This document shows positions 1-64,000 of a DNA stretch of 64,000 nt, one piece after another (the first letter of the stretch is position 1; the number at the start of each line of letters is the position of its first letter). Where the stretch lies: NCBI GenBank assembly GCA_947629935.1, contig CANRFQ010000001.1, positions 22,444-86,443 on the forward strand, read 5' to 3'. The position numbers and the translations under genes are program-made. The stretch is from an uncultured Bacilli bacterium. GTDB taxonomy: Bacteria > Bacillota_I > Bacilli_A > RF39 > UBA660. Below the pieces are notes generated by a model. That model was not told where the DNA came from. It was given only the letters and a program-made list of their open reading frames with translations, and did no database searches.

Positions 1-1256
1 TCTAATAAAGAGGCAATTTCCAGGGTTTCACTAGATTTGATTAAAATTCCTTTTTGTAAAGATGTTCCCACCGATACTACCACTGCTAAAGGAGTTGCTA
101 ATCCTAAAGCACAGGGACAAGCTACAACGAGCACTGTTACCAAACTAATTAAAGCTTCATTAAATGAAAAGCCCAATAATAAATATCCTCCAAATGTTAA
201 AAGAGCAATAAGCATTATACTAGGCACAAAATAAGAACTTACTTTATCAGCAATTCGAGCAATTGGCATTTTCGTGTTACTTGCTTCTAAAACTAAATGA
301 ACCATTTCCGAAATAGTTGATTTTGGTCCAATTTTCTCCGCTTTGTATTCTACTACACCATCATAATTAATAGCTCCCGCGACTACTTTTTGACCTTTAC
401 TTTTTTTGGAAGGCGCAGATTCCCCGGTAATAAAGGATTCATCAAAATGGGCAGACCCTTTAATAACTTCTCCATCCACAGCCACTTTCATTCCAGGTTT
501 TACTATTAAGATATCCCCCACTTTTACTTCATCAATTGTAATTTCTTCTTCTTGCGTTTTGCTTTTTCTTAAAGCTTTTTCAGGTGTCACTTTAACCAAT
601 TCTTCAATTGCTTCTTTAGTTTTCTCTTTACTATTTTTATCAATATATCTTCCCAGTTTAATAAAGAAAATTATCATACAAACCGATTCAAAATATAAAT
701 TTGTTACGAAACTAGAATGACCAAAGATTATCAAAAACAAATTACCAACACTATAACCAAAACTAACGATTACTCCCAAGGTAACTAATGTATTCATATT
801 AGGAGTTTTATTTTTTAAATTTTTAAACCCAGCGACAATTATATCGCGTCCGTAAATTAAATATACAATAGATAAAATAGCTAAACTAACAGAAAAATTT
901 AGAGGATGATTATGCATATTTAAAAAAGGAATAACTGGTAATTTTATCATGTGTCCCATAGAAATATACATAATAAAAAGTAAAAGAATACCCAAAATTA
1001 ACAAATAAACTTTACTATGATCTTTTTTATTGTGCTCTTTTTCATCATAAATACCATTGTATTTATAACCTGTAGCATTAACATATTCTGCTAAATCTTC
1101 TACCGTTAAATTATCTTCATAGCAAACTAAAGCCTGCCCTAAAACTAAATTAACTGAAGCATCAACAATGCCCTTTTGTTTATTTAAATATTTTTCAATG
1201 GCGTTAGAACAAGCTGAACAAGTCATGCCTTCAATATTTAAAATTATTTTCTTCAC
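1..1256 (-). CDS. copA: Copper-translocating P-type ATPase CopA, N-terminal part (C-terminus lies beyond the window start); GTG start
   Basis: Minus-strand frame translates to a heavy-metal-associated domain (GMTCSACSNAIEK) followed by P-type ATPase TM/actuator segments. The plus-strand ORFs 37..234 and 406..720 are antisense artefacts. It lies downstream of copZ. Confidence 0.7.
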   Translation of the reverse strand, partial: MKKIILNIEGMTCSACSNAIEKYLNKQKGIVDASVNLVLGQALVCYEDNLTVEDLAEYVNATGYKYNGIYDEKEHNKKDHSKVYLLILGILLLFIMYISMGHMIKLPVIPFLNMHNHPLNFSVSLAILSIVYLIYGRDIIVAGFKNLKNKTPNMNTLVTLGVIVSFGYSVGNLFLIIFGHSSFVTNLYFESVCMIIFFIKLGRYIDKNSKEKTKEAIEELVKVTPEKALRKSKTQEEEITIDEVKVGDILIVKPGMKVAVDGEVIKGSAHFDESFITGESAPSKKSKGQKVVAGAINYDGVVEYKAEKIGPKSTISEMVHLVLEASNTKMPIARIADKVSSYFVPSIMLIALLTFGGYLLLGFSFNEALISLVTVLVVACPCALGLATPLAVVVSVGTSLQKGILIKSSETLEIASLL

Positions 1257-1258
1257 GT

Positions 1259-1471
1259 TTAAGCTTCTTTCTCTACTTCGTATCCCAAATTTTCAAGGGC
1301 TTGAATAAGCATTGTTTGAGAAATTTCTTCGTTAGCAGTAACTTGCACACTTTCTTTTTGGTAATTAGCTTTAACCTTTTTAACCCCTTCGATATTTTTT
1401 AAAGCATTTTCTACTCTATTTTCACAGCCATGACAGACCATACCTTTAACATTTAAAATTATTTTAATCAT
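1259..1471 (-). CDS. copZ: Copper chaperone CopZ (HMA domain, MxCxxC)
   Basis: 70 aa with a GMVCHGCENRV motif. RBS AAAGGAGGG lies upstream. An extended -10 (TGtTATAAT) is in the upstream intergenic region. Confidence 0.8.
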   Translation of the reverse strand: MIKIILNVKGMVCHGCENRVENALKNIEGVKKVKANYQKESVQVTANEEISQTMLIQALENLGYEVEKEA

Positions 1472-1573
1472 TAATTTCCCTCCTTTATTTCTTTTATTAT
1501 AACAATAATTCCTTTAATTGTGTTATTTATTTAAAATTAAGCTTTTTAAAACTCAACAACAGTTGAGCTTTAA

Positions 1574-3544
1574 TTACTTACTTCTTTGACGAATATAATT
1601 ACAAATTATCTCCGCCGTCTTTTCTTGACCAATCGAAGCATCTATACATAAATCATAATTTTCGGGATTATTCCATTTTTGATTAGAAATTATTTCATAA
1701 TAGCTAGCACGATTTTTATCAGATTTAATAATATTTTTCTTTGCTTTATCTTTCGTGTCACCATACATCTCTCTTACTTTTTCGATTCGATAATCTAAGT
1801 TAGCATAAATAAATATTCTTACTAAATTGGGATTATTTCGTAAAACATAATCCGCTGCTCTTCCAACAATAACACAAGAACCACATGAAGCAATCATATT
1901 AATGGCTTTTTCTTGGGCTTCAATCGCATACTTCACAGGCGCCGTTGTTAAATATAAGTCATGTAGTATATCTTTGCTTTGATTAATATTAGAAACAAAT
2001 TCTTTATCAAGGCCACTTTCTTTAGCTGCTAAAGAAACCATCTCTTTATAATAATAAGGAATATTTAATTTTTGAGCAACGAGCTTTCCAATCGCTTTAC
2101 CCTGACTACCATGTTCTCTGGCTATTGTAATTATTACACCGGCTTTAGAGTTTTGATAAGCTACTTCATCAGTTACTTTAGTTTCTTTAGATAAATTGTG
2201 GAAAAACATTGCTACTAGAATAATCGTTACTATTATTCCCATTATATCGGCAATCGGCGCCGCGATTAAAACGCCTTTTATTCCCATAAATTGTGGTAAT
2301 ATTATTACTAAAGGAATAAAACAAACAATATCTCTAGTAAGAGAAACTATCGTCGCTTTTAAAGGATCCCCAACTGCTTGAAAGAAAATTGAACATAACT
2401 TTATCAAGCATGTTAAAGTTACTAACATTAAGAATATTCTAAAAGTTAAAACCGCAAATTCCATATATAATTTTTGGTTAGTACCAAAAATACGAATAAT
2501 TAAATTTGGCCACAATTCAAAGATAATCGTAAATATTACCCCAATAGTTAAAGCAATAATAACTACCTTTTTAAATGTTTCTTTAACTCTATCAATATTT
2601 TTAGCCCCATAGTTATAACCTAAAATTGGTTGAGCTCCAACAATTAGACCTACGATGATATTTATAACTATTGAGAATACTTTCATAGCTATACCTATAA
2701 CAGCAATTGGAATATCTGCTCCATATTTACTTAAAGCGCCATACTTAGCTAACATAATATTGCAAATTAAAGAAATAGCTACAATACTCATTTGGGTAAT
2801 AAACGTTGAAACTCCTAATTTAATTACATTTTTAAATATTCCTAAGTTTATTTTAAAACTTTCCTTTGTTAATTTAAAAGTTTTAGTCCGAGTAAAATAT
2901 ATAATAGATATAATCAAAGATGCAATCTGACCAATAATAGTAGCATAAGCCGCCCCTTTTATGCCTAAGTTAAAGCCAAAAATAAAAATAGGATCCAAGA
3001 TAATATTTATTAAAGCTCCTATAGCAGTCGCAGCCATGGAAAATCTTGGGGAACCATCAGCCCTTATCACCGCATTCATACTATTTGCTACCATATAAAC
3101 CGGAATTGCAGCTAAAATAATAACATAATAGTCGCTAGCTAAACCTATACTTTTCGAACTAGCTCCAAATAAATAAAGTAAGTTATCTTTAAAAATAAAT
3201 CCTAAAATTAAGAAAATAATACTAATAATAAAAGTTATTAATACACTATTACCAATTGCTTTGTGAGCATTTTTGGTATCTTTTCTTCCTTGACATAAAG
3301 ATAGATAAGCGGCCGATCCATCTCCAAAAGCCCAAGCAAATGCCATTGTGATAATCGTTATAGGATATACTACACCTGTTGCAGCATTACCTAAATATCC
3401 TAAACTACTATTACCAATAAATATTTGATCTACTATATTATATAAAGAACTAATCAGTAAAGATAAAATACAAGGTATGGAAAATTTTAAAAGCAATTTA
3501 GATATTTTTTCTTCTCCTAAAAATTTATTATTTTCAGTTTCCAT
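1574..3544 (-). CDS. MATE-family multidrug/oligosaccharidyl-lipid efflux transporter fused to a C-terminal cytidylate-kinase-like (Cytidylate_kin2-type) domain
   Basis: 656 aa. The N-terminal ~455 aa are polytopic and MATE-like (12 TM segments, NorM/MatE-type). The C-terminal ~190 aa (IITIAREHGSQGKAIGKLVAQKLNIPYYYKEMV...) match the cytidylate-kinase-like family that is normally standalone. RBS AAAGGAGA. Confidence 0.8.
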   Translation of the reverse strand: METENNKFLGEEKISKLLLKFSIPCILSLLISSLYNIVDQIFIGNSSLGYLGNAATGVVYPITIITMAFAWAFGDGSAAYLSLCQGRKDTKNAHKAIGNSVLITFIISIIFLILGFIFKDNLLYLFGASSKSIGLASDYYVIILAAIPVYMVANSMNAVIRADGSPRFSMAATAIGALINIILDPIFIFGFNLGIKGAAYATIIGQIASLIISIIYFTRTKTFKLTKESFKINLGIFKNVIKLGVSTFITQMSIVAISLICNIMLAKYGALSKYGADIPIAVIGIAMKVFSIVINIIVGLIVGAQPILGYNYGAKNIDRVKETFKKVVIIALTIGVIFTIIFELWPNLIIRIFGTNQKLYMEFAVLTFRIFLMLVTLTCLIKLCSIFFQAVGDPLKATIVSLTRDIVCFIPLVIILPQFMGIKGVLIAAPIADIMGIIVTIILVAMFFHNLSKETKVTDEVAYQNSKAGVIITIAREHGSQGKAIGKLVAQKLNIPYYYKEMVSLAAKESGLDKEFVSNINQSKDILHDLYLTTAPVKYAIEAQEKAINMIASCGSCVIVGRAADYVLRNNPNLVRIFIYANLDYRIEKVREMYGDTKDKAKKNIIKSDKNRASYYEIISNQKWNNPENYDLCIDASIGQEKTAEIICNYIRQRSK

Positions 3545-3643
3545 TTTTTCTCCTTTCGTTATCTAAACCCTCGTTTTAAGCCAAAAAAAGAACGCAAAAA
3601 CTTGTGTCAGTTTCTACGCTTTTAAGCTGGGTCGACTTGTTCA

Positions 3644-3671
3644 TTATATTATTTTTTTTCATTTTTTGCAA
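3644..3671 (-). promoter_or_regulatory. Sigma-A-type promoter for the MATE gene (-35 TTGCAA, 17 bp spacer, -10 TATAAT), followed by a ~100-nt leader
   Basis: The reverse complement reads TTGCAA-N17-TATAAT about 100 nt upstream of the start codon. Confidence 0.4.
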
Positions 3672-3937
3672 GCAATTTTAAATGAAGTTGCATTCTTTTT
3701 TATTCCAAAATATGATTATCAGTTTACAAGTAATCTAAAGACAAAATATCCAAAATTTTTTTAATAAGTTACCTATTTATAGGCCGTCTGACATTATTCT
3801 ATCCTACTTTTTTTAAAGACTTTACCATTTGTTTTGCTTCTTTAATATATAAAAATAATATATTTTATCTTAATTTCTATTTCAATTTTTTCGAGAATCA
3901 ATCTATTGTTTTAAAGGAAGAAGTACAACAAATACTT

Positions 3938-4717
3938 TTATTTTTTTAAAACTTTAGAATAACCTATATCTAATAAATTAGTAAAATCATTAGGAATTTT
4001 TTCTCGTGCTTCTTTTATTAATTCATTAGGAATTCCATATAACGCCTCTGCCATTGAACCAACTATACAACCATTAGTATCTGTATCACCACCAAAAGAG
4101 ATAACTTTTAACAATGATTCTTCAAAGTTGTTTGAAATAAATAAGGCATATAAACAATTATCAATTGTTTTATAACAGGTTGTATTAAATCCATTAAAAT
4201 CAGAATAATTTAACTTTAAGTTTAATTCTTTTATTATTTCTTCTTTCGAAAAACCTAAACGTGCTAGAAAAATAATTAATGCAATAGTGGTGGCAGAATT
4301 TATTGCTTCTAAAGAATCGTGGGATGGAATAGTAGCCAAACGAGCATTATTAATTATATCTTTTTTGTTGTTAAACAAATAACCAACGGCAGAGATTCTC
4401 ATCATTGCCCCATTACCAATGCTTTTTCCATTTTTCTGATTCAATGCCCATTTTGTAAATCCAGGTGAAAAAATACCTTTGAAATAAGGTGAAAAATCAG
4501 GTTTATATATTAAAAAGTTTTTTGCGTATTTTTTCAAATAATACTCATAATTTTTATCATTTAAAATTGCATCCAAAATAGCTATAGTTAATATAGTATC
4601 ATCACTATAGAAACTTTTTTCATTAATCAGCTTTTTAGGATTTAATTTTGAAAAATATTTAGTTTGTTGATACTCATATATAGAACCTGCTAAATCTCCT
4701 ATGACTGCTCCCCACAT
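3938..4717 (-). CDS. ADP-ribosylglycohydrolase family protein (DraG-like)
   Basis: N-terminal GAVIGDLAGSIYEY and C-terminal GGDTDTNGCIVG motifs are typical of ADP-ribosyl hydrolases. RBS AGAGGT. Confidence 0.7.
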   Translation of the reverse strand: MWGAVIGDLAGSIYEYQQTKYFSKLNPKKLINEKSFYSDDTILTIAILDAILNDKNYEYYLKKYAKNFLIYKPDFSPYFKGIFSPGFTKWALNQKNGKSIGNGAMMRISAVGYLFNNKKDIINNARLATIPSHDSLEAINSATTIALIIFLARLGFSKEEIIKELNLKLNYSDFNGFNTTCYKTIDNCLYALFISNNFEESLLKVISFGGDTDTNGCIVGSMAEALYGIPNELIKEAREKIPNDFTNLLDIGYSKVLKK

Positions 4718-4797
4718 AGCGTTACCTCTTTTTTATTTATTGTCTTTTACAATATGCAATTGTATTTTCTAAACTATTATTTTTTTATAAAGTATTA

Positions 4798-4826
4798 TTG
4801 TAAAAAGAACAAATATTTGATATAAT
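4798..4826 (+). promoter_or_regulatory. Strong sigma-A promoter (-35 TTGTAA, 17 bp, extended -10 TGaTATAAT) driving the small peptide ORF
   Basis: Read directly from the sequence. It is near-consensus and carries the TG extension. Confidence 0.5.
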
Positions 4827-4902
4827 ATTCATGGATACATTTGAAATATCAGATGTTTTCCCTTTCAATTATCCAATGATAAGAGAAAGGTGGTGGTTAA
4901 TT

Positions 4903-4980
4903 ATGACAAAAAGAGAACTTCCTCTATTTATTATAATTCTGCTATTATTCTTTGTAGTAATCACCTTACTATTTAGATAA
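4903..4980 (+). CDS. 25-aa hydrophobic peptide (MTKRELPLFIIILLLFFVVITLLFR), candidate type I toxin-like small membrane peptide
   Basis: RBS AAGGTGGTG lies 8 nt upstream of the ATG. The peptide has a single predicted TM helix. It sits about 75 nt downstream of the strong promoter and is immediately followed by a bidirectional terminator hairpin. Confidence 0.4.
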   Translation: MTKRELPLFIIILLLFFVVITLLFR

Positions 4981-4981
4981 T

Positions 4982-5018
4982 AAAAACATCTGATTTCAAC
5001 AATCGTTGATTTCAGATG
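4982..5018 (-). terminator. Intrinsic terminator hairpin (7+5 bp stem, loop AATC) with a U-run on the minus strand; structurally bidirectional
   Basis: catctgatttcaac/gttgatttcagatg arms are followed on the minus strand by UUUUUAUUAU. Leader segment 4843-4855 (GAAATATCAGATG) can alternatively pair with the 5' arm. Confidence 0.55.
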
Positions 5019-5098
5019 CCATCCAATAAGGGATAACACCTGATTCTCGCAATCAAATGTATCCTTTTTTATTTTATGCAAGTTTCCTTGACATATTC

Positions 5099-5127
5099 AT
5101 CATAACATAAAAACGACTTTTTGACAA
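5099..5127 (-). promoter_or_regulatory. Minus-strand promoter (-35 TTGTCA, 17 bp, -10 TATGAT) oriented toward the 4982-5018 terminator; candidate antisense-RNA promoter
   Basis: Read directly from the sequence. It would generate a ~100-nt RNA convergent with the small-peptide mRNA and overlapping its 3' end. Confidence 0.35.
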
Positions 5128-5135
5128 GTCGTTTT
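5108..5135 (-). terminator. Intrinsic terminator downstream of tRNA-Met (9-bp stem aaaacgact/agtcgtttt followed by a U-run on the minus strand)
   Basis: Hairpin plus UUUUUAUGUUAUG on the minus strand, 40 nt after the tRNA 3' end. Confidence 0.55.
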
Positions 5136-5172
5136 ATATTGATACTCGAAAAGTTCGAGTTTCCTATCCATC

Positions 5173-5249
5173 TGGTAGCGGCGGGGGGATTCGAACCCTC
5201 GACCTATCGGGTATGAACCGAGTGCTCTAGCCAACTGAGCTACACCGCC
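5173..5249 (-). tRNA. tRNA-Met (anticodon CAT), 77 nt with encoded CCA
   Basis: The reverse complement GGCGGTGTAGCTCAGTTGGCTAGAGCACTCGGTTCATACCCGATAGGTCGAGGGTTCGAATCCCCCCGCCGCTACCA folds as a cloverleaf. The GCTCAGTTGG D-arm, TTCGAAT T-loop and CAT anticodon match elongator tRNA-Met of Firmicutes; Ile2(CAU) cannot be excluded. Confidence 0.85.
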
Positions 5250-5268
5250 ATAAAAAGTAAGCAATATG

Positions 5269-5297
5269 ATTATAACAAATAATTACATCTTTGACAA
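5269..5297 (-). promoter_or_regulatory. Promoter for tRNA-Met (-35 TTGTCA, 17 bp, -10 TATAAT)
   Basis: Consensus hexamers lie about 20 nt upstream of the mature tRNA 5' end. Confidence 0.5.
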
Positions 5298-5333
5298 CAA
5301 AAATTATAAAAAAAACAGGGCTTATAACCACTA

Positions 5334-5693
5334 TTAAATCCAACGAGCTATATAAATATTACGGGTCATTCCCTCTTGATATCTTTCAAAAATTTTAATA
5401 ATGTTATCAATTATAACCTTTAAAACATTTGTAACCGTACTTTTTACTCTAACTTGTAATAACTCTTTTTTCATTTCATTTCGAAAAGTATAATCATCAA
5501 TATATTTAGAAATAATATTATCAACACAAGTGGCTTTTTTAATTTCTTCAACATTATTTAAATCAATATTACAAACATACTTTTTATAAAATCCTATTAA
5601 TCTTTCACTAATATAATCACTTTCTAAAAATTCAAACTCCGTAATTTTATAATAATTAGGACAATATTTTACAACCATATTTGCACTGCTCAT
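5334..5693 (-). CDS. Hypothetical protein (119 aa)
   Basis: Clean ORF with a consensus promoter and a GGGAAGTG RBS. No recognisable motif. Confidence 0.5.
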   Translation of the reverse strand: MSSANMVVKYCPNYYKITEFEFLESDYISERLIGFYKKYVCNIDLNNVEEIKKATCVDNIISKYIDDYTFRNEMKKELLQVRVKSTVTNVLKVIIDNIIKIFERYQEGMTRNIYIARWI

Positions 5694-5726
5694 TTACTGC
5701 ACTTCCCTACTCATGTATTCTAGATA

Positions 5727-5755
5727 AATTATAGTAAAAAAAAATTGTTTTGTCA
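5727..5755 (-). promoter_or_regulatory. Consensus sigma-A promoter (-35 TTGACA, 17 bp, -10 TATAAT) for the 119-aa ORF, overlapping the rseP stop codon
   Basis: Read directly from the sequence. It is a perfect match to the consensus. Confidence 0.5.
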
Positions 5756-6805
5756 AAACAATTTTAAGATATCTTGCAAGGTTATATATATCATTAAAAG
5801 GAGTAACAATATGAACCCTACTGTATGGAATGCATTTTCTACTTTAGAATTAACAGGACTACCTTTTATTTTTTCAATTATTAGAAATAATATTCTACCT
5901 CCATCAAATGCCGGGAAAGGTAATATATTAATAAATCCTAAATTAATACTCAAAAACGCAATTAAATATATTACTTGTTGAATACCTACCGTTAAACTTT
6001 CACCGACTACTCCATAAATACCAACTGGTCCTGATAAAGAGCTAAGGCCTAATCCTCCTGTGAATAAATTAACTATTACGATAGCCATTGAATCAATAAC
6101 AGCCCCAAATTTCAAAACGGCATATTTTAAAGCTTGCACAAAACCATATTTCTTAGTAGTATCAATTTGGACTCCGAACACTTTTCGAGTATTACCTTTT
6201 TCATCTTTTTCCGTAACTGGTTTTATTTTATAATCTTTAATATCACCATTAGTTTTTTCAATTTTGAAAGTATAATAATCGTTTTTACTTTTAATATTTA
6301 ATAAAATTTGAGCTTTATCCCAAGTATTAACTTTTTTATCATTAACAGCAATTATGCGGTCGCCTTTTTCAATTCCAGCTTTTTCTATTGGATAACCTTC
6401 AGTTACTTTACCTACAACTGGTTCTAAAGAAGAACTACCCCAAATTAGAGCCGATAAAAATAATAAAACAAAGGCTAAAACAAAATTAAAAGTTACCCCC
6501 GCAACTAAAATTAAAAAACGTTGAAAACCAGTTTTATTACACATAAATTTTTCTTTAGGTATATTTTTATCATCTTCGGAAACTTCCCCTGCCATTTGGA
6601 CATATCCCCCAATAGGTAGAGCTCTTACCGAATACTGAATTCCATCTTTTTTACTAATTTTTTTAAATAAGATAGGTCCCATACCAATTGAAAACTCATA
6701 AATGTGAACCCCACATTTTTTAGCAAAAATAAAGTGACCAAATTCATGAATCATTACTAAAAGGCCTAAAATAAAAATTAAAACAATTAAAGTAACAAAC
6801 CACAT
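5753..6805 (-). CDS. rseP: Regulated intramembrane site-2 zinc metalloprotease RseP/RasP (M50 family, PDZ domain)
   Basis: HEFGHF zinc motif, a central PDZ domain and a C-terminal LDGG motif. Strong RBS AAGGAGGA. Lies downstream of cdsA as in Firmicutes. Confidence 0.9.
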   Translation of the reverse strand: MWFVTLIVLIFILGLLVMIHEFGHFIFAKKCGVHIYEFSIGMGPILFKKISKKDGIQYSVRALPIGGYVQMAGEVSEDDKNIPKEKFMCNKTGFQRFLILVAGVTFNFVLAFVLLFLSALIWGSSSLEPVVGKVTEGYPIEKAGIEKGDRIIAVNDKKVNTWDKAQILLNIKSKNDYYTFKIEKTNGDIKDYKIKPVTEKDEKGNTRKVFGVQIDTTKKYGFVQALKYAVLKFGAVIDSMAIVIVNLFTGGLGLSSLSGPVGIYGVVGESLTVGIQQVIYLIAFLSINLGFINILPFPAFDGGRILFLIIEKIKGSPVNSKVENAFHTVGFILLLLLMIYITLQDILKLF

Positions 6806-6817
6806 AATAAATCCTCC

Positions 6818-7618
6818 TTATAATATTGTAAACATTATTAAAAATGCTATAACTACAAATATTAAACTATCTAATCTATCTAATACTCCTCCATGACCAG
6901 GAATTAATTTAGAAAAATCTTTAATCTTAGATTCTCTTTTAATTTTACTAAAAACTAAATCCCCTATTTGCCCTATGATAGATAATATTACCACAAATAT
7001 ACATATCTTTATAACATTAACATTAGAGCTAATTAAATTTAGATAGAACATAACGGCAACAAATGTTCCTAAAACAATACCACAAAGGCTTCCTTCCCAT
7101 GTTTTACCAGGGGAAACACTAACTATCAATTTATGTTTACCAATTAATTTACCAAATATTAAAGCAAAAGTATCATTTAATACTGTAATTAATACTAAAA
7201 ATACTAATAATAAAACATTATAATCAACTAAAACAATTAATATATTAAAGAAAACTCCTAATAGTAAAATCCAACCAATTAAATAAAATGCATCTTTCGT
7301 CGTATATTTATCATTAGCGCCATAAAAAATGGTAGGACCTAAAAGCAAAATTAATAAATAGCCAATAGTTCGAAACGAAAGACCTAAGTTTAACAAATAA
7401 TCATTTTTTGAAGTAAAAATTAATATAAGCAAACTTATCATTCCTAATACTTTAATAATACTAGGTAAATTTTTTTCTTTCTTTTTTAAATCTATAACTT
7501 CCTTAAATGCTAAAATACTTACAATACCTACCCCTATTTTAAAAGGTAATCCTCCTATAATTATAAGAGGAACAAAAATTGCAATTAAGATAGCTGCGCT
7601 TAAAATTCTTTTTTTCAT
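6818..7618 (-). CDS. cdsA: Phosphatidate cytidylyltransferase CdsA (ATG start; the ORF track begins at an upstream TTG)
   Basis: Polytopic protein with the CdsA C-terminal signature (SxxKRxxxxKDxxxxxPGHGGxxDRxDS). Synteny with rseP. Confidence 0.85.
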   Translation of the reverse strand: MKKRILSAAILIAIFVPLIIIGGLPFKIGVGIVSILAFKEVIDLKKKEKNLPSIIKVLGMISLLILIFTSKNDYLLNLGLSFRTIGYLLILLLGPTIFYGANDKYTTKDAFYLIGWILLLGVFFNILIVLVDYNVLLLVFLVLITVLNDTFALIFGKLIGKHKLIVSVSPGKTWEGSLCGIVLGTFVAVMFYLNLISSNVNVIKICIFVVILSIIGQIGDLVFSKIKRESKIKDFSKLIPGHGGVLDRLDSLIFVVIAFLIMFTIL

Positions 7619-7699
7619 TTTCTTCAAATCCTATCTCTATAATAAAGTATACTCTTGTAAGTAAAAAAAAGTCAAATAAAATGTATATTATTGACATGG

Positions 7700-8653
7700 T
7701 TAGAATTTAATTAATTTAATACATGGTTTATATTTGGCTTTGAACTCTTTTACTAAACATCTTGCTTTTTGGTAATCAAATGCTTTTAATTTATCTTTAG
7801 GAATCTTTTTATACTGCGTAACAAAATCATGGCATAAACTATAATCAATTGTTTTAAAGGCAATACTGACTTCTAAAATATCAATAATATTATTTAAGAC
7901 AATGGGTGATAAATTTTGGCTCATTAAAAATTCTTCACATATATTTAAAAATTCATTATCACATACTATGGTTAATAAAATTTCCTGACTATGGCCATTA
8001 TGACTGGCCAAAAAAGTCTCATAATCATGCTCATAATTATCATTTATTATCTTATTTAATATCTTTTTACGCTCATTTACAGGATAAATAGATTTATGAA
8101 AATGATTTTCAATTTGAATATTAGTTTTAAATATTAACTGATTTAATTTCTTGATATCTAACTTTTGCTTTTTTAGTCCCAATTGATACATCCATTCTAC
8201 TTTTTTAAAGGAAGCTTTTAATTGCCATAAATCAAAATAAGTGTATTTATGTGGCCAATAGTTTATTGTTTCATCATTCCTAAACCATTTCTGTAATCGT
8301 TCATTTTCCAAGTCTTTTTTATAGTTTTCCACAAAAAATAAACAATCAATTAACAAATTTTTTATTTCTATAAACAAATTATAATCCATTTTAGCTTGAA
8401 AATGTTTATCATTAAGGCATAAATCTAAAAAAACAAAAAAATTATTATGCATCAAAAATTTAAAATAAGAATTTTTATAGAAATTATTACCTTGATCATC
8501 TTTATTTAAAAATGTTTCTGGATAAAAATAAAATTTTAAAAACAAAAAGTGCTGAGCTGAATTTTCCTTTTGTAATTTGTTTAAAAAATTATTGACTTCC
8601 CTTGTCACCCTAAATCCCCCTAAACAATGTAATATTATATATGATTTTTCCAA
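7700..8653 (-). CDS. Hypothetical cytoplasmic protein (317 aa), no recognisable domain; weak RBS
   Basis: Long clean ORF with protein-like composition. No motif identified. Confidence 0.45.
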   Translation of the reverse strand: MEKSYIILHCLGGFRVTREVNNFLNKLQKENSAQHFLFLKFYFYPETFLNKDDQGNNFYKNSYFKFLMHNNFFVFLDLCLNDKHFQAKMDYNLFIEIKNLLIDCLFFVENYKKDLENERLQKWFRNDETINYWPHKYTYFDLWQLKASFKKVEWMYQLGLKKQKLDIKKLNQLIFKTNIQIENHFHKSIYPVNERKKILNKIINDNYEHDYETFLASHNGHSQEILLTIVCDNEFLNICEEFLMSQNLSPIVLNNIIDILEVSIAFKTIDYSLCHDFVTQYKKIPKDKLKAFDYQKARCLVKEFKAKYKPCIKLIKF

Positions 8654-8692
8654 AATTTCAATTAAATTGCTAAAAAAACAATAGAATTTTAT

Positions 8693-10045
8693 CTATTGTT
8701 CATCTATCTCAGCTGTTACAACTCCAACGAAGGTTCGCCCGGCATCAATATTTTGTTCAGTATTTGTTCCTTCTAGGACAAATGATAAGGTATAGCTTTG
8801 TGTAACATGCGCAGGAATAGTTATACTTCTTTGAATTACACCATTAGATTTAGGTACCGGCCTAAAATCCTGACTAATTCCTCCATTTGTTCCTGTAATT
8901 TTATATTTCAAATGATCTGTTTGAAAATCATTAGAAACATTGGTCCAAACTAAGCGATATTTTAAGTTATAATCAGATTCATTTCTAATAGTAAAATGTC
9001 TATCTTCAATATCTACATGGTCAGGCATATCATTAGGTAAGACATTTATACTTGGAGCTCCAGAGCCCGAATAAGCAATAACTAAATTAGCAGTGACAGT
9101 TACTTCTGAATCTGGTGACCCACCAGGAGTTGGTGATGATCCTTCAGTACTTGATGATGGTCCAGTAACTGATGATGGACCACTCTGTTTTGAAGAATCT
9201 ACGACTTCTTCTTTATTTTTTTCCGTTTCTAAACATCTTTCCGTACATTTTCCTATTCCTTGCGGATCGAGAAGAATATCAGGAATTCCATCTCCATCTA
9301 AATCAAGATTTAAATCCGGTTTACCATCCCTATCAATATCAATGTCAACATCCGCTTTGCCATCTCCATCTAGATCAACATTAGTATCAGGCCAGCCATT
9401 ACCATTAACATCACAGTTTAGACTACATGTTTTCCTTTTTTCTGGTGTTGTGGCATCATGAACAAGATTAAAATCCGCTTTGCCATCTTTATTTTTGTCT
9501 AAATTGAATACGGCTTTTCTATTACCTTTATAATCAATATTCAAATCCGGAATGTTATCTTTATTTATATCAATATTTATATCGTTCCTACCATCTTTAT
9601 TATTATCAATATTTAAATCCGAAATACCATCTTTATCGATATCTTTATTGAGATACCTTTTTTCAATGTAACTTAACGTTACATACATAGTTCCTATAGA
9701 TGTTGCTAAAAAAGTAGCTAAAAATAATAGCAACAAAACAAAACTTTTTTTACGACTTTCAAAACGAAAACTTAAAACATTACTATTTTTTTCGACAGCT
9801 AAATCTTTTGGTAAATACACAATTTGGTCATGCTCTTTATCAATAAGCTCTACACAACTCATAACCCAAGAATTCTTTATATCCGTATTAGGATAAGCAT
9901 CTTGTAATACAGATCTTACCATATCAAATTGTTCATTTTTTAATTCTTTTTTTAAATCATCAAGGTTAATGAATTTTTCTTTAAATTTTTTGTTTACAAA
10001 AATATTTTTATCTTCAGAACTTTTCATTTTATTTCCTACTTTCAT
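8693..10045 (-). CDS. Single-pass membrane protein with thrombospondin-type-3-like calcium-binding Asp repeats, a Ser/Pro/Gly-rich linker and a C-terminal beta-rich domain (a start at the second ATG, 10027, is likely)
   Basis: Repeated DxDxDGxxD units (NIDNNKDGRND, NLDKNKDGKAD, VDLDGDGKADVDIDIDRDGKPDLNLDLDGDGIPD). TM segment FVLLLLFLATFLATSIGTMYV. The GC-rich linker encodes SSKQSGPSSVTGPSSSTEGSSPTPGGSPDS. An RBS precedes the second ATG. Confidence 0.7.
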   Translation of the reverse strand: MKVGNKMKSSEDKNIFVNKKFKEKFINLDDLKKELKNEQFDMVRSVLQDAYPNTDIKNSWVMSCVELIDKEHDQIVYLPKDLAVEKNSNVLSFRFESRKKSFVLLLLFLATFLATSIGTMYVTLSYIEKRYLNKDIDKDGISDLNIDNNKDGRNDINIDINKDNIPDLNIDYKGNRKAVFNLDKNKDGKADFNLVHDATTPEKRKTCSLNCDVNGNGWPDTNVDLDGDGKADVDIDIDRDGKPDLNLDLDGDGIPDILLDPQGIGKCTERCLETEKNKEEVVDSSKQSGPSSVTGPSSSTEGSSPTPGGSPDSEVTVTANLVIAYSGSGAPSINVLPNDMPDHVDIEDRHFTIRNESDYNLKYRLVWTNVSNDFQTDHLKYKITGTNGGISQDFRPVPKSNGVIQRSITIPAHVTQSYTLSFVLEGTNTEQNIDAGRTFVGVVTAEIDEQ

Positions 10046-10127
10046 ATTTTTTACTTTACGATAAGTATATCAAATAAATATTATATTTTCAATTTTCTTT
10101 ATAAAAAAAACAAGTTTTTTTACTTGT

Positions 10128-11654
10128 TTATACTATTCTTTCAAATAGAATTTTTGGTTCATTTAATTTATCTTTTGGTCTTAGACCATCAAAAGAATTT
10201 AGGGAAGCTAAATCATTTTTTGTCGTATTCAATTGATTAAATATATTCTGTGCTGTTTGTGGAATAAAAGGCTGTAATAAAACTGCACAAATACGAATAG
10301 ATTCTAAAAGATTGTATAATACTGTTCCCAATCTTGTTTTTTTATTTTCATCTTTCGCTAAAGTCCACGGTGTCACTTCATCAATATATTTATTACATTT
10401 TCTTAATACATTAAATATTTCATCAATGCTTTCACCAATTCTAAGTTCTTCCATCTTTTGAGCAACTACATCTTTTAAAGCTAGTGCACTATTAATTAAA
10501 TCATTATCAATATCTTCTTTTGCAACTGGTTTTTGAATTATACCATCAAAATATTTATAAGCCATCGATATAGTCCTATTTACTAAATTTCCTAAAATAT
10601 TAGCTAAATCCGAATTATGTCTTTCCACAATTAATTCATCGGTTATATTGCCATCAGCGGCGTAAGGTATTTCATGTAAAACATAATATCTAATAGTATC
10701 TAAACCGTATTTTTGAACTAAATCATCAGCATACATAATATTACCTTTAGACTTACTCATTTTGTCATTGCCAAATAATAACCATGGATGACCAAATACT
10801 TGTTTTGGTAAAGGTAAATCTAAAGCCATTAAAATAATTGGCCAATAAATAGTATGGAAACGAACAATATCTTTTCCTATTAAATGTAAGTCAGCTGGCC
10901 ATAATTTTTGAAATTCCGGATGAGAATTATCAACTTCATAACCAATATTAGTTATATAGTTTGATAAAGCATCAATCCAAACATATACAATATGTTTATC
11001 ATCGAAAGTAACAGGTATTCCCCATTTAAAAGAAGTACGCGAAACACATAAATCTTGTAAACCAGGGCGCAAAAAATTATTAATCATTTCATTTTTACGA
11101 GCTTCCGGTTTAATAAATTCCGGATGAGATTCTATATATTCTATTAAACGGTCTTGATATTTAGACAAGCGCAAAAAATAAGCTTCTTCACTAGTTTCAT
11201 GAACTTCTCGCCCGCAATCCGGACACTTACCATCTATAAGTTGAGATTCTGTCCAAAAAGATTCACAAGGAGTACAATATAATCCCGTATATTCCCCTTT
11301 ATAAATATCCCCTTGATCGTATAATTTTTTAAAAATATCTTGGACTTTTCTTTCATGCTCTTTATCTGTAGTTCTAACAAACTTATCATATGTCGTATCC
11401 ATAATATCCCAGATTTTTTTAATTTCACCCGCGATATTATCAACATATTCTTGGGGAGTTATCCCACATTCTTTCGCTTTTTGTTCAATTTTTTCCCCAT
11501 GTTCATCAGTTCCTGTTTGAAAATAAACATCATAACCACAAAGTCTTTTATAACGGGCAATAGCATCCGCCAAAACAATTTCATAAGTATTGCCAATATG
11601 AGGTTTTGCTGAAGTATAAGCAATTGCTGTTGATATATAATATTTTTCTTTCAT
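10128..11654 (-). CDS. metG: Methionyl-tRNA synthetase (short form lacking the C-terminal tRNA-binding domain)
   Basis: HIGN (PHIGNTYE) and KMSKS (DKMSKSKGN) class I motifs plus a CPDC zinc knuckle. RBS AGGAGAAAG. Confidence 0.9.
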   Translation of the reverse strand: MKEKYYISTAIAYTSAKPHIGNTYEIVLADAIARYKRLCGYDVYFQTGTDEHGEKIEQKAKECGITPQEYVDNIAGEIKKIWDIMDTTYDKFVRTTDKEHERKVQDIFKKLYDQGDIYKGEYTGLYCTPCESFWTESQLIDGKCPDCGREVHETSEEAYFLRLSKYQDRLIEYIESHPEFIKPEARKNEMINNFLRPGLQDLCVSRTSFKWGIPVTFDDKHIVYVWIDALSNYITNIGYEVDNSHPEFQKLWPADLHLIGKDIVRFHTIYWPIILMALDLPLPKQVFGHPWLLFGNDKMSKSKGNIMYADDLVQKYGLDTIRYYVLHEIPYAADGNITDELIVERHNSDLANILGNLVNRTISMAYKYFDGIIQKPVAKEDIDNDLINSALALKDVVAQKMEELRIGESIDEIFNVLRKCNKYIDEVTPWTLAKDENKKTRLGTVLYNLLESIRICAVLLQPFIPQTAQNIFNQLNTTKNDLASLNSFDGLRPKDKLNEPKILFERIV

Positions 11655-11664
11655 ATTCTTTCTC

Positions 11665-12093
11665 CTATCTTTTATAAATTCTTTTATTAAGATAATTATC
11701 TAGGATTTTAAGGGAAGGTTCACAAGTATTGTCTGGTAAGTTATCTAAAGGAAAATACGCATAAGCTACATGCTCCAAGGAAGACCCTAAATCAATTTTA
11801 CCAGATACTTTTAAAGCAATAAAACCGATTGTTACAAAATGGGTGTAAGAATTAATATCATCAGTTATTGAAATTATTTTTAAATCATCAACATCTAAAT
11901 TAGTTTCCTCTTTCACTTTTCTTTGGACTGCATCTTCTAAAATTTCTCCATATTTTACCTTTCCGGCAGGAAGAGTCCATGTCCCTTCTAAATGCATATC
12001 ACTATCGGCTAGTTCTGGATTTTCATTTCGTAAAATGAGTAAAACCTTATTCTCTTTATTTAATATAATTACCCCTATACCAACACCCGGCAT
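11665..12093 (-). CDS. NUDIX hydrolase
   Basis: Nudix box GKVKYGEILEDAVQRKVKEETNL. Likely co-transcribed with metG (10-nt gap). Confidence 0.8.
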   Translation of the reverse strand: MPGVGIGVIILNKENKVLLILRNENPELADSDMHLEGTWTLPAGKVKYGEILEDAVQRKVKEETNLDVDDLKIISITDDINSYTHFVTIGFIALKVSGKIDLGSSLEHVAYAYFPLDNLPDNTCEPSLKILDNYLNKRIYKR

Positions 12094-12191
12094 AATACCA
12101 CCTTCACAAATCGCCAGTTAAATTATACCATTACTCCGTTTATTAAGCAATTTTTATTTAGGTAAAATAACTGTAAATAAAATCACTAAAA

Positions 12192-12449
12192 ATGTTAAAA
12201 ACTAATAAAGATTGCGTTATAATTTTTTTAAAGGGATTGATTATAATGATTATTGCTATTAATTTTGAAAAATTAGAAGAAACATTAGGGAACTTTTTTG
12301 GTAAAATCGGGAAATTCTTTGTTGATGCTTTTAACGTAGTGATAGGAGCTTTTGATAAATTCTTTCCTCATGAAGTAACAATCATCATTTTAATTACTTT
12401 AGCAGCTTTTATTGCTATTTATATCTTTACACAAAAAATTAATAAATAA
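12192..12449 (+). CDS. Small hypothetical membrane protein (start possibly at the internal ATG 12246)
   Basis: One C-terminal TM helix. Weak translation signals. Confidence 0.35.
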   Translation: MLKTNKDCVIIFLKGLIIMIIAINFEKLEETLGNFFGKIGKFFVDAFNVVIGAFDKFFPHEVTIIILITLAAFIAIYIFTQKINK

Positions 12450-12501
12450 TTAATTTTTTTTTGCTCTATAAATTATATGTTCCAAAATACATATAATTAT
12501 A

Positions 12502-13038
12502 ATGGTGATATTTGTGATATATAATATGATTAATGGAATTCAAATTAATTTAGATATTCCCTATCCTCCTATTGGAGATTTAAAACCTAATGTAAAATTA
12601 GCTTATAAATTAAAAGAGGCTTACGCCGGACCTATTAGTGAACTTTCTTGTATAACTAAATATATATTTGAACATATTAACTTTAATAGTGATATTACCG
12701 AGATTAAAACTGTTTTAAAAAAAATTGCTATTATTGAAATGAAACATTTAGATATCTTAGGAACTATGATTAAAAAATTAGGAATTTCTCCTACTTATAC
12801 TACATTTAATTCGGTTGACAATGAAAGTTATTGGCAAAGTAATCTCATTAGTTATGAAACTGATTTAACTAAATGTCTCAGAGAAAATATTAGGGATGAA
12901 CAAACAGCCATTAATCTTTATAAACAAATAATTATAGAAGCCAAAGATGAGAATATAACCAAAATTTTAAAAAGAATTATTTTAGATGAAGAAAATCATA
13001 TTAAAATTTTTCAATCTATCTTAAATAATTTAATTTAA
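12502..13038 (+). CDS. Ferritin-like / rubrerythrin-Mn-catalase-like four-helix-bundle protein (CotJC-related fold)
   Basis: Two ExxH motifs (IIEMKHLD, LDEENHIKIF) and an AYAGPISEL segment resembling the N-terminus of the Mn-catalase/CotJC family. Start codon uncertain. Confidence 0.5.
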   Translation: MVIFVIYNMINGIQINLDIPYPPIGDLKPNVKLAYKLKEAYAGPISELSCITKYIFEHINFNSDITEIKTVLKKIAIIEMKHLDILGTMIKKLGISPTYTTFNSVDNESYWQSNLISYETDLTKCLRENIRDEQTAINLYKQIIIEAKDENITKILKRIILDEENHIKIFQSILNNLI

Positions 13039-14518
13039 TTAATTTTTTTAGTTCTTTTACAAAAATTGATTCATTTTCTTTATTAACATAAAGATAAACC
13101 CGATTCTTACTCCTTGTTAAAGCCACATAAAAAAGACGTCGTTCTTCAGCATAGGGATAATTATCTTGTTGATTTATATATTCCAAAAGGGGCTCTTCAA
13201 CTACTTGTGAAGGAAATCCATATTTACTATTTTCTAAATTAATAATAATCACATTATCGCTTTCTAAACCTTTAGCTTTATGTACTGTTAAAAAACGAAT
13301 TTCATTTAGAGATTTTTCCTTGCAAGTAATATAACCTTTACTATCAACATTAAACTTTTGCAAATCTAAATATTTTTTTATATCAAAATTATTGCGTCCT
13401 AAAATAAATAAAGATCCTTGAGTAGTTAATTTTTCAATTAAATTGGTAAAATCATTTTTTTGTTCTTTATAATAAATAATAATGATAGGATTTTCGATAT
13501 TTTTTATGGCTTGCAATTCTTTTTTTAATTGAAAGGGATTTTTATTAATAAATTGACCAGCAATATTTATTAAACTTTGCGGATTACGATAAGTGTGCGT
13601 AATATTTAAAATGTTGCTATTTTTAAAATACTGCTTAAAATTTAGAAAAATGGCCAAAGAACACCCATTAAATCGATAAATAGATTGCCAGTCATCCCCA
13701 ACCACCATTAATTTGGCCTGAAGATGAGTACACAATTTATTTAAAAGTTCATAACGCAGATAAGAAGTATCTTGATATTCATCAACAATAATATATTTAT
13801 ATTTTGGCAAAAATGTTTCATCATTTTTAATGGCTAGAGATATCATATCATTAAAATCAATCGTCTGGCGGGAAAATAATTCTTTTTCATATTCTAAATA
13901 TAAAGCATAAATAACAATTAATAAAAATCTATCTTTTTTTCTAAGTGGTTGAAAGATAAAAATTTTTAAATCGGAAGGATTATAATGATTTGCCTTAGCT
14001 AAATTTATAAATCTACTAATAGTCTTTAATAAGGTAAAATAGTTTTCTTTTTTTAAAAATCTTTGGTATTTTTTTAAATAATTGTGTTTATTAAACAAGA
14101 TTTTATAATATCGTAAGATACATTTAATTAAAAAAGGATAATTAAAAATTTTTGTATTTAAAAAGATCTTTATGATATCTTCCAATTCCTCTTCTGTTGT
14201 AATTTTTAATTCATTATCTTTTAAAATATTTAAAGCTAGCTTATGAAAAGTTAAAACATCTATATCATAATCATAATTAATCTTCAATTTATTTTTTAAG
14301 GAATTAGTCGCTTCATTTGTAAAAGATATACATAAAATATCTTCTTGATTTAATTTTTTAACTTCAATTAAATAACGAATCTTGCCAATAATTGTTAGCG
14401 TTTTCCCCGCCCCGGCAGCGGCAATAACTAACAAATAATGGCTGTTATCTTTTACCACTTTTTGCTGCTGTTCATCTAATGCATACCCGCATATATTTGA
14501 TAATATATTATTAGTCAT
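13016..14518 (-). CDS. UvrD/Rep/PcrA-family superfamily-1 helicase (short, 500 aa)
   Basis: Walker A AAGAGKT, DExQD-type Walker B (VDEYQDTS), and motifs V/VI (TVHKAKGLE, VALTRSK). RBS GAAGGAGAG. The 3' end overlaps the convergent 12502..13038 ORF by 23 nt. Confidence 0.8.
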   Translation of the reverse strand: MTNNILSNICGYALDEQQQKVVKDNSHYLLVIAAAGAGKTLTIIGKIRYLIEVKKLNQEDILCISFTNEATNSLKNKLKINYDYDIDVLTFHKLALNILKDNELKITTEEELEDIIKIFLNTKIFNYPFLIKCILRYYKILFNKHNYLKKYQRFLKKENYFTLLKTISRFINLAKANHYNPSDLKIFIFQPLRKKDRFLLIVIYALYLEYEKELFSRQTIDFNDMISLAIKNDETFLPKYKYIIVDEYQDTSYLRYELLNKLCTHLQAKLMVVGDDWQSIYRFNGCSLAIFLNFKQYFKNSNILNITHTYRNPQSLINIAGQFINKNPFQLKKELQAIKNIENPIIIIYYKEQKNDFTNLIEKLTTQGSLFILGRNNFDIKKYLDLQKFNVDSKGYITCKEKSLNEIRFLTVHKAKGLESDNVIIINLENSKYGFPSQVVEEPLLEYINQQDNYPYAEERRLFYVALTRSKNRVYLYVNKENESIFVKELKKLIKLNYLR

Positions 14519-14585
14519 AATCTCTCCTTCTAATTAATATATTATCCTTAAAAATTAGATTTCCTTGTTTCATAAAAAAAGATGA

Positions 14586-14882
14586 TTAATTTTCATCATC
14601 ATCTTCAAAGCTAATATTTCCCGCTTCAATATCTAAAGCCATATCTAGTAAGTCTGTTGTAAAGACCGTATGCAGAAATTCTTTAATTTCTTCATCCATA
14701 ACAATTTCCATGTAAGTATCTTCACCTTCAACAGTTTCTTCAAAGTATTCGTACTCACTTGTTGTTTTTTCATCAGGAGTTAATTTATTAGCATAAAAGA
14801 ATTTATGTCCTTCTTGCATAGTATCCATTAATAATAAGTATTTCTCATTATCCTCTAGCGTTATTATTTGCCCCTTTTTCAT
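14586..14882 (-). CDS. Small acidic protein, DUF1292(YrzB)-like
   Basis: 98 aa, very acidic C-terminus. The start overlaps the upstream stop (ATGA coupling). It resembles the second DUF1292-like ORF at 40334..40597. Confidence 0.5.
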   Translation of the reverse strand: MKKGQIITLEDNEKYLLLMDTMQEGHKFFYANKLTPDEKTTSEYEYFEETVEGEDTYMEIVMDEEIKEFLHTVFTTDLLDMALDIEAGNISFEDDDEN

Positions 14883-16429
14883 CTAGTTCTTCCTCCAAAC
14901 TTAAGCTCATAAATATAGCTTATCTCATCATATAATTGTTTAGCTTCATCGACATTATTAATCATAAAATATTCACCATTAATATCTATTTCTTGCGGTT
15001 CAGTTTTATCTGTCCATTTTTTGATTAATTTATTTAATTTACGAATAGCTTTTTTACAAGATCTTTTATTTAATGATTCAAAATTATCTTTATCATTAAT
15101 AGGATTATTTAAATTTTGACGATATTCTTGTTCTCCCGCCGCTATATTAAATAATTCTTCAATTTGTTCTAATGATAAATCTTTATATTCTGAAGGTATT
15201 TCTCCACTATCTAAAATTGCTTCTAATTCGGATATTTTATTTTCTAATTCTTCGTCTGTTAAAGTTTCAAAATTATATGCTGGTGGTAAAGATTCAGGTT
15301 CTTCTTTTTTATGATCTTTTACACGTTTTTTAGCCCATTTAATTAAACGTTTACCGCCTTTAAATAATCCATAGCCAGCACCTGCTAAAACAGCAGCTCC
15401 TGCCATATTTCCTAAAACAACTTCTAACATATTCATATTATTAACTGCCTTAGAGCCAATAGTCCAAAGACCACTCGCCAAATCAAAATTGCCAGCTCCT
15501 AACTTACCAATCAAGAAATCATTAATAGAATGAAGAGCTCCACCTAAACCAATATTATGTAAAGGTCCCCACATAGAACTAACAATACGCGCAGGAATTG
15601 CTAGAGGTGTGCCATAAACTACACAAGACCCAACTATACCTGCTAAAGCAACTGCTGCTATAATAGCTTCTTTTTTATGATTTTTAATATAAGGAACAGC
15701 TTTATCTTTGACAAATTCAACCGTAAAGTCTTTAACTGCTACAACTTTTTTCTTTACTTTTTTAAAACCATTTTTTAATTTACTTAAAATTGATTGATTT
15801 TTCTTTTCATCTCCAGCTTTTTGTTTAGCTTCCAAAGCTTCTAATCGAGCATTTATACTATCATTCTGCAATTTCAATTCTTCATTTTCATCTAAAAGGT
15901 TCTTATAAGCTATTAATAATTCTTCGTGAGTCATTTTTTCAGGACTTGGTTTTTTATTGAACTCATGCCCAATTTGCGAACATAAAGTCTCTATTTCGAC
16001 TAACTTCACTGTAGCTTGATCTTTTTTATCAGGTTGTTCGGCAATTGTAGAATTAATATATTCCTTACTTTTTTCCATATTGCCTTTATATTTTGTTAAA
16101 CCTTCCATAGCCAAATCTAAAGATGCTTGAACATGTGATATTTTTCCATCAATAGTCTGATCTTCAGGATTCTCTTCTTTCTTCTTTGCTAAATCTTTTA
16201 TTTCACGTGTTAATTTAAAATGCTCTAAGGCAATTACACAATATTTAGCATAATTATTGACATAAGTAATAATAGGATTTTCTATAACTCCTGTATAACC
16301 AGCCGAATAAATAAGATCATTTAGTTCATTCGCCTTAGTCACTAGTAAATCTAGCTTATCTGTTGCTTCGTACTTTTCTAAAGTTTTTCTTAATTCCTCA
16401 ATTTCAAATGTTAACATTATAACCACCAT
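14879..16429 (-). CDS. Hypothetical protein with an N-terminal coiled coil, a central Gly/Ala-rich hydrophobic (glycine-zipper-like) region and an acidic C-terminal domain (likely start at the second ATG, ~16417)
   Basis: A coiled-coil heptad region (residues ~150-230), then AIIAAVALAGIVGSCVVYG...GNMAGAAVLAGAGYGLF, then a C-terminal EEL-rich segment. RBS GGTGGT precedes the second ATG. Confidence 0.6.
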   Translation of the reverse strand: MVVIMLTFEIEELRKTLEKYEATDKLDLLVTKANELNDLIYSAGYTGVIENPIITYVNNYAKYCVIALEHFKLTREIKDLAKKKEENPEDQTIDGKISHVQASLDLAMEGLTKYKGNMEKSKEYINSTIAEQPDKKDQATVKLVEIETLCSQIGHEFNKKPSPEKMTHEELLIAYKNLLDENEELKLQNDSINARLEALEAKQKAGDEKKNQSILSKLKNGFKKVKKKVVAVKDFTVEFVKDKAVPYIKNHKKEAIIAAVALAGIVGSCVVYGTPLAIPARIVSSMWGPLHNIGLGGALHSINDFLIGKLGAGNFDLASGLWTIGSKAVNNMNMLEVVLGNMAGAAVLAGAGYGLFKGGKRLIKWAKKRVKDHKKEEPESLPPAYNFETLTDEELENKISELEAILDSGEIPSEYKDLSLEQIEELFNIAAGEQEYRQNLNNPINDKDNFESLNKRSCKKAIRKLNKLIKKWTDKTEPQEIDINGEYFMINNVDEAKQLYDEISYIYELKFGGRTR

Positions 16430-16515
16430 TTCTTTTCAATTCTATTATACTTTAGAATTATAATCATTGTCAATCACATTATAATTCATTGTCAATCCCT
16501 AGTAAATTAAAAATA

Positions 16516-16542
16516 TTAGCACTCTATCTTGACAAGTGCTAA
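16516..16542 (+). promoter_or_regulatory. CIRCE operator (HrcA binding site) TTAGCACTC-N9-AAGTGCTAA upstream of clpB
   Basis: 17/18 match to the CIRCE consensus TTAGCACTC-N9-GAGTGCTAA. It overlaps the -35 TTGACA of the clpB promoter. Confidence 0.8.
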
Positions 16543-16556
16543 TTAAGTGCTATAAT
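16529..16556 (+). promoter_or_regulatory. clpB sigma-A promoter (-35 TTGACA, 16 bp, extended -10 TGcTATAAT)
   Basis: Read directly from the sequence. RBS AAGGAGGG and the ATG at 16580 follow. Confidence 0.6.
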
Positions 16557-16579
16557 ATGTTTACAAGGAGGGATGATGT

Positions 16580-18685
16580 ATGTATAATCAAAATCCAAAT
16601 CAAGAAGAAAATGTTTTAGAAAAGTATGGACGTAATATTGTTGATGGCGTCAAAAATGGGAAAAATGATCCCGTTATTGGTCGTGATGAAGAAATTCGTA
16701 ATATAACTCGTATTTTGTCTCGTAAAACGAAAAACAACCCCGTTTTAATCGGCGACCCTGGCGTTGGAAAAACTGCTATTGTAGAAGGTCTAGCGCAAAG
16801 AATAGTTAAAGGTGATGTACCTGATTCTTTAAAAAATAAAACTATTTGGGAACTTGACATGGGTGCCTTAATTGCGGGAGCTAAGTATCGTGGTGAATTC
16901 GAAGAAAGATTAAAAGCCGTTTTAAAAAAGATTAAAGAATCAGATGGCGAAATAATTATGTTCATCGATGAAATTCACATGATTGTCGGAGCAGGCGCTT
17001 TAGAAGGTGCAATGGATGCCGGTAATATGTTAAAACCGATGCTAGCACGTGGAGAAATTCATTGTATTGGAGCGACGACACTCAATGAATATCGAAAATA
17101 TATTGAAAAAGATGGCGCCTTAGAAAGACGTTTTCAAAAGATTTTAGTTTCCGAACCAAATGTTGAAGATACAATTACTATTTTACGTGGTTTAAAATCT
17201 CGTTTTGAAGTTTATCATGGTGTTACTATTAAAGATAAAGCCTTAGTCGCTGCTGCTTCTTTATCTGATCGTTATATAACTAATCGTTATCTTCCCGATA
17301 AAGCTATCGATTTAGTTGATGAGGCTTGTGCTACTATTAAAGTGCAAATGGAATCTGTCCCTGTTGATTTAGATGTTTTAACCAAAAAAATTATGCAACT
17401 CCAAATCGAACGCGAGGCTTTAAAAAAAGAAAAAGACGAATTATCTAAAAATCGTTTAAGTGAACTTGATGAAGAAATTGCTAAATTACAAGAAAAAGAA
17501 ACGAAACTTCGCGAAGAATGGAATAATGAAAAAAATCTCAGTACTAATATTAATAAGAAAAAAGAAGAACTAGAAAAAGCTAGCCAAGAATTGGAAATCG
17601 CTGAAAGTACTTACGATCTTGAAAAAGCTGCTAAATTAAGACATGGAACTATTCCAAAATTACAAGAAGAATTGGATAAACTCAAAGAAAGTTCCCAAAG
17701 TAAAATTTTAAGTGATGTGGTCGATGATGAATCTATTGCTGCTATTATTTCTAAATGGACCAATATTCCTATCAGCAAATTAGTTAGTGGCGAAAAAGAG
17801 AAACTAATTAATTTACAAACAAACTTAGAAAAACGCGTTAAAGGTCAAGATCAAGCCTTAAAATTAGTAAGCGAAGCCATCATAAGAGCGCGTAGTGGTA
17901 TTAAAGATCCTAATCGTCCTATTGGTTCCTTTATCTTTTTAGGTCCAACAGGCGTAGGAAAAACCGAAGTAGCTCGCAGTCTAGCCTATGAGCTATTTGA
18001 TGATGAACGGCATATGATTCGTATTGATATGAGTGAATACATGGAAGCTCATAGTGTTTCCCGTTTAGTCGGAGCGCCTCCTGGATATATCGGTTATGAT
18101 GAAGGTGGCCAACTAACAGAAGCCGTCCGCCGAAATCCTTATAGCATAGTTTTATTTGACGAAATTGAAAAAGCTCATAAAGATGTTTTTAATATTCTTT
18201 TACAAATTTTGGATGATGGTCGAATTACTGATTCGCAAGGCCGAACTGTTGATTTTAAAAATACTATTATAATTATGACATCTAATTTAGGAAGCGAATA
18301 TATTTTAGAGGCTAAAGAAAATGCTAATGAATTAATTGATATGCAATTACGTCAAACATTTAAACCAGAGTTTATAAATCGAATAGATGAAATAATTATC
18401 TTTAATAGTTTATCTAAAGAAGTAGTTTATAGTATTTTAGACAAAATAATTAAGGATATTGAATCTCGCTTAAGTGATAAACGTTTAAAATTAGAATTAA
18501 CTCAAGAAGCTAAAGATTACATTATAAATTCAGCTTACGATGAACGATATGGAGCTCGTCCCATCAAACGTTTTGTCGCTCGGAATATCGAAACATTAAT
18601 AGCCCAAAATATCATATTAGATAAAATTAAATTTAACTCTACTATTACAATAGACTACCAAAATGCTAATTTAATTGTAAAATAA
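16580..18685 (+). CDS. clpB: ClpB disaggregase chaperone, naturally lacking the N-terminal domain (701 aa; Mollicutes-like architecture)
   Basis: Two AAA+ modules (GDPGVGKT and GPTGVGKT Walker A) and a long coiled-coil M-domain between them. It starts at the region equivalent to ClpB residue ~150. A CIRCE lies upstream. Confidence 0.9.
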
Positions 18686-18709
18686 AAGACACAACCGTGC
18701 CTTTTATTT

Positions 18710-19591
18710 TTACCAAAATTTTCTTTTTTTAAAAATTATTAGACAAATAATTATTATTAAAGCGAAAACAATGAAAATCATCGGATAGCCAAATTCCCAA
18801 GTTAACTCTGGCATATATTTAAAATTCATACCATACCAACCAGTAATTAAAGTAAGAGGCAAGAAAATAGTGGTCACAATTGTTAATACTTTCATTACAT
18901 CATTTTGATGTAAACTTATTTGTGATTCATACAAATTTTGTAATTCTTGAGTATACTCTCGTAATAATAAGGCTTCACTCTGCAAGCGTCCTACTCGATC
19001 CGAATAGACCCCAAATATTTCTTCCGTTGTTATATAACTATCAATTAGAGTATCAGTTAAATCTAGAAGTTGATTATAGTAATGATAAAACCTTAAAATT
19101 TCTTTTTTTATTCTAATAATCGTTTCATTAAAATTATTAACTTCATTTTTTATTACTTTCGCTTCTAAAGAAGATAATCTTTCTTCTAATTTTTCTAAAT
19201 AGCTTAAATCATCTTTAATAATTATTTCTAATAAATCATGGAAAAACTTTACTATAGTATAATCTTTTTTACTTTTAGTATTAATTATTTCTTCAATTAA
19301 AGTATTGATTCTTGCTTCTTTTTCAATAAAGATTAAATTTTTATTATAAAAATAAAAATAACAACAATAATTAGCAGGAAATTTATTTTTAATAGGCACA
19401 CATAATGTCCCATACATATATTTTTTGGCATCTTCAATTTTACAGAACTTAATTTTCTCCTGTGCACTGTTTTCAATCAAATTATATTCTTGCCACTCTT
19501 CTTCGCTAAAAATACAAATTAAGCCGGTACTTTTATCTGTTAGTTTACTAGCAGATAAAACAATTTTATCATTTTTTATTTCATAAATCAT
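18710..19591 (-). CDS. corA: CorA-family magnesium/cobalt transporter (ATG start preceded by GAGGTAGAT; the ORF track begins at an upstream TTG)
   Basis: YGMNFKYMPEL signature followed by two C-terminal TM helices. Confidence 0.8.
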   Translation of the reverse strand: MIYEIKNDKIVLSASKLTDKSTGLICIFSEEEWQEYNLIENSAQEKIKFCKIEDAKKYMYGTLCVPIKNKFPANYCCYFYFYNKNLIFIEKEARINTLIEEIINTKSKKDYTIVKFFHDLLEIIIKDDLSYLEKLEERLSSLEAKVIKNEVNNFNETIIRIKKEILRFYHYYNQLLDLTDTLIDSYITTEEIFGVYSDRVGRLQSEALLLREYTQELQNLYESQISLHQNDVMKVLTIVTTIFLPLTLITGWYGMNFKYMPELTWEFGYPMIFIVFALIIIICLIIFKKRKFW

Positions 19592-19619
19592 ATTATCTAC
19601 CTCATACAAAAGTATAGCA

Positions 19620-19949
19620 CTAAGAAAATAATTTACCAATAACTTTTAAAAATTTTGATAATCCAGTTGTCATAAAACTTTCTACTTTTTTCGAAAAACT
19701 AAGGCCTATTTTCGAAGCTTTATTACTGTAATCTTTTGTTTCTTTTGTTAAATAATCATCAATTGTGACATCTTTTCCTTGGGCAACATCTTTTTCAAAT
19801 TTTTGAATAGCTTCATTCGTAAGCTTTACTCGATCATTTAACTTGCTTTCATAATAACCTGAAGAATTAGCTATATAAAGTCCCATATAAACAACAAATA
19901 AACTAATTAAAATGAACCAGAAAAATTTATTAGATTTCTTCTTTTTCAT
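19620..19949 (-). CDS. Small N-terminally anchored membrane protein, translationally coupled to spoIIP (YqxA-like position)
   Basis: ATGA overlap with the spoIIP stop. Single TM. No motif. Confidence 0.5.
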   Translation of the reverse strand: MKKKKSNKFFWFILISLFVVYMGLYIANSSGYYESKLNDRVKLTNEAIQKFEKDVAQGKDVTIDDYLTKETKDYSNKASKIGLSFSKKVESFMTTGLSKFLKVIGKLFS

Positions 19950-20920
19950 TGCTGACTATTCACCAAATCATATAAAGAATTAGCTATTACGGTTAAAGTA
20001 TTTGTTACTTCATCAATAGTATTTTCTGGTCCACCTACTTCGATTAACAAAGCGTTACTACTCAAATCCTGATTATATATACCGTTATTGCCTTTTCCCC
20101 CTTTTTTTAAAATCCCTTTCGACAAAGAGTCACATTTAGAATTAACTATATCACTTAATTTTTGGGCTATAGCTATATTTTGTTCATAATTTTCATGTTC
20201 AATACCAACAACAAATAAAATTTTAGCATATGACTTATTATTTAGGGTTAAAGTAGTTGTATTTTTCGGAACAGAATCTCTATGAATATCAATAATATAT
20301 TTTAAAGAATCATTTTTGGCAAGGGCATCCTCAACCAACATACGACTAGCTTTATAAGAATAACTATATTTCCAATTATTTATATTTAATAATTCGGTTA
20401 TATCTGTCTCTTCCACAATAGTCGGAATATTTAAATCATTTAATTTTTCTTTTAAAATATAGCTCGCCATTAAAACATTAGGAGAAGCGTCATACATATT
20501 AACATTGCTATTACTATAATCTTCTAATTGGTGGGAATTATATAAATAAATTAAAGGTTTTTTAACATTGTACTTATTAGGATCTTCAAAATACTTAGTA
20601 ACTATTGATTCTTCATCATAACTATCTTCAAATACTACAGCACTATCATCAATTAAATGATTCATGCTAGTTTTTAATAATAACGAAGAAGAATTAAAAT
20701 TAATATTAAATAAATCATTATTTTTATTAGTTTCAATTAAATTATTAGCACTTGTTTTTAAAAGATAATTAATTATTACTTTGTTAGAAACTTTATCTTT
20801 AATTTTTTTATTATATAAAAATTTAAAGCTATAAGAAAAAGATATATATACTAATCCAATTATAAATAATATTTTAATTAAATAATATTTTCTTTTCTTT
20901 TTCGCTTTAAATCTTTTCAT
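19946..20920 (-). CDS. spoIIP: Stage II sporulation protein P (SpoIIP; MurNAc-LAA amidase-like)
   Basis: N-terminal TM, LIYLYNSHQLEDY, IDIHRDS and LIEVGGPENT segments resemble SpoIIP motifs. Synteny with the gpr-family gene upstream, as in Bacillus (gpr-spoIIP). Confidence 0.6.
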   Translation of the reverse strand: MKRFKAKKKRKYYLIKILFIIGLVYISFSYSFKFLYNKKIKDKVSNKVIINYLLKTSANNLIETNKNNDLFNINFNSSSLLLKTSMNHLIDDSAVVFEDSYDEESIVTKYFEDPNKYNVKKPLIYLYNSHQLEDYSNSNVNMYDASPNVLMASYILKEKLNDLNIPTIVEETDITELLNINNWKYSYSYKASRMLVEDALAKNDSLKYIIDIHRDSVPKNTTTLTLNNKSYAKILFVVGIEHENYEQNIAIAQKLSDIVNSKCDSLSKGILKKGGKGNNGIYNQDLSSNALLIEVGGPENTIDEVTNTLTVIANSLYDLVNSQQ

Positions 20921-21240
20921 ATTTATCCCATCCTAAAATCATTGTACTGAATTTCTTTTAAAAAAATTGTTGATTTTAGGATAATTTAAACAGTTATTTA
21001 ACAACATAAGGATCTTGCTCAGTTCCACACTTTTATACCAGCACCTGCAAACTAGTATCAGCCTATATAAATTTTCATGTAGCCGAAAAATTCGTCAGAA
21101 TTTGACGAACGATTTTAATTTAGCTTTATTGTTTAGCTTTTTATAATATTTACTCGAGTGCTATCTGGGGCATCTACCATTTTACATCTTGATAAAACAT
21201 AATCCTATGGGGTTTTGGTTTATAAGGAAGTGGATGTGTT

Positions 21241-21312
21241 ATGAGAAAACTTTTAGATATACCAAAAATGATTATCATTATAAAAATTTTAAATATCCTA
21301 AAAGATATTTAA
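21241..21312 (+). CDS. Conserved 23-codon ORF inside the repeat (MRKLLDIPKMIIIIKILNILKDI); coding status uncertain
   Basis: RBS AAGGAAGTGGA lies 6-9 nt upstream. The reading frame is intact in both copies (copy 2: MKKLLVYLKVIIIIKILNILEDI), but 7 nonsynonymous versus 2 synonymous differences. Confidence 0.25.
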   Translation: MRKLLDIPKMIIIIKILNILKDI

Positions 21313-21397
21313 AATAAAATGACGCCCGTTAGAAAGAGTAATCTTTTTAACATGGCGTCTGCAACAAAAGTGTAGATGCTATTCATTTAGCACTTAC
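21310..21397 (-). ncRNA. Candidate ~85-nt small RNA: consensus promoter (-35 TTGTAA 21427-21432, 17 bp, -10 TATAAT 21404-21409) to intrinsic terminator (GACGCC/GGCGUC outer stem, 10-bp inner stem with GUAA-type loop, U-run)
   Basis: Promoter and first 28 transcribed nt are 100% identical in both copies. The terminator's outer stem is conserved while its inner stem and loop differ by compensatory changes (copy 1 gttagaaaga/tctttttaac; copy 2 acttaa/ttaagt). Confidence 0.35.
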
Positions 21398-21909
21398 ATT
21401 TTTATTATATACTTTCTTTTTTTATTTTACAATTATTTTTTACATTTACTTTTTGTTTCTTCTGTTTAAAATCAAAGTTCTATGCATATTATCATCATTA
21501 ATATTATCTAAATTTTGATTTTTGATAGTTGTAGGTGTTTTAAGGAGATTGCTTAAATGTTCTGATACTACAAATCTAAAAGGATCCCATTCATCAAAAG
21601 TATTAGCATAATCAGTTAAACACTCATGACAGTTTTTAAATGTATGACATCTCCAAGCTGCACTTCCAATCATATCGCCCGGAGCACATACTCCCAATTT
21701 TTTCCATTTGATTATTTTTTCTTCCGGTGTTATTTTTCCTCTTCTATGAATTGCATCTATTTCTTCTTGACTTCAGGGTTTAAATTTTACTGTTGTTACT
21801 TCTTTTATTATTGCCTTCTTTCTATAAAAATATTATATACTATGTATATGATAAAGAAAATATTTTTACATTTTCCTACCAAACATATTTAAAAATTTTG
21901 CATAAAATC

Positions 21910-22683
21910 TCATTTCAAAAATAACTCATTTAAAGAACTGGCTATAATATCACTCAATTTATTTATTTCTTCTTCAATATTTAAAGAACTATACATTCTT
22001 TTATTAATATCGATTACTACAGGTACCCCTATAGATATTAATGGAATATTAAAAGTTTTAAAACTAATTTTTCTATTTGTTTTAATGGCACTGCCAGGAA
22101 TAATTCCTGTATCCGAAATTTCAATACATCTATTTAAGTTCTTGGGATTATTAGTAGCCAAAGAATCAATAACTATAATAGAGCTTGGTTTTAAAGAATT
22201 TACTAACATTTTAATTAGAGCAAAAGAACTTATTCCCGTTTTCCCAATAACTTCCGGAACAAATAAAGCTACTTTGGGAATAGTTAAAAAATCTACATAT
22301 TGATTAGTCGCTATTACTTTATTAGTCGTCTTTGGTCCTAATGAATCACATAAAATACTGGAGTTACCGAGTCCAATAATTAACGTAGTACCATAGTTAG
22401 GAATCGCCTTTTTAAAATGTCTTAAAACTTTTATTATTTCTTTTTTTATTGTTTTAGGATAGTTGTTTAAAACATTATCTTTAAAACAAATAGTAAAATA
22501 TTGCCCAACATCTCTTTTTAAATATTTTTTCTTTTCCTCATCGACTGCAAAGAAGGATGTTTTAATATCATTTTTAATGCTTTCTTCTAATTTATAACCG
22601 TTATTTTTAAATGTCGATTCTGCTAAATCTAAAAAAAGTTTATTTTTCATAATCTCACCAATATTATTTTGGCCGGAAAGCAC
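21910..22683 (-). CDS. gpr: GPR/YyaC-family spore germination protease (peptidase A25); probable start at internal ATG 22650
   Basis: LIIGLGN...LGP and ISDTGIIPGS motifs correspond to the conserved GPR segments (VGLGNWNVTPDALGP, ISDTGIHPGS). It is shorter than Bacillus GPR (C-terminal ~100 aa absent). Confidence 0.6.
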   Translation of the reverse strand: MLSGQNNIGEIMKNKLFLDLAESTFKNNGYKLEESIKNDIKTSFFAVDEEKKKYLKRDVGQYFTICFKDNVLNNYPKTIKKEIIKVLRHFKKAIPNYGTTLIIGLGNSSILCDSLGPKTTNKVIATNQYVDFLTIPKVALFVPEVIGKTGISSFALIKMLVNSLKPSSIIVIDSLATNNPKNLNRCIEISDTGIIPGSAIKTNRKISFKTFNIPLISIGVPVVIDINKRMYSSLNIEEEINKLSDIIASSLNELFLK

Positions 22684-22690
22684 TTTTTTA

Positions 22691-22719
22691 TTGCAAAAGT
22701 CATAATGTTTTGATAAAAT
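22691..22719 (+). promoter_or_regulatory. rpsT promoter (-35 TTGCAA, 17 bp, -10 TAAAAT)
   Basis: Read directly from the sequence, in the divergent intergenic region. Confidence 0.45.
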
Positions 22720-22750
22720 TGATATTGTATTTATGGAAGGGAGATTTTGT

Positions 22751-23014
22751 ATGCCTAATATTAAAAGTTCAAAGAAAGCTGTAAAAGTTATTGCTAAAAA
22801 AACTGATGCTGCTCATGAATATAAAGCTAGAGTTAAAAATTCTATTAAAAATTTAGAAAAAGCAATTGCTGCCAAAGATACAGAAAATGCTGAAAAATTA
22901 GTTAAAGATGTTCAAAAAAATATTGATAAAGCTGCTAGCAAAGGATTAGTAAAAAAAGGTACTGCTGCTAGACAAAAATCAAGACTTGTAAACAAAGTTA
23001 AAGGTATGAAGTAA
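22751..23014 (+). CDS. rpsT: 30S ribosomal protein S20 (real start MPNIKSSKK; the ORF-track start at 22733 includes the RBS)
   Basis: N-terminal NIKSSKKAVKV and an overall basic helical protein of 87 aa. RBS GGAAGGGAG. Confidence 0.9.
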   Translation: MPNIKSSKKAVKVIAKKTDAAHEYKARVKNSIKNLEKAIAAKDTENAEKLVKDVQKNIDKAASKGLVKKGTAARQKSRLVNKVKGMK

Positions 23015-23038
23015 GAATTGATTACTTCATTTTTTTTT
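23006..23038 (+). terminator. Intrinsic terminator of rpsT (9-bp stem atgaagtaa/ttacttcat, 7-nt loop, T8)
   Basis: The hairpin overlaps the stop codon and is followed by TTTTTTTT. Confidence 0.7.
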
Positions 23039-23066
23039 GGTAAAATCAAGATAAGATGGTGATGAA

Positions 23067-23978
23067 ATGAAAAGAGTTATCGTACCTATCATTTTGTGTG
23101 TTATTCTTTTATTAGTAGCAATATATATTGAACCAATAACCAATACTATAGCTAATGTTTTAGAAAATGAGCCAAAAATTGTAATCGAGCCCACAAATGA
23201 ATACTATCGCAATTATGATTTTGAATTTGTCCAACAAACGGAAGATTTTGTTCCTTATAGTTATCAAGGATTATTAAATATAATTTATACCATGTTAAAT
23301 AACGGCTGGCAAAAGTTTACTTTCTATTGTCCTGATGAATATGCAGAATGTCTAAATGATGTGGAAAGAATTTCGAAAGATAATGTACTATTAACTAATA
23401 TCAACAATTATGTTCATCCTTTTAATAATTTTGATAATATTGTGACAAGTTACTATAAATCTGGTGAAGTAACAATTGAAATAACTAAATTATATTCCGA
23501 AGATGATATAAATAGAATTAATGCTGAAGTTGATAGATTAATAGCCACATTAATTACCAATGATATGGATGATGTTACGAAAATAAAAACCATTCATGAT
23601 TATATAATTAACAATACTAAATATGATACTATTCGCAATGACACAAATCAAAGTCCTTACCATTCTAATACAGCACTCGGGCCTTTATTTGAAGGATATG
23701 CCATTTGTAGTGGATATGCTGATGCAATGGAATTATTTTTAGAAAAGTTTGATCTTAAAAGTTTTAAAGTAGCAAGTTCCTTACATATTTGGAATTCTGT
23801 TTATATAAATGGTGTTTGGAAACAACTAGATTTAACATGGGATGATCCAATTACAACTACTAATGAAGATTATTTATATTATAAATATTTTTTAGTAAAT
23901 GCTAGTGATTTAGCATCCTTAGATACTGAAACTAATCAACATGAATTTGATAGGACAGTCTACTTAGAATTAAAATAA
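23067..23978 (+). CDS. Transglutaminase-like cysteine-protease-fold protein with an N-terminal signal anchor
   Basis: Cys-His-Asp core: YAICSGYADAM ... HIWNSVYINGVWKQLDLTWDD. N-terminal TM. Confidence 0.7.
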   Translation: MKRVIVPIILCVILLLVAIYIEPITNTIANVLENEPKIVIEPTNEYYRNYDFEFVQQTEDFVPYSYQGLLNIIYTMLNNGWQKFTFYCPDEYAECLNDVERISKDNVLLTNINNYVHPFNNFDNIVTSYYKSGEVTIEITKLYSEDDINRINAEVDRLIATLITNDMDDVTKIKTIHDYIINNTKYDTIRNDTNQSPYHSNTALGPLFEGYAICSGYADAMELFLEKFDLKSFKVASSLHIWNSVYINGVWKQLDLTWDDPITTTNEDYLYYKYFLVNASDLASLDTETNQHEFDRTVYLELK

Positions 23979-23983
23979 CATAC

Positions 23984-24721
23984 TCATTTTAAAGAGTATG
24001 TTTTTATATCTTGGAACGTCTGAATTTTATCTTCTTTATTTTCTAAAATACAATATAAGAAATCCGAAAACTGGGTATTAAGAAAGTCATTTAAAAGATT
24101 TCTCACCTTATAATTAGTAATATAATTCGCTACATTATTTCTTACGAAAGCTCGAAAAAACATAACATTAAAATTTTTAAGATTTTTTTGGCAAATATTA
24201 TTTTTATTCTCTTTTGGTAAAAGCAGATATAAATCGGTATCTAATATCCATAAATTTTTATTTTCTTGTTCTAGAATCATATTGGCAAATTTAATATCCT
24301 TAATAGCCAAGTGATATTCTAGACTTAATCTTATTATTTCTTCTTGAATTTTCTTTATCTCATTATATAATGTTTCTAAATTTAAGTTTAAAAAATCCTC
24401 ATCAGTAAAATCATTTCCAATTACTTTCTTGGCTATATAACCATAAAACTGATCCAAATAAAATACTAAATGCATAGGGAATATAAAAGCATCACTTTCT
24501 ATTCCCTTATTTACAAGAGCACTAATTTGATAATAAAAATCCGTAAAATCAAAAGGAATATTCGATATTAATATAGTCCCATTTATAATTTGAGGATGCC
24601 ATAATTTAATTATGTTTTTTTCATCTAATTCATAAACTTTGCCACATTGACCCTCACCTAAACATTGATGAGATGTTATTTCGGCATATTCGTCTTTAGA
24701 TAGTTCTACAAATCTATCCAT
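23984..24721 (-). CDS. Atypical protein-kinase-like fold protein, paralog B
   Basis: Gly-rich loop GEGQCGKVY, a KLW lysine segment, the catalytic-loop-like DIKFANMIL and the DFG-like ILDTD. It is homologous to 25597..26367 (e.g. GEGQCGKVYELDEKNIIKLWHPQ versus GHGNDGKVVFYNKKNVMKLWYDQ). Confidence 0.55.
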   Translation of the reverse strand: MDRFVELSKDEYAEITSHQCLGEGQCGKVYELDEKNIIKLWHPQIINGTILISNIPFDFTDFYYQISALVNKGIESDAFIFPMHLVFYLDQFYGYIAKKVIGNDFTDEDFLNLNLETLYNEIKKIQEEIIRLSLEYHLAIKDIKFANMILEQENKNLWILDTDLYLLLPKENKNNICQKNLKNFNVMFFRAFVRNNVANYITNYKVRNLLNDFLNTQFSDFLYCILENKEDKIQTFQDIKTYSLK

Positions 24722-24729
24722 AAATCTCC

Positions 24730-25581
24730 CTACTTCTCTAAATAATCTATAACTTCCTTAATTGTATTTTGGAAATTAGCGTAATCAACATTAAACCATT
24801 TAACGTCCATTTGATGAGCATACCAAGTATATTGTCTTTTAGCATACTTACGAGATTTTTGTTTAATCATCTCTTTAGCCTCTTCTAAAGATATTTTCTT
24901 ATCAAAATAAGCATACAACTCTTTATAGCCAATCGCTGTCATAATCGCTTTACTATGAATACCTTTGTCATATAAAGTTTTTACTTCTTCTAATAATCCC
25001 TCAGCAAACATTTCATCTACGCGCTTATTAATCAAATTATATAAGTTTTCTCTAGGTGTTGTAAGACCAATAAAATGCACATTATCATATAATAACTGAT
25101 CTTTATTATAAGCATCTGTTTCTCTATTTAAAAAACGAATTAATCTTTGGCGATTGTGAGGATGAATATCCATATTTTTATCTTTTTTTAAAGCCCTAAT
25201 ATAAAGTTCTTCATTTGTTAAATTATCATAACTATTGAAATTTGTTTCTTCTTGAAACTCATAGTTATATAACAAGGCTTTCATGTATAAGCCCGAACCA
25301 CCAACTATAATGATATTTTGATCTTTATGTTCTTCTATAACTTTACGACCATCTTTTTGATAATCATATACTGTATAATTTTCAGCAACATCGACATAAT
25401 CCAATAAATAATGAGGAATATTTTCTTTTTCTTCTTCTTTAATTTTAGCAGTACCAATATCTAAATCTTTATAGACTTGCATGGCATCACAATTAATAAT
25501 AATTCCCTTATATTTTTGGGCAAGAGCAATTGACATTTTTGTTTTCCCTACGCCAGTTGGTCCGCAAACACATATAATCAT
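24730..25581 (-). CDS. miaA: tRNA dimethylallyltransferase MiaA
   Basis: P-loop CGPTGVGKT at the N-terminus and a length of 283 aa. RBS AGGGCGGTG. Confidence 0.9.
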   Translation of the reverse strand: MIICVCGPTGVGKTKMSIALAQKYKGIIINCDAMQVYKDLDIGTAKIKEEEKENIPHYLLDYVDVAENYTVYDYQKDGRKVIEEHKDQNIIIVGGSGLYMKALLYNYEFQEETNFNSYDNLTNEELYIRALKKDKNMDIHPHNRQRLIRFLNRETDAYNKDQLLYDNVHFIGLTTPRENLYNLINKRVDEMFAEGLLEEVKTLYDKGIHSKAIMTAIGYKELYAYFDKKISLEEAKEMIKQKSRKYAKRQYTWYAHQMDVKWFNVDYANFQNTIKEVIDYLEK

Positions 25582-25596
25582 TTTTTCACCGCCCTT

Positions 25597-26367
25597 TTAA
25601 ATATTTCGAAAGTCCCCCATTGTTTTAATTTTCACAATTTTTTCTTTTTCTAATTCATGGTGCAATTTTCTTAAAAAATCTGTTAATATTGTACTTTGAT
25701 TATTTTTTATTAAAGCAAAGTTACCTCTCAAATTTTGATTAGATTCAATAAATTCTTTAAGTGGTTCTGTTATTATTTGGGCAAAGATAATATTTCTTAT
25801 TTCATTAATGTTATGTTCATATAATTTTTGGAAGTCTTTTGAAGTTTTTTGCCAAGAATCAGGATCCATAAGACCAAAAGAAACAATTTTATGTTTTTGT
25901 AACACCATTAAGTTTTTAGCATGAATATCATTTAACATAAAACCCTCTTGAGAAAAAATCAATAATTCTTTTTCTAATCTTTTTAACCCGTTCAAAAAAG
26001 CACGAAATAATATTAAATCACTTAAAATATCTAAGTTACGGCCCGGAAAATAAGCAAGTAAATAACCGACAACTTCTCCTAAATATTCCACTGGTACTTT
26101 AGGTATATAAATATAATGATAGTGATATGTTGCGGTGTTTAAATCGCGAATATTGTGAATATAATTTTCTTTAACTTCTGGTAATAATTCATAAGGAGAA
26201 TCTTGATCATACCAAAGTTTCATAACATTTTTCTTATTATAAAAAACTACTTTCCCATCATTACCGTGTCCAGTTGGCATACCATTAATAATGCGTCCAA
26301 CTTCGGGAGCATTTTTATAATAAGTATATTCACCGGAAGTTAAAACTAAATTATTTTTCATTCCCAT
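25597..26367 (-). CDS. Atypical protein-kinase-like fold protein, paralog A
   Basis: GHGNDGKVVF, KLWYDQ, LNDIHAKNLMV and LMDPD motifs. Paralog of 23984..24721. Confidence 0.55.
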   Translation of the reverse strand: MGMKNNLVLTSGEYTYYKNAPEVGRIINGMPTGHGNDGKVVFYNKKNVMKLWYDQDSPYELLPEVKENYIHNIRDLNTATYHYHYIYIPKVPVEYLGEVVGYLLAYFPGRNLDILSDLILFRAFLNGLKRLEKELLIFSQEGFMLNDIHAKNLMVLQKHKIVSFGLMDPDSWQKTSKDFQKLYEHNINEIRNIIFAQIITEPLKEFIESNQNLRGNFALIKNNQSTILTDFLRKLHHELEKEKIVKIKTMGDFRNI

Positions 26368-26416
26368 TACCCCTTTAGCGCTTAGTATAATACTATTTTG
26401 TTATGAATTTGTCAAA

Positions 26417-28156
26417 TTAGTTCATAACTCTTTTAAACATTCTTTCTAATTCATAAATACTAAATTTAATAATAGTAGGTCGTCCATGCGGACAATTATA
26501 GGGATTATCAGTTTGGACTAAACTATCAAGTATTTCTTCAATTGATTCCATACTAATATTAGTATTTCCTTTAATACTTGTTTTACAAGCTAATGTAATC
26601 GCAATATGTTCATTAAATTTTACCCGATCAAAATTATTTTTATTAACAATAACTAAATCTATTATTTTTCTGATTTGTTCTTCTTCATATCCTTTTTTAA
26701 GCCAAGTTGGATGCTCTTTAATAATAATCGTATTTACACCAAAATCTTCAATGTTAAAGCCGAGATTAGTTAAAACTTCCCTATTTTCTTTAATTGTTAA
26801 ATAATCACTAGCGGAAAGTTCAATACTAATGGGAAATAATAAAGCAGTTGTTGATACTTTTTCATTTTGTAAAGCTTTTAAATATTTTTCATAATTTACG
26901 CGTTCTTGAGCGGCATGTTGATCAATTAAATAAACGCCTTCATCATTTTGAGCAATAATATATGTGCCCAAAGCTAAACCAACAGGGTATAGTTTTAAAG
27001 ATTTTAATTCTTTATTTATTACTACTGGTTGTGTTACATTTTCTTGGACACCTAAATCAAAAACGACCTGTTCTTCTTTAACTACAGAGGGTTCATCTTT
27101 TTTAACAATCTGTTCTATGTAAGTATCTTTAACATCATTTTCTAAAGGAGTAATTTCAATTTTAGGAATTAATAAATTTTGATATAAAGCATTTTTTATA
27201 GTGTCATATAAAAGTGTTGTTAATTCATTCATTTTACTAATTTTAATATCTTGTTTAGTGGGATGAATATTAACATCTATTAAGGTGGGATCTGTATTAA
27301 TTAAAATCACTACAATGGGATATTTTATGTCAGGTTTATAAGTATAATAGGCCTCATTAATTATTTTATTTAAATCATTATTACGGACAACTCGCCCATT
27401 AACAATAGTTATCATATGATTACGATTGGATTTTAATATCTGTGGTTTACAAATATACCCATAAATATCAAAATCATCATTACTATTTTTTATTTCAATC
27501 ATATTCGAAGAAACATTAAGACCATATAATTCGTGAATTGTTTTATGTAAATTTCCACTGCCACTAGTTTTAAGAATAACTTTTTCGTTATTAGTAAGAG
27601 TAAAACGAATTTGAGGATGTGACAAAGCTATTTTCTCAATAAAACTTGTAGTATTAGCAAGTTCCGTTGTTTCACTCTTTAAATATTTTAAACGTGCTGG
27701 AGTATTATAAAATAAACTCTTTATCTCAATTATAGTCCCTTGATTTAAAGCACAACTACTTTCGGAAATCAACTTTCCACCTTCAATAATAATTTGTGTC
27801 CCTTTTTCCCCTTGGGCTGTTTGTAAGCAAACTTTAGAGACACTGGCTATTGAAGGTAAAGCTTCGCCTCGAAAACCTAAAGTACCTATAAAAAATAAGT
27901 CATCCTCTTTTAACAATTTAGATGTAGCATGACGGGAAAAAGCAAGCTTAGCGTCTTGACTATCCATACCGATGCCATTATCAGTTACTTTTATACTTTT
28001 TATCCCCGCATCAATTAAATTTATTTTTATATCTGTAGCTAAGGCATCAATACTATTTTCCACTAGTTCTTTTACTACTGAAGCACATTTTTCCACTACT
28101 TCTCCAGCCGAAATTTTATTGGCCAAGATTTCACTCATTACTTTTATTTTACTCAT
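26417..28156 (-). CDS. mutL: DNA mismatch repair protein MutL
   Basis: N-terminal GHKL ATPase motifs (ISAGEVVEK...VKELVENSIDA, the DNGIGM segment). 579 aa. Confidence 0.9.
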   Translation of the reverse strand: MSKIKVMSEILANKISAGEVVEKCASVVKELVENSIDALATDIKINLIDAGIKSIKVTDNGIGMDSQDAKLAFSRHATSKLLKEDDLFFIGTLGFRGEALPSIASVSKVCLQTAQGEKGTQIIIEGGKLISESSCALNQGTIIEIKSLFYNTPARLKYLKSETTELANTTSFIEKIALSHPQIRFTLTNNEKVILKTSGSGNLHKTIHELYGLNVSSNMIEIKNSNDDFDIYGYICKPQILKSNRNHMITIVNGRVVRNNDLNKIINEAYYTYKPDIKYPIVVILINTDPTLIDVNIHPTKQDIKISKMNELTTLLYDTIKNALYQNLLIPKIEITPLENDVKDTYIEQIVKKDEPSVVKEEQVVFDLGVQENVTQPVVINKELKSLKLYPVGLALGTYIIAQNDEGVYLIDQHAAQERVNYEKYLKALQNEKVSTTALLFPISIELSASDYLTIKENREVLTNLGFNIEDFGVNTIIIKEHPTWLKKGYEEEQIRKIIDLVIVNKNNFDRVKFNEHIAITLACKTSIKGNTNISMESIEEILDSLVQTDNPYNCPHGRPTIIKFSIYELERMFKRVMN

Positions 28157-28267
28157 ACTTACTTCTCTTTTCTTATATTAAAAATATTACCATATTTTCA
28201 AGCTTTTTACCAATTAAAAAAGTAACGATCTTTATTCATTACTTTCTGAAAGAATGTTTTTAAATTT

Positions 28268-29263
28268 TTAAAAAAATGACTTTCTCACTTCTATTAAATC
28301 TAAATCATTTATATATATCTTTACTTTACAAGCATTTTTGCAATTAATAAAACCTAAACCTAAAATAACAATATCATTATTTGAAGGTATATCAAACTCT
28401 TGTGCCTTTAAATTTTCTAATTTCTTCGATCCAAAAACTCTTGTTAAAGGTATCTGATTACTAAGATAAAAAGTAAAGTTATTCTTTTTTTCTAAGTTTT
28501 CGATGCGAATTTTATCATCAATTAAGATAGAAGCGCCTTCTTTTAATTGATAAGTGATTGGTTTTAAAAACTTTTTCGGATTTACTTTTTTAATAAAATT
28601 TAAATCATTATTATCATATATGTTATTTTTTAAAGCAAATCCAGGAGAATCAACAATAGTTAAATGTTCATTTATTTTAATGTTCATAAAATCCAAAGTA
28701 GTATTTGGTACTAAACTAGTTGTAATCGCATGATGATTTAGTTCTTTAAACTGAACAATACTATTTACTAAACTACTTTTTCCTACATTTGTAAAACCTA
28801 AAAGATAAGCTTTAGAAATTTTTTTGGCTTCTAAATAATTCAATAAAGTATTTATATTTCGATTTTTTAAAGCACTTATGAAAATGATTTCATCATCAAT
28901 TTTATAATAATCATTAAGCCAAGCTATTATCTTATTACGATTAAAAGAATAAGGAATAATATCACTTTTACTAATTAGCAAAGTTTTAGGCCTTTTTATT
29001 TTTTGATATAACTTTATCGTTTTAAGATTAATATTTAAAAAATCAATTAAAAATAAGACATGACTTTTACTTTGATTAACAATATCTATAATATTTTTTT
29101 CATCTGTTGGTAAAGTCACTACTTTAGCGTCATTATAATGAATTATTTTAAAACATCTTTCACATAAATCGGCTTTTTTATTAGCTGTTTTAGGTACGTA
29201 CCCTAATTTACTTGCATCCGTAGTTTGTAATTCATACCCACAGCCTATACATTTTTTAGTCAT
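28268..29263 (-). CDS. yqeH: Ribosome biogenesis GTPase YqeH (circularly permuted GTPase with an N-terminal zinc ribbon)
   Basis: CIGCG...CERCF zinc ribbon and a GFTNVGKSSLVNS G1 motif in a permuted arrangement. It follows yqeG as in B. subtilis. Confidence 0.85.
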   Translation of the reverse strand: MTKKCIGCGYELQTTDASKLGYVPKTANKKADLCERCFKIIHYNDAKVVTLPTDEKNIIDIVNQSKSHVLFLIDFLNINLKTIKLYQKIKRPKTLLISKSDIIPYSFNRNKIIAWLNDYYKIDDEIIFISALKNRNINTLLNYLEAKKISKAYLLGFTNVGKSSLVNSIVQFKELNHHAITTSLVPNTTLDFMNIKINEHLTIVDSPGFALKNNIYDNNDLNFIKKVNPKKFLKPITYQLKEGASILIDDKIRIENLEKKNNFTFYLSNQIPLTRVFGSKKLENLKAQEFDIPSNNDIVILGLGFINCKNACKVKIYINDLDLIEVRKSFF

Positions 29264-29777
29264 GATATTCTCCTTTAGTAAATAAGCCTTTCTTAGCTAG
29301 TTTTTTCATTATCATTCTTTCTATCATACGATTAAATTTGGTCCAAATGAAATCTTCTCTACTAATAGGATTAACTAAGATACTTGTAAACCCCATTCTA
29401 TTAGCTCCAAAAACATCAGTCAATATTTGATCACCGATTGCAGCTATTTCAATATCTTTAAAATTGTATACATTCATGATTTTTTGATATTTTTTCTTCA
29501 AAGGCTTGCGAGATAAGAACGCCGTGTCAACATTAAACCCCTCTTTAAAAGGTTCCAAACGCGTTTTGCCACTATTTGACATAATGATTACTTTAAATCC
29601 CATTTCTTTTAAACCTTCCAATAGTTCTTTTTCTTTTATCCCTGGAACACTAGCATTAATTGGTGCTAAAGTATTATCTAAATCAAATAAAAGACATTTT
29701 ATCCCCGATTTTTTCAAAGCTCTGTAATTAATTGTAAAAATACTCTGTTGATATATATCCGGAGCAAATATATCCAT
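29256..29777 (-). CDS. yqeG: YqeG-family HAD-IIIA phosphatase
   Basis: LLFDLDNTL motif I and an IGDQILTDV motif IV. Synteny with yqeH. Confidence 0.8.
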   Translation of the reverse strand: MDIFAPDIYQQSIFTINYRALKKSGIKCLLFDLDNTLAPINASVPGIKEKELLEGLKEMGFKVIIMSNSGKTRLEPFKEGFNVDTAFLSRKPLKKKYQKIMNVYNFKDIEIAAIGDQILTDVFGANRMGFTSILVNPISREDFIWTKFNRMIERMIMKKLAKKGLFTKGEYHD

Positions 29778-29792
29778 AATTAATCATCCTAA

Positions 29793-30932
29793 CTAATCAT
29801 TTTGATTTAAAGAATTTAACTCTTCATATTTTTGTTCAAAAATACTAATAAATTTATTGATTTCGTCCAAAGTAGTTAAATAAGAAATACTTATACGAAT
29901 CGTTGTCTGAGCTCTTTTTTTGTCATTATATAAAGCCATAACGGTATTACTTAACTCGCCTTTTGAACACGCTGTTTTCGTACCAATATATATTTCTTCT
30001 TGAGCCATGGCATGCACAAAGGTTTCGCTTTTAATATCCATTAAGCTTATATTTAATATATGCGGAATAGAATAACTTGTTTTATTTATTTTAATTTTTT
30101 CGTACTTTTCAAGTTTGCGAATGATTTTCTCATTTAGTTTAGTTACAAAGCTTTCTTTTTGATCTAAATCTGTTAAAGCTAAACGTAAAGCTTTAGAAAA
30201 AGCAACTATTAATGGTAAAGGTGGTGTTCCGGGATTGAGTTTATTAAAATTTTTACTACTACCATGAATAAGCGGCTCCAATCTTATTTTTTTAGATTTA
30301 TATAAAAAGCCAATGCCTTTGGGACCGTATATTTTATGAGCGGAAGCGGAAGCTAAATCAACATCGTGTAAATTTACATTCACTTTACCTAAAGCCTGCG
30401 TTATATCCGAATGGAACAAAATATTAGGATCTTCTTTTTTGATGATTTGCCGAATTGTTTTTAAAGGTTGTCTAATCCCTACTTCACTATTAACGGCACA
30501 TACACTAACTAAAAAAGTTTCGGCAGTTATTTTCTTTTTTAAATCTTCAAAATCAATAATCCCATTTTGATCATTCTCAACATAGGAAATAGTATAACCT
30601 AAAGTTTCTAAATATTCACAGATTTTATAAATAGAAGGATGTTCTAATTTAGAAACAACAATGTTCTTTTTATTTTCTGGTAGAAATTTTAACAACCCCT
30701 TAAAAGCCATATTATTTGCTTCTGTAGCTCCACTAGTTATAGTAAGCTCATCATCAGAAACATTTAATAAATTAGCCATTTGTTCTAAAGCATTTTCTAA
30801 TAATTTTTTAGATTTTAGGCCTAACTCATGAATGGAATTAGGATTACCTATATAATCTTTACTAGCCTTATTATAAGAATCAATAACATCATTTATTACT
30901 GGTGTTGTGGCACTATAATCTAAATAAATCAT
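29793..30932 (-). CDS. Cysteine desulfurase (class V aminotransferase, NifS/IscS-like); ATG start with an AGGTGA RBS (the ORF track begins at an upstream GTG)
   Basis: PLP-lysine segment SAHKIYGPKGIGFLY and an N-terminal LDYSATTP. Confidence 0.85.
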   Translation of the reverse strand: MIYLDYSATTPVINDVIDSYNKASKDYIGNPNSIHELGLKSKKLLENALEQMANLLNVSDDELTITSGATEANNMAFKGLLKFLPENKKNIVVSKLEHPSIYKICEYLETLGYTISYVENDQNGIIDFEDLKKKITAETFLVSVCAVNSEVGIRQPLKTIRQIIKKEDPNILFHSDITQALGKVNVNLHDVDLASASAHKIYGPKGIGFLYKSKKIRLEPLIHGSSKNFNKLNPGTPPLPLIVAFSKALRLALTDLDQKESFVTKLNEKIIRKLEKYEKIKINKTSYSIPHILNISLMDIKSETFVHAMAQEEIYIGTKTACSKGELSNTVMALYNDKKRAQTTIRISISYLTTLDEINKFISIFEQKYEELNSLNQND

Positions 30933-31010
30933 TACTATCACCTATTTAATTATAAACTAATTTAGAAAAAAGGTCTACTTATATAGAAAAAAAGCTTTCG
31001 GGAAAAAGCT

Positions 31011-31844
31011 TTACTTTAAATCTTTAATGGCGATAGGATCCATATCATCAAATTCTTTATTTTCGCCACACATAGCCCATATGAATTTATAACTACTAGT
31101 TCCACTACCCGCATGAATAGACCAACTAGGAGATATAACAGCTTGCTCATTTTTTACTACTATATGTCTTGTTTGAGAAGGCTCACCCATAAAATGGAAA
31201 ACAACATTTTCAGTGTCTATATCAAAGTAAAAATATACTTCCATTCTTCTTTCATGCGTATGAGGTGGCATCGTATTATAAACACTACCATCTAAAAGTT
31301 CGGTACAGCCCATTAATAATTGACAAGTATCAACTAAACTAGGATGAATTAGTTGATTTATAACTCTTTTATTACTGGTTAAATTATCCCCACAAGGCAC
31401 TTTACGAGCTTTGGCATTATCAATAAAAACATTGGGTTTTTCTTGATGAGCAGCACAAGAAGCTAAGAAAAATTTGGGATTATCAAGGTTTATAAATTCC
31501 ACTTTTTGATGGTCTTTACCAATATATAAAGCATTTAGATTATCTAAAATATATTCTTCTTCATCAACGATAATTTTTCCTTGACCACCGATATTAATAA
31601 TACCTAACTCTCTATTTTCTAAAAAGTAATTACTGCCTAAGTCTTTAGACGAATTTACGGCTGTTTCTAAATTCAATTTATTTTTAACGGGCATGGCCCC
31701 ACCAAAAATAATTCGATCAATATGCGAATAGGTTAAATTTATCTCATCACTAGCAAATATTTTTTCTACCAAAAATTCTTCCCTAATTTCTGTAGTATCA
31801 TATTTTTTAAAATCTTTCGGATTGGTTCCATAACGTGTCTGCAT
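31011..31844 (-). CDS. kduI: 5-dehydro-4-deoxy-D-glucuronate isomerase KduI
   Basis: Near-colinear match to KduI motifs: EFLVEKIF, YSHIDRIIFGG, NTMPPHTHERRMEVYFYF, NEQAVISPSWSIH, FDDMD. 277 aa. Confidence 0.85.
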   Translation of the reverse strand: MQTRYGTNPKDFKKYDTTEIREEFLVEKIFASDEINLTYSHIDRIIFGGAMPVKNKLNLETAVNSSKDLGSNYFLENRELGIINIGGQGKIIVDEEEYILDNLNALYIGKDHQKVEFINLDNPKFFLASCAAHQEKPNVFIDNAKARKVPCGDNLTSNKRVINQLIHPSLVDTCQLLMGCTELLDGSVYNTMPPHTHERRMEVYFYFDIDTENVVFHFMGEPSQTRHIVVKNEQAVISPSWSIHAGSGTSSYKFIWAMCGENKEFDDMDPIAIKDLK

Positions 31845-31856
31845 AATATCTCTCCT

Positions 31857-33551
31857 TTACATTTTACTTGGAATATCAATTGCTAATAAATTTAACAAAT
31901 CTTTAATGATATTATTCATTAAATTTAAAACATACACCCAATTATTTTGTTTTTCTTTATCTATTAAATCCAGAATATGATTAGTAGTATAAAAACTATT
32001 AGCACAAACACACAAGTCATAAAGATAGTCTGCTATATAAGAAGGTTTTCTTTCTTGAAAAGCATTTTCAATAACATCAGGTGTTTGTAATATTTTTAAT
32101 CTTAATTCTCGATCAATTTTATTATAAATAGTATTATTTAAAGTAATATCTTCTAGATTTAATTCCCTTAAAATTTTGCGAATTCTTAAATAAGTATAAA
32201 GTATATAAGGACCAGTCTTACCTGTAACATCGGAAAATTTTGTTAAATCAAAGATATAATCTTTATCTCGAGAATTATATAAATCTGCAAATTTTAAAAT
32301 GGCATTTACAATGATATCTAAGTCTTTAGAATCCATATTTTTATTTTCTTCTCTTTTAGAAATAAAAATTTCTTTAGTTTGCTTAAATAAATCTGCTAAA
32401 GATGGAGCATCTCCACTTCGCGTTTTGTAAGGTTTATTGTCTTCCCCATTAACCGTACCATAACCTAAAAATTCTAAGTTTTCATAATTCATTAAGCCAG
32501 ATTTATCAGCTACTCTAAATACTTGTTCAAAATGCATTTGTTGACGATTATCAACAACATACAAAATATGATTAGGTTTAAAATCTTTTACTCTTTGATA
32601 AATCGTGGCTAAATCGGTTGAAGCATATAAATATGCTCCATTACTTTTTTGAAATAAAAGCGGAGGGAGTTCTTTTTTATCAGTGCTATTTTTGACATCA
32701 ACAACTAAAGCTCCTTGGCTTTCTTCTAAAAGTTTTTTACTTACTAATAAGTTTTTAACGGGTTCTAAATATGGATACGCATCACTTTCCCCATACCATA
32801 AATCAAAATGAACATCTAAATAATCATACAGCCCACGCATGTCCGCTTTAGAAATTTCCATAATTTTTTGCCATATTTTTTGATACTCTTTATTACCATC
32901 TTGTAACTCTTTAGTAATATTACTACATATATTTTTTACTTCTTCATTTTCTTTACATAAAGCACTAATTTGCGGATATATTCTATTTAAAATCTTAATA
33001 TCAATAGCTTCTAAATTAATATCTTCTTGTTGCAAACCATATATTACTTGCCCAATTTGTAACCCATAATCGCCCATATGGATATCACTAATAATATCAT
33101 TACCCATAAATTTAATAATTCTTTTAATGGACTCTCCTACAATGGCCGTACGCATGTGTCCTACATGTAAGGGTTTAGCCACATTAGCTCCTCCATAATC
33201 TATCACATATGTTTCTTTTTTGGAGCTTTTAATTCCGTATTTATTGGCAGAATTCATCTTGGAAAGATTAGTATTAATAAATTCATCACTTAAAGTCATA
33301 TTGATAAAACCCGGACTAACAAAATCAAACTTTTTAAAGGTTTTCTTAACTATATCTAATTGAGAGTTTATAATTTTTTCTCCAATTTCAATAGGACTTT
33401 TCTTTAAGACTTTACTTAACTTAAAAATATCATTACATTGATAATCACATAAATCAGGACGATTAGATAAATTAACCGTCACCTTCTCTATATCAAAATC
33501 ACAACTTTTAAATATAGCTTTTAAAATATCTTCTAATTGTTTTTGAATCAT
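31857..33551 (-). CDS. argS: Arginyl-tRNA synthetase
   Basis: HVGHMR class I signature and the ArgRS N-terminal/anticodon-binding architecture. 564 aa. Confidence 0.9.
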   Translation of the reverse strand: MIQKQLEDILKAIFKSCDFDIEKVTVNLSNRPDLCDYQCNDIFKLSKVLKKSPIEIGEKIINSQLDIVKKTFKKFDFVSPGFINMTLSDEFINTNLSKMNSANKYGIKSSKKETYVIDYGGANVAKPLHVGHMRTAIVGESIKRIIKFMGNDIISDIHMGDYGLQIGQVIYGLQQEDINLEAIDIKILNRIYPQISALCKENEEVKNICSNITKELQDGNKEYQKIWQKIMEISKADMRGLYDYLDVHFDLWYGESDAYPYLEPVKNLLVSKKLLEESQGALVVDVKNSTDKKELPPLLFQKSNGAYLYASTDLATIYQRVKDFKPNHILYVVDNRQQMHFEQVFRVADKSGLMNYENLEFLGYGTVNGEDNKPYKTRSGDAPSLADLFKQTKEIFISKREENKNMDSKDLDIIVNAILKFADLYNSRDKDYIFDLTKFSDVTGKTGPYILYTYLRIRKILRELNLEDITLNNTIYNKIDRELRLKILQTPDVIENAFQERKPSYIADYLYDLCVCANSFYTTNHILDLIDKEKQNNWVYVLNLMNNIIKDLLNLLAIDIPSKM

Positions 33552-33559
33552 TATATCAC

Positions 33560-34189
33560 CTAATCTTTTTTCTTTTTTTTCTTAAAACAATAAATGGTTA
33601 GAATTAATAAAATCGCAATTATAAATATATTTTGAATAGTCGTCGCATTGAAAAAATCTTTAAATTCACAATAATAGTCTCGACATTTATCCATAAAAAT
33701 ATAAATTAAATTATACAATACTATAAATATAATACTTATAATACTAACGATACCCATCGCTTTTTTAAATGACTTTCTTAACTCGTCGTTACTGTAACAC
33801 CATAAACCAAATAATCCTCCTAATAAAGCAATAACAATGTAAATAAAATAGCATGGTAAATAAGATGTATCAAACACAGTGAAAGCTAAGGGTATATAAA
33901 ATATAGTCGATAAAATAGGAAAAATATAAAAATTACCAGAATACCTACTTTCAATAGCTGATGTAATAAAAAAACTAATCGGATAAATAACATACACAAT
34001 ATTAGCCATATCTAATTTATTAAACATATAACTATTAATGGGTAAAAAGTATAAAATAAACATTAAGATTACAAATAATTTTAACTCGATTTTATATTTT
34101 TTCAAGCTTCTCACCTCTTTATGAATAAATTGTACCAAATTATCGGCAAAAAGTCTTTGAAAATGTTTAAAAAAAGGATTAAAAGACAT
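33560..34189 (-). CDS. Hypothetical polytopic membrane protein
   Basis: Five or six predicted TM helices. Translationally close to argS (8-nt gap). Confidence 0.5.
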   Translation of the reverse strand: MSFNPFFKHFQRLFADNLVQFIHKEVRSLKKYKIELKLFVILMFILYFLPINSYMFNKLDMANIVYVIYPISFFITSAIESRYSGNFYIFPILSTIFYIPLAFTVFDTSYLPCYFIYIVIALLGGLFGLWCYSNDELRKSFKKAMGIVSIISIIFIVLYNLIYIFMDKCRDYYCEFKDFFNATTIQNIFIIAILLILTIYCFKKKKKKD

Positions 34190-34233
34190 TTTTATGAAAC
34201 GAAAATAATATGATTTTATTAAGGAAGTGAACT

Positions 34234-34929
34234 ATGCTATTAAATTTGCTTAGTCTTTTAAAAGACATGTTATTTTTTACGGGAAGTTACTCTAACAATG
34301 TGTTTCCCGAACCTTTAAATAAAGAAGAGGAAGAAAAGTATATTAATTTAATGTTAGCTGGTGATAAGGAAGCCAGAAACCAACTTATTGAACATAATTT
34401 GAGATTAGTAGCCCATATTGTCAAAAAATTCGAAGCTAAGACTACTGATAATGATGATTTAATTAGTATTGGGACTATTGGCTTAATTAAGGGAATCGAT
34501 AGTTATAAAAATAATCATAAAACAAAAATCACCACATACTGTGCCCGTTGTATAGAAAATGAGATCCTCATGTTCTTTAGGTCCAACAAAAAAAATGAAA
34601 ATACCGTAAGTCTCAATGATTCAATTGGCTATGATAAAGATGGTAACGAAATAAATCTAATAGATATCATTAAAGATAATCAAACCGATATGTTAACCAC
34701 CATTCATAATAAAGATAATATTTTATTACTTACAAAATACTTAGATACTCTTTCATCTCGCGAAAAAGAAATTATTACTAAAAGATACGGTCTTAATAAT
34801 ACAAAGGAAAAAACGCAAAAAGAAATTGCTAAAGAATTAAACATATCTCGCAGTTACGTTTCTCGAATAGAAAAAAGGGCATTAACTAAAATACTTCGTG
34901 AATTTATTAAAAGTAATAATGAAATATAA
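34234..34929 (+). CDS. sigK: Sporulation sigma factor pro-SigK (intact, no intervening element)
   Basis: A pro-sequence followed by SYSNNVFPEPLNKEEEEKY, LIEHNLRLVAHIVKKF, DLISIGTIGLIKGI, TYCARCIENEILM and EKTQKEIAKELNISRSYVSRIEKRAL. These are almost identical to the B. subtilis SigK signature regions. Confidence 0.85.
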   Translation: MLLNLLSLLKDMLFFTGSYSNNVFPEPLNKEEEEKYINLMLAGDKEARNQLIEHNLRLVAHIVKKFEAKTTDNDDLISIGTIGLIKGIDSYKNNHKTKITTYCARCIENEILMFFRSNKKNENTVSLNDSIGYDKDGNEINLIDIIKDNQTDMLTTIHNKDNILLLTKYLDTLSSREKEIITKRYGLNNTKEKTQKEIAKELNISRSYVSRIEKRALTKILREFIKSNNEI

Positions 34930-34959
34930 AAAAGCTTGATTACCAAGCTTTTTTAATTA

Positions 34960-36273
34960 CTAAATTTTATTAAATTTATTACTCTTTCTTGCGTAGATAT
35001 ATGCACTAGCAGCACCAACTAATAAAGTACCAATTAACGCATATGAAGCAACACCATATTTATTGTTTGTTTCGCCTGCACCAGGTTCCGAAGTATCAAC
35101 TGTACATACGTCGCCAGTCCCTTCGTATGTTAATGTTACCATTGTTGGAAAACGATAATAATAATATGTATCTGTTATTGATTCAACATAATCTTCATAT
35201 TTTCCATCTTGATAATTTGCAACATCAATTTCTTGTGGTTGACCTTGCCATAGCATACTATCTAATTTATCTTCATAGCTAGATAAATCTCCATAATCTC
35301 TTCTTAATGATATTGCCACATTAGAATATGTATCGTCACCAACATTCTCAAAAGCAGTATTTTCATCTGGAACAGCTGTTTTAGAATTATCATTGACATC
35401 AATTGAAGCTTTCATCCATGCATCAATAACTTTTTGAACCTCTGAACTGTCAATAGTTTCACCATTGCTTGCCCATTCAGCAAACATTCCCATATTACCA
35501 GTTGTATCACTATCACGCCAATCAGTAGGACCATCTAAATAATGATTATTATCAGATTCCGTTTCTATATTTTCCCAACTATTATGGATAAAATAATAAT
35601 CTTCATCATTTGATAATACGGCATTTTCTTCTGTAATAGATTCATCGCCATTCTTTTTTACTTTTAAAGCATTTATATACATATCAGTAAAAGTATACCA
35701 ATCGTCTTTAGACCAATTACTATAATCTATGCTTTTTAATTTATAACCTTCTGGGATAGTATTATTATAAAATGAAGCTGTACTAGTCATAGTAAGATTT
35801 GTACTTGGAGCAATTGATGTTGCCCCATCAAGCCAATCTGTAAAATGATCTAGAGTATCTATCTTACCACCAAAGCCAGCCTGGTCTTTATCATCTGTAT
35901 TATAAGCCACTGTGGCACCTGATATTTCCAAATCAGCAGCAGATTCACCAATTTGAATTTGCTTATTGTCTCCCATTTTATCATTTGCATCAAAACCAAA
36001 ATGACTAACATATTGGCTTGTATATTGACGATCAGTAAAAGTATCTTCATCACCTAAGAGATCAGAATTACTTCCTAATTCTTTTCCTTCGCTAGTTAAT
36101 TTAAAAACGCTATCAATATAAGCTGTTTCCTCTTCAATAAAAAAATAATGATTTCTTATTTGACACGTATCATCATCCGCTGCTTTAACAATTGGTAACA
36201 TTGGACTAACTGCTAAAGCCATTGCTAATAAAATTACACTAACCTTTTTTCCATGTTTTTTCAGCATTTTCAT
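34960..36273 (-). CDS. Secreted, highly acidic (Asp/Glu-rich) cell-surface protein with an N-terminal signal peptide and a C-terminal hydrophobic anchor plus basic tail, but no canonical LPXTG
   Basis: Signal peptide MKMLKKHGKKVSVILLAMALAVSPMLPIVKA. The C-terminus is ...SEPGAGETNNKYGVASYALIGTLLVGAASAYIYARKSNKFNKI. RBS AGGAGAGG. Divergently adjacent to the sortase B gene. Confidence 0.6.
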   Translation of the reverse strand: MKMLKKHGKKVSVILLAMALAVSPMLPIVKAADDDTCQIRNHYFFIEEETAYIDSVFKLTSEGKELGSNSDLLGDEDTFTDRQYTSQYVSHFGFDANDKMGDNKQIQIGESAADLEISGATVAYNTDDKDQAGFGGKIDTLDHFTDWLDGATSIAPSTNLTMTSTASFYNNTIPEGYKLKSIDYSNWSKDDWYTFTDMYINALKVKKNGDESITEENAVLSNDEDYYFIHNSWENIETESDNNHYLDGPTDWRDSDTTGNMGMFAEWASNGETIDSSEVQKVIDAWMKASIDVNDNSKTAVPDENTAFENVGDDTYSNVAISLRRDYGDLSSYEDKLDSMLWQGQPQEIDVANYQDGKYEDYVESITDTYYYYRFPTMVTLTYEGTGDVCTVDTSEPGAGETNNKYGVASYALIGTLLVGAASAYIYARKSNKFNKI

Positions 36274-36432
36274 ATATTAATCCTCTCCTATATTCTATTT
36301 TTATTATAAACCAATCATCCGACATTATGCAACAATAAAATACATTCTTATAAAAAAAATGTCGAAAATTGTAAATATGTTTAAATTTAATTTAAATTGT
36401 GCTATTATCTAATAGTAGGAAGGTTGGTTAAA

Positions 36433-45950: not shown

Positions 45951-48071
45951 TTAGACTCTTTTTATTTCCACCATTTCATAGCATTCAATAATATCTTTTT
46001 CTTTTAAATCATTAAAAGCTTCTAACGTAATACCACACTCAAAACCTTTTTTTACTTCTTTAGCGGCATCTTTTCCTCTTTGAACACTGGATATTTTACC
46101 ATCATGAATAATAACGCCATCGCGAATTACACGGGCACTTGAAGCATTTTTAATAATTCCATCTGTTACGTAAGATCCGGCAATGGTACCAACTTTGGAA
46201 AACTTAAATATTTGTCTTACCTCGGCAGTTCCTAGAATTTTTTCTTCAAATTCTGGATCTAACATACCCTTCATGGCTAGTTCCATTTCCTCTACTACTT
46301 TATAAATAATAGTATATAAACGGATTTCCACAGAATATTCCTTAGCAATTTCTTTAGTCATAGCACTTGGCGAAACATTAAAACCAATCACAATAGCATT
46401 GGAAGCATTAGCTAAAACTATATCACTTTCTGTAATAGTTCCAATTCCCGAACGAATTACATTAACTTTTACTCCCTCAACATCGATTTTTTCTAAAGCA
46501 TTTCTTACTGCTTCTTCGCTGCCTCGTACATCAGTTTTTAAAACTACATTTATCTCTTTATTACCGGCATTAATATGATCAAATAAATCATCTAAAGAAA
46601 CAACTTCTTTTTTATTTTTATTTTCTTTAGCTGTTGCCTCTCTTTTAGCAGCAATAGTTTTAGCTTGGCTTTCCGTTTCAAAAGCCATAAATTTATCTCC
46701 GGCCGAAGGATTGCCCGAAAGGCCTGTAATTTCTACTGGCGTTGATGGCCCAGCTTCAACTACTTGTTCACCTAAATCATTTTTCATAGTACGAACTTTG
46801 CCAAAATAATGCCCTACAACAATTGGATCCCCAATTCTTAAAGTTCCATTTTGAATAAGAATAGAGGCGATACCACCAATATTTTTATCTATTTTAGATT
46901 CAATTACAGAACCCATTGCGTATCTTTTTGGATTAGCTTTAAGTTCATTCATTTGCGCAATTGTTGATATAGTTTCTAAAAGTAAATCTACACCTTCTCC
47001 CGATTTGGCCGAGATATTTACAAATGGAACATTTCCACCCCATTCTTCCGGTGTAATATTTATTTCCGCCATTTCGGTTCTAATCTTTTCGGGATTAGCA
47101 TTAGGTTTATCAATTTTATTAACAGCCACAATAATTGGCACTTTAGCCGAAGTAGCATGATCGACAGCTTCTTTAGTTTGGGGCATTACCCCATCATCGG
47201 CCGAAACGATAATAACAACGATATCAGTGACACTCGCACCACGAGCACGCATTTCGGTAAAAGCCGCATGACCTGGAGTATCAATAAAAGTTATCTTTTC
47301 CCCGTTTTTCGTAACTTGGTAAGCCCCAATATGTTGTGTAATCCCGCCAAATTCTGTATCAACTACCGAAGAAGAACGAATATAGTCTAAAAGGGTTGTT
47401 TTACCATGATCAACATGTCCCATAATAGTAACAACAGGGGGACGTTTTACTAAATCTTTTTCATCATCAATAACTTCGTATTCTTCAAAGTTAGCTAAAT
47501 CGCGAGTTGAATCTTTCTTTAAAGTTTTATTATATTCTAACGCGATAATCTCCGCATTTTCATAATCAATAGATTGGTTTAAAGAAAGCATTAAACCTGA
47601 AGACATTAATTTACCTATTACTTCAACACCACTAACATTAAGGGCACTTGCTAAATCAGCCACAGTCATTCCTTCATGATATAAAATAACATCGTCATTT
47701 TCATCATTAGTTTTTAATTTAGCTTTATGCTTGTACATCGCTTTTCTTTTATTTAAAAATTCTTCTTTGTTAGTATTATTATTTTTCTTTTTTAATTTTT
47801 GTTTACGAACATTATCATCAACAGCATTTTTAACACTTGATAATTCCATTATTTCATCTACAGCTTGATCAATAACGTCTTCTTCTTCTAGGGATGTATC
47901 ATTTTCCGTACTAATTAGACTAAAGACATTATCCAAAATAATAACATCGTCTTCTTCTAAAAAATCTGTGGCACTTCCTGCTTTCATGCCCATTTCTTTA
48001 CATTTTTTCAAAACTTCTGCTACCGTTAAATTCATTGAATCAGCATATTCTTTAACACTCATGTAACCCAT
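45951..48071 (-). CDS. infB: Translation initiation factor IF-2
   Basis: G domain [17 protein letters not shown] and NKID motifs. 706 aa. Confidence 0.95.
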
Positions 48072-48086
48072 ATATCTTCCTCCTTC

Positions 48087-48347
48087 TTATTTTATTAAAT
48101 TTATTAAATCATCATAAACCTGATCTTCAACACTTACTTCTAATACTCTGTCAAGCACCTTACTTTGCCGAGCCTTATTTATTACTTCAAGATCTTTTTT
48201 TAAGTAGGCTCCTTTACCATTTAGTTTTCCCGTTAAATCAACAACCACTTGTTTATCAGGAGTCCTAACAATTCGAATTAAATCTTTTTTCTCACACTTT
48301 TCTTTTGTTACAACACAAGTGCGCATGGGAATTTTTTTTACTTTCAT
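48087..48347 (-). CDS. ylxR: YlxR/RnpM-family (DUF448) RNA-binding protein
   Basis: IPMRTCVVTKEK...LIRIVR...GKGAYL motif. 86 aa. Lies upstream of infB. Confidence 0.8.
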   Translation of the reverse strand: MKVKKIPMRTCVVTKEKCEKKDLIRIVRTPDKQVVVDLTGKLNGKGAYLKKDLEVINKARQSKVLDRVLEVSVEDQVYDDLINLIK

Positions 48348-48355
48348 AAGTCCTC

Positions 48356-49273
48356 CTAACTGAAAAATTTCTTAATTAATTTTTTTTCGTTTTCGGAATT
48401 CAAATCACATGACGCCGCAAATTTATGACCATATCCATTAAATTCTTTAGCCATATTTTTAACTTCTATAACATTATTAATACTTCTAAATGATATGGTT
48501 TCATTATCAACAGCCATAAATATTAAGACATCACAACTTTTATTATCACTTAATTTATCTGCCAAGCTATTACGATAATCATAAAGTCCATAAATAATCC
48601 CATAATTAATGTTATCGATATTTTTATAAATAACTCTTTTAATTAAATTATCTAAATAGCTTTTTTCTTCTTCTAGTTGTTCCTTAATCCAATCTTTTTC
48701 TTCCTCACTATAGATAAAATGACGTGATATTAAATTCAATTTATCTATAAAGTGATTTATATACCCCACAATTCCAAGTTTGTGCAATAAAGTTTCTAAA
48801 TAATAGGCATCTAAATTGTTTTCTTCTTTCCACTTCCATGTATCATGTAAATTGGTTAATAAGACAAATTCTTTTAATGTTTTATTAGGAAGTAACAAAT
48901 CATGATATTTAGTTAGATATTCAAAAAATAAACTTGTTGCACATTTATCTAAATTAATATTTATAAAATGATAGTCTTTATCTTTTATTTTTTCTAAATT
49001 AGATATATGATGATCAATAACTACTAATTTATTGACTAAATCTTCATTATCATCAATTTTATCTAGTAAATCAACACTTGGACATAAATCAGTAATATAA
49101 ATTTTTTCATAACTTAAATATTCCTCATTATCAATAAAATCATTGAGTTGCCAATCTAAATCTCTAAAATTTTTACAAAAAGTATAATCTACTTCATCAT
49201 AACAAATTTTACTTAGAACAATACAACCTAACCCATCCGGATCAGCTTTATGAGAAAATATTTTTATAGGCAT
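48356..49273 (-). CDS. nrnA: DHH/DHHA1 phosphoesterase, NrnA-like (nanoRNase/pAp phosphatase), inserted between nusA and ylxR; ATG start with an AGGTGA RBS immediately after the nusA stop
   Basis: DHH motif I HKADPDGLG, motif III VIDHH and a DHHA1 GGH-type GHKFAAS. About 305 aa. Confidence 0.75.
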   Translation of the reverse strand: MPIKIFSHKADPDGLGCIVLSKICYDEVDYTFCKNFRDLDWQLNDFIDNEEYLSYEKIYITDLCPSVDLLDKIDDNEDLVNKLVVIDHHISNLEKIKDKDYHFININLDKCATSLFFEYLTKYHDLLLPNKTLKEFVLLTNLHDTWKWKEENNLDAYYLETLLHKLGIVGYINHFIDKLNLISRHFIYSEEEKDWIKEQLEEEKSYLDNLIKRVIYKNIDNINYGIIYGLYDYRNSLADKLSDNKSCDVLIFMAVDNETISFRSINNVIEVKNMAKEFNGYGHKFAASCDLNSENEKKLIKKFFS

Positions 49274-49283
49274 TAAATCACCT

Positions 49284-50408
49284 CTATTCTTTATTTCCTT
49301 CTTCATTTATTTGACTTAAAGTTTTAACACTTATTTTATATTTGGTTAAACGGCTAGCCAATTTAACATTGTTTCCTTTTTTTCCAATAGCTAAAGAGAA
49401 ATTACTATCATCAAAAATAGCTAAAGCTTCTTTTTTCTTTTCATCAGTTATATTAACGATGGCATTTTTAGCTGGAGATAAAGCATTAGTAATAAATTCC
49501 ACTGGATCTTTACTATATAATACTAAATCTACTTTTTCTCCATTTAGCTCTTTTAAAATATTGCCAATACGGCTGCCTCTTTCTCCAATACAAGCTCCGA
49601 TAGGGTCAATATTTTCTTCTTCTGAGTAAACGGCAACTTTACTTCTAACTCCCGCCTCCCGTGCGACAGAATATAACATAATTGTGCCATCGGCAAGCTC
49701 AGGAATTTCACTTTCAAATAATCTTTTTACAAAGCCATAATGTTTACGTGAAAGTAAAATTAAAGGTCCTTTCGTCCCAGCTTCCACTTTGGTTACATAA
49801 ACTTTAATAGAAGAACCCATTTTCACTTCTTCTCCTGGAATCATTTCACTTTTAGGTAATATTCCTCTTGTTCGTCCTAATTCAACATAGTAGTTTTTAG
49901 AATCTTCCATGGCTAAAGTTCCTACCATTAATTCATCTTGTTTGTCCGAAAATTCTTCGATAATGCTATTTCTTTCAGCTTCTCTTATTTTTTGGGTAAC
50001 TACTTGTTTAGCCGTACTAGCGGCAACTCGACCAAAATCAGCTGGAGTTACTTCCTTTTGAATTGTTTCCCCAATTTTAATATCTGGTACTATTTTTTTC
50101 GCATCTTCTAAAAGAATCTGAGCATCAGGATTAATTTCTGGTTCTGTATAAGTTATGTTTCCCTCTTCATCAACAATTTCTTCGCCATCAATATAGTCTT
50201 CAACAACAACTAAATAAGAAAAAACTTTAATATCGCCCGTTTCGCGATTTATATCAACTTTAACGTTTGTTTTCGAATCAAAATTCTTTTTATAGGCCGT
50301 AGCTAACGCTTGCTCCATTGCTTCAAAGACAATATCTTTAGAAATTCCTTTTTCTTGGGTAATGTGCTCTACGGCTTTAATAAATTCTTTACTATTCATT
50401 ATGATCAT
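49284..50408 (-). CDS. nusA: Transcription termination/antitermination factor NusA
   Basis: N-terminal domain plus S1 plus two KH domains. 374 aa. Lies downstream of rimP. Confidence 0.9.
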   Translation of the reverse strand: MIIMNSKEFIKAVEHITQEKGISKDIVFEAMEQALATAYKKNFDSKTNVKVDINRETGDIKVFSYLVVVEDYIDGEEIVDEEGNITYTEPEINPDAQILLEDAKKIVPDIKIGETIQKEVTPADFGRVAASTAKQVVTQKIREAERNSIIEEFSDKQDELMVGTLAMEDSKNYYVELGRTRGILPKSEMIPGEEVKMGSSIKVYVTKVEAGTKGPLILLSRKHYGFVKRLFESEIPELADGTIMLYSVAREAGVRSKVAVYSEEENIDPIGACIGERGSRIGNILKELNGEKVDLVLYSKDPVEFITNALSPAKNAIVNITDEKKKEALAIFDDSNFSLAIGKKGNNVKLASRLTKYKISVKTLSQINEEGNKE

Positions 50409-50658
50409 CTCCTTGTTCTTTACTTATAACATCTAAAATAAAACTATCCTCGATAAAATCATATTTATCAACAATGGGATTAATTATTTCTGTTGCTTCG
50501 ACAATCGTATCTAAATCAATCCCTCCTATTTTATCTAATTCAATTGTTAAAAACTTATACTTTTTTTCTTCCCGAAAATCAATAGATGTAACCATTATTT
50601 CTCGATCTTTTAAAGCCTCGGCCACTTCTTTTTTTAATTTTTGTAAATAATCCTGCAT
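50392..50658 (-). CDS. rimP: Ribosome maturation factor RimP, N-terminal domain only (88 aa)
   Basis: Matches the RimP N-domain (LTIELDKIGGIDLD...ILDVIS). The C-terminal Sm-like domain is absent. Overlaps the nusA start. Confidence 0.65.
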   Translation of the reverse strand: MQDYLQKLKKEVAEALKDREIMVTSIDFREEKKYKFLTIELDKIGGIDLDTIVEATEIINPIVDKYDFIEDSFILDVISKEQGDDHNE

Positions 50659-50759
50659 AACTCACCTCTCAATTACAATAATAAAAGCAGGAATTTCTGC
50701 CCGCTTTCATCTGCTAAGAACATTATATCATAATATTTTCAATTTGGGTAATATTTCTT

Positions 50760-51518
50760 TTAACGATTTATTAAAACTAAGATGCTTATTCCCAGTAAAG
50801 CTAAAATCACAGCAATTATCCCTAACTTTTTAATAGAAAAATTAAATTTATGAACTAAGGATTTTTCTTTATTTTCATGAGATACTTTATTTAAAGCTAA
50901 ACTCATAAAAGGCATAACAAGTAATACAAAACGCAAATAGTTATATAAAAGAAGATATAAAAGAGATTTAATACTTTCCACACTTTTAAAAGCTAGATTT
51001 TGATTACTTAAAATAAAACTTATTAAAGGAATTAGTAAGTACCACAATAAATAAATACTTATTAAGATTTTTAAAACACTTTTACGATTTAATTTTTCAT
51101 AATCAGCAAACAAAATAATACAAAAGTAAATAAGAGGGTAAAATAAATATAAAGCAAATATAAAATAATCATTAATATTATAATAATTTAAAAGACTCGC
51201 AATTATATTAATAATTAAATGAAAAATTACAAAAATTAAATTTATTTTAATAATATAAAAATTTTCCACTTCTTTTTTATTTTCCGAAAAATTAGTTTTT
51301 AAATAAAGATTATTAAAAAATAAAATAATCAGGGATGTTATACCTAAAGATATTCCTCCATAATAAATATAATATGTTTTAAAAGCTAAATGATTTAAAG
51401 AAGGAATAAAATAACTACATATAGCTACAAAGGATAAAGGTAAAACCAAAACAATTAAATAAATTATTAAATATTTTAAATTAGTAATTTGCGTCAGTTT
51501 AGACTTTAACTTTTCCAT
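50760..51518 (-). CDS. Hypothetical polytopic membrane protein
   Basis: Six or seven TM helices. No motif. Confidence 0.45.
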   Translation of the reverse strand: MEKLKSKLTQITNLKYLIIYLIVLVLPLSFVAICSYFIPSLNHLAFKTYYIYYGGISLGITSLIILFFNNLYLKTNFSENKKEVENFYIIKINLIFVIFHLIINIIASLLNYYNINDYFIFALYLFYPLIYFCIILFADYEKLNRKSVLKILISIYLLWYLLIPLISFILSNQNLAFKSVESIKSLLYLLLYNYLRFVLLVMPFMSLALNKVSHENKEKSLVHKFNFSIKKLGIIAVILALLGISILVLINR

Positions 51519-51599
51519 ATCATCACCTATTATTAGTATAACAAGTTTTAAAAGTTAATAAACAAAAAAATGTAAACTTACAAATGTTTTACATTAATT

Positions 51600-52106
51600 T
51601 TATTCTTCTAAAAAATTCTTACTTTTATGGGGTTCTTCCCTAAGTAAATCGCGATATTCTTGTTGACGTAAGGCTTCATATAGCATTATAGCCACACTAT
51701 TTGATAAGTTTAAGGCTCTTACTTTATTAGTCATAGGAATACGCATACAATTATTTAAGTAAGGCCTTAAGATTTCTTTAGGAATGCCAGTGGATTCTTT
51801 ACCAAAGAAAAAATAAATATTTTCATCTTTATTACTATAATCAAAAGAATCGTGAGGTTTATGACCATATCTTGTTAAAAAATAATAAGTGCCTTGATTT
51901 TTAGCAAAAAATTCTTCAATATTTTCATAAACTGTATATTCACATTTATCAATATAATTTACGCCACTTCTTTTAATATATTTTTCATCCAAAGAAAAAC
52001 CTAAAGGTTTAATTAAATGCAAATGAGTATCAGTAGCGACACAAGTACGCATTATATTACCTGTATTTCCGGGAATTTCTGGTTCAAATAAAACTACGTT
52101 TAACAT
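51600..52106 (-). CDS. trmL: tRNA (cytidine/uridine-2'-O)-methyltransferase TrmL (SpoU-TrmD fold)
   Basis: FEPEIPGNTGNIMRTC N-terminus and a C-terminal SLNLSNSVAIMLYE SpoU motif. 168 aa. Confidence 0.85.
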   Translation of the reverse strand: MLNVVLFEPEIPGNTGNIMRTCVATDTHLHLIKPLGFSLDEKYIKRSGVNYIDKCEYTVYENIEEFFAKNQGTYYFLTRYGHKPHDSFDYSNKDENIYFFFGKESTGIPKEILRPYLNNCMRIPMTNKVRALNLSNSVAIMLYEALRQQEYRDLLREEPHKSKNFLEE

Positions 52107-52129
52107 CTTTTACCTCCTAAAGAAAAAAA

Positions 52130-52678
52130 CTAAGGTTTTTCTATTTCCATAGTTTCTAATAATTGTTCAAAATCAGTGGCCTGCATCAAAGAATTAGCAT
52201 CTTTATGAATAAGTCCACCATCGACTAGTTCGTGATCTTTATAATAAAGAATAGTGGGAACACTAGTTACTTTTTCTTTAGAAAGATTTAAGACACTGTT
52301 GATTTCTTCTAAATACCCTTCATTGTTTTTGATATTATCGATGTTAAAATAATAAAATTTATCTTGTAAATCATATTTACGAATAATCTTTTTTAAATCT
52401 ACTTCCATATCATATATATTTTTATCATTCGTATAACTTATATATAAGAAATATTCAGATGGTGCCTCCGAAAAGACATCAGAAAGTTCATCTAAACTAT
52501 TTATTTCATTAGATATAACATTAGATGATATTAAATAACTTTTCGTAATTTTTTCATTATTAAATACTTCATACCATTTAAAAACATAAACAGTTAATAA
52601 AATAACTCCTACAAATATTAATAATGCTATTACATAATTTTTAGCTGGAACTTTTCGTTCTTTTTGAGAATTAGCCAT
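52130..52678 (-). CDS. Membrane-anchored thioredoxin-fold protein lacking CxxC
   Basis: N-terminal TM. C-terminal VPTILYYKDHELVDGGLI thioredoxin-like beta-strand pattern. Confidence 0.45.
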   Translation of the reverse strand: MANSQKERKVPAKNYVIALLIFVGVILLTVYVFKWYEVFNNEKITKSYLISSNVISNEINSLDELSDVFSEAPSEYFLYISYTNDKNIYDMEVDLKKIIRKYDLQDKFYYFNIDNIKNNEGYLEEINSVLNLSKEKVTSVPTILYYKDHELVDGGLIHKDANSLMQATDFEQLLETMEIEKP

Positions 52679-52857
52679 CTAAATCATCATACCTTTCTTA
52701 CAATTTAATCTTATCATAATTTAAAATCTTTTAAAAGATTATTTCGTATATAATATATGTTTTTTCATTTAAAATAACTCACTATGCTCCCCGTAGCAAT
52801 TAATAGGAGTATAAGTGAGTTATCAATAAATTTTATGAAAAAACATTATAAAGATGT

Positions 52858-53415
52858 TTAATAACCTTGTTTTTTATACATATCATATAATTCTTTAAAA
52901 CGATTAAAGTGGACAACTTCTCTTTGACGTAAGAATAGTAAAACACTTATGATATCTTTATCAGTTGCTATATTAATTAAATGTTCATAAGTAGCACGTG
53001 CTTTTTGTTCAGCAGCCATGTCTTCGGAAAGATCGGCAATTGGATCTCCGACTGCATTAAAATAGGCAGCTGTAAATGGTACTCCATTAGAATCGGTTGG
53101 ATATAAGTCTTTACCATGTTCTGTATAATTAGTGCCAATACCCGCATCCATTAATTCTTCAATTGTAGCATCTTTTGTCAATTGATAAATCATACTACAA
53201 ATCATTTCACAATGGCCAAATTCTTCCGTGGCTATATCATTAAGTAAAGCTTTTCCCTTATCATCGGGCATAGCAAACTTTTGTGAAAAATAACGTAATG
53301 CAGCGGCTAGTTCCCCATTAGAGCCCCCAAATTGGGTAATTAAATATTTCGCCATTTTTAAATCTTTTTTCTTTAAATTAACAGGATAATTTAATTTTTT
53401 TTCATATTTAAACAT
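52858..53415 (-). CDS. cotJC: Spore coat protein CotJC (manganese-catalase family)
   Basis: YEKKLNYPV, GGSNGELAAALRY, EEFGHCEMI and GDPIADLSEDMAAEQKARATYEHL match the CotJC/Mn-catalase signature along its whole length. Confidence 0.8.
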   Translation of the reverse strand: MFKYEKKLNYPVNLKKKDLKMAKYLITQFGGSNGELAAALRYFSQKFAMPDDKGKALLNDIATEEFGHCEMICSMIYQLTKDATIEELMDAGIGTNYTEHGKDLYPTDSNGVPFTAAYFNAVGDPIADLSEDMAAEQKARATYEHLINIATDKDIISVLLFLRQREVVHFNRFKELYDMYKKQGY

Positions 53416-53858
53416 TAGATATTACCTCCTTTTTCCCAAGGCCAAGAGGCAAGCCAATTATAATTTTTACCCGTTACATCAGTAATACATAAAGGTCCAA
53501 CCATATTAATATACTCTTCTTTATAACGATTAGCCTCTGCTATATATTTTTTAAATAAATCAAACATTTCTTTATCTTCTGGATGTAAGTCTAAATATAA
53601 ATTTAAATCATTTATAGCAAAGTCCAACTCCATTATTTTAAGTTCCACTTCTTCTTTAGTATTTTTCGGAACAATAGTAGCTATACTATAATTTTTATAA
53701 GGATCAAATTCATCTTTAAACATATTTCCTCTTAAAAATCCTTCTTTAGCACTATATAGTTTATTAGTCGTTTTCTCCCCTTGTGATGGCATCGGAATAT
53801 TTAAAAATGTTAAATCCATGCCATAGTTATCATTAAAATCATTAGTTTCAAATAACAT
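53415..53858 (-). CDS. cotJB: Spore coat protein CotJB with a CotJA-like N-terminal segment (apparent CotJA-CotJB fusion)
   Basis: The C-terminal half LDFAINDLNLYLDLHPEDKEMF...WPWE matches CotJB. The N-terminal ~60 aa (AKEGFLRGNMFKDEFDPYKNY) resemble the CotJA GTLWPxLYxPY motif. Confidence 0.65.
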   Translation of the reverse strand: MLFETNDFNDNYGMDLTFLNIPMPSQGEKTTNKLYSAKEGFLRGNMFKDEFDPYKNYSIATIVPKNTKEEVELKIMELDFAINDLNLYLDLHPEDKEMFDLFKKYIAEANRYKEEYINMVGPLCITDVTGKNYNWLASWPWEKGGNI

Positions 53859-53926
53859 ACTTTTTTCCTCCCAAAATATACTATGAACTATAGATATTTT
53901 AGAAGTGTGCGTTTGTCCTTTAAAAC

Positions 53927-54424
53927 TTAGATGTACCTACATATTGTTAAAATAACATCGATCATAAAAGCACAAAATACTAAAGCAGTTAATAAAAAAG
54001 GAATTTTAGCAATGTATTTTTGCAAAAAAGGCTGAATGACATAGCCGATTATAATTGCTCCTCCACCCCATCCTAAAGACGTTTCAACGGCAATATATTT
54101 AGTAATATGTAAAGGCAAATTGCTATAATTCCATAAAGTCTTATGAAAACACTTGTCTAGTAACATACCGCCTATTTGTTCCAAAATTGTTAAAATAATT
54201 ACAACGCTGATAAAATATAATATTATTTGAATCCCTTTTTTTAAATTAAATTTTTCTAAAATATTTTTGATACCTAACATTATTAAAACGCCAAAACCAT
54301 AAATGGGCGTCCATGGGCCATATAAAATGCCACTTCCTGGTTTGATATTTAATATTAAATCCACTATCACTTCAAAAAGGTGACCCATAATTGAATAAAT
54401 TAAAAAGATATTTATAAAATACAT
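53927..54424 (-). CDS. Hypothetical membrane protein (4-5 TM) upstream of cotJ genes
   Basis: Clean ORF. A YGPWTPIYGFG motif of unknown family. Confidence 0.45.
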   Translation of the reverse strand: MYFINIFLIYSIMGHLFEVIVDLILNIKPGSGILYGPWTPIYGFGVLIMLGIKNILEKFNLKKGIQIILYFISVVIILTILEQIGGMLLDKCFHKTLWNYSNLPLHITKYIAVETSLGWGGGAIIIGYVIQPFLQKYIAKIPFLLTALVFCAFMIDVILTICRYI

Positions 54425-54531
54425 AATCTCACCATTATTAATATGGTATTTTTTTAAAAGGCTATGTCTTTTTTAACAAAAAAATGCTATGATTATAACA
54501 AGAAAAATATATTTGAAGAAGGAAAAAAATT

Positions 54532-54807
54532 ATGAAATGTCCAAGATGTAATACGAATGTACTAGGTAATGTACCTAAGTGTCCGGTATGTAATATGCCA
54601 TTATTCCCGGATAATCAAGCCGAAATAAAAAAAGAAAATCAAAATCATAATGGTATTTTAGATCAAAGAGATTTAGATAATTATACCAAAAACATTGAAC
54701 TATATAAAACTAGAAATAAAACGCCAAATATTGCTATTCCCATTATTATAATTTTATTGATAATTATCGTTTTAATTATTATAGCTTTTAGCAAATTTAT
54801 AGGTTAA
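54532..54807 (+). CDS. Small zinc-ribbon protein with a C-terminal TM helix
   Basis: CPRC...CPVC pair followed by IAIPIIIILLIIIVLIIIAF. RBS GAAGGAAAAAAATT ATG. Confidence 0.45.
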   Translation: MKCPRCNTNVLGNVPKCPVCNMPLFPDNQAEIKKENQNHNGILDQRDLDNYTKNIELYKTRNKTPNIAIPIIIILLIIIVLIIIAFSKFIG

Positions 54808-54823
54808 ATAAAAAGAAAATGAA

Positions 54824-57433
54824 TCAAACACCATAACTCATTTTCTTTTTTTTCATTAATAATTTTCGTAAAAAATCCACTGGAATAACTGTCATTGCAA
54901 CAATAATCACAAAGGCAAATTCCGCCCATTTTAAACCGTATGTTCTAAATAAATCGCCGCCAAAATAAATTAAGTAAATTTGCACAAAGATAATAAGGAG
55001 AAAGGTTGCTAAAAAGACTTTATTTTTCATAATATTGGCAAGGAGATTTAATCTTTCGGTTCGGGCATTAAAAGCATTAAAGATACTCATAAAGATAAAT
55101 AGTGCAAAGTAAGCGGTCATTAAATAACGAGCATTATCACCGACTCTAATAAAATCTTTAATAAATGGTAATTTTAAAAACAAAATACATAAAATTGCTG
55201 AGTAAAAACCGGTAAATAGTATTTCTGTATACATATAGCGATTGATAATAGGCTCATCTTTTCTTTTTGGATGTTCTTGCATGTAATCAAGAAGTGGCGG
55301 TTCAAAAGAAAATGCTACACCCGCTAAAGTATCCATAATCATATTAATCCAAAGCATTTGCACAATTGTAATCGGGGTATTAATTCCAATAAACGGTCCC
55401 ACTATCGATAAAGTAACAGCACAAATATTGACAGTTAATTGAAATATAATAAATTTACGAATACTTTTAAAAATAGTTCGGCCAAATAAAATAGCTTTAC
55501 TGATTGATAAAATATTATCATCCATTATGACAACATCCGCCGCACTTTTGGCCACTTCGGTTCCACTTCCCATCGCAAAACCGACATCACATTTTTTTAA
55601 GGCCGGTGCATCATTGACCCCATCTCCAGTCATTCCCACTACTAAGTTTAAAGACTGTCCTATTCTAACTAAACGACTTTTATCACTTGGTAAAGCCCGG
55701 GCAATTATTTTTATTTTGGGTAAAAGTTTACTTATTTCTTCATCTGACAAACTTTGTAAATCTTTACTAGTTAAAATTAAGTCTTCAGGACTTTGAAGTA
55801 AATTGATTTCTTTGCCAATAGCCATGGCTGTTTCTTTGGAGTCTCCAGTAATCATAATCGTTTGAATATGCGCGTCGCTAACTAACTTTAAGCCTTCAAT
55901 TGATTCGGAGCGTATTTCATCTTTGATTAAAATGATCCCTACTAATGTCAGGTTTTCAAAATAATTAATATCGTGTAATTCCTCATTAATAGCCATTACT
56001 AAGACCCGTGTCCCTTTACTAGTTTCTTTTTGAATTAAATTTAAGATAGCACTTTGATTAGTTAATACTCTTTTATGGCCATCTTCTTTATAATAATATT
56101 TACAATAGGGTAAAATTTTTTCTTGAGCTCCTTTAATTAAAGCGAGCTTTTTTCCGACATCGATAGTTGTAATTGCATATTTATTCGCGCTATCAAAAGG
56201 AATTTTTGAAACAATTTTAATATTTTGATATTTCTTTTTACAGAAATTTAGTAAGGCTCGATCAGTGATATTCCCACCAATTATTTTACCAGTGTTATCT
56301 ATTTCACAGGCATTATTAATTGACATAGATAAATCTACCAAATATTCTAATTTTTTAAACTTTTCTATTTCAAAATGATTTGTGTATCTTCGTAAATCCC
56401 CTGTCACAAAATTAGTTACTTCCAGTTTACCTTTAGTAATTGTTCCCGTTTTATCAGTTAAGAGTAAATTAATACTTCCCGCCGTTTCAATACCTACTAA
56501 TTTTCGGACTAAAACATTTTCTTTCAGCATCCTTTTCATATTTGAAGATAAGACTAAGGTAATCATCATCGGTAATCCTTCAGGTACGGCAACGACAATT
56601 ATTGTGACACTTAAAGTTAATGCATATAAAATATATTCAAACATAACATGAAAGTTAGTAAGAGTAGCCGAAATTGCACTCCATTCAAAATTGTTATTAA
56701 TAACGATTACGGAAAATAAATAGGAAAATGAAACAAGTCCGGCCCCAATATAACCAATTTTACTTATTACTTTGGCTAAACCACGCAATTTAATTTTTAA
56801 AGGACTATCAGGTTGCTTTTCTTGAACTTCTAAGGCTAAAGCCCCATAAATAGTTTTATCTCCTACTTCCGTAACTAGCATTTTCCCCTCTTTATTAACA
56901 ACGACGCTACCTCTTAAAACTTTATTATCTTTTAAAGGAGTCTTTTCTTTTTCTTTAGTTTCACCATTTAAAACGGATTCATCAACATCAACAACGCCTT
57001 CAATAATTATACCATCCGCCGGTACTTTATCCCCAGAAGAAAGTAAAATGATATCATCTTTAACAACTTCATCAATATTAATTTCTTTAATACTACCATT
57101 GCGAAGTACTTTAGTCATTGTTCTTTCCGCTTCTTCTTGTAATCTTTTAAAGGCCTGCTCACTACCATATTCACTAATTGTAGAAATAAAGGAAGCTAGA
57201 AAAATAGCAATTACAATTCCTAATGTTTCAAACCAATCAAAATCTTTAAACAAAAAAACTACTTTAATTGCTAAAGCAATGAGTAAGATTTTAATTATAG
57301 GATCGCCTAAAGATTCCAGTAACAATTTAAAAAAGCCATCTTGTTTTTTGTTTGTTATTGTATTACTGCCATATTTTTTTCTAGATACTATTACTTCTTC
57401 TTCGCTTAAACCATTGCTATAATTTTTATTCAT
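54824..57433 (-). CDS. P-type cation-transporting ATPase (type II, Ca2+/Mg2+-like); start at the ATG preceded by GGAGGA
   Basis: DKTGTIT phosphorylation site, TGDGVNDAPAL hinge and 10 TM segments. About 869 aa. Confidence 0.85.
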   Translation of the reverse strand: MNKNYSNGLSEEEVIVSRKKYGSNTITNKKQDGFFKLLLESLGDPIIKILLIALAIKVVFLFKDFDWFETLGIVIAIFLASFISTISEYGSEQAFKRLQEEAERTMTKVLRNGSIKEINIDEVVKDDIILLSSGDKVPADGIIIEGVVDVDESVLNGETKEKEKTPLKDNKVLRGSVVVNKEGKMLVTEVGDKTIYGALALEVQEKQPDSPLKIKLRGLAKVISKIGYIGAGLVSFSYLFSVIVINNNFEWSAISATLTNFHVMFEYILYALTLSVTIIVVAVPEGLPMMITLVLSSNMKRMLKENVLVRKLVGIETAGSINLLLTDKTGTITKGKLEVTNFVTGDLRRYTNHFEIEKFKKLEYLVDLSMSINNACEIDNTGKIIGGNITDRALLNFCKKKYQNIKIVSKIPFDSANKYAITTIDVGKKLALIKGAQEKILPYCKYYYKEDGHKRVLTNQSAILNLIQKETSKGTRVLVMAINEELHDINYFENLTLVGIILIKDEIRSESIEGLKLVSDAHIQTIMITGDSKETAMAIGKEINLLQSPEDLILTSKDLQSLSDEEISKLLPKIKIIARALPSDKSRLVRIGQSLNLVVGMTGDGVNDAPALKKCDVGFAMGSGTEVAKSAADVVIMDDNILSISKAILFGRTIFKSIRKFIIFQLTVNICAVTLSIVGPFIGINTPITIVQMLWINMIMDTLAGVAFSFEPPLLDYMQEHPKRKDEPIINRYMYTEILFTGFYSAILCILFLKLPFIKDFIRVGDNARYLMTAYFALFIFMSIFNAFNARTERLNLLANIMKNKVFLATFLLIIFVQIYLIYFGGDLFRTYGLKWAEFAFVIIVAMTVIPVDFLRKLLMKKKKMSYGV

Positions 57434-57656
57434 ATTGTCCTCCACAACAATATATGTGAGAAGAAAAATATTTATGCTCTTCATTTGATTTTTAAAGTAT
57501 TAAAAAATCGTCAGAATTTGACGAACGATTTTAATTTATTTTTATTGTCTAGCTTTTTATAATATTTACTCGAGTGCTATCTGGGGCATCTACCATTTTA
57601 CATCTGGGTAAAGCATAATCCTATGGGGTTTTGGTTTATAAGGAAGTGGATGTGTT

Positions 57657-57728
57657 ATGAAAAAGCTATTAGTTTATCTAAAAGTGATTATCATTATAAA
57701 AATTTTAAATATCCTAGAAGATATTTAA
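57657..57728 (+). CDS. Conserved 23-codon ORF, copy 2 (MKKLLVYLKVIIIIKILNILEDI); coding status uncertain
   Basis: Identical RBS context to copy 1. The frame is preserved. Confidence 0.2.
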   Translation: MKKLLVYLKVIIIIKILNILEDI

Positions 57729-57812
57729 ATTAAAATGACGCCCACTTAAGAAGTGATTTTTAAGTATGGCGTCTACAAAAAACAACGTAGATGCTATTCA
57801 TTTAGCACTTAC
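57726..57812 (-). ncRNA. Candidate small RNA, copy 2 (promoter -35 57842-57847, -10 57819-57824; terminator 57735-57774)
   Basis: Same architecture as copy 1. The terminator loop carries compensatory substitutions. Confidence 0.35.
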
Positions 57813-57867
57813 ATTTTTATTATATACTTTCCTTTTTTATTTTACAACTCAAATCTGACAATTTCTT

Positions 57868-58998
57868 TTATAAATATTTTTTATATTCTCTAAACTCAGA
57901 GCTATTTTCTAAATCCGTATCAGCGAGTTCTTTAAATAATTTCTTCTGATTTCTATCAAGTTTTGTGGGAATAATAATTTTAGTTACCACAAACATATCT
58001 CCTTTTTTCAAAGAGTTTGGCACTTTTATACCTTTACCGCGTAGTTTTAGTTTAGCACCATTTTGTGTACCTTCTTTAATTTCTAAAATAACATTGCCAT
58101 AAATCGTTGGTATTTCTTTTTTACAACCAAGAGCTGCTTCGGTTATAGTAAGAGGAAGTTCAAAATAAATATCTTCTTCATCTCTTTCAAAAATAGGATG
58201 ATCTTTGACATTAAACTCGATATAAATATCACCATTAGGACCACCATTATAACCAGCTGATCCTTTGCCAGAAATTCTAATTTTATTACCAGTATCTACT
58301 CCTTCTGGTACCTTAACAACTATTTCTTTATTTTTAGTTATATGGCCTTTACCACGACAAGCACTACATGTTGTTTTAAAAGTTTTGCCAGTGCCATTAC
58401 AGTCAGGACAAGTACTTTCGGATTGAAAGACACCAAACATAGTTTGTTGTTGTTGAATTACTCGGCCTCGACCTCCACAAGTAGAACAAGTAGATTCGTC
58501 AAAGCCACCTTTACCATCACATTTATCACATTTTTCATCTAAATCTAATTTTAAGGACTTTTCACAACCAAATACGGCTTCTTCAAAAGTTAAGTTCATT
58601 CGAATTAAAGAGTCTTGACCTTTAACGGGACGATTTTTCCGATTTGAACGACCGCCAAAACCACCAAAGCCACCAAAAGCTCCTCCAAATAAATCCCCAA
58701 AAATGGAACTTAAATCTATATCGTCGGTACTAAATCCGGAAAAGCCACCAAAACCACCCCCGGCATTAGGGTCAAAAGCCACATGACCAAATTGATCATA
58801 TTGACGACGTTTTTCAGGGTCCGATAAAATAGCATAAGCTTCCCCTATTTCTTTAAACTTTTCTTCCGCTCCTGGTTCTTTATTAACATCGGGATGGTAT
58901 TGTTTGGCTAGTTTACGAAATGAACGTTTTATTTCATCTTCAGTCGCATTTTTAGAAACACCTAAGACCTCATAATAGTCTCTTTTATTACTGTTCAT
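57868..58998 (-). CDS. dnaJ: Chaperone DnaJ
   Basis: J-domain with HPD (YHPDVN), a Gly-rich linker, and four CxxCxGxG zinc-finger repeats. 376 aa. Confidence 0.9.
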
Positions 58999-59009
58999 AT
59001 TTAAAACCT

Positions 59010-60818
59010 CTATTCTTTATACAATTTTTTTAAATCTAAAACCAAGCCATCAAAATAGTTAAAGGTGTCTTCAATAGTTTCAGTTTTACTCATATCTACT
59101 CCCACTACTTTTAGAGATTCAATTGGGGTTTTAGTTTGACCAAGTTTCAAAAATTCTAGATATTTTTGAACAATGTCTTTATCACCACTTAATATTTTCA
59201 TAGCAATATTAATAGCTGCGGCGTAAGCTGTAGCATATTGATAAACATAAAAATTCATATAAAAGTGAGGAATTCTTTCCCATTCATATTTTATGATATC
59301 ATCCACTACGATATTTTTTCCGTAATATTCCTTATTCAAATTATAATAAATATCACACAAGCTACTATAAGTTAAAGTTTGACCACTTTGATCTTTTTCA
59401 TGAATAATTTTTTCAAATTCCGCAAACATCGTTTGGCGATATATGGATGCTTTAAAATCTTGGATTAAATCATCTAGTAAATATTTCTTTTCATTTATGT
59501 CTTTCGTATGAGCAATTAAATATTTACTAAGTAAAATTTGATTTACTTGACTAGCTACTTCGGCCACAAATATCGAATATTCATAATCCTGAAAAGCTTG
59601 ATTTTTAATAGCATAATAATAATGCATAGCATGACCTAATTCATGAGCTAAAGTTGACACACTATATAAAGAACCATCAAAACTTAATAAAACATAAGGA
59701 TGGGCATTATAACATACTGTACAATAGGCGCCATTTCTTTTCCCTTTATTAGGACAAAAATCAATCCATCTTTCTGTAAAGGCCTTATTTAAGTCATTAA
59801 TGTAAGTGTCCCCTAAAACATGCAAAGCTTTATTAAGTAATTCTTTAGCGTCCGTTTCGGTATATTTTTTCTTAACCTGTTTAACAATTGGAGCATACGT
59901 ATCATAAATGTGAAGACTTGATAAATGTAAGGCCTCCTTTTTTAAGTGCCAATATTTAGATAATGGAGAAATATTATTTTTTACGGTTTTTATTAAATTA
60001 TCATATATTTCATCAGGAATGTCATTATTATATAAAGAACAATTTAAAGCACTCTTATAACCTCTTATATCAGCTAATCTATTATTTTTATTAACTTCAG
60101 CCATTAATAAAGAAGCATAAGTATTTTTGAAATTACTATAAGTTTCATGCAACTTTTTAAAAGCATTCTTTCTTAATTTTCTATCATTAGATTCTAAAAA
60201 TTTACGATAATTTTGCTCGGATAATTCGATTTTTTGACCTTTTTCATCTTTAATTGAACCAAATGTTAAATCTGCATCAGTTAAAAGTGAATAAACATCA
60301 TCAACTGTTCGAAAAGTACTAGAAACACTAGATAATAGTTTTTCTTCTTTATCACTTAAAATGTATTTTTTTACTTTAAATATATCTTTTAAATTGCGAG
60401 CAAATTCTTGAAGACCATTTTCTTCGGCAATGTATTTCAAGATTAAATCATAATCGTTGCTTAATAGTTCAGGCCCAATATAAGCAGATTCTCTTTTTAC
60501 TTTTTCATAAAGTTTTAAAACTTTACCCATTAGTTCTTGATAAAAAGTATTAGTCGTATCTTGATCATTTTGTAAATGAGCATAAACATATACTTGTTCT
60601 AATTTTTGTTCAAAATCCCTATCAAACTTTAATAAAGCCAGTAAAGATTTCGAACTATCTAAAATGTGTCCTTCATATTTTTTATATTCTTCCACTTGGG
60701 TATCTAAATAATTATAGTCTTCATAAAAATCTTCGATTGTATTATATAAATCTTTAACATTCCATTTTAAATTATCTGCAAACTCTTCTCTTTTTTTTGC
60801 CACTTTCTTTTCCTCCAT
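59010..60818 (-). CDS. pepF: Oligoendopeptidase F (M3B family), located between dnaK and dnaJ
   Basis: HELGHAMH zinc motif. 602 aa. Typical M3B length. Confidence 0.85.
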
Positions 60819-60854
60819 TAACTTATAAGAAGAGAGAATAAATCTCTCTTTTTA

Positions 60855-62690
60855 TTATTTTTCTTCATATGATGCTTCTTCAACATCATCATCTTTTTTG
60901 GCTTTTTTATCTTCATTTTCGGAAGCTTCAGCAGTTGCTTCAGTTTGATTAGCTTTAGCTGCTTCTTCATAAGCCTTAGTTGCTAATTTCATTGCTGATT
61001 CATTTAAAGCGTCTTTTTTGGCTTTAATTTCTTCGATGTCATTTTTCTCAATAGCTTCTTTTAATTCTTTGATCTTGTCTTCAGCATCTTCTTTATCCTT
61101 TTTATCAATCTTATCGCCTAAATCTTTAATAGCTTTTTCCGTAGCAAAGATAATTTGATCAGCATCATTTCTTATTTCCGCTTCTTCTTTTTTCTTATTA
61201 TCTGCTTCTTTATTAGCTTCGGCTTCTTTCATCATTTTTTCAATTTCTTCATCAGTTAAGTTAGTTGATGATGTAATTGTTATAGATTGTTCTTTATTAG
61301 TTCCTAAATCTTTAGCAGATACATGAACAATACCATTAGCATCAATATCAAATTTAACTTCAATTTGTGGAACTCCTCTTGGTGCTGGAGGAATATCTCC
61401 AAGTTGGAATCTTCCTAATGTTTTATTGTCAGACACCATTGGACGTTCCCCTTGTAAAATGTGAATATCAACAGCTGGTTGATTATCAGCAGCAGTTGAG
61501 AATACTTGCGATTTACTTGTTGGAATAGTTGTATTTCTTGGAATTAAGACAGTCATAACATTTCCTAAAGTTTCAATACCTAATGATAATGGTGTAACAT
61601 CAAGTAATACTAAGTCATCAACTTCACCTGTTAAAACTCCACCTTGAATAGCAGCACCCATTGCGACAACTTCATCTGGGTTAACTTCTTTAGAAGGTTC
61701 TTGACCAAGTTCTTTTTTAACAAGTTCTTGAATATAAGGAATACGAGTAGAACCACCAACTAAAATAACTTTATTAATATCACTTGCTTTTAGTTTAGCG
61801 TCTTTTAAAGCTTTACGAACAGCATCCATTGTACTATCAAATAAATCACGACATAAATCTTCAAATTTAGCACGTGTAAGTTCCATTTCTAAATGAAGTG
61901 GTCCGTCTTCACCTTGAGATATAAATGGCAAACTAATTTGCGTAGTAGTCATACCAGATAAATCTTTTTTGGCTTTTTCAGCGGCATCTTTTAAACGTTG
62001 AACAGCCATTTTATCTTTTGATAAATCAACACCGTTATCTTTTTTAAATGTTTCTACTAAATAATCAATAATTTTTTGATCGAAGTCATCTCCACCTAAA
62101 CGGTTATTACCACTAGTTGATTTAACTTCATATACACCATCACCTAATTCTAGAATAGAAACATCAAATGTACCTCCCCCTAAATCATAAACTAAGATAG
62201 TATGTAAATTATCTTGTTTATCAGCACCATAAGCAAGCGCCGCTGCTGTAGGTTCATTAATAATACGTTTTACATCAAGACCCGCTATTTTACCAGCATT
62301 TTTCGTAGCTTGACGTTCCGCATCATTAAAGTAAGCAGGTACGGTAATTACAGCTTCCGTTACTTTTTCACCTAAATAAGCCTCCGCATCAGCTTTTAGT
62401 TTTCCTAAAATCATCGCACTTACTTCTTCAGGTGTATATTTTTTACCACTAATTTCCACTTTTTCACTTGTTCCCATTTTTCTTTTAATGGAAATAACTG
62501 TTTTATCAGGATTAGCAATAGCCCCACGCTTAGCAGCAGCTCCAACTATTGTTTCATCATCTTTTTTTAAGACTACAGATGGAGTTGTTCTTTCTCCTTC
62601 TGCATTAGTAATTACGGTAGGATTTCCTCCTTCCATAACTGCGACACAACTATTTGTTGTACCTAAATCAATACCTATTATTTTACCCAT
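60855..62690 (-). CDS. dnaK: Chaperone DnaK (Hsp70); ATG start [14 protein letters not shown]
   Basis: [16 protein letters not shown] and the DnaK substrate-binding domain. The C-terminus is EEVD-like acidic. Confidence 0.95.
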
Positions 62691-62711
62691 ATTTATCACT
62701 CTTTCTATTTT

Positions 62712-63233
62712 TTACTCATTTACTTTGACCATTGCTGGTCTTATAACTTTATCTTTATAAGTATATCCTTTTTGTAAGACAGCCAGAACTATATTTGGCT
62801 CTTCTTCAATAATACTATCTTTTAAGACTGCTTCCATTTTATAAGGATCAAATTCTTGTCCTAAACAAGCAATTTCCTTAATTTCAAACTTTTCCAAAGT
62901 TTTTAAAAGATTAGCATAAATTAATTTAAACCCCGAAAGATATTTTTCATCAGTTGTTGTATCCATCTCAATTGCTCTTTCAAAGTCATCAATAACAGGA
63001 AGAATACTTTTAATAAATTCTTCACCATCATATTTTAATAACTTTTCTTTTTCTTCACTTGTTCTTCTTAAGACATTGGCAAGTTCTGCCTGCACTCTTA
63101 AACATTTATCATTAAGTAAAGTATTTTCTTCTTTTAATTTTTCTAATTCTTTATTAACCTTTGGCTTTTTCGGTTTTTCCTTTTTGACTTTTTCTTCCTC
63201 TTTTATTTCTTCTTGTTTTTTTTCTTCTTTCAT
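62712..63233 (-). CDS. grpE: Nucleotide exchange factor GrpE (ATG with an AGGAGA RBS immediately after the hrcA stop)
   Basis: Lys/Glu-rich N-terminus, a coiled coil and the C-terminal GrpE beta domain. About 173 aa. Confidence 0.85.
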   Translation of the reverse strand: MKEEKKQEEIKEEEKVKKEKPKKPKVNKELEKLKEENTLLNDKCLRVQAELANVLRRTSEEKEKLLKYDGEEFIKSILPVIDDFERAIEMDTTTDEKYLSGFKLIYANLLKTLEKFEIKEIACLGQEFDPYKMEAVLKDSIIEEEPNIVLAVLQKGYTYKDKVIRPAMVKVNE

Positions 63234-63243
63234 ATAGTCTCCT

Positions 63244-64000
63244 TTATCTATTACCAATATTTTGATTGATGTAATCTAGTAAAGCAATTACGCGATCATA
63301 TTCCATTCGCTTAGGTCCAACAATTGCTATTGTTCCTTCTTCCCCATTAATGTTATATTTAGTTTTAATAACTGTAACATCATCATCAAAATGATTATCT
63401 TGACCAATATAAACATTGATACCATTTTCATCTTCTTCAATATTTTTAATTAAATCTTCATCTTCAAATTTATTAATGATATTTTTAATTTTTGCAGCAT
63501 CAGAATATTCTGGCTGTTTTAACATATTAGCTTTTCCACTAAAGAAAACATTTGATGAATTTTTGGCAAAATCATTAAAAGCATCATAGAAAATGTTGTA
63601 AACTGCTTGATACTCACGCACCTTTTTCGCAATAATCGGTTTAATATCAAACTCTAAGCGCGCACTTACCTCATCTATGGGCGTTCCAACTAACATTTTA
63701 TTAATTATTTCACTTGTTTTAACAACTTCATCAATAAAAATATTTGGTGCTAAAGTAAACTGCTTATTTTCGACTATTCCTTTATCAGTACAAACTAAAG
63801 CCACAATTTTATTATCACTTAAAGGAATAATACTAACTTGTTTTAGTTCATTATCTTTACTACTTTTCCCTAAGACAATAGAAGTATAGTTAGTAATTTC
63901 GGAAATTATTTTAACACATTCATTAATAGCATCACTAACTTCTAAAGCATTATTATGAAAAATGGTTTGTAATTTTAAAACATCTTCACCTGTTAGTTCT
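63244..64000 (-). CDS. hrcA: Heat-inducible transcription repressor HrcA, C-terminal ~250 aa (5' end beyond the window)
   Basis: Position ahead of grpE-dnaK-dnaJ. A C-terminal ...IAIVGPKRMEYDRVIALLDYI HrcA motif. Confidence 0.85.
   Translation of the reverse strand, partial: ELTGEDVLKLQTIFHNNALEVSDAINECVKIISEITNYTSIVLGKSSKDNELKQVSIIPLSDNKIVALVCTDKGIVENKQFTLAPNIFIDEVVKTSEIINKMLVGTPIDEVSARLEFDIKPIIAKKVREYQAVYNIFYDAFNDFAKNSSNVFFSGKANMLKQPEYSDAAKIKNIINKFEDEDLIKNIEEDENGINVYIGQDNHFDDDVTVIKTKYNINGEEGTIAIVGPKRMEYDRVIALLDYINQNIGNR

Follow-up and report, generated by a model that had tools for sequence, protein, structure and literature searches.

The gene described here joins a MATE transporter to a PF13189 domain, and the MATE-PF13189 fusion is a real, widespread variant of a known transporter family in gut Firmicutes. 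It lies in a 64,000-nt stretch of DNA from an uncultured Bacilli bacterium (the window). The best explanation of all results taken together would be a DinF-type exporter that carries PF13189 as an allosteric pseudokinase and is expressed through an attenuating leader, a reading for which we consider the case evenly balanced. Feature coordinates are listed in the table.

Table. Features of the fusion gene and its flanking regions in the window
Feature	Position	Strand	Details
Possible terminator hairpin CTCAAC-TGTT-GTTGAG + UUUU	1552..1567	-	Short palindrome directly after the stop codon
MATE-PF13189 fusion ORF	1574..3544	-	656 aa, ATG start; stop codon 1574-1576 included
PF13189 (Cytidylate_kin2) domain	1577..2140	-	Residues 469-656, NMP-kinase fold
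Remodelled P-loop TIAREHGSQGK	2096..2128	-	Residues 473-483; translation, profile alignment to 1q3t
Variable inter-domain linker KETKVTDEVAYQNSKA	2141..2188	-	Residues 453-468; 24% mean pairwise identity
MATE module	2189..3544	-	Residues 1-452; 12 long helices, DinF-type; Pfam, NCBIfam, AlphaFold2, structure alignments
Ribosome-binding site AAGGAG	3550..3555	-	5 nt upstream of the ATG at 3544; read from sequence
GGGUU segment	3566..3570	-	Directly upstream of the ribosome-binding site; complementary to GACCC (3633-3629) of the 5' tail
Leader RNA, conserved core	3579..3640	-	Covariance-model match 53.5 bits, E about 1e-9
Leader U-run	3590-3581	-	
Leader hairpin with GCGUA base	about 3620-3591	-	Terminator-like site from scan
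Leader 5' tail AAGUCGACCCAGC	3638-3626	-	
Sigma-70-type promoter	3643..3671	-	-35 TTGCAA 3671-3666, 17-nt spacer, -10 TATAAT 3648-3643

The sequence-only reading had proposed a continuous 656-aa ORF with a 12-TM MATE transporter of the NorM type as its N-terminal part. The ORF and the transporter were confirmed, while the strand of the earlier description had to be corrected to minus. The Pfam scan detected PF01554 (MatE) in two repeats (E 8e-40; 136.6 bits, cut-off 24.9), TIGR00797 (matE) of NCBIfam scored 198.2 bits against a cut-off of 147.4, and in the AlphaFold2 model residues 14-452 hold 12 long helices. The NorM label does not fit: the module is DinF-type, and its closest solved relative is DinF-BH (Bacillus halodurans BH2163; 4lz6, 5c6n), to which residues 4-444 align full length with an E-value of 1e-67. 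The MepA/FepA/VmrA group of DinF-subfamily exporters is also close. Target-normalised Foldseek TM-scores to PfMATE, DinF-BH and VcmN are 0.82-0.89, in agreement with the MATE fold of two six-helix bundles. DinF-BH likewise has 12 transmembrane helices, and its TM1 residue Asp40 serves proton and substrate coupling. Asp39 of the present protein aligns with it (phmmer) and is invariant in 39 homologues; Asp184 is conserved as well.

The solved MATE structures that were matched stop after TM12, whereas the fusion adds 200 residues. No solved chain found by Foldseek covers this extra part (query-normalised TM-score at most 0.62, alignments of up to about 480 columns). The architecture had been called non-standard for a MATE protein. 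That is true of the solved structures, none of which has such a domain, but in gut Firmicutes the arrangement is common and not rare. Both domains are present in more than 120 full-length homologue clusters (69-99% identity), and of the 80 genome loci that matched best, which range from 22% to 64% in GC content, about 72 have an uninterrupted fusion. These loci come from independent species-level assemblies, including cultured Hungatella effluvii DSM 24995 and Clostridium sp. MCC353. The MATE part and the C-domain are conserved to a similar degree, with mean pairwise identities of 76% and 71%, and the linker is far more variable. In the AlphaFold2 model pLDDT falls below 50 at residues 453-462; together with a pTM of 0.68 this makes the relative placement of the two domains one of low confidence. 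The window holds no second PF13189 or MATE gene, and among 81 loci no neighbour gene is consistently adjacent to the fusion. The palindrome following the stop codon, reported by the scan on the plus strand and read from the sequence on the minus strand, might possibly terminate the fusion gene.

In some lineages MATE and PF13189 are encoded by adjacent genes 3-21 nt apart. In two such loci (L063, L075) the MATE gene ends in a stop codon, and the separate PF13189 gene behind it has a ribosome-binding site and an ATG of its own. The existence of split versions with a single in-frame stop means that one base error could interconvert the forms, and an assembly or sequencing error might thus have merged two neighbouring genes here. 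The chance of this is next to nil. The continuous ORF is shared by the independent assemblies, cultured isolates included, and by the protein clusters described above; moreover, the linker of fused forms lacks the ribosome-binding site and start codon that split forms have. A frameshift at the junction, raised as a concern in the sequence-only reading, does not account for the ORF because the comparative loci show the in-frame fusion to be genuine and conserved. An assembly or sequencing artefact was rejected on the same intact fusions in relatives.

Stand-alone PF13189 genes were found 3-21 nt downstream of a MatE gene in four of the seven lineages sampled and without an adjoining MATE gene in the other three. 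The fused forms fall into at least two separate clades in a neighbour-joining tree. Since intact fusions occur alongside adjacent genes spaced so closely, MATE and PF13189 form a conserved functional pair. MATE-only homologues without the C-domain also exist (L057 and L058, 70-73% identity), and the C-domain is therefore dispensable for the transporter core. PF13189 is additionally fused to an unrelated membrane family, the YczE-like DUF6198.

The domain scan supports the earlier cytidylate-kinase-like assignment of the last ~190 aa at full model length: residues 471-637 match positions 1-175 of the 176 in PF13189 (E 6e-45; 153.9 bits, cut-off 28). The quoted peptide IITIAREHGSQGK is present in the translation. 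The fold matches that of the solved members 3hdt (Clostridium symbiosum, annotated as a "putative kinase") and 3fdi (Eubacterium ventriosum, an "uncharacterized protein"). Both are separate soluble proteins of ~200 aa, and PF13189 does mostly occur as a stand-alone protein of that size, as had been expected. These two solved PF13189 structures are both structural-genomics orphans.

The CMP-kinase/NMP-kinase fold of the C-domain is complete, and the Gly-Arg motif, the lid arginine and the monophosphate-site arginines are kept. The nucleotide site itself has changed. In the profile alignment to Streptococcus pneumoniae CMP kinase (1q3t) Arg476 replaces the first Walker A glycine, Gly482 occupies the position of the Walker A lysine and Lys483 that of the Ser/Thr. 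The Asp before the Gly-Arg motif is replaced by Val, and this position is hydrophobic throughout PF13189. Bacterial and archaeal CMP kinases have GxxxxGK[ST], whereas the sequence here is R-E-H-G-S-Q-G-K-A, which does not match the canonical motif. The pattern R-x-x-G-x-x-G-[KR] was found in 30/30 fused, split and stand-alone members, with the variant loop R-x-H-G-S-x-G-K in the clade of the window. None of 48 diverse PF13189 sequences deviates at Arg476 or Gly482, and Lys/Arg483 is kept in nearly all members listed. The NCBIfam CMP-kinase model TIGR02173 requires 102.1 bits, and the C-domain reaches 27.8. Because the Walker A motif is replaced, the Asp is lost and TIGR02173 stays below its cut-off, the C-domain is not a CMP kinase; a true cytidylate kinase (EC 2.7.4.25) is ruled out by the motif and the score.

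The sequence-only reading had left the choice between a regulatory or sensing module and a handler of nucleotide-linked substrates. The non-canonical Walker A motif favours a regulatory or sensing module over a working kinase, and from its sequence the C-domain is probably a ligand-binding regulatory pseudokinase and not an enzyme. It is predicted to lie in the cytoplasm. The protein would then be a proton-coupled DinF-type MATE exporter with an NMP-kinase-fold domain on a flexible cytoplasmic C-terminal tether. The two parts make up one conserved unit, fused in this lineage and encoded by closely adjacent genes elsewhere. With the ATP-site catalytic residues (Walker A Lys, Ser/Thr and the Asp before the Gly-Arg motif) lost and a strongly basic pocket (invariant Arg476, Arg562 and Arg612 plus Lys/Arg483) retained, the domain would most likely bind a small phosphorylated ligand, for instance a nucleotide or a metabolite resembling one. 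Acting as a pseudokinase with an allosteric, regulatory role, it would tune or gate export and would not phosphorylate.

A rather unlikely alternative is that the C-domain is still an active kinase for a small molecule or nucleotide, working in metabolic coupling with the transporter. In one version it would phosphorylate a toxin or metabolite before export, like chloramphenicol phosphotransferase; in another it would trap an imported nucleoside-like substrate, as in the PnuC/NadR pair. The complete fold with its lid and monophosphate-site arginines is compatible with this, and such tight gene coupling to a transporter is typical of substrate-handling pairs. The conserved Lys/Arg483 also lies one position past the lost lysine, and this basic residue could in principle rescue phosphoryl transfer. 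Against catalysis stand the invariant Gly at the Walker A lysine, the replaced Mg-binding Ser/Thr, the family-wide hydrophobic residue before the Gly-Arg motif and the low score of the CMP-kinase model. Import and trapping is further disfavoured by the fact that, to our knowledge, characterised MATE transporters are exporters.

The C-domain might also bind no ligand and act as a structural module that helps the transporter to fold, insert into the membrane, oligomerise or reach its place in the cell. The degenerate catalytic motifs, the MATE-only orthologues at about 70% identity and the attachment of PF13189 to an unrelated membrane protein family would all agree with such a role. It is nonetheless improbable: three arginines and two glycines at the former nucleotide site are strictly invariant across the family, which points to a conserved anion-binding pocket, and the C-domain is as conserved as the transporter.

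For the preferred reading, that of a regulatory pseudokinase, a close parallel is MviN (Rv3910) of Mycobacterium tuberculosis, a MurJ-type flippase of the MOP superfamily with a cytoplasmic pseudokinase domain. In MviN this domain adopts a Ser/Thr protein-kinase fold of the eukaryotic type and is under the control of PknB/FhaA. Both proteins combine a MOP-superfamily transporter with a C-terminal intracellular kinase-like domain, which is non-catalytic and regulatory in MviN and probably so here. They differ in that the present domain is a P-loop NMP-kinase fold placed on a DinF-type MATE.

The promoter and ~100-nt leader that had been noted upstream of the gene both proved to be conserved, the promoter in position and the leader as a structured RNA. 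The promoter-like site lies ~92 nt upstream of the ATG. In the window alone the promoter scan is not above chance (13 sites, 15.6 expected), but a -10 hexamer with at least 5/6 matches ends 12-16 nt before an invariant CAGC in 36 of 37 related loci, and 33 of the 37 have a -35 with at least 4/6 matches. In the leader the terminator scan, itself not above chance, reported a hairpin of 12 pairs followed by CUUUUUUU; the minimum free energy is -13.3 kcal/mol. Hairpin and U-run are conserved between promoter and ORF in 40 loci, and 5 of 11 pairs covary. Across genomes with 22-64% GC, sequence is preserved in the GCGUA stem base, the CAGC motif and the 5' tail. The leader covariance model gave one match per locus, in every case before this same gene (43 of 89 sources), and none elsewhere in 1.05 Mb. 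A metagenome pattern scan returned 25 matches, of which 23 were chance ones in high-GC contigs; the two true matches both precede the same MATE gene and add no new gene associations.

Complementarity between the 5' tail and the segment preceding the ribosome-binding site exceeds both a cross-locus permutation (3/2000 reach its level) and a shuffle control (0/500). The GGGUU-GACCC pairing is thus a candidate long-range helix that would enclose the leader hairpin. Pairing of the 5' tail with the hairpin loop into a pseudoknot is suggestive only: compensatory-looking variants occur in L044, L038, L040 and L007, but three loci contradict the pairing and the permutation result (248/2000) is not significant.

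Transcription would start at the conserved promoter and run through the leader with its terminator-like hairpin, and the leader most likely makes expression conditional by attenuation; a riboswitch of the terminator-embedded kind is possible. Alternatively, the hairpin and U-run could simply end the preceding gene, with the conserved nucleotides being a DNA operator or due to chance. Genes are often preceded by terminators, neither the promoter scan nor the terminator scan exceeds chance on its own, and no clear antiterminator was found in the leader (alternative nascent-RNA folding is weak, with a mean z of -0.5). Even so, a plain terminator is very unlikely. About 320 nt separate the hairpin from the end of the upstream ORF at 3938, and in between lies the conserved -35/-10, at a fixed distance in 36/37 loci. 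A plain terminator would not need conserved GCGUA, CAGC and 5' tail sequences over such a range of base composition, nor does it fit the covariation of the stem pairs and of the 5' tail with the downstream segment.

Among known riboswitches, those closest to the leader are guanidine-IV (mepA motif) and HMP-PP (thiS motif), which have terminator-embedded aptamers. They lie in the leaders of MepA/MATE-like genes, where the hairpin of an intrinsic terminator has unusually conserved nucleotides and works with an upstream element (bioRxiv 10.1101/2020.10.21.349134; PMC6478431). The window leader is similar in that its terminator-like hairpin is conserved in loop and base and follows a conserved upstream strand. 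Guanidine-IV has an upstream P1 hairpin whose loop contacts the terminator loop, whereas the window leader has no P1, and only about 13 nt separate the inferred transcription start from its hairpin. Rfam 15 was searched in an E-value scan of window positions 1-6000, in a focused scan of 3530-3700 with E-values up to 10 and at the gathering threshold in 11 related loci. No family matched the leader with E < 1, and only tRNAs and insignificant matches were returned. There was no guanidine-IV match, although Rfam 15 may not contain that family.

No published description of a MATE-PF13189 fusion was found in literature searches, nor anything specific on PF13189 function or on MATE-associated riboswitch candidates. 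In a 2026 atlas, PF13189 and MATE appear as separate entries among the colonization-factor families for which the most homologs were found in the human gut (PMC13601570). In the fusion gene of the window the two are physically linked. The MATE/PF13189 gene pairing gives a first functional handle on PF13189, a family of thousands of members whose two crystal structures are both orphans. MATE pumps are regarded as secondary transporters complete in themselves. If they do have a conserved cytoplasmic module that binds a ligand, be it fused or co-transcribed, MATE activity would be allosterically controllable, as other carriers are controlled by CBS, RCK and STAS domains.

The conserved leader RNA, which matches no Rfam 15 family, offers a direct experimental route to the physiological substrate of the pump; a riboswitch in this place would be expected to bind the pump substrate or a related signal. 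A bolder and doubtful possibility is that MATE and PF13189 constitute a dedicated, doubly gated system by which gut Firmicutes export metabolites, in which a new riboswitch class would control expression and PF13189 would be a metabolite-sensing gate. The riboswitch would then consist of the transcript 5' terminus and a terminator-embedded aptamer and would sense the pump substrate or a stress signal. If true, a MATE transporter with an allosteric gate that senses nucleotides or metabolites would be known for the first time, and the whole PF13189 family would gain a function.

A MATE transporter fused in-frame to a cytidylate-kinase-like domain had been proposed for this window (28% GC) from its sequence, and Pfam and NCBIfam matches both bear this out. 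In Pfam the protein matches MatE as two repeats (E 8e-40) and PF13189 (Cytidylate_kin2) over the full length of the domain, residues 471-637 covering positions 1-175 of the 176-position model (E 6e-45; 153.9 bits, cut-off 28). NCBIfam assigns TIGR00797 (MATE transporter; 198 bits, cut-off 147), and VmrA/PRK09575, FepA, and MepA are the named models that come closest. The sequence-only reading was thus correct about the domains, left the minus strand unsaid, and erred in calling the transporter NorM-type: among solved structures DinF-BH (4lz6/5c6n) comes closest (E 1e-67). Asp39 lines up with DinF-BH Asp40, and both Asp39 and Asp184 are invariant in homologues. The full-length model (pLDDT 81.4) predicts 12 long helices followed by a disordered linker and an alpha/beta domain, with a predicted relative orientation of the two parts that is not reliable. 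No solved MATE chain spans both domains; the two halves match separate PDB entries. MATE termini are cytoplasmic and therefore the C-domain should be as well.

An error joining two genes is extremely improbable as the origin of this architecture. Searching 5.8 billion proteins gave at least 120 distinct clusters, 650-690 aa long (69-99% identity over 95-100% of the query), every one containing both MatE and PF13189. With one genome per GTDB species, at least 586 loci encode relatives, and among the best 80 the fused ORF is uninterrupted in about 72, in genomes from 22% to 64% GC. Cultured isolates with an intact fusion include Hungatella effluvii DSM 24995 and Clostridium sp. MCC353, and a rabbit-gut "uncultured Bacilli bacterium" MAG encodes a protein 99% identical to that of the window (locus L001). 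Frameshifts break the gene in four of the 80 loci (L032, L049, L055, L060) and put its halves out of frame with each other, which may reflect pseudogenes or faulty MAG assembly. Across 39 aligned homologues, mean pairwise identity is 76% in the MATE part, 71% in the C-domain, and 24% in the 16-residue linker, the hallmark of two domains under selection with a free tether between them. Some NCBI organism names look inconsistent with contig content (Muribaculaceae for L012, L018, and L020; Candidatus Saccharibacteria for L033-L049). For example, "Muribaculaceae" contigs of 24-29% GC hold a Firmicutes-type gene about 71% identical to the window protein. The taxon names of such MAG records should not be trusted.

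The two parts also occur separately. In two of the best 80 loci, L063 (Clostridium sp. AM58-1XD) and L075, a stop codon ends the MATE gene, and the separate PF13189 gene behind it has a Shine-Dalgarno sequence and an ATG of its own. Among seven sampled lineages of stand-alone PF13189 proteins, four (P0131 from Anaerostipes, P0160, P0189, P0228) are encoded 3-21 nt downstream of a same-strand MatE gene of about 460 aa; P0207, P0149, and P0190 are not placed in this way. A neighbour-joining tree of C-domains, which carries no support values, tentatively separates at least two fused clades with split forms beside them. Two further loci of the 80, L057 and L058, are MATE-only: their proteins are 70-73% identical to the window MATE part and stop right after TM12, and a PF13189 gene is absent within 6 kb, which suggests recent loss or gain of the domain. 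An exhaustive profile-free search returned 7511 representative proteins at E <= 1e-3, the best 150 of which comprise fragments and numerous stand-alone proteins about 200 aa long besides some 17 full-length MATE fusions. Given the fused, split, and adjacent forms, the fusion is therefore a Rosetta-stone case: MATE and PF13189 proteins work together in many gut Firmicutes. PF13189 is also joined to the C-terminal end of YczE-like (DUF6198) membrane proteins (P0337, P0358, P0390; 431-435 aa) and, in one case (P0367, 464 aa), follows an NTPase and a MobA-like nucleotidyltransferase, which makes it a domain repeatedly appended to membrane proteins and to proteins that handle nucleotides.

Could the C-domain be an active substrate kinase coupled to transport? 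The PF13189 family profile aligns end to end with Streptococcus pneumoniae CMP kinase (1q3t), and gluconate, shikimate, and dephospho-CoA kinases appear further down the list of likenesses. In the 1q3t alignment the Walker A motif G-P-A-S-S-G-K-S-T corresponds to R-E-f-G-s-g-G-r-e in PF13189. In the window protein its first Gly is replaced by Arg476, the catalytic Lys by Gly482, the Mg-binding Ser/Thr by Lys483 (Arg in most relatives), and the Asp preceding the Gly-Arg motif by a hydrophobic residue. The archaeal CMP-kinase model gives 27.8 bits, far below its cut-off of 102. Judged by its motifs, PF13189 has lost the ATP-side catalytic apparatus, and an active kinase is unlikely. PF13189 keeps the monophosphate-site Arg and lid Arg and adds one further invariant Arg. 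Arg476, Gly482, Gly561, Arg562, Leu568, and Arg612 are invariant across 48 diverse members, and R-x-x-G-x-x-G-[KR] is present in all 30 listed fused, split, and stand-alone members. A purely structural module is slightly less likely still. The site would be a conserved anion- or nucleotide-binding pocket without classical kinase chemistry.

The promoter named by the sequence-only reading is by itself no more than a consensus match, but in 36 of 37 related loci, among them a 64% GC Oscillospiraceae genome, an equivalent -35/-10 pair recurs at a constant distance. From this conserved placement transcription is predicted to begin at a conserved AAG, about 7 nt past the -10 hexamer. The leader, put earlier at about 100 nt, measures about 92 nt and is conserved in related loci.

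Features of the fusion gene, its leader and neighbours, and the MATE-only homologues (window positions unless a locus is named)
Feature	Position	Strand	Description
Fusion ORF	1574..3544	-	single long ORF, ATG start, 656 aa
Promoter TTGCAA-17-TATAAT	3671..3643	-	in isolation just a consensus match
Leader	3545-3640	-	conserved RNA directly upstream of fusion gene
Leader covariance-model match	3579-3640	-	53.5 bits
Tail/pre-RBS pairing	GACCC 3633-3629 with GGGUU 3570-3566	-	complementarity
Leader element 1			5' tail, (A)AGUCnGAnCCAGC; also given as AAGUCnGAnCCAGC
Leader element 2			short spacer
Leader element 3			strong hairpin, base GCGUA/UACGC, loop usually with GAC
Leader element 4			run of 6-8 U
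Leader element 5			GCnnUAAAA
Leader element 6			GGGUUAGAU-like pre-RBS segment, complementary to 5' tail
Leader element 7			ribosome-binding site
70-aa ORF	1259-1471	-	directly downstream of fusion gene; GMVCHGC metal-binding motif, CopZ/HMA-like copper chaperone
tRNA gene	5176-5249	-	upstream of region; Rfam 61.6 bits
MATE-only L057	95-1456 of locus		one of two MATE-only among best 80 loci
MATE-only L058 (Clostridium disporicum)	5995-7398 of locus		one of two MATE-only among best 80 loci

The leader also precedes the homologous gene in L002-L060, L089, and L103, and its hairpin is supported by compensatory changes at 5 of 11 pairs (RNAalifold). A covariance model built from 35 sequences was searched against both strands of 89 sources (1.05 Mb). 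Exactly one strong match per locus was found in 43 sources, always directly upstream of a fusion-gene homologue, and no further full-length match on either strand. The leader was seen only before the fusion gene's MATE clade, including L058, which retains it despite the missing PF13189 domain. Complementarity of the 5' tail to the pre-RBS segment exceeds both controls, being reached by 3 of 2000 cross-locus permutations and by none of 500 shuffles; for pairing of the tail with the hairpin loop compensatory cases were seen, with no overall significance. Taken together, this marks the leader as a conserved cis-regulatory RNA that most likely works as a transcription attenuator; a plain terminator or a DNA operator is an improbable reading. 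The leader matches no Rfam 15 family, and in the papers on genome-wide ncRNA discovery that were consulted no MATE-associated motif like it is mentioned. The guanidine-IV (mepA) riboswitch controls MepA/MATE-like genes (bioRxiv 10.1101/2020.10.21.349134; PMC6478431). The terminator-embedded aptamer of the guanidine-IV and HMP-PP riboswitches is the closest concept, but the leader lacks their upstream hairpin. It is possibly a new riboswitch class.

Fusions that are more distantly related (43-46% identity) have different leaders, as do the split operons. The split-operon leaders of L081/L082 (~2440-2617, Anaerostipes) and L063 (~5860-5990) are mutually similar, with a terminator-like hairpin GGUAGCU...UGUGAAAACCAA(A)CACA...GCU..C and then a U-run; the MatE and PF13189 pair may have in them a second conserved regulatory element. 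Longer leaders in L044 (~5885-5960, Hungatella), L058 (~5935-5985), and L038 (~3215-3280, an Oscillospiraceae MAG) have a further conserved segment in common, UUUAGG(U/C)A(G/C)CUUUUCU...AAAGA(C/G)UCCA, which lies past the first hairpin and ahead of the RBS. A 741-aa ORF family lies near the fusion gene in 10 loci, the window among them.

The best-supported model, which as a whole has about an even chance of being right, is that of a DinF-type proton-coupled exporter whose activity would be tuned by the tethered PF13189 pseudokinase. The latter would sense a phosphorylated small molecule, and the leader would make synthesis of the exporter conditional. No publication on the MATE-PF13189 architecture was found in the literature. 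The fusion is a real, widespread, and unstudied variant of a known transporter family, accompanied by an uncatalogued RNA element, and it would be of greater interest if the sensing and gating roles are true.

Follow-up and report, generated by a model that had tools for sequence, protein, structure and literature searches.

A probable type I toxin-antitoxin-like cassette from an undescribed family, adjoining tRNA-Met in an uncultured gut Bacilli bacterium

The cassette and its copies

A cassette of about 300 bases adjoins tRNA-Met in the window, the whole 64-kb stretch of DNA that was analysed, and combines the ORF of a 25-residue membrane peptide with a convergent predicted antisense RNA. 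Judging by its sequence and that of its relatives, we consider it likely to be a chromosomal type I toxin-antitoxin-like cassette belonging to an undescribed family, which looks to be common in uncultured gut Bacilli. Three of the features by which type I loci are recognized are present: a small (<60 aa) hydrophobic ORF has its own promoter and RBS, a putative antisense RNA gene has its own promoter and terminator on sequence evidence, and across 129 copies the mRNA is highly structured in a manner that would limit translation. The promoters, Shine-Dalgarno (SD) sequence, ORF, hairpin and tRNA-Met listed in the original prediction are all where it placed them, but the specific kinship with Ibs, Fst or TxpA that it suggested is unsupported in Pfam, NCBIfam and Rfam, where not even a threshold of E ≤ 10 gives a match.

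How much of this might be due to chance? The local DNA has a G+C content of 28%, so promoter matches in one sequence carry little weight, and the 18 promoter-like matches in the 2-kb region of this one sequence do not differ significantly from the 13.9 ± 4.1 in shuffles. The 25-aa ORF is the sole SD-preceded, strongly hydrophobic ORF of 18-45 aa within the 64-kb window. A chance explanation is removed because the cassette is conserved in more than 129 copies elsewhere. At least 165 matches, up to four per 8 kb, were found with nhmmer on at least 119 genome contigs, in a sample biased towards conserved members because the pattern used to search the genomes held codons 1-5 and the SD sequence constant. 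The carriers are gut metagenome-assembled genome (MAG) contigs labelled "uncultured Bacilli". Among the matches listed, 29 of the 120 loci hold two or more copies, mostly head-to-tail and less than 600 nt apart, and one locus (L002) has three in tandem. The genomic contexts are unrelated, with no constant partner gene (prfA-prmC in L001, for example).

No Rfam family besides tRNA was detected at gathering thresholds in the whole 64-kb window, nor at E ≤ 10 in positions 4000-6000; the best other match, SpF43, scored 24.6 bits where the threshold is 70 and was taken as chance. The ADP-ribosylglycohydrolase encoded beside the cassette is not on record as an exact protein in an exact-protein look-up. 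The segment 4728-4759 resembles the 3' end of the cassette and was tried as a relic copy, and is read instead as the T-rich RBS region of the ARH gene. A literature search for "type I toxin-antitoxin" together with "RF39" found no paper. The cassettes would add a large, well-delimited family from low-G+C uncultured gut Bacilli of rabbits, goats, deer, mice and humans, in whose genomes, to our knowledge, almost no small genes or sRNAs are annotated. The data suffice for a covariance model with which to annotate the carrier MAGs, and with more than 129 natural variants covariation resolves the RNA architecture enough for direct experimental design.

The peptide reading frame

The peptide ORF, MTKRELPLFIIILLLFFVVITLLFR, lies on the plus strand at 4903-4980, with its ATG at 4903 and TAA at 4978-4980, and its 25-aa product has a charged N-terminus, one hydrophobic stretch of transmembrane length and a basic residue at the C-terminus. 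The SD sequence AAAGGTGGTGG (= AAAGGUGGUGG) occupies plus-strand positions 4886-4896, the AUG following 6 nt downstream, and its GG.GG is invariant in all 129 of 129 copies. Intact peptide ORFs are found in 144 of the 165 matches, and about 97 of the encoded peptides are distinct. A length of exactly 25 codons is kept by 130 of these ORFs, and the others have 23-38. Diverged subfamily peptides of 27-30 aa retain the plan of a charged N-terminus and a hydrophobic helix. Over codons 6-25 the pN/pS in the peptide frame is 0.28 (0.277), whereas the two remaining plus frames give 0.70 and 1.87 and the three minus frames 0.45-1.66; the value of 0.45, that of the 70-aa minus-strand ORF considered below, is explained by shared wobble positions. 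By this measure the peptide ORF is under purifying selection. The original prediction had named a lack of conservation, or interruption in relatives, as evidence against itself; the ORF is conserved, and intact in almost all full copies.

Two longer frames are open in the window, and either could in principle be the true gene: a 70-aa ORF on the minus strand (4869-5081) and a 49-aa ORF on the plus strand from 4831, in keeping with which metagenome gene callers extend the plus-strand ORF upstream to give the called proteins P0001-P0004. However, in 74 of 131 copies the 70-aa minus frame is interrupted by a stop within the peptide span, which bears out the earlier opinion that it is spurious, the sequences of P0001-P0004 upstream of MTKRE are unrelated and in differing frames, and the leader contains indels of lengths not divisible by three. 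We regard either frame as a most improbable candidate for the true gene. No match in Pfam or NCBIfam was found at E ≤ 10 for the 25-, 49- or 70-aa products, or for two subfamily peptides.

The predicted convergent RNAs and their structures

The promoter of the toxin mRNA, TTGTAA-17 nt-TGaTATAAT with an extended -10, lies on the plus strand at 4798-4826 (TTGTAA at 4798-4803, TGaTATAAT at 4818-4826). Most of 131 copies have TTGnnn-17-TGnTATAAT at the same position, and the best match is at least 9/12 in 98. Facing it on the minus strand at 5099-5127, as had been foreseen, is a promoter that points into the hairpin, TTGTCA-17 nt-TGtTATGAT (TTGTCA at 5127-5122), and in nearly all of the 131 copies TTGnnn-17-TGnTATnAT lies at an identical offset. 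The antisense -35 box lies in otherwise unrelated flanks, yet its offset is kept across copies, and at L001 the promoter is the full consensus, TTGACA-17-TGTATAAT. The two promoters are about 265 nt apart, with a modal span of 264-266 nt, and their positions are conserved.

With ends assigned from promoter and terminator, the predicted toxin mRNA is about 240 nt long (plus strand, 4833 to ~5075), starting near G4833 and finishing in a T-tract, and its predicted length averages 240 nt over 129 copies. The 313-nt plus-strand RNA folds with a z-score of -9.0. The original prediction envisaged one shared bidirectional terminator; instead, the mRNA has an intrinsic terminator of its own at 5031-5078 on the plus strand (-10.7 kcal/mol), composed of the hairpin 5031-5064 and the T-tract UUUUUUAUUUUAUG at 5065-5078, with 84.7% pairing on the plus strand and a T-tract that is nearly invariant. 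The hairpin at 4987-5018 is the antisense intrinsic terminator, as had been proposed (minus strand, -16.2 kcal/mol, U-tail 4986-4978). It has 7+5 bp and two T.T internal mismatches, is followed by TTTTTATTAT on the minus strand only, and its helices are 97.9% and 94.8% paired with compensatory changes. The same hairpin also forms in the mRNA 3' UTR, 7 nt past the stop codon.

The predicted antisense (antitoxin) RNA is about 113 nt long (minus strand, 5094-4978, with its likely start at ~5092; z = -4.9) and would consist of a 5' GNRA hairpin (5094-5076), an A-rich linker, hairpin 2 (5064-5031) and the terminator (5018-4987). The pair count finds 90.1% of cells paired, compared with 24-42% when slid, and for hairpin 2 the minus strand gives the higher pairing, 90.1% as opposed to 84.7% for the plus strand. 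Applied to the antisense alignment, RNAalifold recovered hairpin 2 only, because diverged subfamilies are misaligned around the terminator, and the helices were therefore tested explicitly by pair counting. The antisense RNA had been expected to overlap the mRNA 3' end at a single hairpin. The predicted overlap is more extensive than that: complementarity to the 3' UTR is perfect over about 95 nt, and the 3' end of the antisense RNA falls at the stop codon.

As the copies indicate, the first 32 nt of the mRNA (4833-4864) pair with 5028-5064 of the 3' UTR. The 5' anchor GGAUACAUUUGA (plus strand, 4833-4844) pairs with 5053-5064 in helix H1, a 5'-3' long-distance interaction with 12/12 complementarity, 97.7% of cells paired over 129 copies and double-sided changes in 7 of 11 pairs. 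The leader that follows, AUCAGAUGUUUUCCCUUUC (plus strand, 4848-4866), mimics the antisense RNA, matching each copy's own antisense segment at 78% compared with 58% when shuffled, and has alternative partners at 5028-5044 (H2 and H3), at 4983-4994 (H2') and, through CCUUUC, in the SD sequence (H4). Pairing is 95.3% for H2, 88.6% for H3, 94.3% for H2' and 91.8% for H4. The leader-hairpin complementarity noted earlier is thus real and slightly longer than described, 4848-4859 matching 4983-4994 perfectly over 12 nt. In the long-distance-pairing state 94.7% of cells are paired, compared with 35-44% when the partner is slid, and 37 of 51 pairs show double-sided changes, the pair-count shuffle controls being inflated by the relatedness of the copies and much of the covariation coming from a few diverged subfamilies. 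In subfamilies B and C the 5' and 3' anchors and the leader/UTR pair change jointly, for example GGAACAUUUA/UGAAUGUUCC and GUUGGGUG/CACUCAAC. The covariation supports the predicted structures of both the mRNA and the antisense RNA.

Strand asymmetry can be discerned within these helices. H2 contains G.U pairs specific to the plus strand, with 116 wobble cells compared with 53 unpaired. In 71 copies the base at 5040 (column 284) is a C, which makes a G-C pair with the leader and a C.A mismatch in the hairpin of the mRNA; in the antisense hairpin the pair is G.U. On the plus strand, 5028-5064 in the 3' UTR is accordingly a segment with three alternative partners: the leader, itself in the terminator hairpin, and the antisense RNA.

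Two local hairpins cover the translation start. The anti-SD hairpin (plus strand, 4861-4890; -10.9 kcal/mol) pairs CCUUUC at 4861-4866 with GAAAGG at 4885-4890, encloses a small hairpin at 4869-4882 and is 91.8% and 93.4% paired; subfamilies with a GGAGG SD have CCUCC or CUUCC as the anti-SD. The start-codon-sequestering hairpin (plus strand, 4899-4938; -8.3 kcal/mol) is 87.8% paired, and a spacer base within it covaries with the synonymous site of Ile12 (AU:30 / UA:30). The unpaired probability of the AUG in the thermodynamic model is only about 0.02. A further helix, H5, between the SD sequence and coding segment 4960-4967, is 88.6% paired, but the changes are solely G.U or one-sided and it was not established.

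The perfect 12-nt repeats at 4833-4844 and 5053-5064 are inverted and change together in subfamilies, the copies are both dispersed and in tandem, and in about 20 copies there are exact joins to tRNA terminators, all of which would suit a miniature inverted-repeat mobile element (MITE) whose termini are these repeats and for which the ORF and RNA structures are by-products. Against this, the repeats are internal, with conservation reaching outward to both promoters, the ORF has a coding signature (pN/pS 0.28), the internal helices covary and carry plus-strand-specific G.U pairs, and the plasmid, phage and viral collections contain no match. With internal repeats and an ORF under selection, a MITE seems to us quite improbable, and we rejected it.

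A second possibility is that the peptide is a non-toxic small membrane protein, such as a modulator of a transporter or sensor, tuned by its cis-antisense RNA within a toxin-antitoxin-like architecture that entails neither addiction nor killing. The conserved ORF, antisense RNA and structured mRNA show that the peptide and both RNAs are under selection, and toxicity is a separate matter. However, the multiple copies, tandem arrays and unrelated contexts lacking a constant partner gene argue against such a protein, as does the extreme sequestration of RBS and AUG. So do the remnants, in all of which the antisense half survives and in none the toxin half by itself: away from contig ends, among the matches listed, there are 128 full copies, 14 without the toxin 5' half and 0 without the antisense half. 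Multi-copy arrays, RBS/AUG sequestration and antisense-keeping remnants are typical of type I toxins and not of housekeeping small proteins. A non-toxic role is in our judgement unlikely, and a type I toxin-antitoxin-like cassette is the reading that we prefer.

Proposed regulation, known systems and the tRNA junction

In the mechanism that we propose, the 25-residue single-helix peptide is the presumed toxin and would harm the membrane when made, and the mRNA would hold the SD sequence in the anti-SD hairpin and the AUG in the second hairpin. Since the leader nearly duplicates antisense hairpin 2, leader and antisense RNA would compete for one 3'-UTR site. The antisense RNA would bind the 3' UTR, with first contact probably at the variable loops, and the long duplex formed with the mRNA would provoke RNase III-type decay. 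Binding would also displace the leader, whose CCUUUC would close onto the SD sequence and turn translation off, comparable to the action of SR4 on bsrG. A blocked 3' UTR in the model makes the SD sequence less accessible in 112 of 129 copies; the median drops from 0.135 to 0.044. The modelled unpaired probability without and with the antisense RNA is 0.15 versus 0.10 for the SD sequence and 0.02 in both cases for the AUG; SD and AUG are mostly paired either way, so the translational switch is a small predicted effect. The thermodynamic model may lack an activating processing step.

Four elements could be novel in this scheme. The 5' leader could be viewed as a built-in decoy that, as a near copy of antisense hairpin 2, would fill the antisense target in the 3' UTR. 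The evicted leader would snap onto the SD sequence as a remote switch, so that a 3'-UTR event would act on translation about 150 nt away. Hypervariable loops on conserved stems could confer copy specificity, each antisense RNA matching its own mRNA in arrays of paralogues. Finally, cassettes would be inserted or retained at tRNA-gene terminators with constant spacing, the antisense RNA being read in the same direction as the tRNA, and antitoxin supply would thereby be tied to tRNA transcription. That the four together constitute a regulatory principle undescribed for type I systems is a tentative and rather doubtful suggestion. The competition between leader and antisense RNA is a concrete, testable hypothesis on regulation at a distance, and the fixed tRNA-terminator junction is another on how cassettes spread.

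The bsrG/SR4, txpA/RatA, bsrE/SR5 and yonT/SR6 systems of Bacillus subtilis are reminiscent of the cassette in their convergent RNAs overlapping at the 3' side and their small hydrophobic toxins. Gram-positive type I families generally have antisense RNAs that overlap at the 3' side (PMC8594479). The proposed mechanism is analogous to that of bsrG/SR4, in which the antitoxin binds far from the RBS yet lengthens the SD-sequestering helix, with first contact at the terminator loop (PMC3834814). The bsrG/SR4 and txpA/RatA group has no sequence, Rfam or Pfam similarity to the cassette, however, and its toxins are longer than the 25-aa peptide. In TxpA/RatA and BsrG/SR4 the antisense RNA extends over the 3' portion of the toxin ORF (PMC8594479), unlike the cassette antisense RNA, whose U-tail ends at ~4978-4980 and reaches the stop codon only. 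Displacement of an antisense-mimicking 5' leader, as proposed here, is undescribed for the bsrG/SR4 group, and the cassettes, unlike that group, are not on prophages; a search of viral contigs, plasmids and phages gave no cassette match.

Fst/RNAII (par, Enterococcus faecalis pAD1) and SprA1/SprA1as resemble the cassette in being Gram-positive and convergent, with a 3'-side antisense RNA clear of the ORF (PMC8594479), but they interact through 5' complementary repeats outside the overlap. The cassette antisense RNA has the same sense as the 5' leader (78% identical) and so cannot pair with it, unlike in Fst/RNAII, where the two RNAs pair through 5' direct repeats; nor does the cassette, with its two separate terminators, have the one shared bidirectional terminator of that system, and its peptide is without a match to the Fst toxin family in Pfam. 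The hok/Sok (fbi-tac) and Helicobacter pylori aapA1/IsoA1 systems are alike in a full-length mRNA closed 5' to 3' and an SD sequence held in alternative or metastable structures, as described for the closure and SD sequestration of aapA1/IsoA1 (PMC6733600) and for the hok/Sok fold-back (Franch et al. 1997, as cited in PMC8594479). Both are Gram-negative and their antisense RNAs target the 5' region, whereas the cassette antisense RNA would target the 3' UTR, where the antisense target and the 3' partner of the fold-back coincide. The cassette has no Hok or AapA homology (no Pfam match) and has only the 5'-3' fold-back principle in common with hok/Sok, which is defined by a Hok_Gef domain, a mok leader ORF and a Sok RNA acting on the 5' region, a definition that does not describe the cassette. 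Ibs/Sib is similar in its very short hydrophobic toxin (Ibs, 18-19 aa) and multi-copy tandem repeats, but it is proteobacterial and has no sequence match to the cassette, and Sib spans the whole ibs ORF (PMC8594479), unlike the cassette antisense RNA, which lies wholly 3' of the ORF.

On the minus strand, tRNA-Met(CAT) with an encoded CCA (5249-5173) is followed by the trailer GAUGGAUA and a hairpin at 5163-5141, the whole extending from 5249 to 5136, and then by the tRNA-Met terminator at 5110-5135 (10 bp and a T-tail, -11.0 kcal/mol). The antisense -35 box sits in the loop of this terminator hairpin, by which the antisense promoter would be insulated from tRNA read-through. A hairpin around the antisense -35, with a stem that covaries from copy to copy, occurs in 58 of 132 copies; at that frequency it was rejected as a universal part of the cassette. 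The junction with tRNA terminators is precise in about 20 copies. The trailer GAUGGAUA also follows other tRNAs in carrier MAGs, and the cassette joins just past the trailer hairpin.

Predicted convergent transcripts in the window

A type I toxin-antitoxin-like module had been predicted beside tRNA-Met, and in a reading of 4300-5700 all of its listed elements are present at the positions given. On the plus strand these are a toxin promoter (TTGTAA-17-TGaTATAAT, 4798-4826), an SD (AAAGGTGGTGG, 4886-4896) and the ORF of a 25-aa presumed toxin (MTKRELPLFIIILLLFFVVITLLFR, ATG 4903 to TAA 4980); on the minus strand they are an antisense promoter (TTGTCA-17-TGtTATGAT, 5127-5099), a hairpin with a T-tail on that strand only (4987-5018), and tRNA-Met(CAT) at 5173-5249. 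The shared bidirectional terminator of the original prediction is absent, because the plus strand has a separate terminator that had been overlooked. The 12 nt after the predicted start form a 5' anchor (GGATACATTTGA, 4833-4844) that is the perfect complement of 5053-5064, and TTTTTTATTTTAT, directly 3' of 5053-5064, completes this plus-strand terminator, whose mRNA hairpin spans 5031-5064 (-10.7 kcal/mol). Termination of each predicted RNA falls inside the gene of the other, with an overlap of ~95 nt. The folds of the plus-strand RNA (4833-5145) and the minus-strand RNA (5092-4975) have z scores of -9.0 and -4.9, respectively. The window has a G+C content of 28 %, and since promoter-like hexamers occur in it at background level (18 versus 13.9 +/- 4.1 expected), an argument from promoters in this single sequence is weak. 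The peptide ORF is the sole small ORF within the 64 kb that is both SD-preceded and strongly hydrophobic.

Copies of the cassette and its peptide

Homologous peptide ORFs were sought elsewhere and were found by protein search, DNA pattern and nhmmer. A protein search with the extended 49-aa ORF (plus strand, from 4831) matched four metagenomic ORFs that differ in their upstream parts, reading frame included, and have in common a 25-residue C-terminal peptide. Among GTDB species representatives, at least 119 contigs matched a degenerate DNA pattern spanning the SD plus the first five codons. In the matches listed, the carriers are nearly all gut MAGs (rabbit, goat, water deer, mouse and human) with the title "uncultured Bacilli bacterium", and a few have the label Erysipelotrichaceae or Tenericutes. 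A few odd labels also occur (Muribaculaceae, Prevotellaceae, Methanobacteriaceae, 'Candidatus Scybalousia' and Clostridium sp.; loci L042, L045, L048, L063, L095, L097 and L115/L120), several of them on short contigs; they probably reflect mis-binning or mislabelling, and a genuinely wide host range is unlikely. Viral contigs, plasmids and phages gave no match to the cassette. Locus L111 (Lapin-008__bin8) shares 97.4 % identity with the window through the neighbouring ADP-ribosylglycohydrolase gene into the cassette, and L034, L072 and L053 have the cassette in the same position beside that gene at 86-89 % identity. In L001 the cassette lies between prfA and prmC, and in L002 three tandem copies are followed by a tRNA.

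With nhmmer we recovered 165 copies, at most four per 8 kb, including diverged paralogues outside the reach of the DNA search pattern. The ORF was found in 144 of the 165 (~97 distinct sequences), with exactly 25 codons in 130 and the MTKRE type in 123. The ORF finder applied an SD-spacing window and missed five full-length copies, three of which are intact (two with GTG starts, one a diverged-subfamily ATG past that window); the others are a frameshift pseudogene and a copy that has lost its stop codon. When the codons that the search pattern had fixed are left out, the peptide frame has a pN/pS of 0.277; the other two plus frames stand at 0.70 and 1.87, and the three minus frames at 0.76, 0.45 and 1.66. 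Judged by this substitution pattern, the peptide is a real product under selection. The minus frame at 0.45, which has its wobble positions in common with the peptide frame, is that of the 70-aa ORF (4869-5081); the original dismissal of this ORF as spurious holds, because a stop interrupts its frame within the peptide span in 74/131 copies. Diverged subfamily peptides, such as MKKRTFIVKVLRLVAIILLLLTLLVIAIKI and MNKKDFLILSLIILIFLLVLLLFIVLI, are built alike: the N-terminus is basic or acidic, ~19 residues form a hydrophobic stretch, and a Lys is often found at the C-terminus. Several arrays combine the core MTKRE type with diverged subfamilies (MNKKDF..., MKKRTF...), as in L101 and L047 (four copies each), L020, L023, L091 and L100; each subfamily in them carries a co-varied set of anchor, leader and 3'-UTR sequences of its own, as would fit orthogonal paralogues present together in a single genome.

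RNA structure, proposed control and relation to known systems

Across the copies the positions of both promoters are conserved, each promoter has an extended -10, and most copies have a promoter-to-promoter span of 264-266 nt. Without exception the antisense -35 reads TTGnnn at 17-nt spacing, also within unrelated flanking DNA, and in L001 the antisense promoter is a full consensus. Helices were tested explicitly on a 129-copy alignment. The 5'-3' anchor helix H1 (4833-4844/5053-5064) is paired in 97.7 % of cells, with both sides changed in 7/11 pairs, and the leader/3'-UTR helix H2 (4848-4856/5036-5044) in 95.3 %, with both sides changed in 7/9 and one pair present as UA in 52 copies and CG in 40. 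H3 (CCCUU/AAGGG) is paired in 88.6 % of cells, and the hairpin H6 (4987-5018) in 97.7 %, with both-side changes in 10/12. The anti-SD helix H4 (CCUUUC/GAAAGG) reaches 91.8 % with few compensatory changes. In the start-codon hairpin H8 (4899-4938, 87.8 % paired) covariation links a spacer base to a synonymous site of an Ile codon (AU:30/UA:30). The complementarity between leader and hairpin noticed originally corresponds to the alternative helix H2' (4848-4859/4983-4994), which is paired in 94.3 % of cells. The whole long-distance-pairing state has 94.7 % of cells paired, compared with 35-44 % after a shift of the partners by 1-3 columns.

The predicted antisense RNA has a 5' hairpin with a GAAA tetraloop (variants CAAG/CUUG, GAAG/CUUC and GAGA/UCUC), a second hairpin (90.1 % paired) and a terminator (95-98 % paired). 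In 71 copies a C stands at position 5040, where it makes G-C with the leader and G.U in antisense hairpin 2 but a C.A mismatch in the mRNA terminator hairpin; by this strand asymmetry, selection acts on the long-distance pairing of the mRNA as well as on the antisense RNA. In subfamilies B and C the anchor, leader and 3'-UTR sequences have been exchanged together. The SD is a sub-optimal AAAGGUGGUGG in the core family and GGAGG in diverged subfamilies, and the anti-SD tracks it, from CCCUUUC to CCUCC or CUUCC. Variability is 1.36 bits in the H6 loop, 1.54 in the hairpin-2 loop and 1.22 in the linker, compared with 0.2-0.3 in stems and 0.79 at synonymous sites; the hypervariable loops could be nucleation sites for antisense binding.

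How might the antisense RNA control translation? The leader (4833-4866) is ~78 % identical to the antisense segment of its own cassette (reverse complement of 5028-5064), compared with 58 % for shuffled sequence, and the likeness is also present in diverged subfamilies; the two would therefore be competing ligands for one 3'-UTR site. In free mRNA, AAGGG of the 3' UTR would hold CCCUU of the leader; in antisense-bound mRNA, the leader CCUUUC would be released to pair with the SD (GAAAGG), in an anti-SD hairpin of -10.9 kcal/mol. In partition-function models of the 129 mRNAs, blocking the 3' UTR lowers SD accessibility in 112, with the median falling from 0.135 to 0.044. Control is probably by leader displacement. 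In both modelled states the AUG is nearly always paired, and so, for the most part, is the SD; the full-length mRNA appears largely inert, and an activating step may be absent from the model. A precedent for 3'-end control of the SD is SR4/bsrG, in which antitoxin binding at the 3' end lengthens a helix that sequesters the SD, and promotes decay as well (PMC3834814).

The resemblance to known systems that was first proposed stands for the layout, since the cassette follows the Gram-positive type I pattern of an antisense RNA on the 3' side that partly overlaps the mRNA (PMC8594479), but each specific family fails at least one defining test. The antisense RNAs of TxpA and BsrG overlap the ORF and that of Ibs spans it, whereas that of the cassette does neither; Fst has a shared terminator and pairing at 5' repeats, and the cassette has neither. 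Its 5'-3' fold-back is like that of hok and aapA1, but unlike in those systems the 3' partner is the antisense target itself. No sequence or model homology to known toxin-antitoxin families was found in Rfam, Pfam or NCBIfam. The conserved ORF, promoters and RNA structures of the copies support and extend the type I toxin-antitoxin-like reading, and as no specific family fits, the cassette is filed as a putative new family within this known class.

Junctions, partial copies and neighbouring genes

A tRNA lies within 150 nt in 31/152 copies (~20 %), and 28 of these have it on the other strand, downstream of the toxin, which places it upstream of the antisense RNA in the same orientation. Abutting cassettes occur in the window (5099-5249), L023, L034, L047, L065, L066, L072, L093, L101, L105, L106, L116, L117 and others. 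From toxin ATG to tRNA 3' end the distance hardly varies: it measures 264-281 nt across 20 copies with at least 10 different tRNAs (270 nt in the window). The junction falls just past the stem of an ordinary tRNA trailer terminator, whose T-tail is replaced by AAAAATAGA and a second hairpin bearing the antisense -35. Together, orientation, distance and junction suggest insertion targeted to terminators, or selection for antitoxin transcription coupled to the tRNA. The trailer itself (window 5136-5172, minus strand) recurs near-identically after different tRNA genes in L008, L024, L079, L100, L105 and L119, as GAT(T/A)GATA..AAACTCGGAC..GTTCGAGTTTT, with or without a cassette behind it, and these tRNA genes encode CCA. 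It is unusual for tRNAs that are not identical to share a conserved trailer/terminator module.

Among copies that do not lie at contig ends, 128 are full, 14 are without the toxin 5' half and none is without the antisense half. The 14, which lack toxin promoter and RBS, lie mostly within tandem arrays (for example L014 5582-5962, L021 5708-6087, L031 5986-6363, L068 7148-7505 and L101 607-986) and look like orphan-antitoxin relics; the bias may be an indirect sign of addiction logic. A copy in L003 (360-611), where the contig end lies within the cassette, is without toxin promoter and 5' anchor and begins right behind an acetyltransferase-like gene, at its stop codon; read-through may provide its transcription.

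Two other genes of the window deserve mention. A 119-aa ORF (5334-5693, minus strand) between rseP and the tRNA-Met promoter had no match in Pfam or NCBIfam. A 656-aa protein (1574-3544, minus strand) fuses a MatE efflux transporter (PF01554, residues 24-186 and beyond) to a C-terminal cytidylate-kinase-like domain (PF13189, residues 471-637), an unusual combination.

What the first reader, a model, noticed from the sequence alone, without database searches (positions are those of the whole stretch)
21086..21432. A ~345-bp intergenic element present twice (21086-21432 and 57503-57847) carrying a consensus promoter, a candidate ~85-nt sRNA with covarying terminator, a conserved 23-codon ORF and inverted-repeat arms
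Both copies are ~88% identical. Substitutions cluster in two places, the terminator loop and the 5' half of the small ORF.
- The minus-strand -35 TTGTAA / 17 bp / -10 TATAAT promoter and the first 28 transcribed nucleotides are 100% identical.
- The terminator's outer stem (GACGCC/GGCGUC) is kept. Its inner stem differs by compensatory changes that preserve pairing: copy 1 gttagaaaga-GUAA-tctttttaac versus copy 2 acttaa...ttaagt. This is what a functional structured RNA looks like.
- On the opposite strand, a 23-codon ORF keeps its frame and has an RBS (AAGGAAGTGGA), although its 5' half is the most divergent part.
- Segments 21159-21180 and 21370-21392 form imperfect inverted repeats (GTGCTA...GCATCTAC / GTAGATGC...TAGCAC). 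These resemble CIRCE half-sites (GAGTGCTA / TTAGCACT) but are ~210 bp apart.
- Both copies have the same context. Each lies immediately 3' of a minus-strand operon end (gpr, dnaJ) and 5' of another minus-strand gene (spoIIP, P-type ATPase).
I could not match it to 6S, tmRNA, RNase P, SRP RNA or a known riboswitch by eye.
Candidate identities are:
- a cis-antisense sRNA with a small peptide (type I TA-like, 3'-overlapping as in txpA/RatA);
- a MITE-like repeat that donates a promoter and terminator;
- a novel trans-acting sRNA family.
Basis: seen in the sequence. Interest (0 to 1): 0.78.

Follow-up and report, generated by a model that had tools for sequence, protein, structure and literature searches.

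The report
Two-copy antisense RNA and mini-peptide module
A 346-base unit present twice in this rabbit-gut bacterium most likely carries a small antisense RNA gene facing a 23-codon membrane-type peptide gene, the layout of a type I toxin-antitoxin pair; it is strain-specific, has no known relatives, and is an unproven but fairly ordinary kind of element.

Summary
There are two copies (21086-21432 and 57502-57847), 89.9% identical, and their 35 differences are significantly clustered.

The repeat runs exactly from a minus-strand -35 box (TTGTAA-17-TATAAT) to a minus-strand terminator.
- **Minus strand:** it predicts an ~80-nt sRNA made of a 5' hairpin, a linker and a strong terminator.
- **Plus strand:** it carries a conserved TATAAT, a gene-quality ribosome-binding site and a 23-codon hydrophobic ORF. 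The ORF is open in all five variants recovered. A 5'-3' helix of 20 bp includes three G-U pairs that work only on this strand.

The element matches nothing in Rfam, Pfam, NCBIfam, plasmids, phages, viral contigs or JGI metagenomes. Among 185,579 species genomes it occurs only in this species (rabbit-gut 'Bacilli' MAGs).

Relatives lack it, and so do conspecific strains at locus 1. They carry a ~500-aa surface-protein gene with a poly-G promoter at the same two hot spots. The two copies exchange segments.

Best reading: a new type I toxin-antitoxin-like sense/antisense module with 3' overlap, as in txpA/RatA and bsrG/SR4 (confidence ~0.45).

Rivals:
- an sRNA gene alone;
- a cwpV-like invertible switch;
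- a long non-coding RNA;
- neutral duplicated spacer.

No expression or toxicity data exist.

The parts
21404..21432 (-). Copy 1: sigma-A-type promoter of the small RNA (-35 TTGTAA at 21432-21427, 17-nt spacer, -10 TATAAT at 21409-21404). It forms the outer edge of the repeat.
   Evidence: 10 of 12 matches. Identical in all variants. Homology with relative L015 stops at 21435.
21312..21398 (-). Copy 1: predicted ~80-nt sRNA. Inferred TSS is about 21397. It has a 5' hairpin (21398-21371, built from the right repeat arm), a variable 11-13-nt linker, a terminator hairpin GACGCC...GGCGUC (21359-21321) and a U-run (21320-21311).
   Evidence: Fold gives -27.3 kcal/mol, z -5.1. A U-G pair in the stem works only on this strand, and 4 pairs change on both sides. 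A crude terminator scan flags this site.
21287..21314 (.). Copy 1: A/T-rich perfect hairpin TTTTAAATATC-N6-GATATTTAAAA. On the minus strand it acts as a second, weak terminator-like hairpin followed by a U-run. On the plus strand it encodes the C-terminal third of the small ORF and its stop codon.
   Evidence: One variant (L026) has C-G changed to U-G, which pairs only on the minus strand.
21241..21312 (+). Copy 1: 23-codon ORF (MRKLLDIPKMIIIIKILNILKDI, stop included). This is the divergent allele.
   Evidence: At least 10 of 15 residues are hydrophobic. No Pfam or NCBIfam match.
21224..21234 (+). Copy 1: Shine-Dalgarno-like AAGGAAGTGGA, with 10 nt between AGGAAG and the ATG.
   Evidence: Duplex with the 16S tail is -9.2 kcal/mol. 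That equals the median of 48 long ORFs and is reached by only 3 of 225 small ATG ORFs in the window (1.3%), two of which are likely this element's own copies. Invariant in all variants.
21143..21148 (+). Copy 1: conserved TATAAT, 8 nt upstream of the left repeat arm. It is the candidate -10 box of the peptide mRNA. The -35 box is poor and variable (TTAGCT or TTTATT).
   Evidence: Read. It falls below the threshold of the promoter scan.
21157..21177 (.). Copy 1: left inverted-repeat arm AGTGCTA-TCTGGG-GCATCTAC. It would be the 5' end of the plus-strand RNA. GCATCTAC can also pair with GTGGATGT (21230-21237) beside the ribosome-binding site.
21372..21394 (.). Copy 1: right inverted-repeat arm GTAGATGC-TATTCATT-TAGCACT. 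On the plus strand it folds into a local hairpin followed by ATTTTTATTAT (to about 21410), a plausible 3' end for the plus transcript.
   Evidence: -14.0 kcal/mol in copy 1, -8.4 in copy 2. The 20-bp 5'-3' helix on the plus strand is seen.
21086..21109 (-). Copy 1: terminal intrinsic terminator TTCGTCAAATTCTGACGAA plus T5. It forms the other edge of the repeat.
   Evidence: -8.7 kcal/mol.
57819..57847 (-). Copy 2: sRNA promoter (TTGTAA-17-TATAAT), starting 20 nt after the dnaJ stop codon.
57728..57813 (-). Copy 2: predicted sRNA. The 5' hairpin is the same as in copy 1. The terminator is allele B (GACGCC at 57737-57742, GGCGTC at 57768-57773).
   Evidence: -24.2 kcal/mol, z -4.6.
57657..57728 (+). 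Copy 2: 23-codon ORF (MKKLLVYLKVIIIIKILNILEDI), the majority allele. Its ribosome-binding site is at 57640-57650.
57573..57593 (.). Copy 2: left inverted-repeat arm. The candidate plus-strand -10 box (TATAAT) is at 57559-57564.
57787..57809 (.). Copy 2: right inverted-repeat arm.
57502..57524 (-). Copy 2: terminal terminator, about 70 nt upstream of the real start (57433) of the PMCA-type Ca2+ ATPase gene.
20993..21028 (-). 3' remnant (...GTEQDPYVVK*) of the ~500-aa surface-protein gene that occupies this site in conspecific strains. It marks copy 1 as a replacement, not a simple insertion.

Best explanation
The element is a self-contained sense/antisense gene pair of the type I toxin-antitoxin kind, duplicated into two chromosomal hot spots.

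**Shown by sequence.**
- A strong minus-strand promoter drives an ~80-nt RNA (5' hairpin, linker, efficient intrinsic terminator).
- Facing it on the plus strand is a 23-codon ORF for a hydrophobic, lysine-studded peptide. It has a ribosome-binding site as strong as those of real genes.
- A conserved TATAAT sits so that the plus transcript would start at the left repeat arm.

**Inferred.**
- The plus mRNA (~250 nt) runs through the GACGCC hairpin, which has no U-run on this strand. It ends at the hairpin plus U-run formed by the right arm. The whole sRNA is therefore complementary to its 3' end, an overlap of about 80 nt.
- In the full-length mRNA the 5' arm pairs with the 3' arm in a 20-bp helix.
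- When the sRNA occupies the 3' arm, two things follow. A long duplex forms that RNase III can cut, as in RatA/txpA. The freed 5' arm (GCAUCUAC) can pair with GUGGAUGU beside the ribosome-binding site and tighten its occlusion, as in SR4/bsrG.
- The peptide would insert into the membrane.
- The outer terminator insulates the module from its neighbours, and the module's terminators replace those of the upstream operons.
For: - **Repeat boundaries.** The repeat equals a transcription unit, from the -35 box to the terminator.
- **sRNA shape.** It has a classic form, z about -5. Strand-specific U-G pairs and a U-run are on the minus strand only.
- **Ribosome-binding site.** Strength is -9.2 kcal/mol. 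That equals the median of real genes and is the top 1.3% of 225 small ORFs.
- **ORF.** The 23-aa frame is open in 5 of 5 variants, with synonymous GTG>GTT and CTA>TTA changes. The overlapping 27-aa frame and both minus-strand ORFs are broken in some variant (reading).
- **Hydrophobicity.** The peptide meets the published rule of at least 10 of 15 hydrophobic residues, and the range of 16-70 aa (PMC2887945).
- **Plus-strand RNA.** The same 251 nt fold 14-19 kcal/mol better on the plus strand, with larger z-scores (-8.0 and -6.2 versus -6.6 and -4.2). The closing helix has three G-U pairs valid only on the plus strand.
- **Plus-strand 3' end.** A hairpin plus U-run is present.
- **Alternative pairing.** The 5' arm can pair with the sequence next to the ribosome-binding site.
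- **Distribution.** Two copies, exchange between copies, species-restricted and strain-variable, as is usual for type I loci (PMC2887945, PMC5367252).
- **Precedent.** All Gram-positive type I pairs described by 2014 overlap at their 3' ends. RatA overlaps by about 75 nt, and SR4 remodels the ribosome-binding site from afar (PMC4147584).
Against: - No expression or toxicity data exist.
- The plus-strand promoter has a poor, variable -35 box and fails the scan threshold.
- The plus-strand terminator is weak.
- The peptide is very short, has two lysines inside its hydrophobic run, and its first ten residues differ at 6 positions between alleles. There is no clear purifying selection.
- I/K/L/N-rich ORFs are the default in 28% GC DNA.
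- Predicted change in ribosome-binding-site accessibility is small (0.35 to 0.20, and 0.30 to 0.28).
- The 5' UTR alone is not unusually stable.
- There are no homologues, so no covariation or coding test has any power.
- Identical blocks could reflect gene conversion, not selection.
- No match to any known toxin or antitoxin family.
Confidence: 0.45

Rival explanations
1. Only the minus strand matters. The element is an sRNA gene (~80 nt, possibly with a ~310-nt read-through form ending at the outer terminator) that acts in trans. The plus-strand ORF is not translated. Its 'ribosome-binding site' is really the complement of a C/U-rich anti-SD seed (CCACUUCCUU, plus ACCCCAU and GCCCCAG), displayed in loops as in RsaE/RoxS-type sRNAs.
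For: - The promoter and both canonical terminators are on the minus strand, and the repeat equals a minus-strand transcription unit.
- The C-rich motifs are invariant and predicted to be unpaired.
- Minus-specific G-U pairs occur in three hairpins.
Against: - The C-rich motifs lie downstream of two tandem terminators, and no good internal promoter exists.
- The only invariant part of the 80-nt RNA is a closed 5' hairpin. Its single-stranded linker varies.
- The plus strand folds better, and its closing helix has plus-only G-U pairs.
- No Rfam match, RsaE included.
Confidence: 0.2
2. The element is a cwpV-like invertible switch. A recombinase flips the ~190-bp segment between the inverted repeats. 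In the orientation seen here, the strong promoter runs into orientation-specific terminators (OFF). When flipped, the same promoter transcribes the ribosome-binding site and the 23-codon ORF, and possibly beyond (ON).
For: - Imperfect 21-23-bp repeats flank 194 bp, and the promoter lies just outside them.
- Terminator-like sites occur only in the observed orientation.
- This is the architecture described for cwpV: 21-bp repeats, 195 bp, promoter upstream, terminator in OFF (PMC2784873).
- The ORF lacks a good promoter of its own.
- The element sits where relatives keep phase-variable-looking surface-protein genes.
Against: - The two arms differ by a 6-nt versus 8-nt non-matching core, which is unusual for partner recombination sites.
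- All five recovered instances have the same orientation.
- The constitutive outer terminator would still block downstream genes.
- No recombinase was found among the 38 window ORFs scanned.
- A conserved TATAAT placed exactly before the left arm, and plus-only G-U pairs in the arm helix, would be unexplained.
Confidence: 0.1
3. The element is non-functional, or merely structural, duplicated spacer. An intergenic fragment carrying a promoter and terminators was copied during rearrangements that removed the surface-protein genes. Gene conversion keeps the copies similar. The ORF and long helix are incidental. A MITE-like origin falls under this heading.
For: - It is absent from relatives and from conspecific strains.
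- Copy 1 is a replacement that left a gene remnant.
- The copies are mosaics.
- The element is no better conserved between strains (93.8-94.2%) than its flanks (95-97.5%).
Against: - There are no terminal inverted repeats, no target duplications, and only two copies.
- The boundaries coincide exactly with a -35 box and a terminator at both loci.
- The co-occurrence of a strong promoter, an sRNA-shaped transcript, a gene-grade ribosome-binding site, an open frame in 5 of 5 variants and a 20-bp end-to-end helix is unlikely by chance.
Confidence: 0.12
4. The element is a ~310-nt structured non-coding RNA on the minus strand. A long-range helix closes it, and the first 'terminator' is just an internal hairpin.
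For: The closing helix starts 4 nt after the predicted TSS. Fold z-scores are -7.2 and -3.7, and a consensus structure was obtained.
Against: - The internal hairpin is followed by a good U-run, and a second hairpin with a U-run follows it.
- The minus strand folds worse than the plus strand.
- No Rfam family matches.
- The middle of the RNA is the most variable part.
Confidence: 0.08

Closest known systems
txpA/RatA and bsrG/SR4 (Bacillus subtilis type I toxin-antitoxin pairs)
   Same: - Convergent genes in a Firmicute, with a small hydrophobic peptide.
- The antisense sRNA is complementary to the 3' end of the peptide mRNA, not to its start (about 75-120 nt overlap; about 80 nt inferred here).
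- The proposed action is through an RNase III-sensitive duplex and, as with SR4, remote tightening of the helix that hides the ribosome-binding site (PMC4147584).
   Different: - No sequence similarity.
- The peptide is 23 aa, against 59 and 38 aa.
- The sRNA is shorter (~80 nt, against 222 and 180 nt, figures from my own knowledge).
- Not in a prophage or the skin element.
- The 5'-3' closing helix and the '5'-end mimic' geometry are not described for these systems.
- Toxicity is untested.
Ibs/Sib (QUAD repeats) and Ldr/Rdl (LDR repeats) of E. coli
   Same: These were first noticed, like this element, as multi-copy intergenic repeats. Each repeat is a transcription unit with a tiny hydrophobic ORF on the opposite strand (Ibs is 18-19 aa). 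They have a narrow taxonomic range (PMC4147584, PMC2887945).
   Different: - Sib covers the whole ORF and the ribosome-binding site. Here only a read-through transcript would do so.
- Proteobacterial, and unrelated in sequence.
hok/sok and aapA1/IsoA1 (mRNA folding control)
   Same: In those systems the toxin mRNA is locked by folding of the full-length transcript that involves its 3' end, and the 3' end controls translatability (PMC5416894 abstract; hok from my own knowledge).
   Different: - In those systems the antisense RNA targets the 5' region or translation start, and 3' trimming activates the mRNA.
- Here the antisense RNA covers the 3' arm itself, and the predicted effect on the ribosome-binding site is modest.
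cwpV phase-variation switch of Clostridioides difficile
   Same: Imperfect ~21-bp inverted repeats about 195 bp apart, the promoter upstream of the repeats, and an intrinsic terminator in only one orientation (PMC2784873).
   Different: - No evidence of inversion and no recombinase identified.
- The arms differ in their internal spacing.
- A second, fixed terminator separates the element from the downstream gene.
par (Fst RNA I / RNA II) of Enterococcus pAD1
   Same: Convergent promoters about 245 bp apart, a short antitoxin RNA (~65-80 nt) and a small peptide.
   Different: - The central hairpin is not bidirectional: there is no U-run on the plus side.
- The 5' ends are identical, not complementary.
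- The duplex energy between the sRNA 5' part and the translation start region is no better than for shuffled sequences.

Membership tests
Type I toxin-antitoxin system (generic definition) | Small peptide (16-70 aa) with a hydrophobic, transmembrane-like stretch (at least 10 of 15 residues from I, V, L, F, C, M, A; PMC2887945) | tested here: met
   23 aa, with 10-12 of 15 hydrophobic residues in all four peptide variants. Two lysines interrupt the stretch.
Type I toxin-antitoxin system (generic definition) | Antisense RNA gene whose transcript is complementary to the peptide mRNA | tested here: inconclusive
   The sRNA promoter and terminator are predicted with good scores. The overlap depends on the plus transcript reading to about 21400, which is supported only by a weak hairpin plus U-run. 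No transcript data exist.
Type I toxin-antitoxin system (generic definition) | Peptide is toxic when over-produced, and the RNA prevents this | not testable with these tools
   Needs expression experiments.
Type I toxin-antitoxin system (generic definition) | Translation signals of a real gene on the peptide ORF | tested here: met
   Ribosome-binding site at -9.2 kcal/mol. That is the median of long ORFs and the top 1.3% of small ORFs. The frame is open in 5 of 5 variants.
Known toxin or antitoxin families (Fst/Ldr, TxpA/BsrG, Ibs, RatA, SR4 and others) | Sequence or profile similarity | tested here: not met
   No Pfam or NCBIfam hit at E up to 1-10. No Rfam hit at gathering score, and only noise at E up to 10.
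par / Fst-type locus | Shared bidirectional terminator, and complementary 5' repeats that cover the translation start | tested here: not met
   No U-run after the hairpin on the plus strand. Duplex energies of -15.5 and -16.1 kcal/mol are no better than shuffled sequences (P = 0.51 and 0.35).
MITE / mobile repeat | Terminal inverted repeats, target-site duplication, many dispersed copies | tested here: not met
   The inverted repeats are internal, 70 and 40 nt from the ends. The flanks show no duplication. There are two copies in the window and two in the species-representative MAG.
CIRCE / HrcA operator | TTAGCACTC-N9-GAGTGCTAA: a 9-bp inverted repeat with a 9-bp spacer | tested here: not met
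   Only the 7-8-nt core is shared, the half-sites are in reversed order, and they lie about 210 bp apart. A genuine CIRCE with 1 mismatch is at 16516-16542 before clpB.
cwpV-type invertible terminator switch | Inverted repeats flanking a ~150-300-bp segment, promoter outside, terminator in one orientation only | tested here: met
   Repeat arms at 21157-21177 and 21372-21394. The promoter is at 21404-21432. Terminator-like sites appear only in the observed orientation (PMC2784873).
cwpV-type invertible terminator switch | Both orientations present in the population; a cognate recombinase | tested here: inconclusive
   Five of five assembled instances share one orientation, but assemblies report only the majority state. 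No recombinase was found among 38 scanned ORFs.
Any Rfam family (6S, tmRNA, RNase P, SRP, riboswitches, RsaE and others) | Covariance-model score at or above gathering threshold | tested here: not met
   The only hit in the window is a tRNA at 5176-5249. The best local hit scores 24 bits against a threshold of 52.7.

The most novel reading that the evidence does not exclude
There are two versions of the most novel reading.

(a) The module is a new regulatory design in which the antisense RNA is a copy of the mRNA's own 5' end. By taking the 3' arm of a 20-bp end-to-end helix, it releases the 5' arm to shut the ribosome-binding site. That would be a '5'-end mimic' antitoxin.

(b) The inverted repeats are recombination sites, and the element is an invertible switch. 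It would toggle one strong promoter between making a terminated 80-nt RNA and expressing a 23-aa membrane peptide. It would have been recruited to the same hot spots that hold poly-G phase-variable surface-protein genes in sister strains.
Probability: 0.12. Interest if true: 0.6.

Novelty: new member of a known kind. Interest (0 to 1): 0.35.

Why it matters
If confirmed, this would add a type I toxin-antitoxin-like family in an uncultured, low-GC, spore-forming gut lineage that GTDB places in Bacilli, near the Mollicutes. No such systems are described there. Its 23-aa peptide would be among the shortest in Gram-positive bacteria.

It also shows two chromosomal hot spots, gpr|spoIIP and dnaJ|Ca-ATPase, being alternately filled by this module or by phase-variable-looking surface-protein genes. 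That is useful for understanding strain variation in gut MAGs.

It does not open a long-standing question. Type I loci are known to be abundant, fast-evolving and lineage-restricted.

Tried and rejected
- **Rfam.** The whole window at gathering thresholds, and the element plus the L026 variant at E up to 1-10, gave nothing relevant.
- **Exact-pattern scans for more copies.**
  - Genome contigs with an 18-mer found only the conspecific MAG plus 11 chance hits.
  - Metagenome contigs with the two-arm pattern found 0. A 20-mer found 6 chance hits in 37-47% GC contigs.
  - Three viral scans found 0.
  - Plasmid and phage blastn found 0.
- **Remote copies.** An nhmmer profile of the element against the window and 30 loci found none.
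- **Synteny.** The element is absent at both sites in relatives.
- **Wasted look-ups.** The exact-protein look-up for the window's DnaJ found no record. The last look-up returned only a 968-nt contig.
- **par-like trans pairing** between the sRNA 5' end and the translation start was rejected, because it is no better than shuffles.
- **Minus-strand ORFs** (25 aa and 34 aa) and the overlapping plus-strand 27-aa frame were rejected, because each is broken in at least one variant (reading).
- **CIRCE identity** was rejected.
- **Leader or riboswitch** for the Ca-ATPase or spoIIP was rejected. The element ends in its own terminator, and orthologous genes in relatives have short, unrelated leaders.
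- **Origin from the 5' region of the surface-protein gene.** No similarity to those upstream regions in L014 or L015.
Full report
**1. The observation**

- Both copies exist as described. They are 89.9% identical, 313 of 348 columns. Their 35 differences are strongly clustered (index of dispersion 2.83; 0 of 10,000 random placements reach it).
- A repeat search and a profile search find no third copy in the window.
- The repeat begins exactly at the -35 box of a minus-strand promoter, TTGTAA-17-TATAAT, with 10 of 12 matches in both copies. It ends exactly at the T-run of a minus-strand terminator (TTCGTCAAATTCTGACGAA+T5). What is duplicated is therefore a transcription unit.

**2. Where it comes from and how widespread it is**

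- The window has 28% GC. It matches, at 95-97.5%, two contigs of a rabbit-gut MAG titled 'uncultured Bacilli bacterium Lapin-008__bin8'. These were the only true hits of an 18-mer scan over one genome for each of 185,579 species. That MAG carries the same two copies at the same two sites.
- JGI metagenomes, viral contigs, plasmids and phages gave nothing beyond chance matches.
- Rfam gives no family at gathering score and only noise at E up to 10.

**3. Context**

- Copy 1 lies between an 83-aa ORF downstream of gpr and spoIIP. Copy 2 lies 20 nt after dnaJ (hrcA-grpE-dnaK-pepF-dnaJ) and about 70 nt before a PMCA-type Ca2+ ATPase gene.
- In relatives the ancestral junctions are short. gpr and spoIIP are 63 nt apart in L019. 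dnaJ and the ATPase gene are 70 nt apart in L030, where dnaJ has its own terminator.
- Other relatives carry at these same two sites a 500-580-aa gene of a paralogous family. It has an N-terminal membrane anchor, a C-terminal ...PVINLKSDVTVTGSG..DPYVV motif and no Pfam domain. Conspecific strains with 99% identical SpoIIP carry it at locus 1.
- The window keeps 35 nt of that gene's 3' end at 21028-20993. Homology with the relative L015 stops at 21435.
- So the element replaced the upstream terminator, the promoter and nearly the whole gene. It now supplies the terminators for the upstream operons.
- The element is accessory and strain-variable.

**4. Variants**

- Five versions were recovered: two in the window, two in Lapin-008, and one in ENA contig L026.
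- They are mosaics. The hairpin allele of window copy 1 sits in Lapin copy 2, and the ORF allele of window copy 2 sits in Lapin copy 1.
- L026 carries a tandem duplication of the ~145-nt sRNA unit with both hairpin alleles side by side. The units join at a 12-nt near-repeat. That contig has only 2.4x coverage, so a chimera cannot be excluded.
- Exchange between copies means identical blocks need not reflect selection. It also means the 'compensatory' hairpin changes are a single allele difference.

**5. Minus strand**

- From the inferred start (about 21397) the RNA folds as a 10-bp 5' hairpin, an 11-13-nt variable linker, a strong terminator hairpin and AUUUUAUUUU. Energies are -27.3 and -24.2 kcal/mol, with z -5.1 and -4.6.
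- A U-G pair is kept in both hairpin alleles. A C-G to U-G change occurs in the following A/U hairpin. Both are compatible only with the minus strand.
- A crude scan finds two tandem terminator-like sites in this orientation.
- The minus-strand ORFs of 25 and 34 aa are interrupted in copy 2 (reading).

**6. Plus strand**

- A 23-codon ORF is open in all five variants. Two of its changes are synonymous (GTG>GTT, CTA>TTA). The overlapping 27-aa frame is broken in one variant.
- Its ribosome-binding site pairs with the 16S tail at -9.2 kcal/mol. That is the median for 48 long ORFs and is reached by only 1.3% of 225 small ATG ORFs in the window.
- The peptide is MKKLLVYLKVIIIIKILNILEDI in the majority allele. 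It passes the hydrophobic-stretch rule used to mine type I toxins (PMC2887945). It matches no Pfam or NCBIfam model.
- A TATAAT conserved in all variants lies 8 nt before the left repeat arm, so a plus transcript would begin at that arm. Its -35 box is poor and variable.
- The central hairpin has no U-run on this strand. The right arm forms a hairpin (-8 to -14 kcal/mol) followed by AUUUUUAUUAU.
- The same 251 nt fold 14-19 kcal/mol better as plus-strand RNA, with stronger z-scores. The end-to-end helix reaches 20 bp with three G-U pairs, which become A-C mismatches on the other strand.
- When the 3' part is removed, the 5' arm GCAUCUAC pairs with GUGGAUGU next to the ribosome-binding site in both copies.

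**7. Mechanism proposed**

- The module is a convergent sense/antisense pair of the type I toxin-antitoxin kind.
- The abundant sRNA is fully complementary to the last ~80 nt of the peptide mRNA. This is the geometry reported for all Gram-positive type I pairs described by 2014 (PMC4147584).
- Duplex formation would expose the mRNA to RNase III, as in txpA/RatA. It would also free the 5' arm to reinforce occlusion of the ribosome-binding site, as SR4 does for bsrG.
- Shown here: the sequence signals, the folds and the distribution.
- Inferred: both transcripts, translation, toxicity and the refolding.
- The predicted change in accessibility is small, and the 5' UTR alone is not unusually stable.

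**8. Rivals**

- **(a) An sRNA gene only.** The plus-strand 'ribosome-binding site' would be the complement of a C/U-rich seed. The weakness is that the C-rich motifs lie behind two terminators.
- **(b) A cwpV-like invertible switch.** The resemblance is real: imperfect ~21-bp repeats about 195 bp apart, the promoter outside them, and a terminator in only one orientation (PMC2784873). Against it:
  - the arms differ by a 6-nt versus 8-nt core;
  - all five instances share one orientation;
  - a fixed outer terminator follows;
  - no recombinase was found among the 38 ORFs scanned.
- **(c) Neutral duplicated spacer, or a MITE.** There are no terminal repeats, no target duplications and only two copies.
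- **(d) A ~310-nt structured minus-strand RNA.** This is disfavoured by the internal terminators and by the weaker fold on that strand.
- **CIRCE.** Excluded. A canonical CIRCE is at 16516-16542 before clpB.

**9. Verdict**

The most likely identity is a new, lineage-restricted member of a well-known kind, a type I TA-like antisense RNA and mini-peptide module (confidence about 0.45). It was recently copied into two hot spots. Without homologues, no covariation or coding statistics are possible, so the call rests on anatomy. Interest is moderate to low (0.35).

Noticed in passing
L014 4746-4778; L015 about 8226-8252 (related loci); genes L014 4811-6547, L015 8288-9835, L028 2-1723, L020 2-1240: A paralogous family of 500-580-aa proteins has an N-terminal membrane anchor, the C-terminal motif PVINLKSDVTVTGSG..DPYVV and no Pfam domain. 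It occupies the same two hot spots in relatives. Each gene has a run of 9 G inside its promoter spacer (TTGACA...GGGGGGGGGTATAAT). This looks like slipped-strand phase variation of a surface protein. Assemblies of conspecific strains break inside these genes.
   Followed up: partly
window 20993-21028 (minus strand): A 35-nt remnant of the 3' end of that surface-protein gene (...GTEQDPYVVK*) lies between copy 1 and the spoIIP promoter region. A further 57 nt (21029-21085) has no match anywhere.
   Followed up: partly
L026 1-760: This conspecific ENA contig (2.4x coverage) has a tandem duplication of the ~145-nt sRNA unit carrying both hairpin alleles. Its first 172 nt are not dnaJ. They contain a long inverted repeat (GATAATGTGATA...TATCACATTATC) of unknown nature. 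It may be an assembly chimera.
   Followed up: partly
window 16516-16542: A canonical CIRCE operator (TTAGCACTCTATCTTGACAAGTGCTAA, 1 mismatch) lies directly upstream of clpB (16580-18685). This suggests clpB belongs to the HrcA regulon here.
   Followed up: no
window 59010-60818: An oligoendopeptidase F (M3) gene is inserted between dnaK and dnaJ in the hrcA-grpE-dnaK-dnaJ operon. The same order is seen in relative L030.
   Followed up: no
window 9260-9649 (in the 450-aa ORF 8693-10045, minus strand): Seven copies of a 36-nt periodic repeat (12-aa units) lie in a protein with no Pfam match. It may be a repeat-containing surface or calcium-binding protein.
   Followed up: no
window 21446-21697 (minus strand): The 83-aa ORF next to copy 1 corresponds to a 120-aa gene in relative L015 (7787-8149). 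The window version may be truncated or may start differently. It has no Pfam domain.
   Followed up: no
L027 1-283: In the 90%-identical relative, the space upstream of the Ca-ATPase gene holds a different, unrelated set of small hairpins. It also has a promoter-like TATAATAAAATG followed by a 10-bp terminator hairpin. Each lineage seems to fill this hot spot with different small elements.
   Followed up: no

What the first reader, a model, noticed from the sequence alone, without database searches (positions are those of the whole stretch)
57503..57847. Second copy of the element abuts the hrcA-grpE-dnaK-pepF-dnaJ operon end and appears to supply its only terminator
Between the dnaJ stop (57868) and the element there is no hairpin. 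The first intrinsic terminator downstream of dnaJ is the element's GACGCC stem (57735-57774). The element's consensus promoter (57819-57847) fires in the same direction 20 nt after dnaJ. Heat-shock operon read-through would therefore run into, or compete with, the sRNA promoter. Copy 1 has the same relationship to the gpr-family gene. This operon-end placement, together with the CIRCE-like half-sites inside the element, makes a regulatory link to the heat-shock or sporulation regulons plausible but unproven.
Basis: partly seen in the sequence, partly recalled or inferred. Interest (0 to 1): 0.5.

Follow-up and report, generated by a model that had tools for sequence, protein, structure and literature searches.

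The report
Inserted small-RNA module now terminates dnaJ
A 346-bp two-copy element carrying its own promoter and two terminators replaced the natural terminator after dnaJ in some strains of an uncultured rabbit-gut bacterium, so it now ends the heat-shock operon; this looks like an accident of insertion, not a heat-shock control device.

Summary
dnaJ stops at 57868 and 20 unstructured nt follow. Then comes a near-consensus minus-strand promoter (57847-57819), and the first strong hairpin with a U-tract is the GACGCC stem (57737-57773).

Comparative data explain this. Relatives with 83-90% identical DnaJ lack the element and have a canonical terminator directly after the dnaJ stop. A strain with 99% identical DnaJ and SpoIIP lacks the element at both sites. 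The element is therefore a recent, strain-variable replacement at two recombination hot spots, and each time it removed the resident terminator.

Copy 1 abuts a degenerate 119-aa gene, not gpr. The "CIRCE-like half-sites" are 8/9 matches at chance frequency, 222 nt apart and in everted order. A genuine CIRCE lies upstream of clpB.

The duplicated unit runs exactly from the -35 box to a second terminator (57524-57502). It has no match in Rfam, Pfam, NCBIfam, phage or plasmid collections.

My best reading (about 0.4) is a type I toxin-antitoxin-like pair. An ~86-nt antisense sRNA would oppose a highly structured plus-strand RNA carrying a 23-codon ORF with a sequestered Shine-Dalgarno. The coding evidence is weak.

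Rivals are a minus-strand C-rich sRNA and a cwpV-like invertible terminator switch. Interest is modest.

The parts
57868..58998 (-). dnaJ, last gene of the hrcA-grpE-dnaK-pepF-dnaJ operon. Its stop codon is at 57868-57870.
   Evidence: ORF list and translation. 100% match to DnaJ cluster P0001 with DnaJ Pfam domains.
57848..57867 (-). 20-nt unstructured spacer between the dnaJ stop and the element. The same junction is found in every strain that carries copy 2.
   Evidence: Fold -5.9 kcal/mol, z -0.35. Junction conserved in L001, L135, L140 and L142.
57819..57847 (-). Near-consensus sigma-70-type promoter TTGTAA-17-TATAAT. It forms the right-hand boundary of the duplicated unit. Predicted transcription start is about 57812.
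   Evidence: 10/12 match. Invariant except for two spacer positions across 6 copies. Copy 1 equivalent at 21432..21404.
57787..57809 (-). S1, the 5' hairpin of the predicted sRNA (AGUGCUA-aaugaaua-GCAUCUAC). It is one arm of a split inverted repeat with S2 and contains the 8/9 CIRCE half-site match.
   Evidence: Invariant in all copies.
57724..57773 (-). T1: the GACGCC...GGGCGUC hairpin (57737-57773) plus the U-tract AUUUUAAUUU. It is the first terminator downstream of dnaJ and the terminator of the ~86-nt sRNA. It works in one direction only.
   Evidence: -15.9 kcal/mol, z -4.7. Two interior haplotypes differ, with 4 base pairs changed on both sides and the pairing kept.
57704..57729 (.). Perfect 10-bp-arm palindrome TTTAAATATC-N6-GATATTTAAA. 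It overlaps the end of the small ORF. Function unknown.
   Evidence: repeat I8. Predicted as a hairpin on both strands.
57657..57728 (+). 23-codon ORF MKKLLVYLKVIIIIKILNILEDI, the candidate toxin or micropeptide. It is open in 6/6 copies but is the most variable segment of the element.
   Evidence: Non-synonymous to synonymous changes 8:4 and no codon-position bias (read from the alignment). GRAVY 1.45, in the top ~10% of short ORFs.
57640..57650 (+). Shine-Dalgarno-like AAGGAAGUGGA, 6 nt upstream of the AUG. In the predicted plus-strand fold it is fully paired with 57594-57605. On the minus strand the same bases read as the CU-rich motif UCCACUUCCUU.
   Evidence: Sequence. Folds. Invariant in 6 copies.
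57573..57593 (.). S2 (plus strand AGUGCUA-ucuggg-GCAUCUAC), complementary to S1 across 193 bp. It could be an RNA closing helix or a DNA inverted repeat. It contains the other 8/9 CIRCE half-site match.
   Evidence: A split inverted repeat this GC-rich arose in 3 of 5000 simulated sequences.
57535..57563 (+). Candidate weak plus-strand promoter: TTTATT-17-TATAAT. The -10 box and the 12 nt after it are invariant. The -35 box is poor and is not conserved in copy 1.
   Evidence: Sequence and alignment. Not reported by the scanner.
57502..57524 (-). T2: TCGTCAaauucUGACGA plus U6, the left-hand boundary of the duplicated unit. It backs up T1 as a terminator before the P-type ATPase gene. It also resembles a terminator on the plus strand.
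   Evidence: the only terminator the scanner calls. (-7.6 kcal/mol). Copy 1 equivalent at 21091-21109.
21086..21432 (-). Copy 1 of the element, with the same parts: promoter 21404-21432, T1 21321-21359, ORF 21241-21312 (+), T2 21091-21109. It lies 13 nt after a degenerate 119-aa gene and 165 nt before spoIIP.
20975..21060 (-). Remnant of the 3' end of a ~515-aa gene that occupies this site in other strains (...EQDPYVVK*). It shows that copy 1 arose by replacement, not by simple insertion.
   Evidence: Alignment with L131, L003 and L129. BLAST breakpoints.

Best explanation
The 346-bp element is a self-contained, strain-variable transcription module. It was placed by replacement recombination immediately after two stop codons: dnaJ, and a 119-aa gene upstream of spoIIP. 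Each time it removed the resident terminator.

Shown: at the dnaJ site the operon has no terminator of its own. Operon transcripts must run through the element's promoter and end at T1 (57737-57773) or, failing that, at T2 (57524-57502). They therefore carry the sRNA sequence as a 3' UTR.

Inferred: the module works like a type I toxin-antitoxin pair with 3' overlap.
- The near-consensus promoter makes an ~86-nt sRNA (about 57812 to about 57727) consisting of the S1 hairpin plus T1.
- A weak plus-strand promoter (-10 at 57558-57563) makes a ~245-nt RNA that carries a 23-codon ORF.
- In that RNA the Shine-Dalgarno is buried in a G.U-rich hairpin, and the 5' end (S2) pairs with the 3' end (the complement of S1).
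- The sRNA is perfectly complementary to the last ~86 nt of that RNA. Pairing would open the 5'-3' helix, create an RNase III substrate, and free CAUCUAC (57587-57593) to hold the SD region GUGGAUG. The result would be repressed translation and triggered decay.

The link to heat shock is a by-product of where the module landed. Confidence is about 0.85 for the insertion and terminator-donation part and about 0.4 for the type I-like mechanism.
For: Insertion and terminator donation:
- Relatives with 83-90% identical DnaJ lack the element and have canonical terminators directly after the dnaJ stop. In L127 dnaJ is followed by the same ATPase gene after 79 nt.
- In L129 the 120-aa gene has its own terminator, and homology to the window breaks exactly at that hairpin, where the element starts.
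- Same-species contigs lack copy 1 (L131-L134 and L143). L139 lacks copy 2 from the same junction.
- There is no structure between dnaJ and T1.

Module anatomy:
- The duplicated unit runs from the -35 box to the T2 U-tract.
- The promoter scores 10/12.
- T1 keeps its pairing through 4 double-sided changes between haplotypes.
- The S1/S2 complementarity is unlikely by chance (3/5000).

Type I-like features:
- An ORF with a strong SD is intact in 6/6 copies.
- The plus-strand RNA 57568-57812 folds at -72.6 kcal/mol, z -7.1, with the SD and AUG paired and the 5' and 3' ends paired. The plus-strand consensus fold is -82.8 against -63.0 kcal/mol for the minus strand.
- The most conserved blocks are the sRNA promoter plus S1, and the plus-strand -10 box through the start codon.
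- Convergent 3'-overlapping pairs in which antitoxin binding extends SD sequestration are documented for bsrG/SR4 (PMC3834814).
Against: - The ORF body is the most variable part of the element. Changes are 8 non-synonymous to 4 synonymous and fall 5/5/4 across codon positions, and they include V>D and L>P in copy 1. There is no coding signature.
- The peptide is 23 aa, shorter than the 28-60 aa quoted for Bacillus and Clostridioides type I toxins (PMC6563280). It has no uncharged stretch long enough for a transmembrane helix. Its hydropathy is only in the top ~10% of mechanical short ORFs.
- The plus-strand promoter is weak (3/6 in the -35 box, not conserved in copy 1) and was not called by the scanner.
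- No clean plus-strand terminator exists. There is only the closing helix or S1' hairpin followed by a U-rich tract.
- All canonical signals (promoter, T1, T2) and the unit boundaries fit a purely minus-strand unit.
- There is no homology to any known toxin, antitoxin or RNA family.
- Only 7 closely related copies were available, so covariation cannot identify the strand.
- No expression data were available.
Confidence: 0.4

Rival explanations
1. A minus-strand-only RNA gene. The consensus promoter makes a short RNA ending at T1 and, by read-through of a leaky T1, a ~310-nt RNA ending at T2. S1 and S2 close the long form. Its invariant core presents four C-rich or CU-rich unpaired motifs (UCCACUUCCUU, AACCCCAUA, UACCCAG, GCCCCAG) that would pair with Shine-Dalgarno regions of target mRNAs, as RsaE/RoxS-type sRNAs of Firmicutes do. 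On this reading the plus-strand ORF and SD are accidental mirror images.
For: - The promoter, T1 and T2 all act on the minus strand, and the duplicated unit is exactly -35 box to T2 U-tract.
- The C-rich motifs fall in loops of the minus-strand consensus fold.
- The core is invariant while the 'ORF' region is the most variable and shows no coding signature.
- The T1 U-tract is interrupted and the scanner did not call it, so read-through is plausible.
- The minus-strand fold of 57500-57812 has z -4.9.
Against: - T1 is a strong hairpin (-15.9 to -18.4 kcal/mol) that would stop most transcripts 130 nt or more before the core.
- No good internal promoter exists.
- The core alone is not structured on either strand (z about -1).
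- There is no Rfam match, RsaE included.
- The plus strand folds better overall.
Confidence: 0.25
2. A cwpV-type invertible terminator switch. S1 and S2 are the inverted repeats of a 193-bp segment flipped by a recombinase encoded elsewhere. In the orientation seen (OFF), the outside promoter makes only a short RNA stopped by T1. After inversion T1 loses its U-tract. The 23-codon ORF with its SD then becomes sense to the strong promoter, and the transcript ends at T2. The result would be a phase-variable micropeptide gene.
For: - The geometry matches the cwpV switch: imperfect 21-bp inverted repeats 195 bp apart, promoter outside, and an OFF-orientation terminator 60-70 nt from the start (PMC2784873). 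Here the repeats are 21-23 bp imperfect and 193 bp apart, the promoter is outside, and T1 ends about 75-85 nt from the start.
- T1 is strictly unidirectional.
- The ORF and SD lie inside the repeats on the opposite strand.
- T2 and the unit boundaries are explained.
- The inverted repeat is unlikely by chance.
Against: - All 7 observed copies are in the same orientation.
- The repeat arms are only 7 and 8 bp, with unequal, unrelated centres of 8 and 6 nt.
- No recombinase was found among the 20 window ORFs scanned.
- Contig breaks inside S1 are explained by the two-copy repeat: L138 ends at element position 46, which is variable position 16 plus k=31.
- The ORF shows no coding constraint.
Confidence: 0.12
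3. One reading: the element is functionally tied to the heat-shock (HrcA/CIRCE) or sporulation regulons, and its operon-end position and CIRCE-like half-sites reflect that.
For: - Both half-site matches are 8/9, and the right half AAGTGCTAA is identical to the right half of the genuine clpB CIRCE.
- dnaJ read-through must carry the sRNA sequence, so its level would rise on heat shock (inference).
Against: - The half-sites are 222 nt apart and everted, and such matches occur at chance frequency.
- No 27-nt CIRCE match with up to 3 mismatches lies in the element.
- The element is absent from these sites in relatives and in some same-species strains.
- Copy 1 follows an unrelated degenerate gene.
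Confidence: 0.05
4. An inert or decaying leftover of a larger mobile or variable cassette, with no present function. Its promoter and terminators are fossils.
For: - It is restricted to one species-level lineage, with two copies.
- It sits in hot spots that carry other cargo in other strains.
- L140 has a copy truncated inside T2.
- Copy 1 carries clustered changes.
Against: - Two blocks of about 70 and 100 nt are almost invariant across copies, while neighbouring genes differ by 3-5%.
- Compensatory changes keep T1 paired.
- The promoter is near consensus in every copy.
Confidence: 0.1

Closest known systems
bsrG/SR4 and txpA/RatA type I toxin-antitoxin systems of Bacillus subtilis (convergent, 3'-overlapping)
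   Same: A small ORF with an SD lies on one strand. A strongly promoted antisense sRNA on the other strand overlaps the 3' part of the ORF's mRNA. The SD is sequestered in mRNA structure, and sRNA binding can plausibly extend that sequestration (PMC3834814). The module is chromosomal, sits in variable regions and is multi-copy.
   Different: No sequence or profile similarity. The peptide is 23 aa against 28-60 aa and has no clear transmembrane segment or coding signature. The toxin promoter and terminator are weak or unclear. Nothing has been tested experimentally.
Long-range 5'-3' pairing in toxin mRNAs (hok/Sok fold-back inhibition; AapA1/IsoA1 of Helicobacter) - recalled from my own knowledge, not checked here
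   Same: The predicted plus-strand RNA is closed by a 5'-3' helix (S2 with the complement of S1), and its translation start region is buried.
   Different: Those systems use 5'-overlapping antitoxins and 3' processing for activation. Here the sRNA overlaps the 3' end.
cwpV invertible terminator switch of Clostridioides difficile (PMC2784873)
   Same: The promoter lies outside a ~195-bp segment flanked by ~21-bp imperfect inverted repeats. An intrinsic terminator exists in one orientation only, shortly after the transcription start.
   Different: No inverted copy has been seen and no recombinase was identified. The repeats have short arms with dissimilar centres. A second terminator follows the segment, so only the internal micro-ORF could be switched, not a downstream gene.
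C-rich seed sRNAs of Firmicutes (RsaE/RoxS type) - recalled from my own knowledge
   Same: Several unpaired C-rich motifs on the minus-strand RNA, in a 28% GC genome.
   Different: No Rfam hit. The RNA would be about three times longer and sits behind a strong terminator.
CIRCE operator of HrcA
   Same: Two 8/9 matches to the half-site sequence.
   Different: The order is everted and the spacing is 222 nt instead of 9. Such matches occur at chance frequency. It is not a CIRCE.

Membership tests
Intrinsic (Rho-independent) terminator serving dnaJ | Stable GC-containing stem-loop on the transcribed strand | tested here: met
   T1 at 57737-57773: -15.9 kcal/mol, z -4.7. The copy 1 version is -18.4 kcal/mol.
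Intrinsic (Rho-independent) terminator serving dnaJ | U-tract directly 3' of the stem | tested here: inconclusive
   The tail AUUUUAAUUU has 7 U in 10 but is interrupted, and the scanner did not call it. T2 has a clean U6 and was called.
Intrinsic (Rho-independent) terminator serving dnaJ | No other terminator between the stop codon and this hairpin | tested here: met
   57808-57900 on the minus strand is unstructured. No scanner hit. Relatives have a terminator there.
Type I toxin-antitoxin system | Small (<60 aa) hydrophobic protein with a potential transmembrane domain and a charged C-terminus (PMC6563280) | tested here: inconclusive
   The 23-aa ORF is intact in 6/6 copies with GRAVY 1.45. 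Lysines interrupt every hydrophobic run, the non-synonymous to synonymous ratio is 8:4, and the ORF is the most variable segment.
Type I toxin-antitoxin system | Cis-encoded antisense sRNA with its own promoter overlapping the toxin mRNA | tested here: inconclusive
   The promoter (10/12), S1 hairpin and T1 predict an ~86-nt RNA antisense to the region 3' of the ORF. Overlap depends on an unproven plus-strand transcript reaching 57810.
Type I toxin-antitoxin system | Toxin mRNA structure that sequesters the ribosome binding site | tested here: met
   In silico only. The SD at 57640-57650 and the AUG are paired in the minimum-energy, centroid and consensus folds, z -7.1.
Type I toxin-antitoxin system | Homology to a described toxin or antitoxin family | tested here: not met
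   No hit in Pfam or NCBIfam at E<=10. No Rfam hit.
Type I toxin-antitoxin system | Toxicity on over-expression, neutralised by the sRNA | not testable with these tools
   Needs an experiment.
CIRCE/HrcA operator | Inverted repeat TTAGCACTC-N9-GAGTGCTAA | tested here: not met
   The only match in the window with up to 3 mismatches is 16516-16542, upstream of clpB. The element has only separated, everted 8/9 half-sites.
MITE / insertion sequence | Terminal inverted repeats and target-site duplication | tested here: not met
   The ends (TTGTAAAATAAAA... and ...GACGATTTTTT) are not inverted repeats, and the flanks share no duplication. No transposase was found in the ORFs scanned. Copy 1 is a replacement that left a gene remnant.
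Invertible DNA switch (cwpV type) | Inverted repeats flanking the segment, promoter outside, orientation-specific terminator | tested here: met
   S1 and S2 form a 7+8 bp split inverted repeat 193 bp apart. The promoter is outside. T1 has U-tracts only on the minus strand.
Invertible DNA switch (cwpV type) | Both orientations present in populations or assemblies | tested here: not met
   All 7 of 7 copies are in one orientation. Read-level data were not available.
Invertible DNA switch (cwpV type) | Cognate site-specific recombinase | tested here: inconclusive
   None among the 30 window proteins scanned. A recombinase acting in trans could lie elsewhere in the genome.
Any Rfam family | Covariance-model match | tested here: not met
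   Only a tRNA reaches gathering threshold in the window. In the element every hit with E<=10 is far below threshold.

The most novel reading that the evidence does not exclude
The element is a self-contained phase-variable micro-gene. A cwpV-like DNA inversion between S1 and S2 would swap a unidirectional terminator for a 23-codon ORF behind a constitutive consensus promoter. The whole switch (promoter, inverted repeats, cargo and final terminator) would fit in 346 bp and would be copied between hot spots.
Probability: 0.12. Interest if true: 0.6.

Novelty: new member of a known kind. Interest (0 to 1): 0.3.

Why it matters
If the reading is right, it shows how a small, transcriptionally insulated RNA module can overwrite the terminator of a core stress operon and become its 3' end. 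The operon's read-through would then be fused to an sRNA sequence.

It also adds an orphan candidate sRNA or type I-like module from an uncultured, AT-rich gut Bacilli lineage in which no such systems are described.

For genome annotation, the practical lesson is that operon-end position and half-site resemblance to CIRCE do not by themselves indicate membership of the heat-shock regulon.

Tried and rejected
- Rfam at gathering threshold on the window and at E<=10 on the element gave nothing relevant.
- Distant blastn against plasmids and phages gave no match.
- Three pattern scans of viral contigs gave no match.
- The genome-collection scan found only one close relative MAG (Lapin-008__bin8, two copies) plus one match that is presumably chance (L002, Verrucomicrobiota; no BLAST similarity to the element).
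- The metagenome scan was wasted. None resembles the element.
- Exact look-ups of two ORFs that a gene caller could have called inside the element (36 and 46 aa) found nothing on record.
- An nhmmer profile of the 6 copies, run against all 140+ held loci, found no diverged copies.
- Pfam and NCBIfam searches of the peptides gave nothing.
- I tried to tell the strand from G.U against A.C patterns. The plus strand keeps more one-sided changes (about 12 kept, 4 broken) than the minus strand (4 kept, 5 broken). In the hairpins shared by both strands the count is only about 5-6 against 3, so this is not decisive.
- The core region alone is not significantly structured on either strand.
- A direct-repeat, par/Fst-like complementarity between the sRNA and codons 3-8 (12/14 pairs, counted by eye from the sequence, not by a tool) is lost in 2 of 6 copies. 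I did not rely on it.
- Contig ends inside S1 (L137, L138) looked like possible inversion breakpoints. L138's end fits a k=31 break caused by the second copy. L137's end at position 56 is not explained by any known variant.
- I rejected a leader-peptide or attenuator reading of the IIII run, because no plus-strand gene lies downstream.
- I rejected a riboswitch for the ATPase gene or spoIIP, because T2 intervenes, the two downstream genes are unrelated, and the element is absent in relatives.
Full report
**Context.** The window has 28% GC. It comes from an uncultured, spore-forming Bacilli lineage of the rabbit gut. The only species-representative genome that matches is 'uncultured Bacilli bacterium Lapin-008__bin8', at 95-97% DNA identity. 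All genes around the finding are on the minus strand: hrcA, grpE, dnaK, pepF, dnaJ (57868-58998), and then a P-type cation ATPase whose true start is about 57433.

**Checking the observation.**
- The element exists in two copies, 57502-57847 and 21086-21432, 90-93% identical.
- Read on the minus strand, copy 2 begins 20 nt after the dnaJ stop with TTGTAA-17-TATAAT (57847..57819).
- From the last 30 nt of dnaJ to the predicted start (about 57812) there is no structure (-5.9 kcal/mol, z -0.35).
- The first strong hairpin is GACGCC...GGGCGUC at 57737-57773 (-15.9 kcal/mol, z -4.7). It is followed by AUUUUAAUUU on the minus strand and by UACAAAAAAC on the plus strand. It can therefore terminate only in the dnaJ direction.
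- The simple scanner does not call this hairpin, because the stem is bulged and the U-tract interrupted. It calls only the element's second terminator, TCGTCAaauucUGACGA+U6 at 57524-57508.
- Either way the first terminator after dnaJ is supplied by the element.

**Two corrections.**
- Copy 1 does not abut gpr (21910-22683). A 119-aa gene lies between them. It is intact in L003 (3432-3791). In the window it has ATA in place of the start codon and an in-frame TGA. The element starts 13 nt after that gene's stop.
- The 'CIRCE-like half-sites' are 8/9 matches at 57572-57580 and 57802-57810. One-mismatch half-site matches occur 13 times in the window against 10.6 expected. The two sites are 222 nt apart and in everted order.
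- The only CIRCE in the window with up to 3 mismatches is TTAGCACTCtatcttgacAAGTGCTAA at 16516-16542, upstream of a clpB-like gene.

**Comparative evidence at the dnaJ site.** I took DnaJ homologues along an identity gradient and fetched their contigs.
- At 90%, 86% and 83% identity (L124/L125, L126, L127) the operon including pepF is conserved but the element is absent. dnaJ is followed at once by a canonical terminator: GCGATGATaactaATCATCG+U6; a 14-bp hairpin plus U-tract; and ATTATAGCaaUGCUAUAAU+U9.
- In L127 the same ATPase gene follows after 79 nt. Its leader aligns with the window sequence just downstream of the element.
- Strains with 98-99% identical DnaJ carry the element at the identical junction (L001, L135/L136, L140, L142).
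- L139 (99%) diverges from the same junction, within 2 nt, into an unrelated sequence.

**Comparative evidence at the spoIIP site.**
- The site holds a 515-578-aa gene with no Pfam match in relatives (L128-L130). It does so even in contigs 96% identical in DNA with 99% identical SpoIIP (L131-L134, L143).
- The window and L003 keep only the last ~50-130 nt of that gene, downstream of the element.
- In L129 the 120-aa gene has its own terminator, AACACUAAauuaUUAGUGUU+U6. Homology to the window breaks exactly where that hairpin begins and the element starts.
- L139 and L143 come from one MAG (GCA_947628495.1), which lacks the element at both sites.

**What this means for the finding.** The element is a recent, strain-variable replacement at two hot spots, and each time the resident terminator was lost. 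This explains 'operon-end placement' without any regulatory link.

**What the element is not.**
- It has no terminal inverted repeats or target duplication.
- It has no similarity to plasmids, phages or viral contigs.
- It has no Rfam match.

**Anatomy.** The duplicated unit runs exactly from the -35 box to the U-tract of T2. Across six full copies conservation is uneven.
- Promoter plus S1 (72 nt): 2 variable positions.
- 57560-57660 (100 nt): 4 variable positions.
- T1 interior: two haplotypes that differ at many positions but keep pairing (4 pairs changed on both sides).
- 57660-57690: the most variable stretch.
- Variants are shuffled among copies, which indicates recombination or gene conversion between them.

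S1 (57787-57809) and S2 (57573-57593) are complementary in two blocks of 7 and 8 bp, 193 bp apart. A split repeat this GC-rich arose in 3 of 5000 composition-matched simulations. The GC criterion was chosen after seeing the data.

**Mechanism, best reading.** On the plus strand a 23-codon ORF (57657-57728, MKKLLVYLKVIIIIKILNILEDI) follows a strong SD (AAGGAAGUGGA, 57640-57650). It is open in all six copies.
- A plus-strand RNA from just after an invariant TATAAT (57558-57563) to the complement of S1 folds at -72.6 kcal/mol (z -7.1). Its SD and AUG are buried in a G.U-rich hairpin, and its 5' end is paired to its 3' end.
- The plus-strand consensus fold is -82.8 against -63.0 kcal/mol for the minus strand.
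- The ~86-nt minus-strand RNA (S1 hairpin plus T1) would be fully complementary to the 3' part of that RNA.
- This is the layout of 3'-overlapping type I toxin-antitoxin pairs such as bsrG/SR4, where antitoxin binding also extends SD sequestration (PMC3834814). General features of these systems are reviewed in PMC6563280.

I put this mechanism at about 0.4 because the coding evidence is weak.
- The ORF shows 8 non-synonymous against 4 synonymous changes, with no codon-position bias.
- It is the least conserved part of the element.
- It is shorter than described toxins and lacks a clean transmembrane stretch.
- Its hydropathy is only in the top ~10% of short mechanical ORFs.
- The plus-strand promoter and terminator are weak.

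**Rivals.**
- (a) A minus-strand-only RNA. The invariant core shows four C-rich motifs in loops, and all canonical signals are on the minus strand. However, T1 stands in front of the core, and the core alone is unstructured.
- (b) A cwpV-like invertible terminator switch. The geometry is strikingly similar to the published switch: 21-bp imperfect repeats, 195 bp, promoter outside, OFF terminator 60-70 nt from the start (PMC2784873). It would also explain T2 and the antisense ORF. Against it, all seven copies seen have one orientation, the repeat arms are short with different centres, and no recombinase was found in the window.
- (d) An inert remnant, which is unlikely given the invariant blocks and the compensatory changes.

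**Consequence for dnaJ (inference).** Operon transcripts read through the sRNA promoter and end at T1 or T2. They therefore carry the sRNA sequence as a 3' UTR. During heat shock this could raise the amount of sRNA-sense RNA and occlude the sRNA promoter. That is an accidental coupling, testable by 3' end mapping.

**Verdict.** The element is an orphan, lineage-restricted small-RNA module, probably a new member of a known kind. Interest is modest (0.3).

Noticed in passing
window 59010-60818 (minus); L001 3741-5324; L135 2215-3993; L139 1465-3270: The pepF gene inside the dnaK operon is only 29-36% identical in protein to the pepF at the same position in strains whose DnaJ is 98-99% identical. 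In L139 it is 98.5% identical. At least three very divergent pepF alleles appear to have been swapped within one species.
   Followed up: partly
window 16516-16542: A genuine CIRCE operator (TTAGCACTCtatcttgacAAGTGCTAA, 1 mismatch) lies upstream of a clpB-like AAA+ gene (16580-18685, +). This suggests HrcA control of clpB in this organism.
   Followed up: partly
L124 about 11150-11255; L126 about 11190-11260; L129 about 4200-4290: In relatives, both sites that hold the element in the window carry paralogous genes of unknown function (515-578 aa, no Pfam match). Their promoters have a G9 run between a TTTACA or TTGACA box and TATAAT, which looks like slipped-strand phase variation. The window itself has no G or C run of 7 or more.
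   Followed up: partly
window 21446-21830 (minus); L003 3432-3791: The 119-aa cysteine-rich gene between gpr and copy 1 (no Pfam or NCBIfam match) is degenerate in the window: ATA replaces the start codon and there is an in-frame TGA at codon 12. It is intact in the relative.
   Followed up: partly
L139 4415-4503; L140 2125-2418: There are more alternative states of the dnaJ-downstream hot spot. L139 has an unrelated sequence with two palindromes starting from the same junction. L140 has the element truncated inside T2, followed by a different gene for a membrane-anchored protein instead of the ATPase.
   Followed up: no
window 9260-9649 (within minus-strand ORF 8693-10045): A repeat family with copies spaced at multiples of 36 nt (7 copies, 63-71% identical to the reference copy) lies inside a 450-aa ORF. 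It probably encodes a 12-residue repeat protein.
   Followed up: no
window 57704-57729 and 21288-21313: A perfect 10-bp-arm palindrome (TTTAAATATC-N6-GATATTTAAA) lies inside the element and overlaps the stop codon of the small ORF. It could be a protein-binding site. Its function is not explained by any of the models.
   Followed up: no
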